Shown: positions 1 to 64,000 of the stretch, piece after piece | Position numbering within the stretch: position 1 is the stretch's first letter | Layout of the letters: each line of letters begins with the position of its first letter | From: the human T2T-CHM13v2.0 reference genome, Homo sapiens | Assembly: GCF_009914755.1 (NCBI RefSeq) | Contig: NC_060946.1 | Strand: one strand, 5' to 3' | Length of the DNA: 64,000 nucleotides | The notes under the pieces: generated by a model | Database searches by the model: none | What the model saw: the letters and a program-made list of their open reading frames with translations, nothing else | What the model was told of the DNA's origin: nothing | Made by a program: the position numbers and the translations under genes

Positions 1-281
1 GAGTCTCATTTCATTGTCCGGGCTGGAGTGTGGCGGCATGATCATTACAGGATTACAGCTTCGACCTTCCAGCCTCAAGTGATCCTCCTGCCTCAGCTTC
101 CTGAGTAGTTGGGAGTATAGGCATGTGCCACTATGCCCAGATAATTTTTTTAATTATTTTTTTTAGAGGTGAGGTTTCACTAGGTTGCCCAGGCTGGTTT
201 CGACGTCCTAGGCTCAAGCAATCCTTCTGCCTCAGCCTCCCAAAGTGCTGGGATTACAGGTGTGAGCCACCACACCCGGCC
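1..281 (-). mobile_element. AluJ-like SINE (tail cut by window start)
   Basis: Antisense Alu consensus ending ...gtgagccaccacacccggcc. Confidence 0.9.
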
Positions 282-788
282 TAAACCCAAACTCTTAATA
301 TGATATTCCTATTCTTCTTAAGTATAAAAAGGTAGATTTCGGATAAAATAAATATTTGAGAATAATCCGTGTGAAATTTTTTATTCCTTCCTTTTCAATG
401 AGAGGGAGAGAAATAACAGGGAAATGACTGATATTTAGGTGTATATTTTAAGTTGGTCAATGGAGATAGTCTCAATACTACCTCATAATTACTTAGAATT
501 CTACAGCGGCAAAGAAAGGACACAAATTGATTTTGGAGCCAACTCAGTTGTGCTACATTGTAGAAGGGGGAAAATCCTTACTGTAATCGAAATTGAGACC
601 AAGCTACTTCTTAACATAGGATTTATTTTTAAAGTAGATGTTTAGAGATCCAAAATGTTTTTATAAGCTATAAAACTAAATAAATTACATAAATAAAATA
701 GTTAAAGGAAATACCCTATTTAGCATGGACAATTTCAGTACAGCAGTCATTTAGTAGATAAAAATAGACTGTGTTTCTGTTTTTGTAG

Positions 789-852
789 ACCTCAGTTTAA
801 AAATCCTCCGAGAAGATAAAAAATGTCCCGGGTCACTGCATATTATCAGATG
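789..852 (+). CDS. HORMAD2: HORMAD2 internal coding exon (probably exon 4), 64 nt, (D)[20 protein letters not shown](W)
   Basis: Polypyrimidine+TAG acceptor ends at 788 and GTAAGT donor starts at 853. Translation matches the HORMAD2 HORMA domain as I recall it and joins in phase to the next exon. Confidence 0.95.
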
Positions 853-998
853 GTAAGTAATAGAAATTCTATAAAAGTTGAACAACATTATTTTTATCAT
901 GGCTGAAATTACCCATAAGACTTTATTTAGTAAGATCATTTTTTAAAAAACCATTTCTTCTTTTCTACTTTCCCTCTTTCTTTTTCTTTTTCTGTTTT

Positions 999-1307
<309 letters not shown>

Positions 1308-1750
1308 CTACTTTCCCTCTTTCTTTTTAAAAATAATTTTCTAGGAATTTGTAAGAATTATTCAATATAATTTTAAGACACTGATTTAGCTTTTTGAAAG
1401 AAAATTGACTTGTATAAAAATAAAAACTGTGATAAAATATTAAATATATACACCTATTATGTACCCACACAGATTTTAAAAATTGATAATTCATCATATG
1501 TGTGTCAGTGTACTAAACATGGGATCCAAAAAAATTTGGTTCACTACCACAAAATAGCTCACTATTACTTATAAAGGTCTATCATCATATTAAAAGTTGC
1601 TGGAAGTTTAAAAAAATGATTAAATGGGAAAGGTAAGATGGTTATCAACTTAATGTACATCAAAGCAAAAAGTGCAAATGAATTCTGTACTTGGAATTTT
1701 TTTGGATTTGCATATGGTCCAATTGACATCAAACATTTATTTCTTGACAG

Positions 1751-1787
1751 GATTCAAGGTTGTTTTGATGCTTTGGAAAAGAGATAC
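1751..1787 (+). CDS. HORMAD2: HORMAD2 coding exon, 37 nt, (W)IQGCFDALEKRY
   Basis: ttcttgacag acceptor and GTAAGA donor at 1788. The GCFDAL.K.Y motif is typical of Hop1/HORMAD HORMA domains. Phase 2 to 0 is consistent with neighbours. Confidence 0.96.
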
Positions 1788-2380
1788 GTAAGAATGTTTT
1801 TACACTTACACTGGAATCAAAGGCTTGTCTTTTATTCTTTAAAAAAAGAAATTAGACATTTATTTTGTTTTTGTGTTTAACAGTATAAGTGTCTACGTTT
1901 GCATCCATAAACTAATTTCTTATCTTATGTCTTTATTGTCCTGTTGTTGTCTCCTTTGCATCAATTAGAAAGAAAACTCATTTTTTCTCTTTTACATACT
2001 CACATTTTTTGACCACAGAGTTTCCTCTGAAGTCACTGGAAGAGATCCACAGGATGTGGGACAGGAGAGACAAGAATCTGGCATTTAGTGCATTGAACAA
2101 ATTTAGAATAGTGGTGATTCAATTTGCAGATATGAAAGGAAAAAATTGACTTGAATAATTGGTTTTTATTCTGTCTTAGTTATTTTGGTAACTATATTTT
2201 GTTCATAAGTATAATCTATTCCCTTACAATAGCTAGTATTGTACCTCAAATTTTAAAAAAATACAGCTTAAATTTTAAGTGCATCTGATCTTTCATGCTG
2301 CCCAAGACAGCTATGAAGTGTGTACAAAATGGAGGCTCTAGTCCTAGTTGAAGAGACAAGATGTATATAAATGAAATTTC

Positions 2381-2788
2381 TCTTTTTCTTTTTTTTTCTG
2401 TGAAGCTTTTATTATGAACAGAGGGCAGGGCAAGGCAGGGGGCTCAGTCCTTGGCAGCGGCTTTCCTCATGGTGGCCAGGACATTGCGCAGCTCCTCCTA
2501 CTTCCTCTTGGTGCGGATGTGTGTTCCCACCTTTTTCTTGATGAACTTGAAGGCCCTTTTGTCCTTGGAGACCTTGAGCTACTCCATGGGATGCTGCCCA
2601 TACAGGGTGAAGCCACACACCTCTCAGATCATATCCCGCATGAACTTGGTGTGTTTGGTCAGGCACCTGCGATGGCAGCTGGGCCTGGGCTTGCTCACAT
2701 TCTTGGTCACCTTGTGGCCCTTGTTGAGGCCCATGGCTGTAGGATAAAGCAGAACCATGGCTGCTGCTCTCCAGTGACAGCCAAGGCC
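2381..2788 (-). pseudogene. Processed pseudogene of 60S ribosomal protein L36 (RPL36)
   Basis: Intronless former CDS 2758->2444 reads [25 protein letters not shown]...[15 protein letters not shown]...MRKAAAKD*. Premature stops at 2624-2626, 2579-2581 and 2498-2500. AATAAA at 2408-2413 (minus strand) and poly(A) remnant 2381-2398. Confidence 0.96.
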
Positions 2789-3354
2789 TGTAAGTATTTG
2801 AAATTTCCGCCACTGCTTTTCCCCACTTTCTCCATCTATGTCTTCTTTTTACTCCTCAATTCCTGTTCCTTTAAGAAATCTTGAGGTCAGGAAGCCTTAC
2901 ACTGGATTATTTAGCAAATTCATACATTTCTATTTCCACTGCACATTTGTTACTTATGATTTATTCAACACTGACCAGAGGGACCTAGGGATACAAAGAT
3001 AAAACAGAAGTGGGAAAGAGCTTGTAACCATGGCAGAAGATAAGTGAATTCATATGCAGGGCTGATGATCAGCTGTTACATACTGACTCAGCTGTATCTG
3101 CTCTTAAAATATTGAAATATTTCTGTATTGAATGGTGAATAGCTACTTTTCTGAGACCTCATGTGGCTCCCCATCAATATCCTCCCCATCACCTTACAGT
3201 GTCTCTTTTGGGATCTCTCCAGAACACTCCAAAATCCAGTAACCAAAGGGTTAATATCTAGTCCGAACGTTGCTTCCAGGAGGCCAGCTCTAGAGCCAAA
3301 TTGGCATCCTTTCTGATTGGCCAGTATCTATGTCATATTGGGCTTTACATGTTT

Positions 3355-3660
3355 ATTTATTAATTTTTTTGTGAGTGTGTGGCAGAGTCTTACTCTGTTG
3401 CCCAGGCTGGAGTGCAGTGGCGCAAACTTGGCTCACTGCAACCTCCGCCTCCCAGGTTCAAGCGATGCTGCTGCCTCAGCCTCCTAAGTAGCTGAGATTA
3501 CAGAAATGCACCACCACACTCGGCTAATTTTTGTATTTTTAGTAGAGATGGGGTTTCACCATGTTGGCTAGGCTTCTCTCGAACTCCTGACCTCAAGTGA
3601 TCTGCCCAACTCAGCCTCCCAACATGCTGGGATTACAGGCATGAACCACTTCACCCAGAC
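3355..3660 (-). mobile_element. AluS SINE
   Basis: Antisense Alu dimer. Confidence 0.9.
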
Positions 3661-3994
3661 TATATATTGATTTTTTTATATCAATTTGATATTTTTATGT
3701 AAAAATATCAGAGATATTTCAATCACCCCTATAATGCTCATTAGAAAGTGATGCATGCCAAAAGACAGATAATGATCATATGCAATGGGAAGTATGGGAA
3801 AGGAGGCACTATACCCTGTGAGAAACATGAGAGAAATCTTTTGAGAGAAAATAGCCTCTGAGCTTTGGAGGCCCTGAATATTTGGACAGATTGAGAGGGG
3901 GAGACGGCCATCACTGTTATACTGAACAGTGCTCACTCATTCCCCTTCATCCATTCATTTAGCAGCATTTCCTGACTGTTCCTCATTGAGGGGC

Positions 3995-4410
3995 AGTACA
4001 ATATAGTTAGAACTTCAAGTTTTGGAGTCAGATGGTCTGAAGAATCCCAGTTCTGTCACTTAACACCTGTGTGACCTTTGGCACGTAACCTACCTTTTGG
4101 TACCTTAGTTTCTTTGCATATAAGATGGGGATAATAATAGAATCCACTTGTTAAGGATATTTGATAATTAAATGAGTTAATAATCTAAAGCAGTGGTTCT
4201 CAAACTTTAGCTTGCATCAGAATCACCTGGAGGACTTGTTAAAACACATGTTGTGAAGCCTCACCTCAAAATTTCTGATGTAAGAATTTGCATTTCAGAC
4301 AAATTATAAGAGATGCTCTTGACTGCTGGTCTAGGGACCATAATTTGAAAACCACTGATCTAAAATGTTTAGAACAATGCCTGGCACATAACAAATACTA
4401 TGTATGTGTT
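3995..4410 (+). mobile_element. MIR SINE, split by MER5A
   Basis: MIR core (tgtgaccttt..cttagtttctt..taagatggggataataatag) resumes after 4357 (tttagaacaatgcctggcacata). Confidence 0.75.
4191..4357. mobile_element. MER5A-like hAT-Charlie MITE
   Basis: TIRs cagtggttctcaaa / tttgaaaaccactg; 8-bp TSD atctaaag/atctaaaa. Confidence 0.85.
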
Positions 4411-4773
4411 AAACATTCATTCTTTATACATTGGCTATTTAATCTGTGCCAGACACTGTGCCTAAGCATTGGATGAGATAATAATGAGAGTAAAATGTGA
4501 TTCCACTCCCAGGGAGGTCATAATATAATAGAGTCACTTCTTAAATAAAAAATTATAAGTATTACATGTACTAAAATAGCAGTATAATGTACAAAGAGTA
4601 TCTAGCTAGTTTGATAAATTTATTTTACTAAATGTCTACCTGTATGACTGACTCAGTCAAAATAGCTTGTTTTGGAGAGATCAAAAGACAAAATTTTAGA
4701 TAGATGACTTAGTCTCTTAAGTAAATAGTATTTATATTGTTTTTCAGTTGTTAATCTTTTATAACTTTCCTCA

Positions 4774-5156
<383 letters not shown>

Positions 5157-5194
5157 CTAGAGATCTTGAAAGGTGTTCCCCTGTAAGAGCATGA

Positions 5195-5476
<282 letters not shown>

Positions 5477-5539
5477 TAAGTACATATCAGTGTTGCAGAT
5501 AATTATTGTAAAAAAAGAGACTATATTGTATATAGCTAT

Positions 5540-6140
5540 CTAGCTTGTTTCCTTATTCGCATTCTCAGTCCCTCACCATTCCAACCCACTGTCCACACTG
5601 CATACTTTCAGAAACCCAAGTCTGATCATGTCATTCTTTTGCCTAAAAATTTTCCACAGCTTTTAAAATAAAGTTCAGGGTCCTTCACATGGTCTGCAAG
5701 GCCTGTATGATCCCTATCTTCCTGTCCAGGGCATCACTGTCATTCCCATGTTCAAGCCACACAAAGAATCTAGAACATGCCAAGCTCCTTTTACCTTTGC
5801 ATATATTGTTCCTCTTGCCTGGAAACTTCTCTCCCCTGCCCCATACACCTTGCCTGGCTAACTCCAATTTATCTGTCAAGTCTCAGCTTAAATATTTACT
5901 TCCCTAGGGAAGTAAATACTTCCCTCCCTGACACCCTCCTCCCTAGCCTAGATGGTCCCTTTATTTCATGTTCTCATAGCATCCCATGCTGCTTCTTCAT
6001 AGCAATGAACACGATGTTAATGATGTAGCTATCTTTGCTATTTTTTTGTTGTTTAACGTTGTTCTCCCCTGCTAGTCTAAATGTTCCCTGAGATTGGGAC
6101 CATGTCTATTTTTGAATGAATGCATAAATAAATGAACTCA
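5540..6140 (+). mobile_element. L2 LINE 3' fragment
   Basis: L2 motifs (tctgatcatgtca, cctttgcatat..gttcctcttgcctggaa, tgaatgaatg end). Confidence 0.7.
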
Positions 6141-6213
6141 ATTAAGTAATGTATGAGTTTATATGCAGTAATCAAAATGGCCACACAGTGGCAGTAAAGT
6201 TTTAGTCCTTTGA

Positions 6214-6965
<752 letters not shown>

Positions 6966-7338
6966 CTGAAATTTTCTGATTTGTATTCTAGTTTTTAAAA
7001 ACAATTATCATTGGCTTGATTATATTTCTATCTCTATATGTTACTCTTTCAAGCAGAGATAATCTGTTCATAGTAGTGTATATGTAGAGAGGACAAGGAC
7101 TTTATAGACATATAAGATGTTTTTACTTTAGTAGATTAGTTTCAAATGGGACACTTTTTGAGGTACTTGTTGCATATTTAATTATTTAGTAATAATGAAT
7201 TATTTTGTATACCTTTTGCCTCCAGAACTAGAATATAACTTTTTAAGGGTAGGGATAGTTATCTTTTTTGTGTCCCTCTCGTCTCTAGCAGAGCCCTGTG
7301 TACGTAATGGACTCTCACTTGAATGAGTGAATAGTTAG

Positions 7339-7612
7339 TACAGTTGGCCCTCCATGTATCAGAGCATTCTACATCCACAGATTCAACCAACTGGAAAATA
7401 TTTAGAAAAAATAACAGTACAACAATAAAAATAATACAAATAAAAAATACAGTGTGACAAGTATTTATATAGCATTTACATGGTATTAAGTATTATAAGT
7501 AATCTAGAAATGATTTAAAATACAGTTGAACTCATTACACATTATATACAGGTATCAAAATATCACATGTACCCCCAAAATATGTACAACTATTATATAT
7601 CAATTAAAAAAT
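7339..7612. mobile_element. Partial MER2 (TcMar-Tigger) followed by an L1MA 3' tip
   Basis: ta-cagttggccctcc TIR, attcaaccaac, tattataagtaatctaga; then atatcacatgtacccccaaaatatgtacaactattat..aaaaa. Confidence 0.7.
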
Positions 7613-7681
7613 GCTAGTCTTTCAGAAATGGAGAGAAAAAAAGAAAAAATTATAGGAAAGAATCAGTTTTCAGATATCTAG

Positions 7682-8050
<369 letters not shown>

Positions 8051-8086
8051 TAGCATAAAATTAATTTTGACCTTCCTGGAAAAAAG

Positions 8087-8997
<911 letters not shown>

Positions 8998-9145
8998 TCC
9001 TTTTTCTTCTGGCCTTCTGGATATTTTTTTCCTACCCAAATCTTTCGAACCTCTCTGAAATAATATTTTAATTAGTCTATTGAAAAGAATGATAATATAG
9101 GTGCAAGTATGTAATAATAATAGTTTTTTTTTCTTTCTCTTGAAG

Positions 9146-9166
9146 CTACGTATGGCAGTACTGACA
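9146..9166 (+). CDS. HORMAD2: HORMAD2 micro-exon, 21 nt, LRMAVLT
   Basis: T-rich tract then tgaag acceptor; GTAAGT donor at 9167. Supplies the expected residues after ...KRY. Confidence 0.92.
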
Positions 9167-9845
9167 GTAAGTACACACTCATTTAAAGACCAAGCCTCTG
9201 TCTCTATTTCATTGTCTTTTGGCAAGTGAAACATTAAAACAGTACTCTCCCTCTTCCTCCCTGACTTTTTTTTTTTAATCTGTCTTGGAATTAAAAACAT
9301 AGGATCTATCAGAAGTTTAATAAAAGATTATGAATTGTATATTTCTTTGGTATAATACATGGGAAAATGTATAGGCTATACTATCTGCTTCATTTATTGG
9401 CTCTCAGGATTTTATTTTTTTAGTTACTTTACAGACTCCAAATTTTTTGTTTTTGAAGTTTGGTAGACTCTTTTGAAATTTTGTATACCTCTGAGTTTAA
9501 CATGTTATACATAGTTAAGAATAGAAAATGAGAAGATACCACTGAGAGTCTTAGATCTATGATTTATTGAACAAATTTTAAACCATAATGGATTATTTAG
9601 AATTTATTTGTAGCTTAGTCATGGTAATTATGAATGCTTCATTATTAATTTCCTTTTATTCAGTGTTCACAGAATATTCTAAAGACTCTACATTCACAAA
9701 ATAAGCATATCCTATCTCTAGCTTAAAATATATGTCTGTACTCAACTAATAGAACACAAATTGAACTCTATATAAAAAAGGTATTTGATGAGGAGTAATC
9801 TAGTAAATTCCAGAAATTAAATGATGTTTATTTTCCCTTATACAG

Positions 9846-9872
9846 CTTTACACAGATCCCATGGGATCTGAG
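9846..9872 (+). CDS. HORMAD2: HORMAD2 micro-exon, 27 nt, LYTDPMGSE
   Basis: ttttcccttatacag acceptor and GTAAGA donor at 9873; in frame with flanking exons. Confidence 0.92.
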
Positions 9873-10586
9873 GTAAGAACACACACAAACGTATAGGTGG
9901 GTAGTATATGTATATTATATTTTAAGATGTTTTTCTGAGTTGAGGCTATAGATTTTGTTACTAGACTACCATATGAGCAGAGGAACTAATAGTGGGCTCT
10001 TTCAGTATATTTTACTCTAAACTTGACCAATCTCTTATTATGAGATTTTTCAAAAACTATGTAAGGGTATTGGGGAAAAAAGGCATTGAGAAGAACTGAG
10101 CTTATTCCCTAACCTGTTGGCATTAAGAGTCTCTTAATGTATAAATGTATAAAACCACATTTTTTTCTTAAAAATTTTTTAAATTTAATTTTTATGAACT
10201 TTTTTTCCGAGTCATATAAAACCACATTTTATTATTTATTTAAACTGATTATGAATCTTTTCTGTTTATGGCCTTTTGGGAAAATAAATGAGATATGGCA
10301 TAACTCTAATTTTCATTTTTGCCAACTAAATTCTCCCTCTTTTCGTGTTTTTATAGATTTTCAGAGCTTTACCTCTTTACTTCTCTCTTTAGATTTCTTC
10401 CCTCTGTTTAGGGAATCCGACTCATCTTCAAGGCCAACTATGTTCATATCTTATATGTAAACCTCTTTGGCTATTTGGTCTATACTAACTTCTTTCTTTA
10501 AATTCTTTTTCCAGCAGAACCCCACAATTTAACACTCTCAATTGATTCATATTGATTACTTAATCTCCTCAACCAGATTGTGAATT

Positions 10587-10888
10587 CTTCTTTTTTTTTC
10601 TTTTTTCTTTTTTTAGATGGAGTCTCGCTCTGTTACATAGGCTGGCTCTGCCTCCCAGGCTTCTAGCAATTCTCCTGCCTCAGCCTCCTGAGTAGCTGGG
10701 ACTACTGGCATGCACCACCATGGCCGGCTAATTTTTATATTTTTTATATTTTTAATTTTTATATTTTTAGTAGAGATGGGGTTTCACCGTGTTGGCCAGG
10801 CTGGTCTTGAACTCCTAACCTCAGTGATCTTCCTGCCTCCTCCTCCCAAAGTGCTGGGATTACTGGCATGACCCAGCATGTCTGGCCC
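10587..10888 (-). mobile_element. AluS with internal deletion and amplified middle A-linker
   Basis: ggctgg joined directly to ctctgcctccc; repeated tttttatat; TSD ccagattgtgaattctt. Confidence 0.88.
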
Positions 10889-12475
10889 AGATTGTGAATT
10901 CTTGAGGACAAGAGTCTTGTCTCATAGTCTTGGACACATAATAGTTACTTGTGCCACTTTGAATGTGGCTGTGGGACAGAAATTGAGGGAGAAACTTTCT
11001 GTTCTCTTCTCACTTTACTCTCTTTGTCTTTCTCCTAGCTTTCTTTCCTTTTTCTTTACTTTCAATTTTCCTTCTCTAAGCCTACATATTTAGCCTAACT
11101 GGTGCTATTCTAGACTAAATTATGCATTTTTGGCTCTTAATATTCTTTCTTTGCAAGATGACATGTAGCTGTTTAAGCAAGGGGTAAGAAAACTTTTACA
11201 TACGGTAGGTAGCAATTCCTCAATGCCCAAACTAGTTCTATCTTTTATTTCTTTGTCTATTGTTTCATTTCAAAATGGTTCCCCACCACACTGTAAGTTT
11301 GAAGGGAAGTTTCCCAAAATAAAACCTTCTGATAGTTACTAAATTGATCATTTTCTTAGTGTAGTATTTATCATGTTTTCTTATGCATGAAAACTTCCTA
11401 GTTTGAAACCAGTGTTTTTTGGGGGTAGTGAAATGCTAAGCAAGTTGAGTTTAATTACAAAAAAAGTATTACAGAGTGGGAAGAAATGCAGGCATATATA
11501 ATAATGAAGTTAGGAAACAAAAGCTGGTTATGTGGTAAGTTTTGAGCTATCATTTATGACCCAGGAAAAAATATTTTGAATGTTTACAGAGTGTTCCCCT
11601 TATGGGTAGATAGTGATGCCTAACCTCTACGTGTTCATGGTATACTTTTTATTACTAAAAAATTCAGTAGCATATTGGGTAATACTAAAACACTCAAAGG
11701 AGCCCAAACAAATCAGTAATAATTACAATGTAACTACTACTGTGGTATAGCAATGTTCATAGGGCCTAAAAAGCATCCACAAGTTACATTATTTTATGAT
11801 TGCTATTTAGCATCAAGTCACTGATAAAACTATTTAGCTCCCTGATCTCATTCTCTTATGTACTCAAAAACAACATTCTAACATAAACATCGTCTTTGGC
11901 ATTCATCTCATATTGTGCCATGTTTCTTGAGTTATATGCCTGGAAGTATATCCTTTCCTAAACAAAATTGCACAAACAATAACAATGTTTATATATGCCT
12001 GAAGCAAAAATACACTAGACAGTTGGATTAAAATTTGCAGCACTCTTGTGAAGAGTATGTCATGGTATAACAATTGAGAACCTCTGGCTTAAATCAAACA
12101 AGTGTGTGTCCCTAGTTCAGAAGGCCAACTGAGTTTTCAGCATTCTACAAAGTTATGGTACTTCTGTGCTATAAGTTTTGTTCTGGTTGCTCCATCTCAT
12201 GAAAGAGATGACCAACGAAAGTAACTAAGCATCTAAGTAAACTAAGTACTAAAGTAGTGAAGAGTGATAGTGTAGCTTTTCTATAGGAACACACTACAAA
12301 ATGAGTAGCAAGTATTAGTAAAACATGTAAGCCAAAATGTAAATAAGATTTACACAGCTTAATGCATATAAGACCATATAGAATTATTATATATGAATAT
12401 GGTGAAGGCATAAATCTTATGGTTTCACTATCTATTCCTTTGTGCCTGTTTACCATTGGAGGTGATCAATACTCT

Positions 12476-12757
12476 TTATTTTTTATTTTTTTAAGAGACA
12501 GGCTCTCCCTCCATCACCCAGGCTGGAGTTCAGTGGTGTGATCTTGGCTCATGGCAGCCTTGACCTTCTAGGCCCAAGCGATCCTCCAACCTCAGCTTCC
12601 CAAGTAGCTGGGACTGCAGTTGTTCGCCACAATGCCCAGTTATTTTTTAAAATTTTTGCAAATGTGGGGTTATGTTGCCCCGGCTGGTCTCAAAGGATCC
12701 CCTTGCCTCAGCCTCCCAAAATGCTGGGATTACAGGTGTGAGCCACTGCACTTGGCC
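12476..12757 (-). mobile_element. AluJ SINE
   Basis: Diverged antisense Alu. Confidence 0.88.
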
Positions 12758-12899
12758 AACACTCACCTTTAATAGATTGCCTCATAAACTTAACTATAAG
12801 TAGTGTCCATTTCTAGCCACAATATACTTTTAGATACTTTATTTTAGAAAAAAATCGTTGTAGGATGAAATCCTAAGTAAGCATGAACTCTACCTTGGC

Positions 12900-13870
12900 C
12901 AAATATTTATTCATTCAGCAAATATTAATTGGGTTCCTTTTATGTGCCTAGCACTGTTCAAGGTATAAAAACACAGGGGTGAATGGGATAGGCAAGATCC
13001 CTGCTCTCTAGAAGCCTACGTTCTTATGAGGTAGGATAAACAATAAATAAATAAATAAAAATTAGTACAAACAATTTCAGATAGACATAGTGCTATGAAG
13101 AAAATTTTTTAAACAGGTGATGTACTAGAGAGTGCTGAAGTGGAGAATGAAGAAGGAGGGATTGGATGGCTGTGTTAGATTGGGCAGTTCCTAGGAGGCA
13201 TCCCTGAGAGGCTACTGTTTGAGCTGAGATGAATAACCAGAAGGAGTCAGCCCATGCAAGTCTGTGAAGGGCAATGGCATGTGACAGGCCAAATAACACC
13301 ACAGTTAACATCACAGGCATTGGCGTCAAATCGCAGTTCTACCACTTACTAGCTACATCAATAATGAGACTAATGTCTACTTCAGAGTGTTGGCTACACA
13401 AGGAGATGAACTTGTGAAATATTTAGGGCAGTGCCTGAATATTATTATTATCATTAACCGGAGACCACATGTTCCAGAATATAGCTGTCCAAAGGCCCTA
13501 AGACAGGAAGGAATCTTGGGTGTTTGAGCATAGAAAAGGTGCCATGAGCCTGGAGCTTAGCTGAGTGCAAGGGAAAGTGGCCAGAGATAAGGTTAGAGAG
13601 GCAGACAGGGGACAGATGAGTAGGGCCTTGCAAATCAAGATAACTTTTGGATTTTATTTTAAGGGTGGTGAGAAGCTAATGGGGGTTTTTAAGAAAATGA
13701 GTGACATGGTCTGATTTGTATTTTCAAAAACTACTTTTGGCTGCAGAACAGAGAATGAGCATCAGATGGACTTGGAATTTGCTTTAGAGATAGACCTGAA
13801 AAGTCTTGCCAATGGGTTGGAATGTGGAGGGAGAAGGAAAGGCTGCATATGTTGCTGCTGCTTTGGCCTA
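12900..13870 (-). mobile_element. L2 fragments with nested MIR remnant
   Basis: tttattcattcagcaaatatt..tatgtgcctagcactgtt, agatccctgctctc, tttggattttatttt..ggtgagaagc motifs. Confidence 0.65.
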
Positions 13871-14769
13871 TGTGACTATATTTAGTATGATTCATAGAAA
13901 CCACTGATGAGCAGTTCAATGGTTCATCTTTATTAGGCAACACATTAGTCTGAAAAGTGTTATATGAGGTGTTAAGAATAGTGCCTGCTGTAAATATACT
14001 TTCCTAGATAAGCCAGAGTCAGACTGAAGTTAATTAAGGATTAGCATCTTCTGTAAAACAATTATAACTATAACTCTTTTATTAGTTGCTTCAGGGATCA
14101 AATAATAAAGTGTAAATAAAATTATCAACTACTAAAACAACCTACTCTTGTTACAATTTAAAAAAACAAAAGATCACTCAGAGCATTAAAAAGCTAGAGT
14201 TGATTGAGAAACATGGGCAGGCAGGAAGAATGAGCATTGTTTGCTTGGCAGAGCAATTACACCCAGCATTGGCTAAGAGAGGACTCTGTTCATCTCGCCT
14301 ATCTGGAGTGAACCTGTTGCTATAGGCTCCTCTAATCTCATCTGTCTCTCCTATTGTATTTACAAAGCAGTTTTCTGAACTTGATTTGATTTCTCAAGTA
14401 GGCTGTCTTATTCAGAAAATACTTTTATCTTTTAAAATTAACTCCATTACAAATCAATCTCCTTAGAGTTTAAGCATCATGAGCCAATTTTCCCAAGATC
14501 TGATCACCTGTAATTAAGTTTCATGTTAAGGTTTAAGATCAGCAGAGCTGGGAGGCTTAAAGTAACAGAAACACTGAGACTTTTTCTGATCAGTCTGACA
14601 TCCTCATTTTCACATTGTCAAGGATCAAATACTGAACCAGATGAATAAAGGACATTTTTTGTGTTCTGTTTTGAGCTTATACTGTTTACTTGTCATTAGT
14701 ACTTCTCCAGCTCTGTGGACATACTGTATGACATATCTGGGCCAAACATTTGCTTCAACTACTAGATGT

Positions 14770-15165
<396 letters not shown>

Positions 15166-15329
15166 ACATTCATTTTATTTTAAATGGAATCTATCTCTTA
15201 TGAGGAAATTTGTCCCTCTTTATTTCTAGTTTTCTTAACAGTGAGGAGAGCAGATAGCAGTAGTAGCATCTAGTTTTCAGTGCAGGACTGAAAAAACAAG
15301 ACTTGATATCAGAGATCAGGGCTCCTTTT

Positions 15330-16020
15330 CTAATTTTTGTAATTTTCCTATTGCCATTATAGTCTTCCCTGAATTACTGCAGTAGACTCTTAATTGCTCT
15401 CATGGTTTTTATTTCTTCCCCTCTGCACTTTTAAAGGAGCCAAGATGATGTTTAAAAAATACAAATCACTCACCTGCTTAAAACTCTTCCGTAGACTTCT
15501 AGCTTACTTAGAATGAAATCCAAACCCCTTACCATAGCCAACAAGGCCCCATAGTCTCCTTTATCACCTCATTTCCTGGGTTCTCCCCCTCGCTCACTGG
15601 TTTCCAGCCACTGGGCCTCCTCTCTGACCCTAGAAGAGGCATCCCTCCCCACTTCAGAGCCTTTGCATTGCTGTTCCCTCTGCCTGAGGCACCCCACCCC
15701 CAAGATCTGCACATAACTGACCCTTGAGGCTCAGTTCAAACCTCACCTCTTCAGCAAGGCCTTCCTTGGCCCTTCCAAACCAAAGCAGCACTTGTCCCCT
15801 TCATGTACCTCTCTATCACAGCATCTGCTTCTTGTTCACAGCACTTACACTATCGGAATTAGCTTATTTCATTTGTTTACTTATTTACTGACTATTTCCC
15901 CTACTGGATTGTATGTATATTCCAGAAAAACAGGGACCTTTTCTGTCTTGTTCACCGCTGTGACTCCAGTGACTGGCACAAAGTAGACATTCAATACAAT
16001 ATTTGTTACATGAATGAATG
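15330..16020 (+). mobile_element. L2 LINE 3' fragment
   Basis: ctttgcattgctgttccctctgcctg, gtcttgttcaccgctgtg, ttacatgaatgaatg. Confidence 0.75.
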
Positions 16021-16329
16021 GTTTCTCAACTGTTTCCACTGTTGTTTACCTAGTTTGGTTAGATATTTGACTCTGTGATTTTGTTTTTCCAGCTTTAAAA
16101 TGGTAATAATAGTATCTTTCATCTAATTTATTTTTAGCATGGAGGAGAAAAACTAGGTTGTCTTTATATTTGGAAATATTACTCTTGAATAATGTGATAC
16201 TGTGAAACAAACAGCTATATAGGAAGTACAGTAGATATACAGTGAAAATGTTCCTTACTTATGATCAGGTAAGATTCTGGATTTCTTTTCTAAATTCTTT
16301 TTTTTCTTTATTTCCTTTGGTTTTTGTAG

Positions 16330-16397
16330 AAGGTGACTGAGATGTACCAGTTCAAATTCAAATACACGAAAGAAGGAGCCACTATGGATTTTGACAG
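16330..16397 (+). CDS. HORMAD2: HORMAD2 coding exon, 68 nt, KVTEMYQFKFKYTKEGATMDFD(S)
   Basis: Long T tract then gtag acceptor; GTAGAA donor at 16398. The E.Y.F.F.Y motif is characteristic of HORMA domains. Confidence 0.95.
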
Positions 16398-17969
16398 GTA
16401 GAATCTAACTGCTTAATGAACATGAGAAATAAATAGGATTGAGGTAAACATAAGCTTCTTGAGGCCAGAGAAAGGCCTTATACTTCTTTACACATTTCCC
16501 CACAAACCCTACAGAAAACCACTATTATAAAAAGGGGCTGCAACAATTGTTTACATTCCTGAAATCCATGGATTAAGCTGGTGGGAATAGAGAAAATGGC
16601 ATGCAGCACAAAGGTAGAAATTATGTCAATAAGGTTGCCTACACGCTATTGATTGAATAACTCCATAAGGCTCTGTCTAGCCATTAATTCAAAGTTTCTC
16701 AACTGCTATGCCTAGATAGCGATCCTTTCCACCTCGATATAGCCAGCCTGTGCCTAGGGTAGATAATACCCTTGGACTATTTGCCCGTATGCACAAATAT
16801 TCTCATTTGCTTACCCCAGTATGTCATATAAATATCATTTCCTTGTGTCCTTGTATGAAAAGATTAGAAAGCACTGCAGTTTCCTTATGAAGTCGAAAAT
16901 TCCAAGTTTTAGGTTACTAATGGGTTAAATAGCAAACACAAGGACATTGAAGAGCAACGTTTATTTTTCTCCCAGTAGCTTTTGGATTCAGACCTGCCAG
17001 GGGGGATGGAGAGCTAAGTATTGCTGATGAGATGGCACAGTAGTGGAAGGTACAGATGATGGTGAAAAGCTCTGGATAGTAGAGGAATCCAAGTAAGGGG
17101 GATGGATGCCCTTGAAAGGAAAGACTGATGAGAGACATGGCCTAATTTTCAATTTTCCCTACTATTAGCTCTGGCTCATCATTTGCCATGAGCTTGAGGA
17201 CTTTTCTCCAAGATTCACTCCCTTGATTATCCTTCCATTTGTAAAACCTACAGACAGCACTAGAATGTGAAGAGAAAATCAGTTCCAAAAATGAGAATTA
17301 AAATATTACCTTTTATTAGCTAACATTTGTATAATACTTTACAGCTTATACAGCAGCACTTTTCATACACGTTTTCTCACATAAAAAGTTACCTTTACTC
17401 TCCAAAACTCAAAAATATACACTGATGGCCAGATTAAACTCTTTTGTTCTGAAGGCACATATGCCAAGAGGTAAGCTGTAAAACAAAAATGGCCAAATCT
17501 TTCACATGCTAAGGAGAGAAGGTGATGCATATTATTAATTTCCTAGAGAAGAAATATAGGCATTTGTTTAAATGGGAGTCCTGAATATGATTTTACTGAT
17601 GTGTCCTGGAGGCTCCCATGAGCTACATATCTATAGCCCTTCATTCTGGTTACCTACATTTGAATTGGTTAAATCCTGGTTGGCAGAATTTTAAGTTGTT
17701 CAAAATTGGAAAAGGAGCTAATGTATTCACTTAATAAATGTTTGCTTCATGAATTCACACTGTCTCCAAAGATCAGTTAGGGAAAAATCCAACATTTCAA
17801 TTACTTAGGGTTATTTTTCATATTAAGAGCTAACTATGTGCACAGCCATGTGTAAATATATTATAGTCATGGTCCCTCCTGGAAACTACTCAAATGTGAG
17901 ACTAATTGTGGAAGGAAACTTTGGAGATAAATGAACAAAGTTTAGAATTGGAAGGTAATTTAGTCCAAA

Positions 17970-18720
17970 TTGTTCATTCATTCATTAATTCAACAAATGT
18001 TGATTGAATAGCTGGGCACCAAACTCTGTACTGTGGAGATGAAAGATATAGCCACTCACAGTCTAGAGAAGGACAAATAGTTATCCTGAGGATGAGATGA
18101 GGGTATTATCAGAGAAGACTTCTTTGAAGAGTCTGCGCATGAGCTAGGTATTAGAGGATAAATTTAGGACAGTCAGGAAGAAAAGTGGAAAAGCACAGTA
18201 CAAGCAAAGTGAACAGCATATGCAAATACTTTGAGTGAGAGGAAACTGGGCAATAGCTGCAGATGAGGATGGAGGTGAGGATATGACGGGTTGTGAAAGG
18301 AATTGTATACACTGTCTTTGAATTTGATTGAAAACTGATGGATATAATAGAAGAATTCTAAGTAAGAAGGTGACATGAACAGATTTTCCTATTAGTAATA
18401 TTATTTCAGCGGTGATATGGAGAATATTTTGTAGTGTGGACAAGAAGGAAAGCAGGAAAAATAGTTAGATAGCCACTGTAGTAATCAATGCAAGAGTGAG
18501 GAAGGGATACTTTTGCGAGATAATCAGACGGTAGAAAGTCCCAGAGCTGGTGATTGATTTTATGCTTGAGAGTTGTAGAAATGTCTTTACGCTTATCTCA
18601 CAAATGAGCTAACTGACCTAGAGTGTGTCTAAATGACTTGACCAAGGTCATTCAGCTAGTTATCAGCAGAGCTGATATTAGATGCCAGGTCACCTAATTC
18701 CAAATTCGTTGTTCTTACTG
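17970..18720 (-). mobile_element. L2 and MIR fragments
   Basis: ttcattcattcatt..caacaaatgttgattgaa; aaatgacttgaccaaggtcattcagctagt. Confidence 0.6.
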
Positions 18721-18979
18721 TTGTGGTATATGATTTTTTTCAAATCAAATTTTTAAAAAGATCGTATTTTAAATGCTTTTAGGGAATTTGCTACTTAAGA
18801 AATTCTTTGTATATACATTGCAAAAAGTACCATCGCTCCCCTAATTTACATTCTAAAAAAGTCTCAAAATATACTAATGTTTAATTTATATTTACTCACA
18901 TAGTCAAAAGTTTTGTTCCTTTTGGGATAGATTGCCACTATTGTATATGATCAAAAAGTATGCTTTTTTTTCTGTGTAG

Positions 18980-19137
18980 TCATAGCAGCAGTACAAGCTT
19001 TGAAAGTGGAACAAACAATGAAGATATTAAGAAAGCCAGTGTTCTACTGATCCGTAAATTGTATATACTGATGCAGGACCTTGAGCCACTTCCTAATAAT
19101 GTTGTACTTACTATGAAACTCCACTACTATAATGCAG
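18980..19137 (+). CDS. HORMAD2: HORMAD2 coding exon, 158 nt, (S)[10 protein letters not shown]...[10 protein letters not shown](V)
   Basis: tctgtgtag acceptor and GTAGGT donor at 19138. Seen in ORF 18960..19145; L.PLP....LTMKL.YY HORMA motif. Confidence 0.96.
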
Positions 19138-19311
19138 GTAGGTAGAGAACTTTAGGCAAATTCCTCCTTAAGTGCTGAGCTAATATTTTCTATAAGTAAA
19201 AGGATTTTGCAGGCATCTGAAAGAGAAGTCTGTTGCTACACATGAAAGATTAATCGGATTTGTTGTATTGAAACTCAGTTTTCATGGCTTTTTGCCCTTT
19301 TCATTTCGCAG

Positions 19312-19562
19312 TGACCCCACATGATTACCAACCCCTCGGTTTTAAAGAAGGGGTAAATTCACACTTCCTGCTGTTTGACAAGGAGCCTATCAACGTGCAA
19401 GTGGGATTTGTCTCCACTGGCTTTCATAGCATGAAAGTAAAAGTCATGACAGAGGCTACAAAAGTGATTGATTTGGAGAACAATCTGTTTCGGGAGAACA
19501 GCACTACTGAGATCGCCCATCAGGGTCTAGACTGTGATGAGGAAGAAGAATGCAATGACCAT
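19312..19562 (+). CDS. HORMAD2: HORMAD2 coding exon (probably exon 10), 251 nt, (V)[12 protein letters not shown]...[11 protein letters not shown]
   Basis: tcatttcgcag acceptor and GTAAGG donor at 19563. Seen in ORF 19284..19709; TP.DYQP.GF safety-belt region and acidic tail. Confidence 0.96.
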
Positions 19563-20671
19563 GTAAGGCAAAGCTTTAGAGATTTTCTATCGTGTCAGTT
19601 AAACACAATTGATATTTTTCAGTTTCTACCCAGGGCATGCACGTGGAGTGTGCCAGCTATAAAAACTGAAACAAAACTAGTCTCTGACATCAAGGAGTTT
19701 TTAATCTAAAAAAGTTTAATCTTCTAAAAGGAAATATACTTTATCAGATGAAATTGTCCATAACTAGGAGGAAAAAGATTTTCTAATATATTTATTTTAT
19801 TAAAGATATCATAAATTTAGAAAATTTGAGGTTTTCTTTCCTTTATTTGTAAATGACATAATTTTAGGGTTGAAAAATATTCTAGGTATTTATTCATACT
19901 CATTGGAAGTATAAATCAGTTCTTGATACTGAGATAATTGGATGGGAGGAGTTGGGGAAGATAAATTTTATGGATAAACCCGAGTCAGCGTGAAAACAAA
20001 TAATAGTTAACTTCTGGTTATGTGGAGGAAGACAAGCTTTGGGGCTAACTCACTGGGGAAAGTCAGGGGGTTGGTGGGGTTGGAGCTAGTGGAGCCAAAC
20101 AGTCAGGTCTCTGATCCCTTTATCCTCCCATTTCCACCAATAGAGACTTGGAGTTAGATTCTTGCTAGGGTCCCATTATGCCCTAGCTAACTCCACACCC
20201 TTAACTGGTGGTTGTCTGGATAATAATGTTAACTGTATGACAACATTGTGTTAAAAGGGTTCTGAGTTAGACAAAAAATTTTCAGTAGGAAGGGATGCTA
20301 TAAGATCTTTTCAGGAGATATTTTAAGATTAGAATGATAACTTGTTTGCTTAAGATAATTTGAGTCTTATTTAAAGATAGGTGACTGTACTAGGTAACTT
20401 CTGAAGGTTCCTTCTAGTTCTTTAACTCTGTATTATGTTTAATACATTGAAAAGAGGTTCTAGTTGTTCTAGTTTTAATTCAATTAATGTAAATAATATA
20501 ACCAAACAAGCAACAGATTGTTTTTAAATTTTTAGTGCTTTCTCGATGTTAGACATAAAAATGACTTTGGATTTTGGTGCAATTTTCCTCTTCCAATTTC
20601 ACCCAAGGAAGATATAGCTAACATAGAAAGGGGAAAAAAAATGAAGGTTAAGAAAAGAATGTTTCAGCTAG

Positions 20672-20994
20672 TTTTTTTTGTTGTTGTTCTTGTTGTTTTT
20701 GAGACAGGGTCTCGCTCTGTTGCCCAGGCTGAAGTACAGTGGTGCAACCATGACTCACTGGTGCCTCAGCTTACCAAGGAATCCTCCTACCTCAGCCTCT
20801 CGAGTAGCTGGGACTATAGGCACATGCCACCACACCTGGCTAATTTTTTATTTTTTAATTTTTTGTAGAGACAAGGGTCTCACTGTTACCAGGGCTGGTC
20901 TTAAACTCCTGGGCTCAAGCAATCCTTTCACTTTGACCTCCCAAAGTGCTGGGATTACAGGTATGAGACACCACACTGGGCCTCAGCTAGGTAT

Positions 20995-21025
<31 letters not shown>

Positions 21026-21300
21026 GGGAAAGAGTCTTGCTCTGTTGTCCAGGCTTGAGTGCTGGAGTGCAGTAGTTGATCACAGCTCACTGCAGCCTTG
21101 ACCTTCTGGGCCCAAGTAATCCTTTCAGCTCAGCCTCCAGTGTAGCTGAAACCATAGGTGTGCGCCACCACACCCAGCTAATTTTTTATTTTTTTTAGAG
21201 ACAGGGTCTCCCTATGTTGTCCAGGCTGATCTTGAACTCCTGGGCTCCAGTGATCCTCCTGCCTTGGCCTCTCAAAGTGCTAGGATTACACCACACCTGG
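20672..21300 (-). mobile_element. Two tandem AluJ elements
   Basis: Antisense dimers ~20672-20983 and ~20993-21300. Confidence 0.88.
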
Positions 21301-21600
21301 TTAGATTTTTACCTTTTAATTAAGAATTTCTTTCTTTTTTTTTTTTAATCAAATGAAAGCAGGACAACCTAAGAACGCATAGTTCAACTAATAGATTAAA
21401 TAAGAAATGTGATAATCCTTCTCAAGCATACATTTAGTTGAAACTATATGTATTATATGGACTTTGTGGTAAACTTAGTTGATTGAAGTTTCTCTCTCAG
21501 CCAGCCAAACATATGAGAGAATTTAGTAAGTCTAGTAAAGTGGTTACTGTCACTTTCCCACTAAGGATTCCTTTTTGTTTTCCTTCATGGAATACATGGA

Positions 21601-21631
21601 ACACACACACACACACACACACACATACATA
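21601..21631. repeat. (CA)n microsatellite
   Basis: acacacac... seen directly. Confidence 0.95.
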
Positions 21632-22534
21632 CATGTGTATACATATGTAGAATCTTTATTTCTTTTAAAAATTTTATTTTGAGATATACATATAATAGAC
21701 TACATAAAAATATGTACAGTTTAAAGAATAATGAGAACATCCATATGTCCTCCATTTAGGCTAAGATGTAGAACATTGCTACTCCCTTAGAAGCCACCAC
21801 GTGTCCCTTCCTCATTGCACGCCCTCTGAAGGTAACCACTCTCCTGACCTTCATGATAACCTTTCCTTGCTCTTCTTTATAGTTTTGCCATGGATGAGTA
21901 CATCTACTCGTTTTAAATTTGTATATCAAAGTAATCATACTCTGAGTATTCTCCTTTAATTTTCTTTTGCTTGAACTTCAAAGTTGAGATTTAGCCATTG
22001 TGTTATTGTTCTTTCATTTTCACTGCTGTAGAGTTTTCTACTCTTGATAGACATTCTTTTTAATTGCTATAAACATTCATGTACATACCTCCTGGTACAC
22101 CTGTCAAAGAGTGTCTCTTGGGAATATATGAAACAGTTCTAGGCTTGTGTATTTTCAACTATATTAGGTAAAGCAAAACTGTTTTCCAAAGTGGTCGTAC
22201 CAACTTACTCGCTACCCCCAGTGAAGGAGAGTACCCTACATTCTTGCCAACACTTATTGTCAGGGTTTATGTTTCCTGCCAGTCTGCTAGATATGAAATG
22301 GTAATGCCTCATGATGTTAATTTGAATTTCTCTGATTATTTGTGTGTTTGTGCATCTTTTCTTTGGCCATCCTATTTTGCTCATATTAAATAGCTGTTCA
22401 TGTCTTTCATGCATTTGTCTCTCAGGTTATTTATCTTTTCCTCAATGGTTTAAAAAATATGTGCTTAGTAATAATTCTTTTTCACTCATTTATGTTGCAA
22501 TATTTTTTTCATGTTTGTGGCTCATCTTTTCACT

Positions 22535-22856
22535 TTCTTTTTCTTTTCTTTTTTTTTTTTTTTTTTTTTTTTTTTGAGACAGAGTTTCCTCTTGTTGCCC
22601 AGGCCTGAGTGCAATGGCACAATCTCAGCTCACGGTAACCTTCTTTCTCCTGGGTTCAAGTGATTCTCCCGCCTCAGCCTCCTGAGTAGCTGGGATTACA
22701 GGCATGTGCCACCACACCCAGCTAATTTTGTATTTTTAGTAGAGACAGGGTTTCTCCATGTTGGTCAGGGTGGTCTTGAACTCCCGATCTCAGGTGATCC
22801 GTCCGCCTCAGCCTCCCAAAGTGCTGGGATTACAGGCATGAGCCACTGTGCCTGGC
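22535..22856 (-). mobile_element. AluSp/Sq-like SINE
   Basis: Full dimer; TSD ctcatcttt(t)cactttc. Confidence 0.9.
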
Positions 22857-23181
22857 TCATCTTTCACTTTCTTTAAGAGGTCTTTTGAGCAATGTAAGTT
22901 TTTAATTTTAATATAGTCTAATCTTTTCCTTTAATATGTGCTTTTGGATATCCTTAAGAAATCCTCTACCTAAGGTCATTAATAATATTCTCATATTTTA
23001 TTCTAAAAGTTTTAATGCTTTTCTTTTTACATTTAGGTTTATAATCCACTTAAAGTTTATTTTCATTTATGGAGTGAAATAGACCAGACTTTCTTAACAC
23101 TTTTAAATTCGAGAATAATAAACATACAGTAAAACATATGTATCAGTGATACAGCTCAATAAATATTCACAAACTGAACAC

Positions 23182-23318
23182 TAGAGCTGGGATGAGGGTG
23201 ATGCAAGCAAGGTGCCTAGGGAGCATATTTTAAGGAAGATCTCAGGTGCCAAGAGTAAGGACCTCCTTACATTTTGCCCCCTGGACATCTTGCTTGCTTT
23301 GTCTTTGTCACAACCCTA
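23182..23318. mobile_element. MER96-like palindromic MITE
   Basis: agggtgatgcaagcaaggtgcctaggg..ttttaagga / tccttacattttgcccc..tcttgcttgc internal inverted symmetry; TSD-like ctgaa.a. Confidence 0.6.
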
Positions 23319-23499
23319 CTGAATAAATATGTGAAATCAGCACTCAGATCAAGAAATAGAATTCTTCCAGACCCTGAGAAACCCCCAGTCTTATTTTACA
23401 GTCACTATTCTGCTCACAAGAATATTGCTATCCTGACTTCTATTCGCATAGATTAGTTTCTCCTCTTTATTTTATAGACATGGAATCATAGAGTATGGA

Positions 23500-23796
23500 C
23501 TTTTTTTTTTTGAGACGGAGTCTCCCACTGTCTCCCAGGCTGGAGTGCAGTGGTGCGATCTCTGCTTTGCTCACTGCAAGTTCCGCCTCCTGGGTTCACG
23601 CCATTCTCCTGTCTCAGCCTCTCAAGTAGCTGGGACTACAGGCGCCCGCCACCACACCGCCTAATTTTTTGTATTTTTGGTAGAGATGGGGTTTCACCGT
23701 GTTAGCCAGGATGGTCTTGATCTCCTGACCTCTTGATCAGCCCGCCTCGGCCTCCCAAAGTGCTGGGATTACAGGTGTGAGCCACCACGCAGGGCC
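23500..23796 (-). mobile_element. AluY SINE
   Basis: AluY diagnostics ctgcaag, ttcacgccattctc, ccgtgttagccaggatg; TSD atggac. Confidence 0.9.
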
Positions 23797-24527
23797 GAGG
23801 ATGGACCATTTTTTCAGTTAACATTATGTTGTGAGATTTACCCATATTTTTACATGTTGTTGTAGACCATCCTGACAATTTATTCATTCTATTGTTAATG
23901 ACAATTTATTCATTCTAATGTTAATTTGGATAATTTATAATTTTTGTCTATGATGGATAGAAATGCTTTGAATATTCTGGAACATGTTTTTTAGGGAAAT
24001 AACTACACATTTCTGGTGGGAATAGAATTACTAGGAGTAGAATTGCTGGGTCAAAGGGTATGTGTATATTTAGTTTTAACAGATAGTGCAAAATAGTTTC
24101 CAAAGTATTTGTGCCAATTTACAATCCCACCAGCAATGTATGAGAGTTGTGGTTGCTTTACATCCTCACTAACCCTTGGCGTTTTCCATCGTTAAGATTT
24201 TAGCCATTCTGGTGGGTGTGCTGTGGTATGTCATTGTTGTTTTAATTTATTTAATTTAATTTATTAAACTAATTTTAACTAATGAAGAGGAGCACCTTTT
24301 TATATGTTTATTGGCCATGTTGAATATTTTCTTTTGTGAAGTATCTGTTCAAATTGTTTGCTCCTACCCTGCCTTTTTTTCTCTTGGATTGTCTTTCAAT
24401 CCTACTGATTTGTAGGAGCTCTGCATATATATTCTGCATATAAGTACTTTGTTGGATACATGTATTGTGAATATCTTCTTCAACCTTACGAGTTGTTTTC
24501 TTAATGAGGTGTTTTATAAACAGAAGT

Positions 24528-24965
<438 letters not shown>

Positions 24966-26255
24966 CATCTTTGTCTTTTTCTATTTCTCTGGTTTGGTTT
25001 GTCTTTCTGATTCCAAATTGTACTTCCATAAATGTATAGACATGAATATCCTACAGGTACCTTAGATTCAACATCTTCAAATGGAATTTTAACTTCTGAC
25101 CAAACATGCACTTCCTCATCCTAGGTTCCTTATCTTGGTATTGCACCATCACTTTTCTAAGCAACCCAACCAGGAATATGTTCAACTGTTATTTTCTCCT
25201 CACTTTCTACATTCTTTTGGTACACCATTTCCATGTGTTTTGCCTTTGAAGTATTTCTCAAATCTAGCGCTGTTACCACTGTGCTGATTCAGGATGTCAT
25301 CATTGCTTTCTTGGTGATAGTTGAGTCTTCTAACTGGGTCTCTTTGATGTCATCATTGCCTCTCCAGTTTGTCTTCCAGGGTGCCAGAGAGTGAGGCACT
25401 CAAATATTTCAAATATTTTAAGTTGATTTATTTTGTGTAATTGCAAAGGGCAGAATGAGAACCAGTAGATGAAAATTATGTTGATTTTGGCTCAATAGAA
25501 GGAAGAATTTTCTCTTTACAAATTTTAAAGCAATGTTATTATAACATTAAAGTAATTTAAAAACCAATGGAAATCTTCCGCCGTCCCACCATCCTATCAA
25601 TACTGTTTTTATTTTTATATGTCCCATCCTCTCCAGTATTTTTTCATTGATTTATATATTTGTATATGGTTTTAATCATGGTATATGTGAATTTATTTTA
25701 CTTTTATACTTAACATTATTGATTTTGTAAATATGTTCCACTTTAATCTTTATATTTTTAATTTTAATGACTTCTTGTTTTATTTAGGCACTCTACCATT
25801 TCCCTACTTTGAAACATTTAGGTTAATTCTTGATTTTGCTATTATAAAGTATTATAATAAATACCTTTGCACACATGAAAGCATTTAAAAAATTTTTCTA
25901 CGAATATAGTATCAGGAGTGAAATTTACAGAGCTTCAACATTTGTATGGCTCTCAAATGAGTAGTACCAAATCATTTTCCAGAAGCTGCCAGCTTCTCCA
26001 CCTCCTCAGGGTGGATTTTCTAACAATGATAACTACTTAAACCTGGTTGCCTTGTGTGGGGGTGAGCTCCAGTGTCACCAGCTGTGCTCAAGTGCAGATA
26101 TACACGTGTGTTCAAGATAGAGTATATGATTAGGGTGTTGCAAAAGTAAAATCATGATTTAGAGGGAAGGTTGAACTAGATTGACCTCTAAGATATCTTT
26201 CATGCTAAGATTGTCTGGGATATTTTTTGAATCCCTATTAAGAGAATAATGCCCT

Positions 26256-26570
<315 letters not shown>

Positions 26571-26719
26571 TAAATAATGCCCTGCTAAGCACTGTGAGGA
26601 AAATAAAGACATATAAGATATAGCCTGTGCCCTTTAGAATTGTGGCTGAAGAGATAACACCTACATAATGTAATAAAAAGGTAATACTAGAGAGTATATG
26701 AATGATAGAAATAATATTA

Positions 26720-26920
26720 ACTAACAATTTCGAGCACTCTCAGAGCTTTACATATATTATCACTTTCAATCTTCCTAGCTATTTTATAAGGTAGATACTA
26801 TTGTTATCTTCATTTTACAAATAGGAAACTGAGCCAGAGAAATTAGCCCAAGACTCCATACATAGTGAATTTGTAACAGGGACAGAATTCAAACCCAGGC
26901 AATTGAACTCCAAAGTACTA
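26720..26920 (-). mobile_element. MIR SINE
   Basis: cattttacaaataggaaactgag..gcccaag..agaattcaaacccagg. Confidence 0.75.
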
Positions 26921-26978
26921 GGATTACAGAAAAAAGGATAAATTGGTACTGTGTGGGAAAGTTTCATTAAGTTGGTGA

Positions 26979-27110
26979 TTTTTTTTTTTTCTTTGAGATG
27001 CACTCTCACTACATTGCCCAGGCTGGTCTTGAACTCCTGGGCTCAAGCAATCCTCCCACTTCAGCCTTCCATGTACCTGAGATTATAGGCATGTGTCACC
27101 ATGCCTAGCT
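26979..27110 (-). mobile_element. FLAM Alu monomer
   Basis: Single left-arm monomer; TSD ttggtgatttt. Confidence 0.85.
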
Positions 27111-27821
27111 TGATTTGGTGATTTTGTGGATGAATCATATTTTGATTGGCAGTGATCATGGCAGAGGACATTCCAGGCAAGTTGGAAAGTCCAGTATGGT
27201 AGCATCAGAAATTCTGTCTCTGTGACTTAGAATTACAATACTGAATGTTCCACGCCTTTCCTGTATCCTACATGGCTTTGCTGAAATTTCTTTACTCTTG
27301 GTAATCTCTAACTCAAAGATTTTTTAAAACTTTAAAAATAATTTGTAATTTAAATTTTATTTAAAATTAAAATAGAAAGTTTATAAATTTTTGATCAAAC
27401 AGCTTACACTGCTTTTCTACCAATGATCTATAGTAAAGAAGGGATTTAACACAATCATCTTGTTGTGAGACCGTTGAAAATAGAAAGATTTTAATACAAT
27501 TTTCTTTTTCAGGTAATTCCTTATTTCAGTCACAGAAAGGCAAATATAACAGAGTTTCTACTAATGGTTGAAATTATTCAGTAATTGTGCTATTCACTTT
27601 CTGGTGTGATTCTTAAGATCCAAGGAATAATGTGAAAGTGAGATTATAATTTGGCAATGGATTCAGAATTGTAAAAGCACATATGCTTGAAACTTAGGAA
27701 TTCTTAAATTATAAGAACTCTAAAAACCTAACTCCACTTGAAAAATAGAACGTTGGAATTGTCCAAGGAATCCCGGGACAATACAGGGTTCAGTAAGCCT
27801 GTCTGAAAAACGCTGTCCTAA

Positions 27822-28211
<390 letters not shown>

Positions 28212-29601
28212 TAATAGGGGTGTTTTAGGCCTAAGCTATAGCTACTAAGTCTACACAAACACAAAAGCACTTCACATAACCCTGGGAAGTTGTTTTTTTT
28301 TCCCTGTCATAGACAACTGGGCAGATAGCAGTAGACATACACACTGAAGACAACTTCCCCTAAAGATCCTTAGACAGGTTTCTTCAAAGAACTGACCTAT
28401 ATGGTGCTAATCAACATATGTTCTGTAATTTGTTGTAGAATCTTACTTAAATTTATGCTGTTTAAATGCTAAGGAAAAAGTACTTCTTTCTAGTAGAAAT
28501 AATTAACCCAATCTCCTTAAAAAATTCTAGTAATTACTTACACAGACAGTGATAAAAAGATGGAGGGCTAATGTTGGCCCAGGTCTATTTTGGAGATTAA
28601 TTGTTCCAGTTTATTAAGTCATTATAGTTCTTTGAGAATTAATATTTTAACCATATTTTTAGGCAGGGGTCTACTATAATTTTCTAATTTTCTGAAATAC
28701 TTATGTGTCTTTATACCTCCAAATACAGTTGCTAGACACTCTCTACAAGGCTTTTTTCTAGGCCTTTCTTTTGTAACTAGAAATCTTGATCCAGAATGGC
28801 ATTTTTTTCATCTGTAACATATCAATTTCACTGAAGCATAAATAATTCATACAAATGATTTTTTTTGAGGATGAGCTAAAGGCAGAGAATACTGTTTTCT
28901 TATAAGAGCCACAAGTATTTTTAAAGTTTATTCAATAGTTTATCATTTGATTTAGTTACAAAGAATGGTTTGCTTTTTAAGCATATCCCAAACATACACA
29001 CTCTATTACACTATTTTCTAAGTGTAATAAAAATGGTTTGCATTTTGCCTGGATTTCTGCATCTTATTTCAATTTAAAAATAATGTTTTAAGATAGCTTT
29101 TTTCTTTTTTATGAATTCCACAAAAGAATCCACAAATTATAACAATATGTAGTTTACCTGATGTATTCTTTCCCTCCATGAAGCTCATTTCTTTTGTGCC
29201 AACACACTTAATTAAAAAGTAAATGATTTATTTGTAAGAAATTAGAATGTAAAGTACATTGTTTCCACGGTAAATAGCAGCATTTACGTGTGGACTAGAA
29301 AGGTATTTTTCTGAATTCCTTAGAATTGCTTTGTATTTCAGATAGTAGATTAAAACAAGAGCCTTTTCATTCAAAACCTATTGTCTCCCACTAAACTCTG
29401 AACTGAAGTTTTGCATTTTTTGAGGTATAGTCTGATGATTTTCATAGCATCACATCTCCTGAAGCATATATGCCTTCTTTGATACAACATAGTGTTGGCA
29501 AGAATATCTCAGATTCTTGGAAGTGGGGTAGATTATTGAAAGCACTGGAAGAGGCACATTATTTGCAGAAAATATCCAGCCTTAAAAAAACACACACATC
29601 A

Positions 29602-29870
29602 GGCCAGGTGCAGTGGCTGATGCCTATAATCCCAGCACTTTGGGAGGCCAAGGCGGGAGGATCACCTGAGATCAGGAGTACAAGACCAGCCTGGCCAACA
29701 TGGTGAAACCCTGTCTCTACTAAAAATACAAGAATTAGCCAGCACGAGAATCGTTTGAACCTGGGAGGCAGAGGTTGCAGTGAGCTGAGATCACTCAGGC
29801 TACTGCACTCCAGCCTGGGAGACAGAGGGAGACTCCGTCTCAAAAAAAAAAAACAAAACCAAAAAACCAC
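29602..29870 (+). mobile_element. AluS with internal right-arm deletion
   Basis: aattagccagcac joined to gagaatcg; TSD acacacatca. Confidence 0.88.
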
Positions 29871-30758
29871 ACACACACACATCATTCTTTCTTCATCATG
29901 AGACTCTAGTCCTTTTCATTAAGTTTCCTTTTGTCAAACAGAAAATTATTTCCAATTAATTTTTCTGTTTTGCAATCCAGAATGTAATTGCTATCCTCTG
30001 TTAACTGTGCAAAGAGGAATGAAAGTTGGTTGACTTTCCCATCAGTCTTATAAGTCATTTCTTTTTTTATATGAATCATTCTATAACATCAGAGAATTAC
30101 TTCTTTCCTTTTGTGAGTAGGAAGAGCCACACTGATTATCTGTATATGTTTCACTCACATTAAAGAAGTATACTGATATGTATTATAGCAGAAAAAAAAG
30201 TCAAACACAGTGAGTAATCTTAGGTAGAAATGCTTTGGATGTTACAATTAATAAGCCCTAGCATTAAAATAAATAAATTTTGTTTAAAAAAGAGTAAGAC
30301 AGAATATTCTGTTTGGTTAAAAAAGAGATGCCTCTAATAATACAATGTTATCATTACACCAAAATCAATGAAATATTAGGTTTCATTTAAACTCAGATTT
30401 TTTTCAAAGTGACTTCATTGAGATTTTATTCAATTGCACATTGGAAAAAAGTATAATGATAATGTTACCCAATTTCCTATAACTATATTCAGTTGGCTGA
30501 TTTTCCTAATACCATTATGTGTGTTAAAGTTTTCTATTTGATGCTAAATTGTCTGTTGGTACACACATGAGATTATGCTTGTAACAAATCTAAGCATCAT
30601 AAGAGGAGTAATAATTCTTTTAGCATTTATATTAGGATCTCAAAATTGAGAACTAAGACTTCAGAAGACCAGTCCTTCTGACAATGGTAAAGAAAAGTTA
30701 GAAACACAATTGGCCTCATTTTCTTCTGGATTTGGCAGACCTGTTAGTGTTAATTGTA

Positions 30759-30874
30759 TATATATACATATATATATATAATATATTTATTTATGATTAT
30801 ACTTTAAGTTCTGGGATACATGTGCAGAACATGCAGGCTTGTTACATAGGTATACACATGCCATGGTGGTTTGC
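30759..30874 (-). mobile_element. L1PA 3'-terminal fragment (~75 bp plus TA-degenerate tail)
   Basis: ttatactttaagttctgggatacatgtgcagaacatgcagg.ttgttacataggtatacacatgccatggtggtttgc is the antisense primate L1 3' end. Confidence 0.9.
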
Positions 30875-31246
30875 AATTGGCCCTTTGTATCTGTGGGTTC
30901 TGCATTAGTGGATTCAGCCAACTGTGGGTTTAAACTGTTAAAAAAAAAAAACAAAAAAAAGGATGATTGGGTCCGTACTGAACATGTACAGACTTTTTTT
31001 CTTGTCCCCCATGGTTCCCTAAACAATACAGTATAACTACATAGCATTTATGTCGTATTGGGTATTATAAATAATCTAGAGATAATTTAATATACATGGG
31101 AATATGTACATAGGATGTGCATATTATATGCCAATACTGTGCCATTTTTTATAAGGGATTTGAGCATCCATAGATTTCCTATCTGTAGGTGTGGAGTGTG
31201 TGTGCCCTGAAACCAATTCCTCATGGATACAGAGGGATGACTGTAT
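30874..31246. mobile_element. MER2 (TcMar-Tigger) non-autonomous DNA transposon, near full length
   Basis: TIR caattggccctttgtatc ... ggatacagagggatgactg-ta; internal gtactgaacatgtacagac and ccctaaacaatacagtataac. Confidence 0.8.
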
Positions 31247-31419
31247 ACTTTATGAGCCACTACCTAGGTGTGCTTTTTTTCTGCCCAATGGAGGGCTCTT
31301 TCTGCTTTGATGACCAAAGTTGGAACAAACAAACTTTATCACTAAAGGTATCATTTTGACATTTAAACAAGGCTACATGAAGCTCATTGTGAAGAAAGTT
31401 TAAAAGAATGTTCTACTGG

Positions 31420-32013
<594 letters not shown>

Positions 32014-32449
32014 GTTCTACTATATTCTAATCAACAATAGGTTATCAGCATTTATTCAGTCAATAAATTTATATTGAGGCCTACTATGCTTGAGTCATCA
32101 TAGGAGGGTAGTGTACACAAAGAAGAATGGGCCAAATCCCTGATTCAAAATTGATTAGAGGAAGAGAAACAAACAAATAGCTATTTATTATATAATAATA
32201 ATAGCCACCATTTATTAAGTGCCCACAAAAGGCTGTGTATATTTGTGAACCCAATTAATCCCAACAACAACTTTGCGTGATATTTTATAGCTGAAGAAAC
32301 AGAAGTTCAAAGACATTAAGTAGCATGTCCAAGGTTGCCCAACTAGAGAGCATCAAAATCAATATTTCAATCTAGGTCTGTCTGGCTCCAAAACTCATAC
32401 TCAATCTGTTAAATCATATATTCACCTATGTAGGGGAGAGCGTGTAAAA

Positions 32450-33582
32450 TTTCAGAAGAGAGGTAAAAACCCTATATTAGAATGACCAAATTCCACTTTC
32501 ACTCATGAAAGAGTAATGTAAGAGTTACCCTCTTGCTGTAAACAACTAGAAAACTGGGCAAAATATATGAAGCAACTGTTTTTGGACATTAGATAACAGG
32601 CACACAGGAATGGGATCCTTGACAGAAGAAAAGTGAGACCAGTCTTAAAATTGCCCTAGCTTCCTGCTAGGAGGCACCTTCCAGACCACTGGTTCAGGGA
32701 GAGAGAACCCAAGCAGAGCATGGCAGTCTTGCTGAGTCGAAGAAAGAGACTGGAGTATGGGGAATCTGAGGCAGTTGGAAACAGAATATCAGAGGGCAGG
32801 GAACTATACAGAGAAGGAGATCCAGAAATCAGCATAGGGGTTCCTTGAGTCTTTTAATATTCAGCTTTTCAGGTGTGGGTCAAAACTCCACAAGCCTGGA
32901 CAAAGAAAACTGGCAACTTAACAATTCCCAGAGCTCTCACAGGGATGGGAGATGTTCACATAATTACCAGTCAAATGGAGAGCCCTTCTCGAACACTCAG
33001 AACATTCAATAGAGACTCCAGAAGGGTTACATGTTAGCAGTAGAGCTAAACCAAACTTTTAGTAAAACCCTCCAGATTTAATCTAATAAAGTTTTAAAAT
33101 ATGCCTCAAAAGGATCAAGCTTATCTGCCTGCCAAAACAATTTTTAAGAAAGATAACAAAATTCAAACATTCAACAATGTAACATTCTTATTGTTCAGAA
33201 TCTAATAAAAGTTTCTTGATATGTAAAGCAGCAGGAAAACTGATCCATAACCTGAGGGACACCAGTCAGTAGAGGCAAGCCCAGAAATTTCAGCAATGAT
33301 AAAATTAGTAGATAAGGACTTTAAAACAGCTGTTATACCAAGTACAATGATAGCCTATGTTTACACACAAAAATGTATGCAAATGTTTACAGCAACTCTA
33401 TTCATAATCTTCAAAGTATGGAAACAATTAGGTGTTTCTTAATTAGGGAATGGATAAACTTAAGACAAAAAGGAACAAACTACTGAAACATGCAACAACA
33501 TGGGTGAGTTGCAAATGCATGATAAGTTAAAGAAGCCAGAATCAAAAGACTACATACTATTTGATTCTATTTGTACAACATT
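32450..33582 (+). mobile_element. Old L1M element (5' region and 3' end), resumes at ~42521
   Basis: gcaaatgtttacagcaactctattcataat, agaagccaga.tcaaaagactacatact continues at 42521 with ttctggcaaaggcaaaactatagg. Confidence 0.65.
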
Positions 33583-33904
33583 TTTTCTGTTTTTAATAGC
33601 TTGAAATGTAATTTATTTACCATGCAATTCACTCATTTAAAATGTACAACTTAATGGTTTTTAGTTATAGTCACAGAGATTTGCAACCATCACTACAGTC
33701 AAAATTTTAGAAGATTTTCATCACCTGAAAAAAACCCGTATTCTTTAGCTTTCACCTTCCTGTCTTATTTCTCCTCTCCCCCAGTCCTAAATAATCATTA
33801 ATCTATTTTCTGTCTCCAGATTCGCCTATTATGATATATTTCAAATAAATGAAGTCATATACTATGATGAATTTTGTGACTGACCTCTTTCACTTAACAT
33901 TGTG

Positions 33905-35004
33905 TTTTCTTTTCTTCTTCTTTTTTTTTTTCCACAAATAGGGCTTTTAATTTGACACTATTAAAAGTCTGAATGTTAAACAGATTCGTGGACCGATGGT
34001 TCATATCCATCAGCTCATTCAATTTTAGCACCTTTCTCATCCTTGGTAGCTTTTTCAAAACTACTACCTTCACCATGAAGCTACATGAGTTTTCCCAATT
34101 CAAACTTGGGCTTCTTTATTTTTACTTTCCTAATGAAGACACCATGGAGAGGATAAACAGATAGGCAAGCCTTTTCTATGTCTTTTCCAGTGCTGTCTGG
34201 AATCAATTTATTGACCACTTCTTTCAAGTCATTTGTCTGCACCTCTTGGGTCATGATTTCCATCATCTTCTTCTGGATTTGGCAGACCTGTTAGTGTCAA
34301 TTGTAAGAAGTCTTCCATGTGTAATTGTTGCATTTTTTAGTAAAATCAACACAAAACAGACAAAGTAAATAATCATTGGTAGTCTTGACATCAATGTGAA
34401 CTTAAATCATGGTCTGCTATTTTTTAGCCATGGAACACATTTTGTCACAGATAAGATCCATGCCATGGAAATTAATCAGGCATTTTTGCCCTGAACATCT
34501 TCAGTATCAGCTTGAATTTTCTAAATGCAACTTCATCATTCTGCACATCAGACAAACTCACTTCAAACACATGACCCTTGAGGCCATCAGATGCAATTTT
34601 GATTCCTTGAGTCCTGGCGATGAGTGTCTTTCCCATAGTTATTATACTGAACATAGCAGGTGCTTTCACATCATACCAATCTTTCTTAGAAAATGGGTCA
34701 AGGTATTTGAGCCCAGGAGGTCAAGGCTGCAGTGAGCTGTTGATCACACCACTGCACTGCAACCAGGGCTACAGAGCAAGACCCTGTTTCAAAAAAGGAA
34801 GGAAGGAAGGGAGGGAGGGAGGGAGGGGGAATGGAAAGAAGGAAAGGAAGAGACAGAGAGAAATAAAAAATGAAAGAAAGAAAAGAAGGAGGGAGAGAAA
34901 GAAAGAAATAAAATGGATCAACCACTTTCTTCTTGGCTTGCTTTTGCCACCTTTCATAAAGTGCTTGTTCTTGCCAACTACCATGTGCTTTTCAGCCAAA
35001 AGGG
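33905..35004 (-). pseudogene. Processed pseudogene of 40S ribosomal protein S3a (RPS3A), interrupted by an Alu fragment
   Basis: Former CDS 34984->33976: [62 protein letters not shown], ..ESV*. Stops (e.g. 34417-34419, 34402-34404) and frameshifts present. ATTAAA at 33946-33951, poly(A) remnant 33905-33931, degenerate TSD aacattgtgttttc/agcatcatgttttc. Confidence 0.96.
34702..34909 (+). mobile_element. 5'-truncated AluJ right arm with (GGAA/GAAA)n tail inside the RPS3A pseudogene
   Basis: gaggtcaaggctgcagtgagc..agaccctgt; 12-bp TSD aaaatgg(g/a)tcaa at 34690-34701 and 34910-34921. Confidence 0.9.
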
Positions 35005-35545
35005 CAGCATCATGTTTTCAAAGTTCATCCATGTATGGCATGTGTCATTACTTCATCCCTTTTTATGGCTGAATAATACTCCATTGTACGGATACACCAC
35101 ATTTTGTCTATCCATGTATTAGTGATGGGCATTTGGGTTCTTTCAACCTTTTGGCTATTGTGAATAATGCTGCTATAAACATTTGTATATAAGTTCTTTT
35201 TGAGTATCTATTTTTAATTTTCTTGGATATATACCTAGGAATAGAATTGCTGGGTCATATGTGTTTAATCATTTGGAGAACTCCAAAATTCTTCCAAAGT
35301 GGCTGTACCATTTTACATTCCCAACATCAGTGTATGAGGGTTCCAATTTCTCCACATCCTTACCAGCACTTGGTATTGTCTCACTTTTTGATTCTAGCCA
35401 TCCTAGTGGGTGCAAAGTAAGTGGTACCTCATTGTGGTTTTAATTTGTATTTCTCTAATGACTAATGATGTCAAGCATCTTTTCATGTGCTTCTTATCCA
35501 TTTATATATATTCCTTGGAGACATGTATATTCGGATCTTTTGCCC

Positions 35546-35770
35546 ATTTTTTTTTTTTTTTGAGACAGAGTCTTGCTCTGTTGCCTAGGCAACAGAGAAG
35601 CTGGGACCATAGGTGTGCACCGCCATGCCTGGGTAATTTTTAAAATATTTTTGTGGAGATGGGGTCTCGCCATGTTTCCTGGGCTGGTCTCGAACTCCTG
35701 GAGTCAAGCATTCCTCTCACCTTGGCCCCCTAAAATGCAAGAATTACAGGTATGAGCCTCTGCATCCAGC
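35546..35770 (-). mobile_element. AluJ with internal deletion
   Basis: Most of right arm missing; TSD tttgcccatttt. Confidence 0.85.
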
Positions 35771-36156
35771 TTCCTTTGCCCATTTTAAAAACGGTCATTT
35801 GTCCTTTTATTACTGAGGTGTAAGAGTTCTTTATATATTCTGGGTAGATTCCTTACCAGATATACAATTTATAAATATTGTCTTCCATTCCATTTTCATT
35901 TATTTGGATTTTCTTTAATTTCTTTCAGCCATGTTTTGTGGTTTTTAGATTATAAATTTTGTATTTATTTTGTTAAATTTATTCATGAGCATTCTTTTCA
36001 TACTGTTCATAATAGTATGTGAATAGTATGTGAACTGCACAATAGCATGAAAAGAATAAAATACTTGGGAATAAATTTTCATCTTTGTATTATTCATTGC
36101 AGGTATATAGAAATACTTTTGAATTTTGTATACTGATTTTGTATTCTACAACCTTG

Positions 36157-36554
36157 GTAGGATAGTTAATTTTATGTGTCAACTTGGAGGGTGCTACTGG
36201 ATGAAATTAACATTTAAATCAGTAAACTTTAAGTTAAGCAGGTTGCTTTGAGTAAAGTAAAACTAACACTCCATGATGTGTGTGGATCTCATTGAATTTG
36301 TTGAAGGCCTGAATAGAACAAAAAGACTGGCCTCCCTGAGCGGGAGGGAATGCTCCAGCAGATTGCCTTAGACTTCATCTGCACCATTGACTCTCCTGGG
36401 TCTCTAGCCTGTTGGCCTTCAGACTGGAACCGCATCATCAACTTTCCTGGGTCTCATGCCTGCTGGTTCACACTGTAGATATTGGACTTGCCAGCCTCCA
36501 TAATTGGATAAGCCAATTCTTTATAATAAATGTGTTTATATATATATATGAACT

Positions 36555-36591
<37 letters not shown>

Positions 36592-36720
36592 TCTGTCTCT
36601 CTCTCTCTACATACATATATATATATAAATAACCTGTCTCTCTCTCTACATATATATATACTTATATATATATTTTTTCATCCTACTAGTTCTGTTTCTC
36701 TAGAGAACCCTGACTGATAC
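36157..36720 (+). mobile_element. MLT2 (ERVL) solo LTR with internal (TA)n/(TC)n
   Basis: gttaattttatgtgtcaacttg start, aggcctgaatagaacaaaaag, ttctgtttctctagagaaccctgactgatac end. Confidence 0.85.
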
Positions 36721-37384
36721 GCTTGCTGAACTCGTTGAATAGTTCTAATAGTTTTTTTTAGAAGATTCCTGATTACTTTCTATATCCTAATTTTTTTAGA
36801 GGATTCCTGAGGATTTTCTATATACAAAAGCATGCCATCTGCAAATAGATATAGTTTCACTTCTTCCTTTCTAATCTGGATGCCTTTTATTTCCTTTTCT
36901 TATCTAATTGCCCTGGCTAGAACCTCCATTACAATGTTGAATAGAAGTGAAGAGACGTCCTTGTCTTGTTCCTAATCTTAGAGAAGCATCTAATTTTTCA
37001 TCATTAGGTATGGGTTTTTGTTTTAGGTGCCCTTTGTTATGTTGAAGAAGTTCCCTTCTTAGTCTGCTGAGTGTTTTTTTAATCATGGAAGGGTGTTGGA
37101 TTTTGTCAAATGCTTTTCCTGCATCTCTTGAAATGATCATGTGATTTTTGCTTTTTATTCTTTTGATATAATGTATTACATTAGCTGATTTTCAGATATT
37201 AACCCAAGCTTGCATTCCTGAGATAGATCCCCCTTTATCATTGTGTGTACGTGTATCTGTGTGTGTGTGTGTGTGTATTTATATTGCTAGATGTTTTCCT
37301 AGTATTTTGTTGAGGATTTTTGTGTCTAATGCATGAGAGATATTGATCTGTAGTTTTCTTGTGTTGCCTTTGGTTTTGGTGTCA

Positions 37385-37629
<245 letters not shown>

Positions 37630-38236
37630 CTACTTTTTGGAAGAGTTTGTGAAGAGTTAGTATTAATTCTTCTTTAAATGTTTGGTAGAGTTTAGTGGTG
37701 AAGCTATCTGTGACTGGGCTTTTCTTTTTGTGGATAGTTTTAAAAATTGTTAATTCAAGGTCTTCACTTGTTATAGATATATTCATATTTTCAATTTCTT
37801 CTTGAGTCAGTTTTGGTATTTTGTGTAATTTAGGCAATTTCCATTTCATCTAAGTTATCTAATTTATTGACATATTATTGTTCATAGTATTCTGTTATAA
37901 TGCTTTTTATTTTTGTAAGGTCAGCAGTAATATCTGGTCTTTTATTTCCAATTCTGGTAATTTTAGTCTTTTATTTACTTGGTCAAGCTGGCTAAAGGTT
38001 TGTCAATTTTGTTGATCTTTCAAAGAATCAGGCTTTGGATTCACTGATTGTCACTATTTTTTAATTCTCCATATCATAAATGTCTACACTAATCTGTATT
38101 ATTTCCTTCCTGTGCTTGCTTTAGGTTTAGTTTGCACTTTTTCCAGTGTCTTAAGGTGGAAAGTTAGGTTATTTGAGATCTCCTTTCTTAATATAGGCAT
38201 TTACAGTTGTAAATTTTCCTCTAAGCAATGCTTTAG

Positions 38237-38590
<354 letters not shown>

Positions 38591-38659
38591 CTGATTTCCC
38601 TTTTGATTTATTCTTTGATCCATTGGTTATTAGGAGTATGTTGTTTAATTTCCACATAC

Positions 38660-39195
<536 letters not shown>

Positions 39196-39267
39196 GAACA
39201 TACTTTTTATTATTTCTATCCTTTTACATTTGTTGAGGTTTGTTTTGTGCCTTAACATACGGTTTAC

Positions 39268-39608
<341 letters not shown>

Positions 39609-41018
39609 TTATGCTGGAGAATATTCCATGTGCACTTGAGAAGACTGTATATTCTGCTGTTACTGGGTATAGTGTTCTATATATATATATCTGTTAGGTC
39701 TAGTTAGTTTAGACTGTTGTTCAGATATTCTGCCTAATTGTCCTATTCATTACTGAAGTTCAGGTATTGAAGTCTGACGCTATTATTGTTGAATTGTCTG
39801 TTTCTTTCTTGATCAGTTTTTCTTCATATTTTTTGTGTTCTAACATTAGGTGCATATATTTATATTTATTTTATTTTATTGACAGGTTGATCCTTTTATT
39901 ATCCCCAAATGCCCCTTATTATCTCCAGTTACAACCTCTGCCTTTTGATGGGTTTGCTTAATCCATTCATGTTTAATGTTACTATTGATATATTTGGTTT
40001 ATGACAGTCATTTTACTTTTTATTTCTATGTGTTTTATATGTGTTTATTGTACCTCTATTCCTCCTTGACTTGTTTTCCTTGCACTGAGTGAATGAAGCA
40101 TTTTAATTTCTTTAATTTTTTTCACTATTTTTTTGAATTTCTTTAGTAGTTGCACTAGGGCTTATCATGCACATCCTAACTTATCAGAATCAGTTTCAGG
40201 TTTATGCTAGCTTAATTCCAGTGAGACATGGCAATGTTATCCTTATGTAGTCTCTTTTGTCCCTTTTTGGTATTTTTTTTATGTATTACATCTATTAATG
40301 GTACAAGATCAACAATTATTGTTTAATTGGTACTTTATCATCTGTAGCTATTTCCTTGCCCAAACAGCTTTTCTCCTACTCAGCTTCTTTGTGCTATTAT
40401 TGGCAAATATACTACATTTGTTGAAGTTTTAGGTCAAACAATATACCATATGCATATTATTTTACACAACTTACTATATAAAATTTAGTTTATTTAAGAG
40501 AAGAAAGGAGAAAAATGTGCATTTACATTGCCTTTTATAATTGCATTATAAGAGCATCTTTACTGATGCTCTTTGTTTTCTCAAGTCGGTTTGAATTATT
40601 GTGTGTGATAATTTTCAGCCTGAATAATTTTCTTTAGTATTTCCTGTAAGATGAATCTGCTAGCAAAATTCTCTCAGTTTTTGTTTATCTGGAAGTGTTT
40701 TTATCTTACCTTTGTTTTTTAAAGATATCTTTGCTGAACAAAGAATTCTTGGCTGACAGTTTTTTTTTCCTTTGAGCACTTTGAATATGTTGTCTTACTA
40801 CCTCACTGGCCCCCATTGTTCCTGCTGAGAGATCAGCTGTTTTCGTTATAGGGGTTCCTTTGTTAGCAATGAGTCATTTTTCTCTTGTTGTTTTTAAGAT
40901 TTTCTCCATGTCTTTGGTTTTCAGCATTTTTACTATGATATGTCTATTTGTGGATCTTTTTCTTACTCAGAAGTGCAGCCTTAGGTATGCCCCACAGTCA
41001 CCCTGGGATAATGATGGT

Positions 41019-41405
41019 TGATATGCCTTGGATATTTGTCCTGCCCAATCCTCATGTTGAAATGTAACTGGAGGTGGGGCCTGATGGGAGGTGTTTGGGT
41101 CATGGGTGCAGATCCCTCATGGCTTTGTGCTGTCCTTGTAATGGTGAGTTCTTGCAAGATCTGGTTGTTTAAAAGTGTGTGGCACTTCTGTGCTCTCTGT
41201 TGCTCCCACTCTTGCCATGTGAGACACCTGCTCCCCCTTTGCCTTCTGCCATGATTGTAAACTTCCTGAGGCCCTCACCAGAAGCTGATGCCAGTGCTAT
41301 GCTTTCTGTACAGCCTACAGAACCATGAGCCAATTAAACCTCTTTTCTTATAAATTACCAAGCCTCAGATATTTCTTTGTACCAACACAAGAACAGCCTA
41401 ATACA
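41019..41405 (+). mobile_element. MST (ERVL-MaLR) solo LTR
   Basis: TG..CA termini (tgatatg..aataca), catgattgtaaacttcctgaggcc, agaaccatgagccaattaaacctcttttc; TSD-like atggt/gcggt. Confidence 0.88.
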
Positions 41406-43511
41406 GCGGTTTCATCTGGGCTTTCTTTGGCCAATTCTTTCCCTGCCCAGTTATTAAACACAACTAATTGCTGGTGATTGCTCCATTATTTTCATCAGTG
41501 TCCCAGGCATATATTACTCTACAGTTTAATCAAATCAAATTTGGACTTCTTTAAAGGGATAGTTACTGAGGTTCCAGTGTTTGAAATTTGTTCTGACCAC
41601 AGGAGGACTTCTCTCAGTTATCTATTTCCTGATTCTCTCCTGAAAACTGGCCAGCCTACAGTTTAGCAAATACCTGTAATGAATCTACCAATCTCCTTCC
41701 AATTGCCTTTTGATACAACCTCCATTGTATTTGAGCATGTCCTTATCCTTGAACTTCTTCATGCTCTGTTGCAATAAAGTCACTGTCTTTGGAAAGAGAT
41801 TAGGAGCTATTTTATGCACTGCTTCTCCCCTTGGAAAAATATCTGAGCCACAGCTCTGGAGCTAGGTACGGGGACAACGGTGTGCTTATCTCTCAGTGAC
41901 ACGCAGCTTTAGGAGCTGATGGCCGAGTGGAGGGGGGACAGTAGACTCAGATCTTCTCAGCTTGCCTCTCCCAGCATAGAACCACGACCTTACAAGCCAG
42001 GGCAAGGGTGATTGAGACCTCAGCATTCTCGGTGGTACAGTACCCTAGGCAGAACTTCCATTTCACCAGTGAGGCTGGAAGTATAGTGGTACTGTATCCT
42101 ACACAAAACTTCCATCTCACCATGAGCCCCCACCTCATGGCCATACTCAACATAGAATTTAGCAATAGCTGGAGGCAAGAAGAAAAATACTAACGTTCTT
42201 TTCCTCCCATGAAGATAGCCCTCAGATTGGGAGCTTGGGAGAGAGGGAGGCTTGTGTTCTTGGCTATCCCAATCTATAATGGAATGGAGTGGAATGTAAC
42301 TGAGCTGGGAGGGTGGAGGAAATGGTCTTGGTTCAAATACCACCAACTTTTGTTGTTCTTGGCAAATTTTAGAAGATATTCTTGAACGGAGGCTTCTTCA
42401 ATTACTGTATGCCTTTAGGTATAACAGAGACTTCAATTTTTAAAAATAGTTTTTAGCAGTTTTGCTGGAGAGCTGGTCTGTGGAGCTCCTCACACTGACA
42501 TGTGGGAAATTGATCTCTTACACAATATTCTGGCAAAGGCAAAACTATAGGCACAGAAAAAAATCAGTAGTTGCCAGGGCTGAGTGTGAGGTTTAACTAC
42601 AAAGGGACATGGAGGAATTTTGGGGCTGATGAAACTGGTTGTGTATACATTTGTCAAAATTCACAGAACTGTACATTATAAAGAACAATTTTACTGCATG
42701 TAAATTGTACCTCAATAAAATAAAAGGGGAAAAGCTATTATAAATATGCTCAAATATTTAAAGGAAAACATCAATATAATGAAGAGAAAAATGGAAGGAG
42801 TTTTTGAAAAGGTCCAAATAGACCCTAGAGCTGAAAAATACCATATCTGAAATTTTAAAATATCACTGGATGGGTTTAACAGCAGATTAGAAGCTATAAA
42901 AAAATAGGTCAGTGAACTTGAAGTAGAATATAGAAGTCACTCAAATTGAAACATAATGAAAAAACAAAATGAAAAGAATAGGGCCTCAGTGACTTATGTG
43001 ACAACATCAAACAGTCTAAGCTGTGTGTAATTGAAATTCCAGAAATTTGGTGGGATTTTAAATGATAATGTCTGTAAATGTTACAAACTGATGAATTATA
43101 TCAAATAATCAAGGAAGAAATAATACTAATTTTGAACAAATTCTTTAAGAATATAGAGGAGAAGGCTTCACAACTCATTTTATGAGGCCAGAATTACCCT
43201 GATACTAAAACTGAAGACACTCCAAGAAAACAAAACTATGGACCACAATATCTCTCATGACTATGGCTGCAAATGTCCTTAACAAAATAGTAGAAAATTG
43301 AATCCAGCAATATATGGAAAGGATAATGTGTCATGACTAATGTGGTCTATCCCAGGAATGCATGGTTGGTTTAAAAAGTGAAAATTAGTCCATGTAATTC
43401 CCCATGTTACAGAATGAAGGAGAAGAACCACATGATCATCTCTATAGATGCAGAAAAAAAGTATTCAACAAAATTCAACATCCATTTGTGACTTGAAAAT
43501 ATGAAAGCTTT

Positions 43512-43887
<376 letters not shown>

Positions 43888-45127
43888 CTAAAGGTGACAT
43901 TATACTTAATGGTGAAAGATTAAACACTTTGCACCTAAGACAGGGAATAAGACTCTTACCACTTATAGTCAACATCATACTAGAGGTCCCACCAGCTAAT
44001 TAAGGTAGGAATAAGAAATAAAGGTATATAGATTGGAAAGGAAGAAGTAAAACTTAAACTTTTTTGAGAATGACATGACTGTATAATAGAAAATCCTAAG
44101 AAATCTACAAGAAAGACACCACCAGAACTAATATATAATACATGAATTTATCAAGGTCACAGATTAATACATAGAAATTTATTGTATTTCTCTATATTAT
44201 AAATGAAAAACTGGAAATGAAATTTCTAAATACCATTTACAATACTATAAAAATTTATGAAATACTTAGGGCTAAATTAATAAGACATATGCCAAGATGT
44301 GTACAATGAAAACTACAAAATGTTGCTGAGAGAAATTAACGAAGACTTAAATAAATGCAGATATGTACCATATTCATGGATTGGAAGACTCAAGTGAGAT
44401 GTTAATTTTCCCCAAATTGATCTATACATTCAATGCAATCCCAATCAAAACTTTACAGCCTTTACAAGTTGATTCTAAAATTTAAGTGGAAATGGAATGA
44501 AACTAGAAAAGTCATAAAATTTTTGAAAAAGAACAAGGAGAACTTTATCAGATTTCAAGACATTGTGCTAAGGATAGACATATAGATCAGTGGAACAGAA
44601 TGGAGAGTTCAGAAGTAGACCCACACGTATGTAGTCAATAATTTTTTATAAAGGTATCAAGGTAAAAGGTGGGGTTTTTTTTTAACTAGTAGTACTGGAA
44701 CAACTGGATAGTCATATGGAAAAAAAAATGAACCTCAATCCTTACCTCACATTGTACACAAGATTGACTATAAATAGATTAAAGACCTACACATAAGAGC
44801 TAAAATTATAAAACATCTGGACGGAAACATGGGATAAAACTTTCAGGAAAAACTTCTTAGGCGGTTCCCTAAAAGTACTAACCATAAAAGAAAAAAATAC
44901 TGATAAGCAGGACTTCATCATAATAAAAAAACTTCTCTCCCAAAGACATTATTAAGAAAATGAAAAGGCAAGCCAAAAACTGGGAAAAAATATTCTTAAT
45001 ACCTATATCTGACAAAGAACTTGTATTTAGACTACATTTAAAAAAATCTACAACATAATAATAAGACAACTCCATTTTTAAAAATATCAAGAATTTGAAG
45101 ACATATCACAGGAAAATATGTATTAAT

Positions 45128-45216
45128 GGGCTGGGCGTGGTGGCTCACATCTGTAATTCCAGCACTTTGGGAGGCCCTGGTGGAAGGATTACTTGAGCCC
45201 AGTAGTTCAAGACCAG
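45128..45216 (+). mobile_element. Alu left-arm fragment
   Basis: ggctgggcgtggtggctcac..ttcaagaccag then abrupt return to L1. Confidence 0.8.
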
Positions 45217-46023
45217 TGCATTGGAAAATATTTTATCAAATTCCTATAAACATATACTTACTATATGATGCAGAAATTTTCACTCCTAGGTATTTACCCA
45301 AGGGAAATAAAGGTGTACAGTCACAAAAAGACCTGTACATTAATGTTCATAGCAGCTTTATTCATAATAGTTCCAAACTGGAATTAACCCGCGTGTCCAT
45401 CAATAGGTGAAAGGATCAGCAAATTGTGGTATCTTTGTACAGTGAATTATTACTAGCAATAAAAAAGAACAAACAAATGATACATGCAAAACTGTTAATG
45501 AATATTTAAAAGTCAAAAAATTCAGACACATCAACACCTGTGAAAAGAAAGGGAAAGAAAAAGAAAAAAACTTAGATGCAAAAGACTAAATACCGTATAA
45601 TTTCATTTACATGAAAATCTGGAGGAAGCAAACTAACTTTATAATGAATGGAAACAAATAAGTGTTTGCCTGGTGTGGGGGTGGAATTTAGTGCAAAGAG
45701 GCATAGAGGAACTTTTTTTAGGGTGATGAGATGTTTTATATCTTGATTGTGGTGGTTGTTTCAAGGATATATACATTTATCAAAATGCAAAGAAAACATC
45801 CAAAAATAGGTGCATTTTTTACATTCTATTTCATGTAAAGTTTGCCTTATTACAGTTGAATTTTAAAAAGCAGTGATCCATAGTGTTAATCAGCAAAGTC
45901 CTATTGATAATTGTCTCAAATTGGAAACAACCTACATGTCCCTCAGTGAAGTATTAGTTCAGTAAATTTTGGAAGAACAATAAAATGAAGTACTGTGTAT
46001 TCCTTAAAAACATATTAGACAGG

Positions 46024-46290
46024 CGCCAGGCACGGTGGCTCACACCTGTAATCCCAGCACTTTGGGAGGCCGAGACGGGCAGATCACGAGGTCAGGAGAT
46101 CAAGACCATCCTGGCTAACACGGTGAAACCCCGTCTCTACTAAAAATACAAAAAAGTTAGCCGGGCGTGGTGACGGGTGCCTGTAGTCCCAACTACTTGG
46201 GAGGCTGAGGCAGAGCTTGCAGTGAGCTGAGATAGTGCCACTGCACTCCAGCCTGGGTGACAGAGCGAGACTCCGTCTCGAAAAAAAAAA
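46024..46290 (+). mobile_element. AluY with short internal deletion
   Basis: cctggctaacacggtg, agcttgcagtgagc; TSD attagaca. Confidence 0.9.
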
Positions 46291-46349
46291 TTAGACAAAA
46301 TAATTGACCCAGAGAAAATATTTGTACTATTTTGCTATGTGAAGGAAAA

Positions 46350-48650
46350 AATAAAATAAGACACCTAACAACTTTTCCGTGTATAATATAATTTGGGTTA
46401 AGTCAGTAACTGATGCTTATGTTATTATAACTACATAATTTTATACAGAGTTGAGTTGTCGTAAGCCATGATTGCTTTTCCTTTCTTGTACAAATTTTTG
46501 TTTTCCTTACAGCTAATAATTGTTTTTCATTGGCTCAGTTTTCTCTTTACTTATTCCTAAATCAATTCCAAACTTTATGCTGATTATCTGCACTGCCCAA
46601 AATGGTAGCCACTAACCACATGGCTACTAGAATTTAAATTTAAATTAATTTTGACTAAATAAAACAATAAGTTCAGTTCTTCAGTCACACTAATAAACAT
46701 TTCAAGTGTTCTAGCTAGTGGCTACTGTATTGGACAGCACAGATATAGAACATTCCCATCATCACAGAAAGTTCTAATGGACAATACTGGTCTAGATTGC
46801 CTCTCAAATATTCAGAAACAACAATTTTGTCTTCACTGAGAAATTTCTCTGGAGCTTTTCACCTTTGACCAAATCTGGATGTTTGCTCTCTCTGCCTGGT
46901 ATTGGGCTCTCATCCTGGAATTTCCTTTCGCCAACTTCCAGGGAATTCTTTGCCCCTCCCCTGTGTTAAATTTCTTGTTTCCTATTCTTGGTTTCCTCCC
47001 TCATTTTAGTGGAGCACATCCTTTGGTAACTTCCTTAGAGAGGACTGCATGGGAGATAAGGTTTTGAAATATTTCATGCCCTAAAAATATCATCCATCTA
47101 TTCTTATATGAGATTAAGAATCTCACTGGAAATTAAATCTAAGAAGACAATTATTTTTCATGATAATTTTTGAGGCATTGCTCCTCTTTCTTCTAGCTTT
47201 CAGTGTTGCTGTTGAGAATTTCCAAGCCATTCTGATTCTCAGTCTTTGTGTATTATTTGCTTTTTCCTCAGGGTTCTGAAATTTCATAATGGTGTCCCTT
47301 GATGTAGGTCTATTTTTATCCTTTTTTTTTGCGGTAGGCACTCAGTGTCTTTTAATCTGGTAACTCAGGTGCTCCTTCAGTTCTGGGAAACTTTCTTCAA
47401 TTATTTCCTTGATGAAAATTATGTACCATCAGATTTCTCTGTTCTTTCTTTCTGGGCCCACCAGTATTTAGATACTGGATTCCCTGTTCAGGTATTCGAT
47501 TTTTAAAAAAATAATTTTCCCTCCAATTTTCCATATGTTTATGCCTTTGTTGTGTTTTTGGGGAGAACTCCTTGACATAGTCCTACTCTTCTATTGGTTT
47601 TTCATTTGTGCTATTGTGTTTTCATTTCCAAGCGCTTGTTGTTGTTCTCTGAACTTCCCTTTTTATGGCATCCTGTTCTTGCTCATGGTTACAGAATTGT
47701 CTCTTATGTCAGAGGATATTAATTATCTCTATATAGAGTCTTTCTCTCTGTGTGTCTGTGTTTGTTTCTTTTGTTTATTGTTTCCTCCTCTTCCCCCACC
47801 CACCTCCTCTACCTCTCTCTCCTTAGAAGTCCTCAGATGACTGGCAGACCTTGGTTGTCTGCTCACATTAAAGAGTGGGGGAACTATGAATCTCTGAGCT
47901 TGTGGATGAGGCTTGCTGATTGTGGCCTTCATTATTTTAATAGAAGACCTGTACAAGCCTTTGGGAGAAGTCCCAAAATCTGTATTTTAAAATCTTTCCT
48001 CTTGATCAGTTTCCCCAGCATGCAGGCTAGCCAACAGTGTTTTGGGGCCCAAATAGAGATAGAGGACTGAGGGTCTCTGCATTCAGGCATTCAGTATACA
48101 TGCTTTCACTTAATTCCTTGATTCCAGTACCATAATCCTGCCTCAACTGCACTTTGTATTCCATTATCCAAAGACTTTCTATTACCCTCTATAGAGAATA
48201 AACCTCTGATTTTATCCTAGGGTGGAAGAGGAACAACTGTTTGGCCCTGCAAAACTGGGGAGGGAATCTGAAGATTCCAACTGTTTCATAAATGTGTTTC
48301 AGTTGGTCTTTCTTATTTTAGCTCCTCTACCTACCCTCTCTATCTCCTCTTCCAAAAGTATCTGATGCTGGAAATTATTTAGAATGACGTGCATTTGACT
48401 GGTCCTCGGTTTGGTCCACTGCTGGTTTAGGTTTCTTGGGTCTGCTATTTTAGTTATTTATCTTGCATCTGCTTCCTGGCTTCCAAAATTTCATTGTCAC
48501 TGTCTTTTCGCTTGTTCTTTCTTTCTGTTTGTTTGTTTGTTTGCATTTCTGCCTTTTAAAGAAATGTCTTTTCCTGTCATTCTAGAGGGGTTTTTGGAGG
48601 AAACAAAATAAATGTGTGTGTCAATCTGCCATCTTTATCCAGAAGTCGGT
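46350..48650 (-). mobile_element. Ancient L1M 5'/ORF1 remnant
   Basis: ORF 47123..47341 (RPTSRDTIMKFQ..IRMAWKFSTATLKARR) resembles the L1 ORF1p RPT.RHIIVKF / IRLTADFS.ETL.ARR region. Confidence 0.65.
46590..46790. mobile_element. MER33/MER3-like hAT-Charlie element
   Basis: gtagccactaaccacatggcta, gtggctactgtattggacagc, catcacagaaagttctaatggaca. Confidence 0.75.
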
Positions 48651-49448
48651 AAACATATTTATAAAAACATAAATATGTCAAGAGTTAGTTTATAGGACAA
48701 GCAATGCAGTTTTCTTTAAACATTTTGGTCTGAAGTATAAATATAATACTACTTTAATTCATACAGGATTTCTGAGAATTGGTAAAGTATTGCTTAAGAA
48801 TTTCAACATGAAAAATACTTCCTAATACTATAAAAATACTATAAAACTATATTTGAAGAATTTAAGTATAAATGGCCTCAGTAAGGAATATTAGCTCATA
48901 GTCCTCCACTTGGAAATAAACCCCTCAGCTGTGTTGAAGACCATTGGAGATAATAAATGACATTATCTGAAAATATTTGCATGTTTTAAAATTTCTTACT
49001 CATATTATATCTTTTTAGAGGTTGCCAGAACATCACTAGTCTCAGTTTAGGAAAAAAAATATTAATAAAAGATAGTTTGAAAGATGACATAGATACTTTC
49101 ATAGGAATTGATAAGAACACACAGAGAGATCAAATTCTTCCACTTGGTTTTGGATGCTTTGTGTCATTATCCTGACTTTGTTCAAAAGTAAGACTTTGAA
49201 ATTGTCAGAGTAAGAAAGGAGAAAAATTTGAATGAAGCTGGTCTAAACATTAGGTAGAAATAAAAGCCTTCAGATAATCCTGATGATGCTTCTAGTTACC
49301 TGTTTGCTTCCTTTCCTTACCAAATTTCTCACAAGATGCTTTCTATTTGCTGTACCCCCCTTACCAGTTTTTCCATGCAGAAAGCTGGCTTCTTCCCCCA
49401 CCTTCACTTCCCCAACTACTCTCTTCAAAATAAACAATGACTTCCTAA

Positions 49449-49932
<484 letters not shown>

Positions 49933-49939
49933 TGATCTT

Positions 49940-51450
49940 TTTTATATTGATGATATACTCATTTTAAAACAGTCCTTCTTATTTCTATGATATACTTCTC
50001 ATTCTTTTTCCATCTGTTCTCATCTTTTTTCCATCCACTTCCCTCTTTTGCTTTTGTTCTTTCTTCCACCTCTAATTGTGGGCATCCCCAAACATCCCCC
50101 AAAATCTTTGATCATATGCTCTTCTAGCTCTATGTGCTTTCCTTTGGAAGATTCATCCATTCTCAGGGTTTCAAGCATCACGTGTATGCTGTCGACTTCC
50201 ATATGTGTTATCTTGAGCCCTGATCATCCCCAAGAGCTCCAGTTCTATATCTTTAACCTTCTTTCGGGCATTTGTGCTTTGAGTTAACACTGTCATGTCA
50301 AATCCAGTATGCTCGTCTTTTTATTCACCACTGCCTTCCCTTTTCCACACATAGAACAAGTTTCTCTACCCAGTTTCCCCCCCTCTCAGCACCACCTTTA
50401 TCTCAGTGTCTTAAGTTCAGAATCTTGAAATCATTCTCCTGCATTATCCTCATTTAGTCAAGTATCAGAATTCCCCTAAGCCTTCCCTTTCCAGCCTGTT
50501 CTTACTGCCAAAACTCAAGTCCAGACCTTCATCCTCTCCTATCTGAATTACTACCACAGCCTTGAGGCTCTCCCACAGCCTCCTGGATCCTAGATACCAC
50601 TGCCATCTACTGTTATTTAAATATGACTTTTATTCTATCGCTTCCCTAATCAAAAATATCTCATGAGTCTTATTTCCAGCATCAAGTCTAAACACCTTTT
50701 CTTGGCTTTCGGGCTGCTTGTAGCCTGGCTCCACCTTATCTGTCTTATTACCCAACATCTTCCCCTTCCTTGAGTTAGGTCAGTTTTCTCACTGTCACAA
50801 GAACTGGCCAAGTTCATTTCTTCCCCCATATCTTAACAAGTGTATTTTCTCTTGTCCAGAATGCCTTTCTTTCCATTGGCCCAAATCATATCCATTTTGC
50901 AAGAGAATTGTCTATGCTTCCTGTGTCCAATTCCCTGCTTTCTGTTCTCTTTAACCCACTTTAATCAAGCTTTTATCACCACCACTTTACTATTCAAGCC
51001 ATAATTCTTATCACTTTCCTATCATTAGTCACTTTCTCAGTCTTTCCCATCTCAGTAAACGACACTATCATTTACTTAGTTGCTTCAAACCTAAAAGCCA
51101 TCTTTAGTTCTTCTCCCTCAAAACCTATATCCAGTCCATCAGTGAGTCTAGTGAGCTTTCCATTCAAAATATATTTCAAATCTGGCCACTTCTCACTATC
51201 TCACTGCTACCACTCTGGCCCAAGCAAACAGTACCTCTCCAGTGGTCTCCTTGCTTTCATTTTTGCCCTTGCACAGTTTATTTCACCAAAGCATCTCTAA
51301 AGATGTCAATCTATTCATGTCACTTCACTGTTTATGGCTTTTAAGGCCATACCTGATCTGCTCTAGCCCAAGGCTCTGACCTTACCTTCTTTCAATTTCC
51401 CCTTACTTCCTCGTCTCTATTTTCTCTGGCCTTCTTTCTGTTTCTACAAA
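49940..51450 (+). mobile_element. L2 fragments
   Basis: ctccagttctatat, cccatctcagtaaac, tccagtccatcag, ccacttctcactatctcactgctacc. Confidence 0.6.
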
Positions 51451-51604
51451 AAGCTAAGCTTTTTGACACCTCACTTACACATGGACACATTTCAGAATAG
51501 TCACTAGATAGGTTAGAAAAGAATAAGTGTTTTCAGTTTCCACAATATTTGTCACTAAAATATGTATTGTATTAACAGGAAAAACTTATTTCTAAAATCT
51601 ACAT

Positions 51605-53200
51605 TTTTGTATAAGTTTATTTTTATTTTGAAATAATCTCAAGCTTACAGAAAACCTGCAAGTACACACAAATCATGTTTTATTTTCTGAGCCATTTGCT
51701 TTATCACTCCTGTATACTGTACTATGTAATTCCTATAGGCAAGGATATTCTCCTATATATTCACAATATAACCATCAAAACTGAGGAATCAGCTTTGATT
51801 CATTACTGTCATCTAACCCTCAGATTCCTTTCAAGTTTTTCCAGTTGTCCCAGTAATATCCATTATGGCAAAAGGATCCAGGTTAGAATCATGTGTTGTA
51901 TTTAGTTAAATTTCTTTAGCTTCCCTTAGCTTGGAACAGGTCCTCAGTCCTTCCTTGACTTTCATGACCTTGACATGTTTTAATAGAACAGGCCACTTAT
52001 TTTTTAGAATGTCCTTCAATTTGCATTTGTCTGATGTTTCCTCAAGATTAGATTCAGGGTATGCATCTTTTTAAAGAATAACATAGGGCTGGGCATGGTG
52101 GATTATGCTTGTTATCCCAGCACTTTTGGAAACTGAGGCAGAAGGATCACCTGAGGCCAGGAGTTCAAGACCAGCCCGGGTCACACAGCAAGACCTGCAT
52201 CTCCTAAAACTTTTTAAAAAGTTAGCTGGGTGTGGTGGCACATGTCTGTAGTCCTAGTTACTCCAGAGGCTGAGGCAAGAGGATCACTTGAACCCAACAG
52301 TTTTAAGGTTGCAGTGAGAGCTATGTTCACACCACTACACTCCAGCCTGGGTGACAAAGTGAGACCTTGCTTTTTTTAAAAAAAAAAAAAAAAGAAAGAA
52401 AGAAAGAAGGAATATCACAGAATTGGTGCTGAGTAATCTTTACTTCCTTCAGGTGGCACATGATTTTGATTTGTCCCATTTCAATTATGTTTTATTTGGT
52501 CACTTGATTAAGGTGGTGTCTGCCAGCCTTCTCCACTGTAAAGTTATTTTCCCCTTTGTAATTAATAAGTAGTTTATAGAAGAGTACTTAGCAACTATGT
52601 AAGTTATCCTGATCCTCATCAAACTTCCCATTTATTCACTTATTTATATCAGTATGGACTCATGGGTCTTTATTTTATCTGTTACTATCATTATTTATTT
52701 TGATGCTCATATTCTCTAAGATGTTGCCAGTGGGAGCCTCTTCAAGTTGGCTCTTGTATTCTTTGACATGTCCCTCTAATTAAGCACTTCCTTACATCCT
52801 GTTACAAGCTGTTCCAGACTCGTCTTGTGTTTTCCCTGTTCCAGTCCTGGAATCAGCCATTTCTTCAAGGATCCCTGGTTTTTCAGTGGTTCCTTCTAAT
52901 AGCCACAATGTGGTTTCTCTCAGTGGACAGAACTAGAGAATATATGTATGTACACAACACACACACACACACACATCTATATTTATGTATCTATATGAAA
53001 ACCCATGATTTCACACCTATACCATCAATGCCAATCCAATGCTGTAGAATTCATTCTAGCTTTATCACTTTCTATATTTGTAATTTTTCTCCATCAGTGA
53101 GAGAACTGGCTGCCATTATCATTAGCTTATTAATTTATTTGATCAGTTCCCTTAAATGTAACCAAACTCCCATCTTTGCCACCTTCCTTGTACACATATA
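51605..53200 (-). mobile_element. L1MC 3' region with nested Alu
   Basis: ttttattttgaaataatctcaagcttacagaaa, gtctgatgtttcctc, tatcagtatggactcatgg, cctggaatcagccatttct. Confidence 0.75.
52086..52410 (+). mobile_element. AluJ SINE
   Basis: Sense dimer; TSD gaata.ca.ag. Confidence 0.88.
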
Positions 53201-55751
53201 GACACCCATATCACACCTCTAGGACTCTTGACTCTACTCCCCAGACTGCCTCCTCACCCTGCTCAAGCTTTGACACTCTGCCTTGGGCCTTTTCCCCATG
53301 TAGATGACCCTGCTTACCCTGCTCAGGCTCCAACTCTGGCATTCCCACTGTGGGTCACCCACACTTGTGATGCCCTCGTTACTCCATTTGGCACTGACTC
53401 CCCAAGCCATGCTCGCCCTCCACATGGTTGCCCTCCTCACACTGCACAGGCTCTGATACAGATGCTTAGCTTGCTCTGCCCCACCTGACATTGGCTTTAG
53501 GATTGAGCTGTTTCTCAAGAATTGGGAAAAGGAAGAAGTAAGACCATATTTTATTTAGAAAATGCTTCCTACCTAGTGTAGCTTTCACTATGAGTTGAGA
53601 AGGCTGTAACATTTCTGTTCCCTTTGACCTAAAAAAGCATATATTATTAGTATTCATCTGCCTTAAATACTGTAGCAATCAGTGGACCAAGAGCCAAATC
53701 ATTTTTGAAAGAACACCTAACCTAAATGAATGTAGAAACAAAACAACCAGATAAAAAAAGAAAGATTTCTTCACATTTTTTCATCTTTTGTTCAAATGCT
53801 TTGGTATTATGGACACAGTCTCAGAATCACTGTTAAGTGCTAATGATTAATAAGTTCATGAACCTTACATTTTGAACAGGGTAGTTTCTGATGCCTGACG
53901 CCCTTGGATCAAAATTAATTGTATCTTTTAAAACTGAGAAATGAAAATATTTAGTCACAATAACATTACTGTCATTCAGTCATACCACAAGATTTTGCAA
54001 GGCAATATCTACATTGAATTGATTGTCCCTTGAAACTTTAGAACTAAAACCTCTGCAAGATTGTCCTTGATAATCTTTTCACAGCAATAAAAGCACTGAC
54101 GAAGAGTCAGGGCGTTGTCATCAAAGAGACTAAACTGCTGCAGACTACAACTTTCCCAGGACAAAAATATTCAAGTTTGCCTCCAAACCTCTTCAAGATA
54201 TAAACTAACCATTCCAAGAAGTAGCTTTTTCATTCCTACTGTTACTCTAAATTGTCTGAGAGGCAAATTTAGCCTTTTTTCTAAATTAAGATATGTTATT
54301 ATTGGGCTTTTGTTTAATTCTAAGCCAAAATATACCCAAACTCCCACTACATTCCTTGGAAGCTGTAGATGCTGTTGAAGTGCTCTCTTGGCCACATCTC
54401 ACTCCTTTAGGAGTCAGCACTCTCCATCTGTATCCTCTTGGAGACCATGAAAGGGAAAACAGCCTCTGTGACTTCTCCAACCAGGTGGGTCAGATTAGCT
54501 TTACAGTCCACTTACAAGGAGACTAACAAAGCTCCTCTGTGGGTGTTTGAGCACATTTTACAAAACTGCTGATGACCTCATGAGCCAAAGAAACCAGGTC
54601 TCACATTGTGGACTAAGCCTAAATATTAATACTACTTTATATTTATGTAGTGTCTTTTTTCCAAGGAACTCCAGCCTCTTTACAGACATTATGTCACTAA
54701 TCCTCAAAGCATCCCTGTTTGGTACATGGCAAATATTATCCCCCTCCCTTTTTTTTTTTTTAACAGTGATGGAAACTTGCAAGTTGGTGATGGAACCCAG
54801 CCCCCTGGTTCTTAGTCTATGCACTATACCATAAAAAAAGTCAGACGAATACTTTTTCAAGCTATTCATTGCTTCTTGGGTGGGATTTAAGAGGATGTCT
54901 TGGCTTGTATGCATTTCAGTTTTCAGTGTCTCTAGCTTCTGTGATCCTCTTTTTCTTCTTCATTGTAAGTCAAGCATGTTCAAGCATATTTCTCTTCCAC
55001 TGTTGCATTTATGGGAACACTAGAAGTTTGTAACTGAGATTTGAAGTGAAAGACTTCGGTATTGAATATGTAATTTCACTTGTCACTCAGAGATCCCTTA
55101 TACTTCTCATAACCTAAAAGAAATTAGATTTTTTAAAAAAATTCACCATGCCAGCTTAGAGCACATTTCATTTATAGCAATCACATTTTCACCAAAATTA
55201 GGTAATGTTCAACTAAATACAACCAATTTGTGTTGAATTATTAACATGTACCAGATATTATATCAAACATTTTCAAATATATGATCTTGTTTTACATATA
55301 TTAACACATATGTAATATTCCATGTGAACCTGTTAGATTTAATTCTTAAGTGTATAAACACTCTCCTAGAGTAGGGCAAAGAAAAAAAAAAGAGGCATTA
55401 ATAGAAATATGGCCTCAGTTGTTATATCCAATAAAAATAAAAATAAAAGAGCTCCCTCAATTCTCTCAGTGGAAATCCCCAGTGTAAATATTTCCACAAA
55501 AGAGGAAAATGTGGGTAACTTCTAAAAATCACCAGGAGTTAGCTTCATATCCACAAAGTAAAAAAAAAACAAAAACAAAACTTAAAAGTTTGGTTCCTAC
55601 ATAATCAACAACTATACAAAGCATAAGGAAGAGAATAAAACACAGCCATATCTAAGGATGACAAATATTTCTTGATTTCACTTGGTTAGACCCTTCCTAA
55701 TCAGGATTATTAAAACCAGGAATTATGAACTGTAGTGGTATAGCTTGCTCA

Positions 55752-56294
55752 CTCTTTCTTTCCTTTCTTTCTTTCTTTTCTTTTCTTTTTTCTTTTCTTT
55801 CTTTCCTTCTTTCTTTTTCTTTCTCTCCTTTTCCTTTTCCTTCCTTCCTTCCTCCCTCCCCCCCCCTCCCTTCCCCTTCCCCTTCTCCTTCCTTCCTTCC
55901 TTCCTTCCCTCCCTCCCTCCGTCCCTCCCTCCCTCCCTTCCTCCCTTCCTCCCTTCCTGTCTCTCTCTATCTCTTTCCCCCTCCCCTTCTCTCTTTCTCT
56001 TTCTTTCTTTCTTTCCAGGGTCTTGCTCTGTCACCCAGGCTGGAATGCAGTGACATGATCCACAGCTCACTGCAGCTTTGACTTCCTGGGCTCCCGCGAT
56101 CCTCCCACCCCAGGCTTCCAAGGAGCTGGAACCACAAGCGCACGCCACCGCTCTTGGCTGATTTTTGTATTTTTGGTAGAGATGGGGTTTCACCATGTTG
56201 CCCAGGTTGATCTCAAACTCCTGAGCTCAAGCAATCTGCACACCTCGGCCTCCAAAAGTTCTGGTATTACAGGCATGAGCCACTGCGCCTGCCC
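55752..56294 (-). mobile_element. AluJ with ~265-bp polypyrimidine expanded tail
   Basis: (TTTC)/(TTCC)/(TCCC)n 55752-56016 then Alu; TSD ctgtagtggta. Confidence 0.9.
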
Positions 56295-56907
56295 CTGTAG
56301 TGGTAAAACTTTAGTCACAAAAAATCAATTTCACATCTCATTTTAAAATTCTTTTATATGAACTACTGTCATGTTTTTCAAATTGGTGGACATCTGTAGC
56401 TTCACTGAATTAGAATGATGCCAGTGAAATGAGAGACAATGCGGAAAAATTAGAAAAGTTCTCCTAAAATAAGGCGGAGAGTTTCAACTCTTAATCATTG
56501 AATTTTGAAAGCCCTCAGAATAAAAATGTACCATATACCCTGCCATAATACTGTTTCACTCTGCTCTCTGGCCCAGCTAGATTCGAACTAGCCCTACATT
56601 TCTAAGTAAATAGTGCTTAATTTGAAACTGAGAAGCCCTACCACATCACGGAAAATCTTTATAGGTTGGAAAATATGTATATTATGTCATGCTTTAGGTA
56701 TATAATCTAGCCATATTCTGTAATAGATTTGCTGCAGTTTATACTCAACAACCTTGAGTTTTTAAGAAAACATATTTGTATATTCCAAATGTTTGGTTTA
56801 TCTTTCATAGGAAATATTAGCCAAAAGGGATACCCTGTATTTCAGGTAAAAACTTAGTGATAGGGAAATTTAAAAAGTGTTAGTCAAAAATCGAATGTTT
56901 GCCCTAT

Positions 56908-57022
56908 CAGGGTTGCCATGCATGACTGTGCTGATTGTGTACTGCATAATTCCAGGGATACCTAAAACACAGACAGAAATGTGAATGACACCCCTGGGGT
57001 TGAGCAACGCCTGGCAGCCCTG
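56908..57022. mobile_element. MER91-like hAT MITE
   Basis: TIR cagggttgcca / tggcagccctg; tgaatgacacccctggggttg. Confidence 0.7.
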
Positions 57023-59340
57023 ATTTTAAGTAAATAGTAAAGCTTTTGAAAATGCTCATTTTTTTTTTCTGATTCACTACTGAAGACCAGTTGTGAGCTG
57101 CAGGAGGGCTTTTATTATTTTTCCTATTTTTTTGTGTATATGCAAGGTCCTTAGTTTTTTCCTCTCCATGTTGTTTCCAAAAGACTTCCTTACTGACTGA
57201 GCTTCAGCACACTGCTCTGGCATTCTCCCAGCTCTAAGTTTTCATGAGTCAGGGAAAATGTGTGCACTCTGAAAAGAAGCTTGTCAGACATGCTCAGCCA
57301 GCTGACATGAAGTCCCTCTCTCCATTCTTCTTTTCCATCCACATTCTTACAGCCTACTGCTTGTACCTTTATTTAGCCCTGACTTCATCCTACCTGTGTT
57401 GGATGTTAGTTAGAGTTTGTTGTTTACATATCTGTGTTCCTTACTACCTTGAACTCTACTGCCCATCCCTGCTGTCCTGCTGCCACTGTGCCCTGCCCTT
57501 ATCACCACCATAGCACTTAGCATGGTGCCTTGAATCTTCTGCTTGTCTGACCCTCCTCTTTTACCTTTCCATTCTTTGGTTTTCTTTCATTTTCTTTAGT
57601 CAGGAGGAAAATATGTATTCTCTAGATGGGGAGAATAACTGGAGGAATGGGAAGAAAGCTCACCTCCGTAAAAGACCAAGAGTGGCCCTGCAGTTAGTTC
57701 TGTTACTTGGTCACAACCCTCCATTTCCTCATTTACTCTTACTGTGGCCAGGCCTGGCCCAGATTTAATAAAACAACTTGAAGAGGGTGATATCATGAAT
57801 TTTATTCCAGTTTTAAGTTTTTAGTGATGCAGTTGATTTTGAAATGACAACAGTACAGATGGTTTTTGCAAGGATGTAAAAGAAACTAGTAACAGTGATT
57901 GTCTTTTAGAAGGGGACTTGAATGGTTCTGGGATAGCAGGGAAAGTTTCACTATATACCTTTATATTACCTTTTGAATTGCATATTATGTAAATGTATTA
58001 GCTATTGAAATAGATACATAAAACTAACAAAAATGGAAGCAATTAAATAACTATAGTTGAACTAAATTGATGCTGTAGAAAATTCTGTTAATTACAACAA
58101 AGTGTTTGAATATATTTTTTCAAAGCTAGATCAGGAAGAGGAGAGGTATGATTATTCTCATTTTGTGTTAGAAATTTTGAAAATGTTTCATCATTTCCTG
58201 CATAAATAATATGAAAATTAAGTTTAGGTGCATGCTCCTTATATAAAACTTATCCTCACTCTGAACACTCAACTACTTCACTTTAGGGGTTTTCTATTTC
58301 TCTTCAATTGAATTTAGGGCCAATTTAAAGTGAAAATCTGACTTCTTAGTGACTGTATCTTGCAACTCTGCCTCTGCCTTGTGTGGAGGAACTTTACTGG
58401 GGAGGCCAGAGTTCCTAAGTGTTATCTACTTTGGTCTCTCCTTCCTGCCAGCAAGAGTAGGCAGTTATGACCTGAGGTTTAGATATTGCACCAATAGAGA
58501 TCTTCCATCTTAGACAATTTTCATACCAAAGTGGTCTTTTTCTGATATTTTATAGGACCTATCTCTATAGTCATTTCTGTACTTACAGTTATGCTATGTT
58601 CTTCTCAACACCTGCTAAAGCACTTATAGAGGCTCATGTTCAAGCAAATGACCTACATAGCAAGTCTGTGAGAAGCAGGGTATTGCATTTCCAATTCTGT
58701 ATCTATTATCTGTTCATCTCTTTTTTGAAGAATCAGCAAATGTATGTCAAACTTTAGTACATCTAATGACACCATCATGTCATTGCCTGTAAATTTCCTC
58801 TATTCATGCCACAAACCAAGAAACAACTTTTTCATTTTTATAATTACTTCAAGTATGTGCTTGAGCGTGTTTATGTATTTAATGTATCCACCTTTAACTA
58901 CCACGGAATTCATAATTATTTACTCAGGCATTTGAAAGTAAGAAAGTAACTGACATTTTTCTATTGAAAAGTATTTAATAATATTTTAGAATATTTTATA
59001 ATTTTTAAAAGCCTAATAAACATTATTTTTTTAAATGTTCTTTTTTACCTTTGCAAATAAAGCAAGATTGCAAATAAAAAGATTTTTACACTAACATTTT
59101 TTATCACTTTGAAATAAAGGGGATAAAAGAGATTAAAGTAATAAAAATGTTGATTATTATAACCGTGTCAAGTAATAGAAAACACAATTTAAACAATAAA
59201 CACACTGATATGAAACTTCATATTTTTAAGTTTAATTATATTTAATACAATTTACACATGAATACATTCTCATAGATAGTTCAAAAACTGCCAATAAGGA
59301 TATTCCATGCCTTTTCCTTTGCATTTAAAATACACACACA

Positions 59341-59655
59341 GGGTGGGCATGGTGGCTCACATCTGTAGTCCCAGCACTTTGGGAGGCTGGGGTGGGCCGA
59401 TAACTTTAGCCCAGCAGTTTGAGACCAGCGTGGGCAACATGGTGAAAACCCGTCTCTACCAAAAATACAAAAATTAGCTGGGCGTGGTGATGTGTGCCTG
59501 TAGTCCCAGGTACTCAGGAGGCTGAGGTGGGAGGATTACCTGAGATGGGGAGGTCAAGGTTGCAGTAAGCCATGGATGGCACCACTGCACCCCAGCCTAG
59601 GTGACAGAGTGAGACCCCGTCTCAAAATACACACACACACACACACACACACACG
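59341..59655 (+). mobile_element. AluJ followed by (AC)n microsatellite
   Basis: Sense dimer; aaaatacacacaca duplicated on both sides. Confidence 0.9.
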
Positions 59656-59669
59656 ATATGTTGTTTAAT

Positions 59670-59965
59670 ACAGCAGCCACTAGCCACATGTGGCTATTGA
59701 GTACTTGAAATGTGGCTAGTTTGAATTGAAATGTAGGTATAAAATATACGCTGGATTGTGAGGACGTACTACAAAAAAAGAACGTAAAATATCTCCATCA
59801 TTTTAATATTCACATATTAAAATGATAGTTTTTAATATATTGGGTTAAATTAAATGTTAAATTTTAATTTCATCGTTTCTTCTTACTTTTTAAAATATGG
59901 TTCAAATTTAAAATTATTTGGTGTGTAATTGTGTCTTGCATTCTATTTCTATTAGGCAGTACTGT
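59670..59965. mobile_element. MER33-like hAT-Charlie element
   Basis: agccactagccacatgtggctattgagtacttgaaatgtggctagt. Confidence 0.75.
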
Positions 59966-59971
59966 ATATAG

Positions 59972-60336
<365 letters not shown>

Positions 60337-60721
60337 TAATATTGTCCTTTTTTTAAACTTACTTTTTTCACTTAACATACGTCTTACAGATTTTTCCCTA
60401 TTAGTATACTTAAATGAACCTCATTCTTTTTAACTGTGGCATAGTAATCCTTAGTATTAAAGTGTTCTAGGTTTATTTCAAGTTTTTTATATTGATGAAC
60501 ATTTAAGTTTTTACTTTTTCTTAGGAACATTGCTTCAGGAATGTCCTTGAACATGACTCTTTGTGCATATATGGGAGCATTTCTCTAGGATAGACACCTA
60601 GGGGGCCAGAAGATATTTGAAGTTTTTGATTATCTGGATATAGTCCTGTTCAAAGATTGTATTACCTCAGAAAAGATGCTTATTTTTTATGGTTTTGTCA
60701 TTTTTATAAATCATGTGCTGA

Positions 60722-61032
60722 TTTTCTTTTCTTTTTTTGTTTTTTTGAGACAGGGTCTCACTCTGTTGCCCAGGCCACAGTGCAGTGGCACAATCTTGGC
60801 TCACCTCAACCTCTGCCTCCTGGGCACAAGCAATCTTCTGCCACATCAGCCTTCTGAGTAGCTGGGATTACAGGCATGTACCACCACGCCCAGCTAATTT
60901 TTTGTATTTTTTGTAGAGATGAAGTTTCTCCATGTTGCCCAGGCTGTTCTCAAACCACTGAGCTCAAGTAATCCACCTGCCTCAGCCTCCCAAAGTTCTG
61001 GGATTACAGGCATGAACCACCACGCCCGGCCA
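60722..61032 (-). mobile_element. AluJb-like SINE
   Basis: Full dimer; TSD catgtgctga.tttt. Confidence 0.9.
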
Positions 61033-61039
61033 TGTGCTG

Positions 61040-62860
61040 ACTTTTATTTTTATTTTTATTTTTATTTTTGTGTTGGTTTGTTATTGTGGTAAAATATACA
61101 TAATATATAATTTGCCATTTTAACGATTTTTAAGGATACAGTTCAGTGGCATTAAGTGTATTCACATTGTTGTGCAACTGTCACCGTTATCCATTTCCAG
61201 AAGTTTCTTCATCTTCCCAAACTGAAACTCTATACCCATTAAACAATAATTCCTCATCTCCCTCTCCCCATAGTCCCTGGCAATCATCATTCTATTTTCT
61301 GTCTCTATTAATTTGACTACTCTATATACCTTACACAAGTGGAATTATATAATATTTGTTCTTTTTTGACTGGCTTATTTCACTTAGCATAATGTCCTCA
61401 AGGTTCATCCATGTTTGAGCATGTATCAGAATATCTTTCCTTTTAAAGCTGAATAATATTCCATTGTATGTATATACCATATTTTGTTTATCCATTCATC
61501 TATTGATGGACAGGTGGGTTGCTTCTACCTTTTGGTTATTGTGAATAACGCTGCTATGAACATGGGTGTACAAATATTTGTTCAAGTTCCTGCTTTCAGT
61601 CCTTTTGGATATGTACCCAGCAGTGGAATTGCTGGATAATATGGTAATTCTATTTTTAATTTTTTGAAGAACTGCCCTACTATTTTCCATAGCAGCTGCA
61701 CCATTTAACATTTCTACCAGCAATGCACAAGGGTTCCAGTTTCTTCACAGCATCCCCAACTTGTTATTTTCTGTTTTATTTTTTACTAATAACTATTATA
61801 ATGAGTATGAAGTGGTATATCTTTGTGGCTTTAATTTGCATCTCTGATGATAGTGATATTGAGCATCTTTTCATGTGCTTATTGGCTAATTGCATATCTT
61901 ATTTAGAGAAATGTCTCTTCAAGTCCTTTGCCCATCTTAAACTCAGGATTTTGTTTGTTTTTTTGCTGGTTTGTATTTTAAGAGACAGCGTCTCACTATG
62001 TTGCCCAGGCTGGTCCCAAACTCCTGGGCTCAGGCGATCCTCCTGCCTCAGCCTCCTGAGTAGCTGGGATTACAAGTGTGAGCCACCATACCCACTAAAA
62101 TCAGGTTGTTTTGTTGTTGTTGAGTTGTAGGAATGCTTCATACATTTTGGACATTAACCCATTATTAGATAAATGATTTGCAAATATTTTCTCTCATTCC
62201 ATGGGTTGCCTTCTTGATAATAGCATCCTTTGATGCACAAAAGTTTTAAATTTTGAAGTCCAATTTACCTATTTTTTCTTTTGCCTTTGTTTTTTGTGTC
62301 ATATCTAAGAAATCCTTGTTAATTCCAATGTTATGATGATTTTCCCTATGTTTTCTTGTTTTGGCTCTTAGGTTTAGGTCTTTGATCCTTTCTGAGTTAA
62401 CTTTTGTGTATGATCTAAGATAAAGGTCTAACTTCATTCTTTTGCATATGGATATTCCATTTTCTTAACAGCGTTTGTTGAAAAGACTATCTTTCCTCAT
62501 TGAAAATCATTTGACCATATACATGAGGGTTTATTTCTGGGCTCTTTACTCTACTCCATTGGTCTATATGCCTGTCTTTATGCCAGTACCACACTGTTTT
62601 GATTACTGTAGGTTTGTAGTAAGCTTTGAAATCAGGAAATGTGAGACCTCCAACTTTGTTTTTCTTATTCAAGATTGTTTTGGTCATTTGGAGATCCTTG
62701 AGATCCCATATAAATTTTAGAATGGGTTTTTCTATCTCTGCAAAAAATTTTATTGGGATTTTGAGAAAGGTTGTGTTGAGTCTGTAGATTGCTTTGGGTA
62801 GTATTGACATCTTAACCATATTGTCTTTCAATCTATGAATGCAGATGTCTTTCCATGGTC
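61040..62860 (-). mobile_element. L1MB 3' UTR and ORF2 C-terminal region with nested FLAM (~61975-62095)
   Basis: ORF 62487..62876 ([52 protein letters not shown]) is L1 ORF2p. Confidence 0.9.
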
Positions 62861-63611
62861 TCATCATTTTATACATTTTATATGTTGCTTAAGAGGGTCT
62901 TCCCAATGCTAAAGTTATAAATAATTTTTTTCTATATTTTGTTTTAATAGATTTGTAGTTTGGGTTTACATATTTGTTTCCTTAAGTTAGCTGGGATATT
63001 TCCCCCAGTATGATAACTTTTTCCCATTTTATTGGTACCACCTGAATAGTCTGCCAATTCCCTGGTAATTGAAATGCCACCTTTTTCATAAACCATAGCA
63101 TAGGTTTGTTTTTAGATTTTTCTCTTCTATTTCACTGATCCATATATCTACTCTTGTGATATAATTTTTAATTACCTTTATTTTATAGTAGCTTTTGATA
63201 TCTGGTAGGGTAACTGTTTCCCCTCATTCTTCTTCTTTTTGTTTATTCCCTTTATTTTTATTATTATTATTCTTTTTCTTTATTCTTCATTCTTCTTCTT
63301 TTTTTATTCTCTTTATTATTATTATTCCCCTCATTATTCTTCTTTTTCATTATTCTTTTTAAGGTTTTCCCATATATTTTCTCTTTCAGATGACTATTAG
63401 AATCAGCCTAACAAGTTCCAACAGACATATTATTGGAATTTTGATTGAGATTACATTTATTTGATGAATTAATCTTGGGAAACTTATTTTTATAATAATA
63501 TGCCTTTGTGTTTTGAGGAAACATTATTTCTAGTATCTATATTCCTATTATCAACATAATCCCTAAGAAATTTTCTATTTACTTGTATAATATTCAAGAT
63601 TGCCATGTAGA

Positions 63612-63815
63612 ATAGCTCTGTCCAATAGAACTTTCCATGATAATAAAAATGTTCTGTATCTGTGATGTCAAATAGGTAGCCACTTACCACATGTGGCTAT
63701 TGAGCACCAGAAATGTGGCTAATGCAACTGAGGAAGTAAATTTTAAGTTTTATTTCATTTTGATTAAATGTAAATGGCCACATGTAGCTAATAGCTATCA
63801 TATTAGACAGTACGG
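63612..63815. mobile_element. MER3 hAT-Charlie element
   Basis: ctgtccaatagaactttc..gtagccacttaccacatgtggctattgagcac..tattagacag. Confidence 0.8.
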
Positions 63816-64000
63816 CTTTTGAATGTATGAATAAATGTGTAACTGAACACTTTTGTAAGTAGTAGAGGTAGTGTAGCAAAGAATTATTGATACCTACTGT
63901 GTGAAAGACATTGTGTAAAGCATTGCAGAGAGGCAAAAGGCCATAAAATTAATACACATTAATTCCTAAATAAAAATCCAATCCAAGTATAAGACAATTT

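What the first reader, a model, noticed from the sequence alone, without database searches (positions are those of the whole stretch)
30707..30882. Chimeric insertion: 43-nt patch copied from the neighbouring RPS3A pseudogene, fused to an L1 3' tip
Seen: 30716-30758 matches 34263-34305 in the same orientation with 2 mismatches. It carries the pseudogene's own decay: it reads [12 protein letters not shown], whereas functional RPS3A has YAQHQQVRQIRKKM, so the donor was this decayed copy and not RPS3A mRNA. The patch abuts the TA-degenerate tail of a ~75-bp L1PA 3' end. The whole cassette is bracketed by a 9-bp duplication caattggcc (30707-30715, 30874-30882) at the MER2 terminus. No poly(A) follows the patch and the target is not TTTT/AA, so this is not an ordinary 3' transduction. 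Inference: endonuclease-independent L1 capture or break repair that also copied DNA 3.5 kb away; caattg occurs at both donor edge and target.
Basis: partly seen in the sequence, partly recalled or inferred. Interest (0 to 1): 0.75.

Follow-up and report, generated by a model that had tools for sequence, protein, structure and literature searches.

The report
L1 tip carrying local pseudogene patch
A stub of a LINE-1 element was inserted into this HORMAD2 intron fused to 43 bases copied from a decayed ribosomal-protein pseudogene 3.5 kb away, and part of the product was later copied backwards into a nearby Alu; it is a real fossil of untidy DNA-break repair of a kind already described.

Summary
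30716-30758 matches 34263-34305 at 41 of 43 bases, and caattggcc is exact at 30707-15 and 30874-82. In the whole T2T genome the 43-mer has only three places at up to 3 mismatches. It shares 8 derived bases with RPS3AP51, and 29 other RPS3A copies differ at 7 or more positions, so the donor is the local decayed pseudogene.

The L1 stub (about 80 bp plus a 36-nt T/A tail) is sense on the minus strand. The patch lies on the primer side of the tail, so L1 cDNA was primed from a 3' end made of RPS3AP51 DNA.

30552-30809 is duplicated, inverted, at 31730-31980 inside an Alu, with 3 substitutions in 251 aligned bases, a 7-nt microhomology junction and an AT-rich fold-back.

I read this as one compound L1-associated repair insertion, followed by a later templated inverted insertion. 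The label "endonuclease-independent" is not established, because both a duplication and a tail are present. L1 insertions with extra or templated genomic DNA are in print (Sen 2007; Mendez-Dorantes 2024). This is a new member of a known kind, of modest interest. No primate outgroups could be searched.

The parts
30552..30706 (+). Unique left flank. It was later copied, together with the cassette's left part, into the Alu (arm L of the inverted repeat is 30552-30809).
   Evidence: L 30552-30809 aligns to the reverse complement of 31980-31730 over 258 columns, with 3 substitutions and 2 indels; the flank matches only these two places in the genome.
30707..30715 (.). Left copy of the 9-bp duplication caattggcc, which is the first 9 bp of the MER2-like element.
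30716..30758 (-). 43-nt patch copied from RPS3AP51. It is RPS3A-sense on the minus strand, the same orientation as the donor.
   Evidence: 41 of 43 match the donor; 8 derived bases are shared; 7 or more mismatches to every other genomic RPS3A copy examined (29).
30759..30794 (-). T/A-rich remnant of the L1 poly(A) tail, read as T/A on the plus strand.
   Evidence: sibling L1 3' ends carry T-runs, (TTTA)n or (TA)n at the same place.
30795..30873 (-). 5'-truncated LINE-1 3' end of about 80 bp. The L1 match can run on to 30875, so 1-2 nt at the 5' junction are ambiguous between L1 and target.
   Evidence: 93-97% to many L1 3' ends; sibling L075 encodes ORF2p residues 1139-1217 on the same strand, E 4e-38.
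30874..30882 (.). Right copy of the 9-bp duplication. It continues into the MER2-like element (30874-31245).
34263..34305 (-). Donor segment inside RPS3AP51 (33933-34701, minus strand). It is uninterrupted and has no scar.
   Evidence: Only these 43 nt of the pseudogene are shared with the cassette.
31730..31980 (-). Arm R, an inverted copy of 30552-30809: flank, caattggcc, patch (31777-31819), tail and the first ~15 nt of the L1 body. It is inserted into an Alu. 31974-31980 (caacaga) is a 7-nt overlap with the Alu sequence.
31676..31734 (.). AT-rich fold-back filler at the inner end of arm R. 31709-31733 pairs with 31735-31759 (25-nt arms, 96% complementary, 1-nt loop). A second palindrome lies at 31680-31713.
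   Evidence: DNA fold -22.2 kcal/mol, z -7.6, 0 of 200 shuffles fold as well.
31418..32013 (+). Alu split by the arm-R insertion. Its body is 31418-31675 and its end is about 31974-32013. About 5 nt (CTGGG) are lost at the break. Its own duplication GTTCTACT lies at 31410-17 and 32014-21.
   Evidence: 11 of 11 other copies run on ...GCACTCCAGC(C/T)TGGG..ACAGAG..TCTCAAAA; all Alu matches in the window stop at 31674.

Best explanation
This is one compound, L1-associated repair insertion.

Shown:
- The cassette on the minus strand reads 5'-ggccaattg / L1 3' end (about 80 nt) / A-T tail / 43 nt of RPS3AP51 in sense / ggccaattg-3'.
- The plus-strand 3' end that primed reverse transcription of the L1 tail was therefore not the target (…caattggcc). 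It was RPS3AP51 plus-strand DNA ending at 34305 (…aattgta).
- The patch is a copy of the decayed local pseudogene, which itself is intact.

Inferred, favoured route:
1. L1 reverse transcription was primed at a plus-strand 3' end inside RPS3AP51 (site TTGTA/AGAAG).
2. That attempt was aborted.
3. The strand made of 43 nt of pseudogene DNA plus about 115 nt of L1 cDNA, either cut off as a flap or copied by the other broken end, was placed into a break with 9-nt staggered 3' overhangs at the MER2-like terminus 3.5 kb upstream.
4. The L1 end was joined through 1-2 nt of microhomology.
5. The gap in the pseudogene was refilled from its intact strand, leaving no scar.

Later, and shown as a structure: a break in an Alu 0.9 kb downstream was repaired by priming on 30552 through 7 nt of microhomology. 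258 nt were copied in inverted orientation up to 30809, the strand snapped back on the AT-rich L1 end, and it rejoined with loss of about 5 nt of Alu.
For: - Anatomy and coordinates.
- Uniqueness: only 3 places in 3.1 Gb at up to 3 mismatches.
- Donor identity: 8 shared derived bases; the states at 34297, 34302 and 34303 occur in 0 of 29 other RPS3A copies and the state at 34301 in 1 of 29; the nearest other copy has 7 mismatches. The open-frame copy L010 reads YAQHQQVRQIRKKM like solved eS1.
- L1 identity and orientation.
- Single event: the exact 9-bp duplication brackets patch and L1 together (chance 7e-4). The patch touches the tail with no intervening base. Arm R already carries both.
- The donor site is nearer to TTTT/AA than the target is: TGTA/AG matches 3 of 6 positions, GGCC/CT matches 0 of 6 (read).
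- Precedent (PMC11702581, passages only): in L1-induced clones, short genomic pieces (one of 35 bp) carrying TPRT signatures were found inserted elsewhere and read as cleaved ssDNA flaps. [quoted passage not shown] Fold-backs and inverted duplications were also seen.
- Arm R came later: L and R share the patch change at 30720 (C to T against the donor and 27 of 29 copies). L-R divergence is 3 of 251 against 2 of 43 for patch-donor.
Against: - No outgroup genome could be searched, so the single arrival of patch plus L1 is an inference.
- The donor site is still a poor L1 endonuclease motif (3 of 6).
- The break at the acceptor site has no explanation of its own.
- There is no microhomology at 30715/30716.
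- The 5-mer aattg shared by the patch's tail-side end and the 9-mer is left to chance by this route (about 3% by simulation).
- DNA and RNA templates for the 43 nt cannot be told apart.
- Patch-donor and L-R divergences do not differ significantly (Fisher p 0.16), so arm R could be as old as the cassette.
- I did not see Fig. S10 of PMC11702581. I therefore cannot say on which side of the L1 its templated pieces lie.
Confidence: 0.45

Rival explanations
1. Same single event, but the break came first at the MER2-like terminus. The plus-strand 3' end …caattggcc was extended for 43 nt on RPS3AP51 3.5 kb downstream (a DNA or nascent-RNA template; ORF2p or a repair polymerase). It then switched to the poly(A) tail of an L1 RNA, stopped after about 80 nt of L1, and was joined to the other 9-nt overhang.
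For: The 9-bp duplication brackets the whole cassette. This route needs only one broken site. [quoted passage not shown] Sen 2007 (passages) found extra non-L1 DNA at 15 of 21 non-classical L1 insertions, at the 3' end in 8, some matching other loci.
Against: There is no microhomology between …ggcc and the donor (gatttcca|tcat) to start synthesis on a duplex 3.5 kb away. Nothing explains why synthesis stopped at 34305 or why an L1 RNA was engaged at a GGCC/CT site. In PMC11702581 the nearby templated pieces are attributed to the reciprocal end, not the primed end.
Confidence: 0.3
2. Two separate events. First, a 37-43-nt templated insertion from RPS3AP51 returned to the target through the shared (c/t)aattg, creating the second caattggcc. 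Later, an L1 stub inserted exactly at that junction with a 5-6-bp duplication.
For: The 5-mer aattg lies at the patch's tail-side end and inside the 9-mer (chance about 3%). The final sequence is compatible with this order.
Against: It needs an independent L1 insertion at one exact nucleotide. It needs two changes at 30751/34298 instead of one, because the patch and 28 of 29 copies have T. The L1 site AATTG/GC would again be non-consensus, and the duplication very short.
Confidence: 0.07
3. No reverse transcription at all. This would be a replicative chain of template switches (MMBIR/FoSTeS type) that copied 43 nt from the pseudogene and then about 115 nt from some genomic L1 3' end, possibly in the same episode that made arm R.
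For: Arm R shows that this locus did undergo DNA-templated, microhomology-primed, inverted copying with snap-back. The L-R and patch-donor divergences are not significantly different.
Against: The L1 piece starts exactly with a tail and the element's 3' end, which is the signature of priming on poly(A). No other copy of 30810-30873 exists in the 64-kb window. None of 30 genomic L1 ends within 3 mismatches of the tail/body junction shares the tail. L and R share a patch substitution, which suggests time passed between the events.
Confidence: 0.06
4. 3' transduction. A source L1 sitting next to this pseudogene sequence read through into 43 nt of flank and reinserted.
For: The patch is in sense orientation, directly 3' of the L1 tail.
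Against: No poly(A) follows the patch. The donor is uninterrupted at 34305/6. The 43-mer has no other copy in the genome. A trans insertion landing 3.5 kb from its source would be a very unlikely coincidence.
Confidence: 0.02

Closest known systems
Non-classical (endonuclease-independent) L1 insertions with 'extra nucleotides' (Sen et al. 2007, PMC1920257; passages read)
   Same: A short L1 fragment at a site unlike TTTT/A, joined to non-L1 DNA that matches another genomic place. It is read as break repair, with SDSA suggested.
   Different: Those loci were selected for having no target duplication and a 3'-truncated L1, and 18 of 21 had target deletions. Here a 9-bp duplication and the tail are present and no target base is lost. 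The extra DNA comes from 3.5 kb away on the same strand.
Complex L1 insertions, cleaved TPRT flaps and fold-backs in L1-induced cell clones (Mendez-Dorantes et al. 2024 preprint, PMC11702581; passages read; figures and supplement not seen)
   Same: Short genomic pieces physically continuous with poly(A)-primed cDNA are found inserted at another break. Extra sequence is templated from DNA near the integration site. Inverted duplications and fold-backs occur at L1-made ends.
   Different: Those are somatic events under L1 over-expression, and the flap example moved between chromosomes. This one is an old, fixed germline locus, its donor and acceptor are 3.5 kb apart, and its acceptor carries no second retrocopy.
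L1 3' transduction
   Same: Non-L1 sequence lies in sense orientation directly after the L1 tail.
   Different: There is no terminal poly(A), no source L1 beside the donor, and the donor is local.
5'-side L1 chimeras (U6/L1 and others; PMC13174262, passages)
   Same: Two unrelated sequences sit in the same orientation inside one duplication, explained by template switching.
   Different: Catalogued chimeras carry the foreign part 5' of the L1 and come from abundant RNAs. Here it lies 3' of the tail and comes from a decayed, local pseudogene copy.

Membership tests
Canonical endonuclease-dependent L1 insertion (TPRT) | L1 3' end with an A-rich tail | tested here: met
Canonical endonuclease-dependent L1 insertion (TPRT) | Target-site duplication of about 7-20 bp | tested here: met
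   9 bp exact; 7-9 bp if the ambiguous CA is given to L1.
Canonical endonuclease-dependent L1 insertion (TPRT) | Nick at a TTTT/AA-like site, with the tail abutting the duplication | tested here: not met
   The site is TTGGCC/CTTT (0 of 6), and 43 nt lie between tail and duplication.
Endonuclease-independent / non-classical L1 insertion | No target-site duplication | tested here: not met
   A 9-bp duplication is present. The criterion is as stated in PMC1920257.
Endonuclease-independent / non-classical L1 insertion | L1 truncated at its 3' end, lacking the tail | tested here: not met
   The 3' end and tail are present.
Endonuclease-independent / non-classical L1 insertion | Non-consensus site and extra non-L1 nucleotides | tested here: met
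L1 3' transduction | Second poly(A) after the transduced piece, and a source L1 beside the donor sequence | tested here: not met
Templated insertion at a DNA break (SDSA / MMBIR / polymerase-theta type) | The insert matches a nearby locus that stays unchanged | tested here: met
   Patch. Arm R.
Templated insertion at a DNA break (SDSA / MMBIR / polymerase-theta type) | Microhomology at the junctions | tested here: inconclusive
   0 nt at 30715/6; up to 2 nt (ta) at patch/tail; 1-2 nt at the L1 5' junction; 7 nt at the outer junction of arm R.
Captured TPRT flap (as inferred in PMC11702581) | Genomic DNA continuous with poly(A)-primed cDNA on the primer side, found away from its origin | tested here: met
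Captured TPRT flap (as inferred in PMC11702581) | The origin site carries an ORF2p endonuclease motif | tested here: inconclusive
   TTGTA/AGAAG at 34305/6 matches TTTT/AA at 3 of 6 positions.

The most novel reading that the evidence does not exclude
The locus is a germline fossil of an aborted L1 integration. Reverse transcription started on a nicked or nascent plus-strand end inside RPS3AP51. The DNA-cDNA strand was displaced (as a flap or an unligated nascent fragment) and was re-inserted in the same polarity 3.5 kb behind, at a second discontinuity. If so, 'tail-side local patches' would be a readable genomic footprint of failed L1 insertions. They would also show that such intermediates are recycled locally in the germline, not only in L1-overexpressing cells.
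Probability: 0.3. Interest if true: 0.55.

Novelty: new member of a known kind. Interest (0 to 1): 0.35.

Why it matters
It has no effect on any gene that I can see, because it lies deep in a HORMAD2 intron.

Its value is as a clean natural example. Four facts are unambiguous here:
- the foreign piece sits on the primer side of the L1 tail;
- its donor is identified to the base and is intact;
- the donor lies 3.5 kb away on the same strand;
- the whole cassette is bracketed by a duplication.

That combination bears on how L1 intermediates interact with break repair, which has so far been studied mainly in engineered cells. A genome-wide search for the same anatomy could measure how often it happens in the germline.

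The 258-bp inverted repeat created afterwards could also matter for local stability and for double-stranded RNA in the HORMAD2 pre-mRNA.

Tried and rejected
- **3' transduction:** rejected.
- **RPS3A mRNA, or another pseudogene, as donor:** rejected. The 29 other loci examined differ from the patch at 7-15 of 43 positions.
- **A DNA donor for the L1 stub:** none in the window (no match to 30810-30873 beyond 18 nt). None of 30 genomic L1 ends within 3 mismatches of the junction 48-mer shares the tail. Only 40 of 877 first-look candidates were scored, so this is not exhaustive.
- **Other pieces of RPS3AP51 near the cassette:** none.
- **Rfam on 30000-35000:** 0 matches at gathering score.
- **Pfam on two ORFs of the sibling L1 (L075):** 0 families. 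The search against solved structures then identified ORF2p.
- **PMC13526784:** nothing bearing on tail-side patches in the passages found.
- **Literature on this locus:** one search for 'RPS3AP51' found 1 paper, which only lists a SNP.
- **L1 consensus:** none was built.

Full report
**1. The observation**

- 30716-30758 and 34263-34305 are identical at 41 of 43 positions on the same strand. No shuffle of the window gave any match at up to 3 mismatches (0 of 100).
- caattggcc is exact at 30707-30715 and 30874-30882. In this window a random 9-mer recurs at that spacing (plus or minus 10 nt) with frequency 7e-4.
- Read on the minus strand with stops as X, the pseudogene gives [20 protein letters not shown]. 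Solved eS1/RPS3A chains read [20 protein letters not shown].

**2. The donor**

The window's own genome could be searched.
- At up to 3 mismatches the 43-mer occurs at three places in 3.1 Gb, all local: 30716-58 (+), 31777-819 (-) and 34263-305 (+).
- I aligned 29 other RPS3A-like loci (57 first-look candidates, 40 scored, 30 fetched including the local one). They differ from the patch at 7 to 15 of 43 positions.
- An open-frame copy on contig C4 (L010) translates to YAQHQQVRQIRKKM. Against it, donor and patch share 8 changes (34274, 34284, 34293, 34297, 34299, 34301, 34302, 34303).
- The states at 34297, 34302 and 34303 occur in 0 of 29 other copies, and the state at 34301 in 1 of 29.

The patch therefore descends from RPS3AP51 after most of its decay. 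Two positions separate patch and donor.
- At 34298 the patch and 28 of 29 copies have T and the donor has C, so the donor changed later. The 'caattg' at the donor edge was then 'taattg'.
- At 34267 the donor and 27 of 29 copies have C and both patch copies have T, so the patch lineage changed.

Only these 43 nt of the pseudogene are shared with the cassette.

**3. The L1 stub and its orientation**

- 30795-30874 matches many genomic repeats at 93-97%.
- Thirty places match the 48-mer across the tail/body junction at up to 3 mismatches. All carry T-rich, (TTTA)n or (TA)n runs on the same side.
- One of them, L075, encodes on the opposite strand residues 1139-1217 of LINE-1 ORF2p a few hundred bases inward (E 4e-38).

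The stub is therefore an L1 3' end whose sense strand is the window's minus strand. Its tail is 30759-30794. The L1 match can extend to 30875, so 1-2 nt at the truncated 5' junction are shared with the target.

**4. The target**

30874-31245 belongs to an old family of about 370 bp (3295 first-look candidates, 70-80% identity). Most of its copies (19 loci aligned) begin CAGT(C/T)(A/G)GCCCT directly after TA. So 30874 is the true terminus and the pre-insertion site held one caattggcc. No target base is missing.

**5. What the anatomy implies**

On the minus strand the cassette reads: duplication, L1 3' end, tail, 43 nt of RPS3A-sense pseudogene, duplication.

In target-primed reverse transcription, the DNA that adjoins the tail on the other strand is the primer. 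Here that primer is pseudogene plus-strand DNA ending at 34305 (…aattgta), not the target end (…caattggcc). No A-run follows the patch.

The target site TTGGCC/CTTT matches TTTT/AA at 0 of 6 positions. The donor site TTGTA/AGAAG matches at 3 of 6. Both are read, and the motif itself is from PMC1920257.

**6.

- 30552-30809 (the left flank, the 9-mer, the patch, the tail and the first ~15 nt of the L1 body) is repeated in inverted orientation at 31980-31730. The alignment has 258 columns, 3 substitutions and two indels of 3 and 4 nt.
- This copy lies inside an Alu-type repeat whose body stops at 31675 and resumes near 31974. Eleven of 11 other copies run on through CTGGG…ACAGAG…, so about 5 nt were lost. 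All Alu matches in the window stop at 31674.
- The Alu keeps its own duplication, GTTCTACT, at 31410-17 and 32014-21.
- The outer junction is a 7-nt overlap (tctgttg, 30552-58, also Alu sequence).
- The inner junction is an AT-rich fold-back. 31709-33 pairs with 31735-59 (25 nt, 96%, 1-nt loop), with a second palindrome beside it. The DNA fold is -22.2 kcal/mol, z -7.6.

This is a templated, microhomology-primed, inverted insertion with snap-back, copied from the finished cassette.

**7. Order of events**

- Arm R carries both patch-lineage states, so it derives from arm L.
- L-R divergence is 3 of 251 (1.2%, 95% interval 0.25-3.5%). Patch-donor divergence is 2 of 43 (4.7%, 0.6-17%). The difference is not significant (Fisher p 0.16).
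- The shared change at 30720 and the lower L-R divergence make a later origin of R more likely. A common origin, or homogenisation by gene conversion between the arms, is not excluded.

**8. Mechanism**

I take patch plus L1 to be one event, for three reasons. One exact duplication brackets both. They touch without a spare base. An independent L1 hit at one exact nucleotide is far less likely than a coupled event of a kind already seen.

- **Favoured route (0.45).** Reverse transcription was primed inside the pseudogene. The DNA-cDNA strand, or a copy of it, was then placed into a staggered break at the repeat terminus, and the pseudogene was refilled.
- **Main rival (0.30).** The target end was itself extended on the pseudogene before switching to L1 RNA.
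- **Minor rivals.** Two separate events (0.07), a DNA-only chain of template switches (0.06) and transduction (0.02).

The shared aattg (about 3% by chance) is explained only by the two-event model. That model needs an extra mutation at 34298/30751.

**9. Comparison with print**

- Sen et al. 2007 (passages). 15 of 21 non-classical L1 insertions carried 4-312 bp of extra non-L1 DNA, at the 3' end in 8, and some matched other loci. Their screen rejected any locus with a duplication and required 3' truncation, so this locus fails two defining features of that class.
- Mendez-Dorantes et al. 2024 (passages). They report three insertions with sequence templated from DNA near the integration site. 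They also report short genomic pieces with TPRT signatures inserted elsewhere, read as cleaved flaps, and L1-linked fold-backs and inverted duplications. I could not see their supplementary figure, which may show on which side of the L1 the templated pieces lie.
- The 2026 catalogue of L1 chimeras (passages) covers only pieces 5' of the L1.
- One search for RPS3AP51 found only a SNP table.

**10. Verdict**

The feature is real and richer than first described. It belongs to a known kind of event and has no visible functional consequence. Interest 0.35.

Noticed in passing
window 30552-30809 and 31730-31980: These are two 258-bp arms in inverted orientation, about 99% alike, separated by 920 bp, inside a HORMAD2 intron transcribed on the plus strand. 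In the pre-mRNA they would pair into a long duplex. In DNA they could support inversion of the spacer or hairpin formation.
   Followed up: partly
window 31676-31760: A nested AT-rich near-perfect palindrome built from alternating copies of the L1 end motif (tgattata / tataatcataaa). It folds far better than shuffles (z -7.6) and may be a fragile or length-variable site.
   Followed up: partly
loci L012-L015, L019-L022, L024, L025, L029, L031-L034, L036: 16 of the 29 other RPS3A-like loci share the same 1-bp deletion (column 73 of the 34215-34355 alignment) and the same substitutions. They lie on contigs C3, C4, C7, C8 (7 copies), C11, C12 and C16. This looks like one retrocopy spread by segmental duplication rather than by separate retropositions.
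   Followed up: no
RPS3AP51, window 33933-34701: A type 1 diabetes risk-score table lists SNP rs5753037 under the label RPS3AP51 (PMC6851563, one table row seen). I do not know the SNP's position relative to the structures described here.
   Followed up: no
window 36520-36675: A long (TA)n-type simple repeat gave the cassette's tail several weak matches. It is probably an unrelated microsatellite.
   Followed up: no
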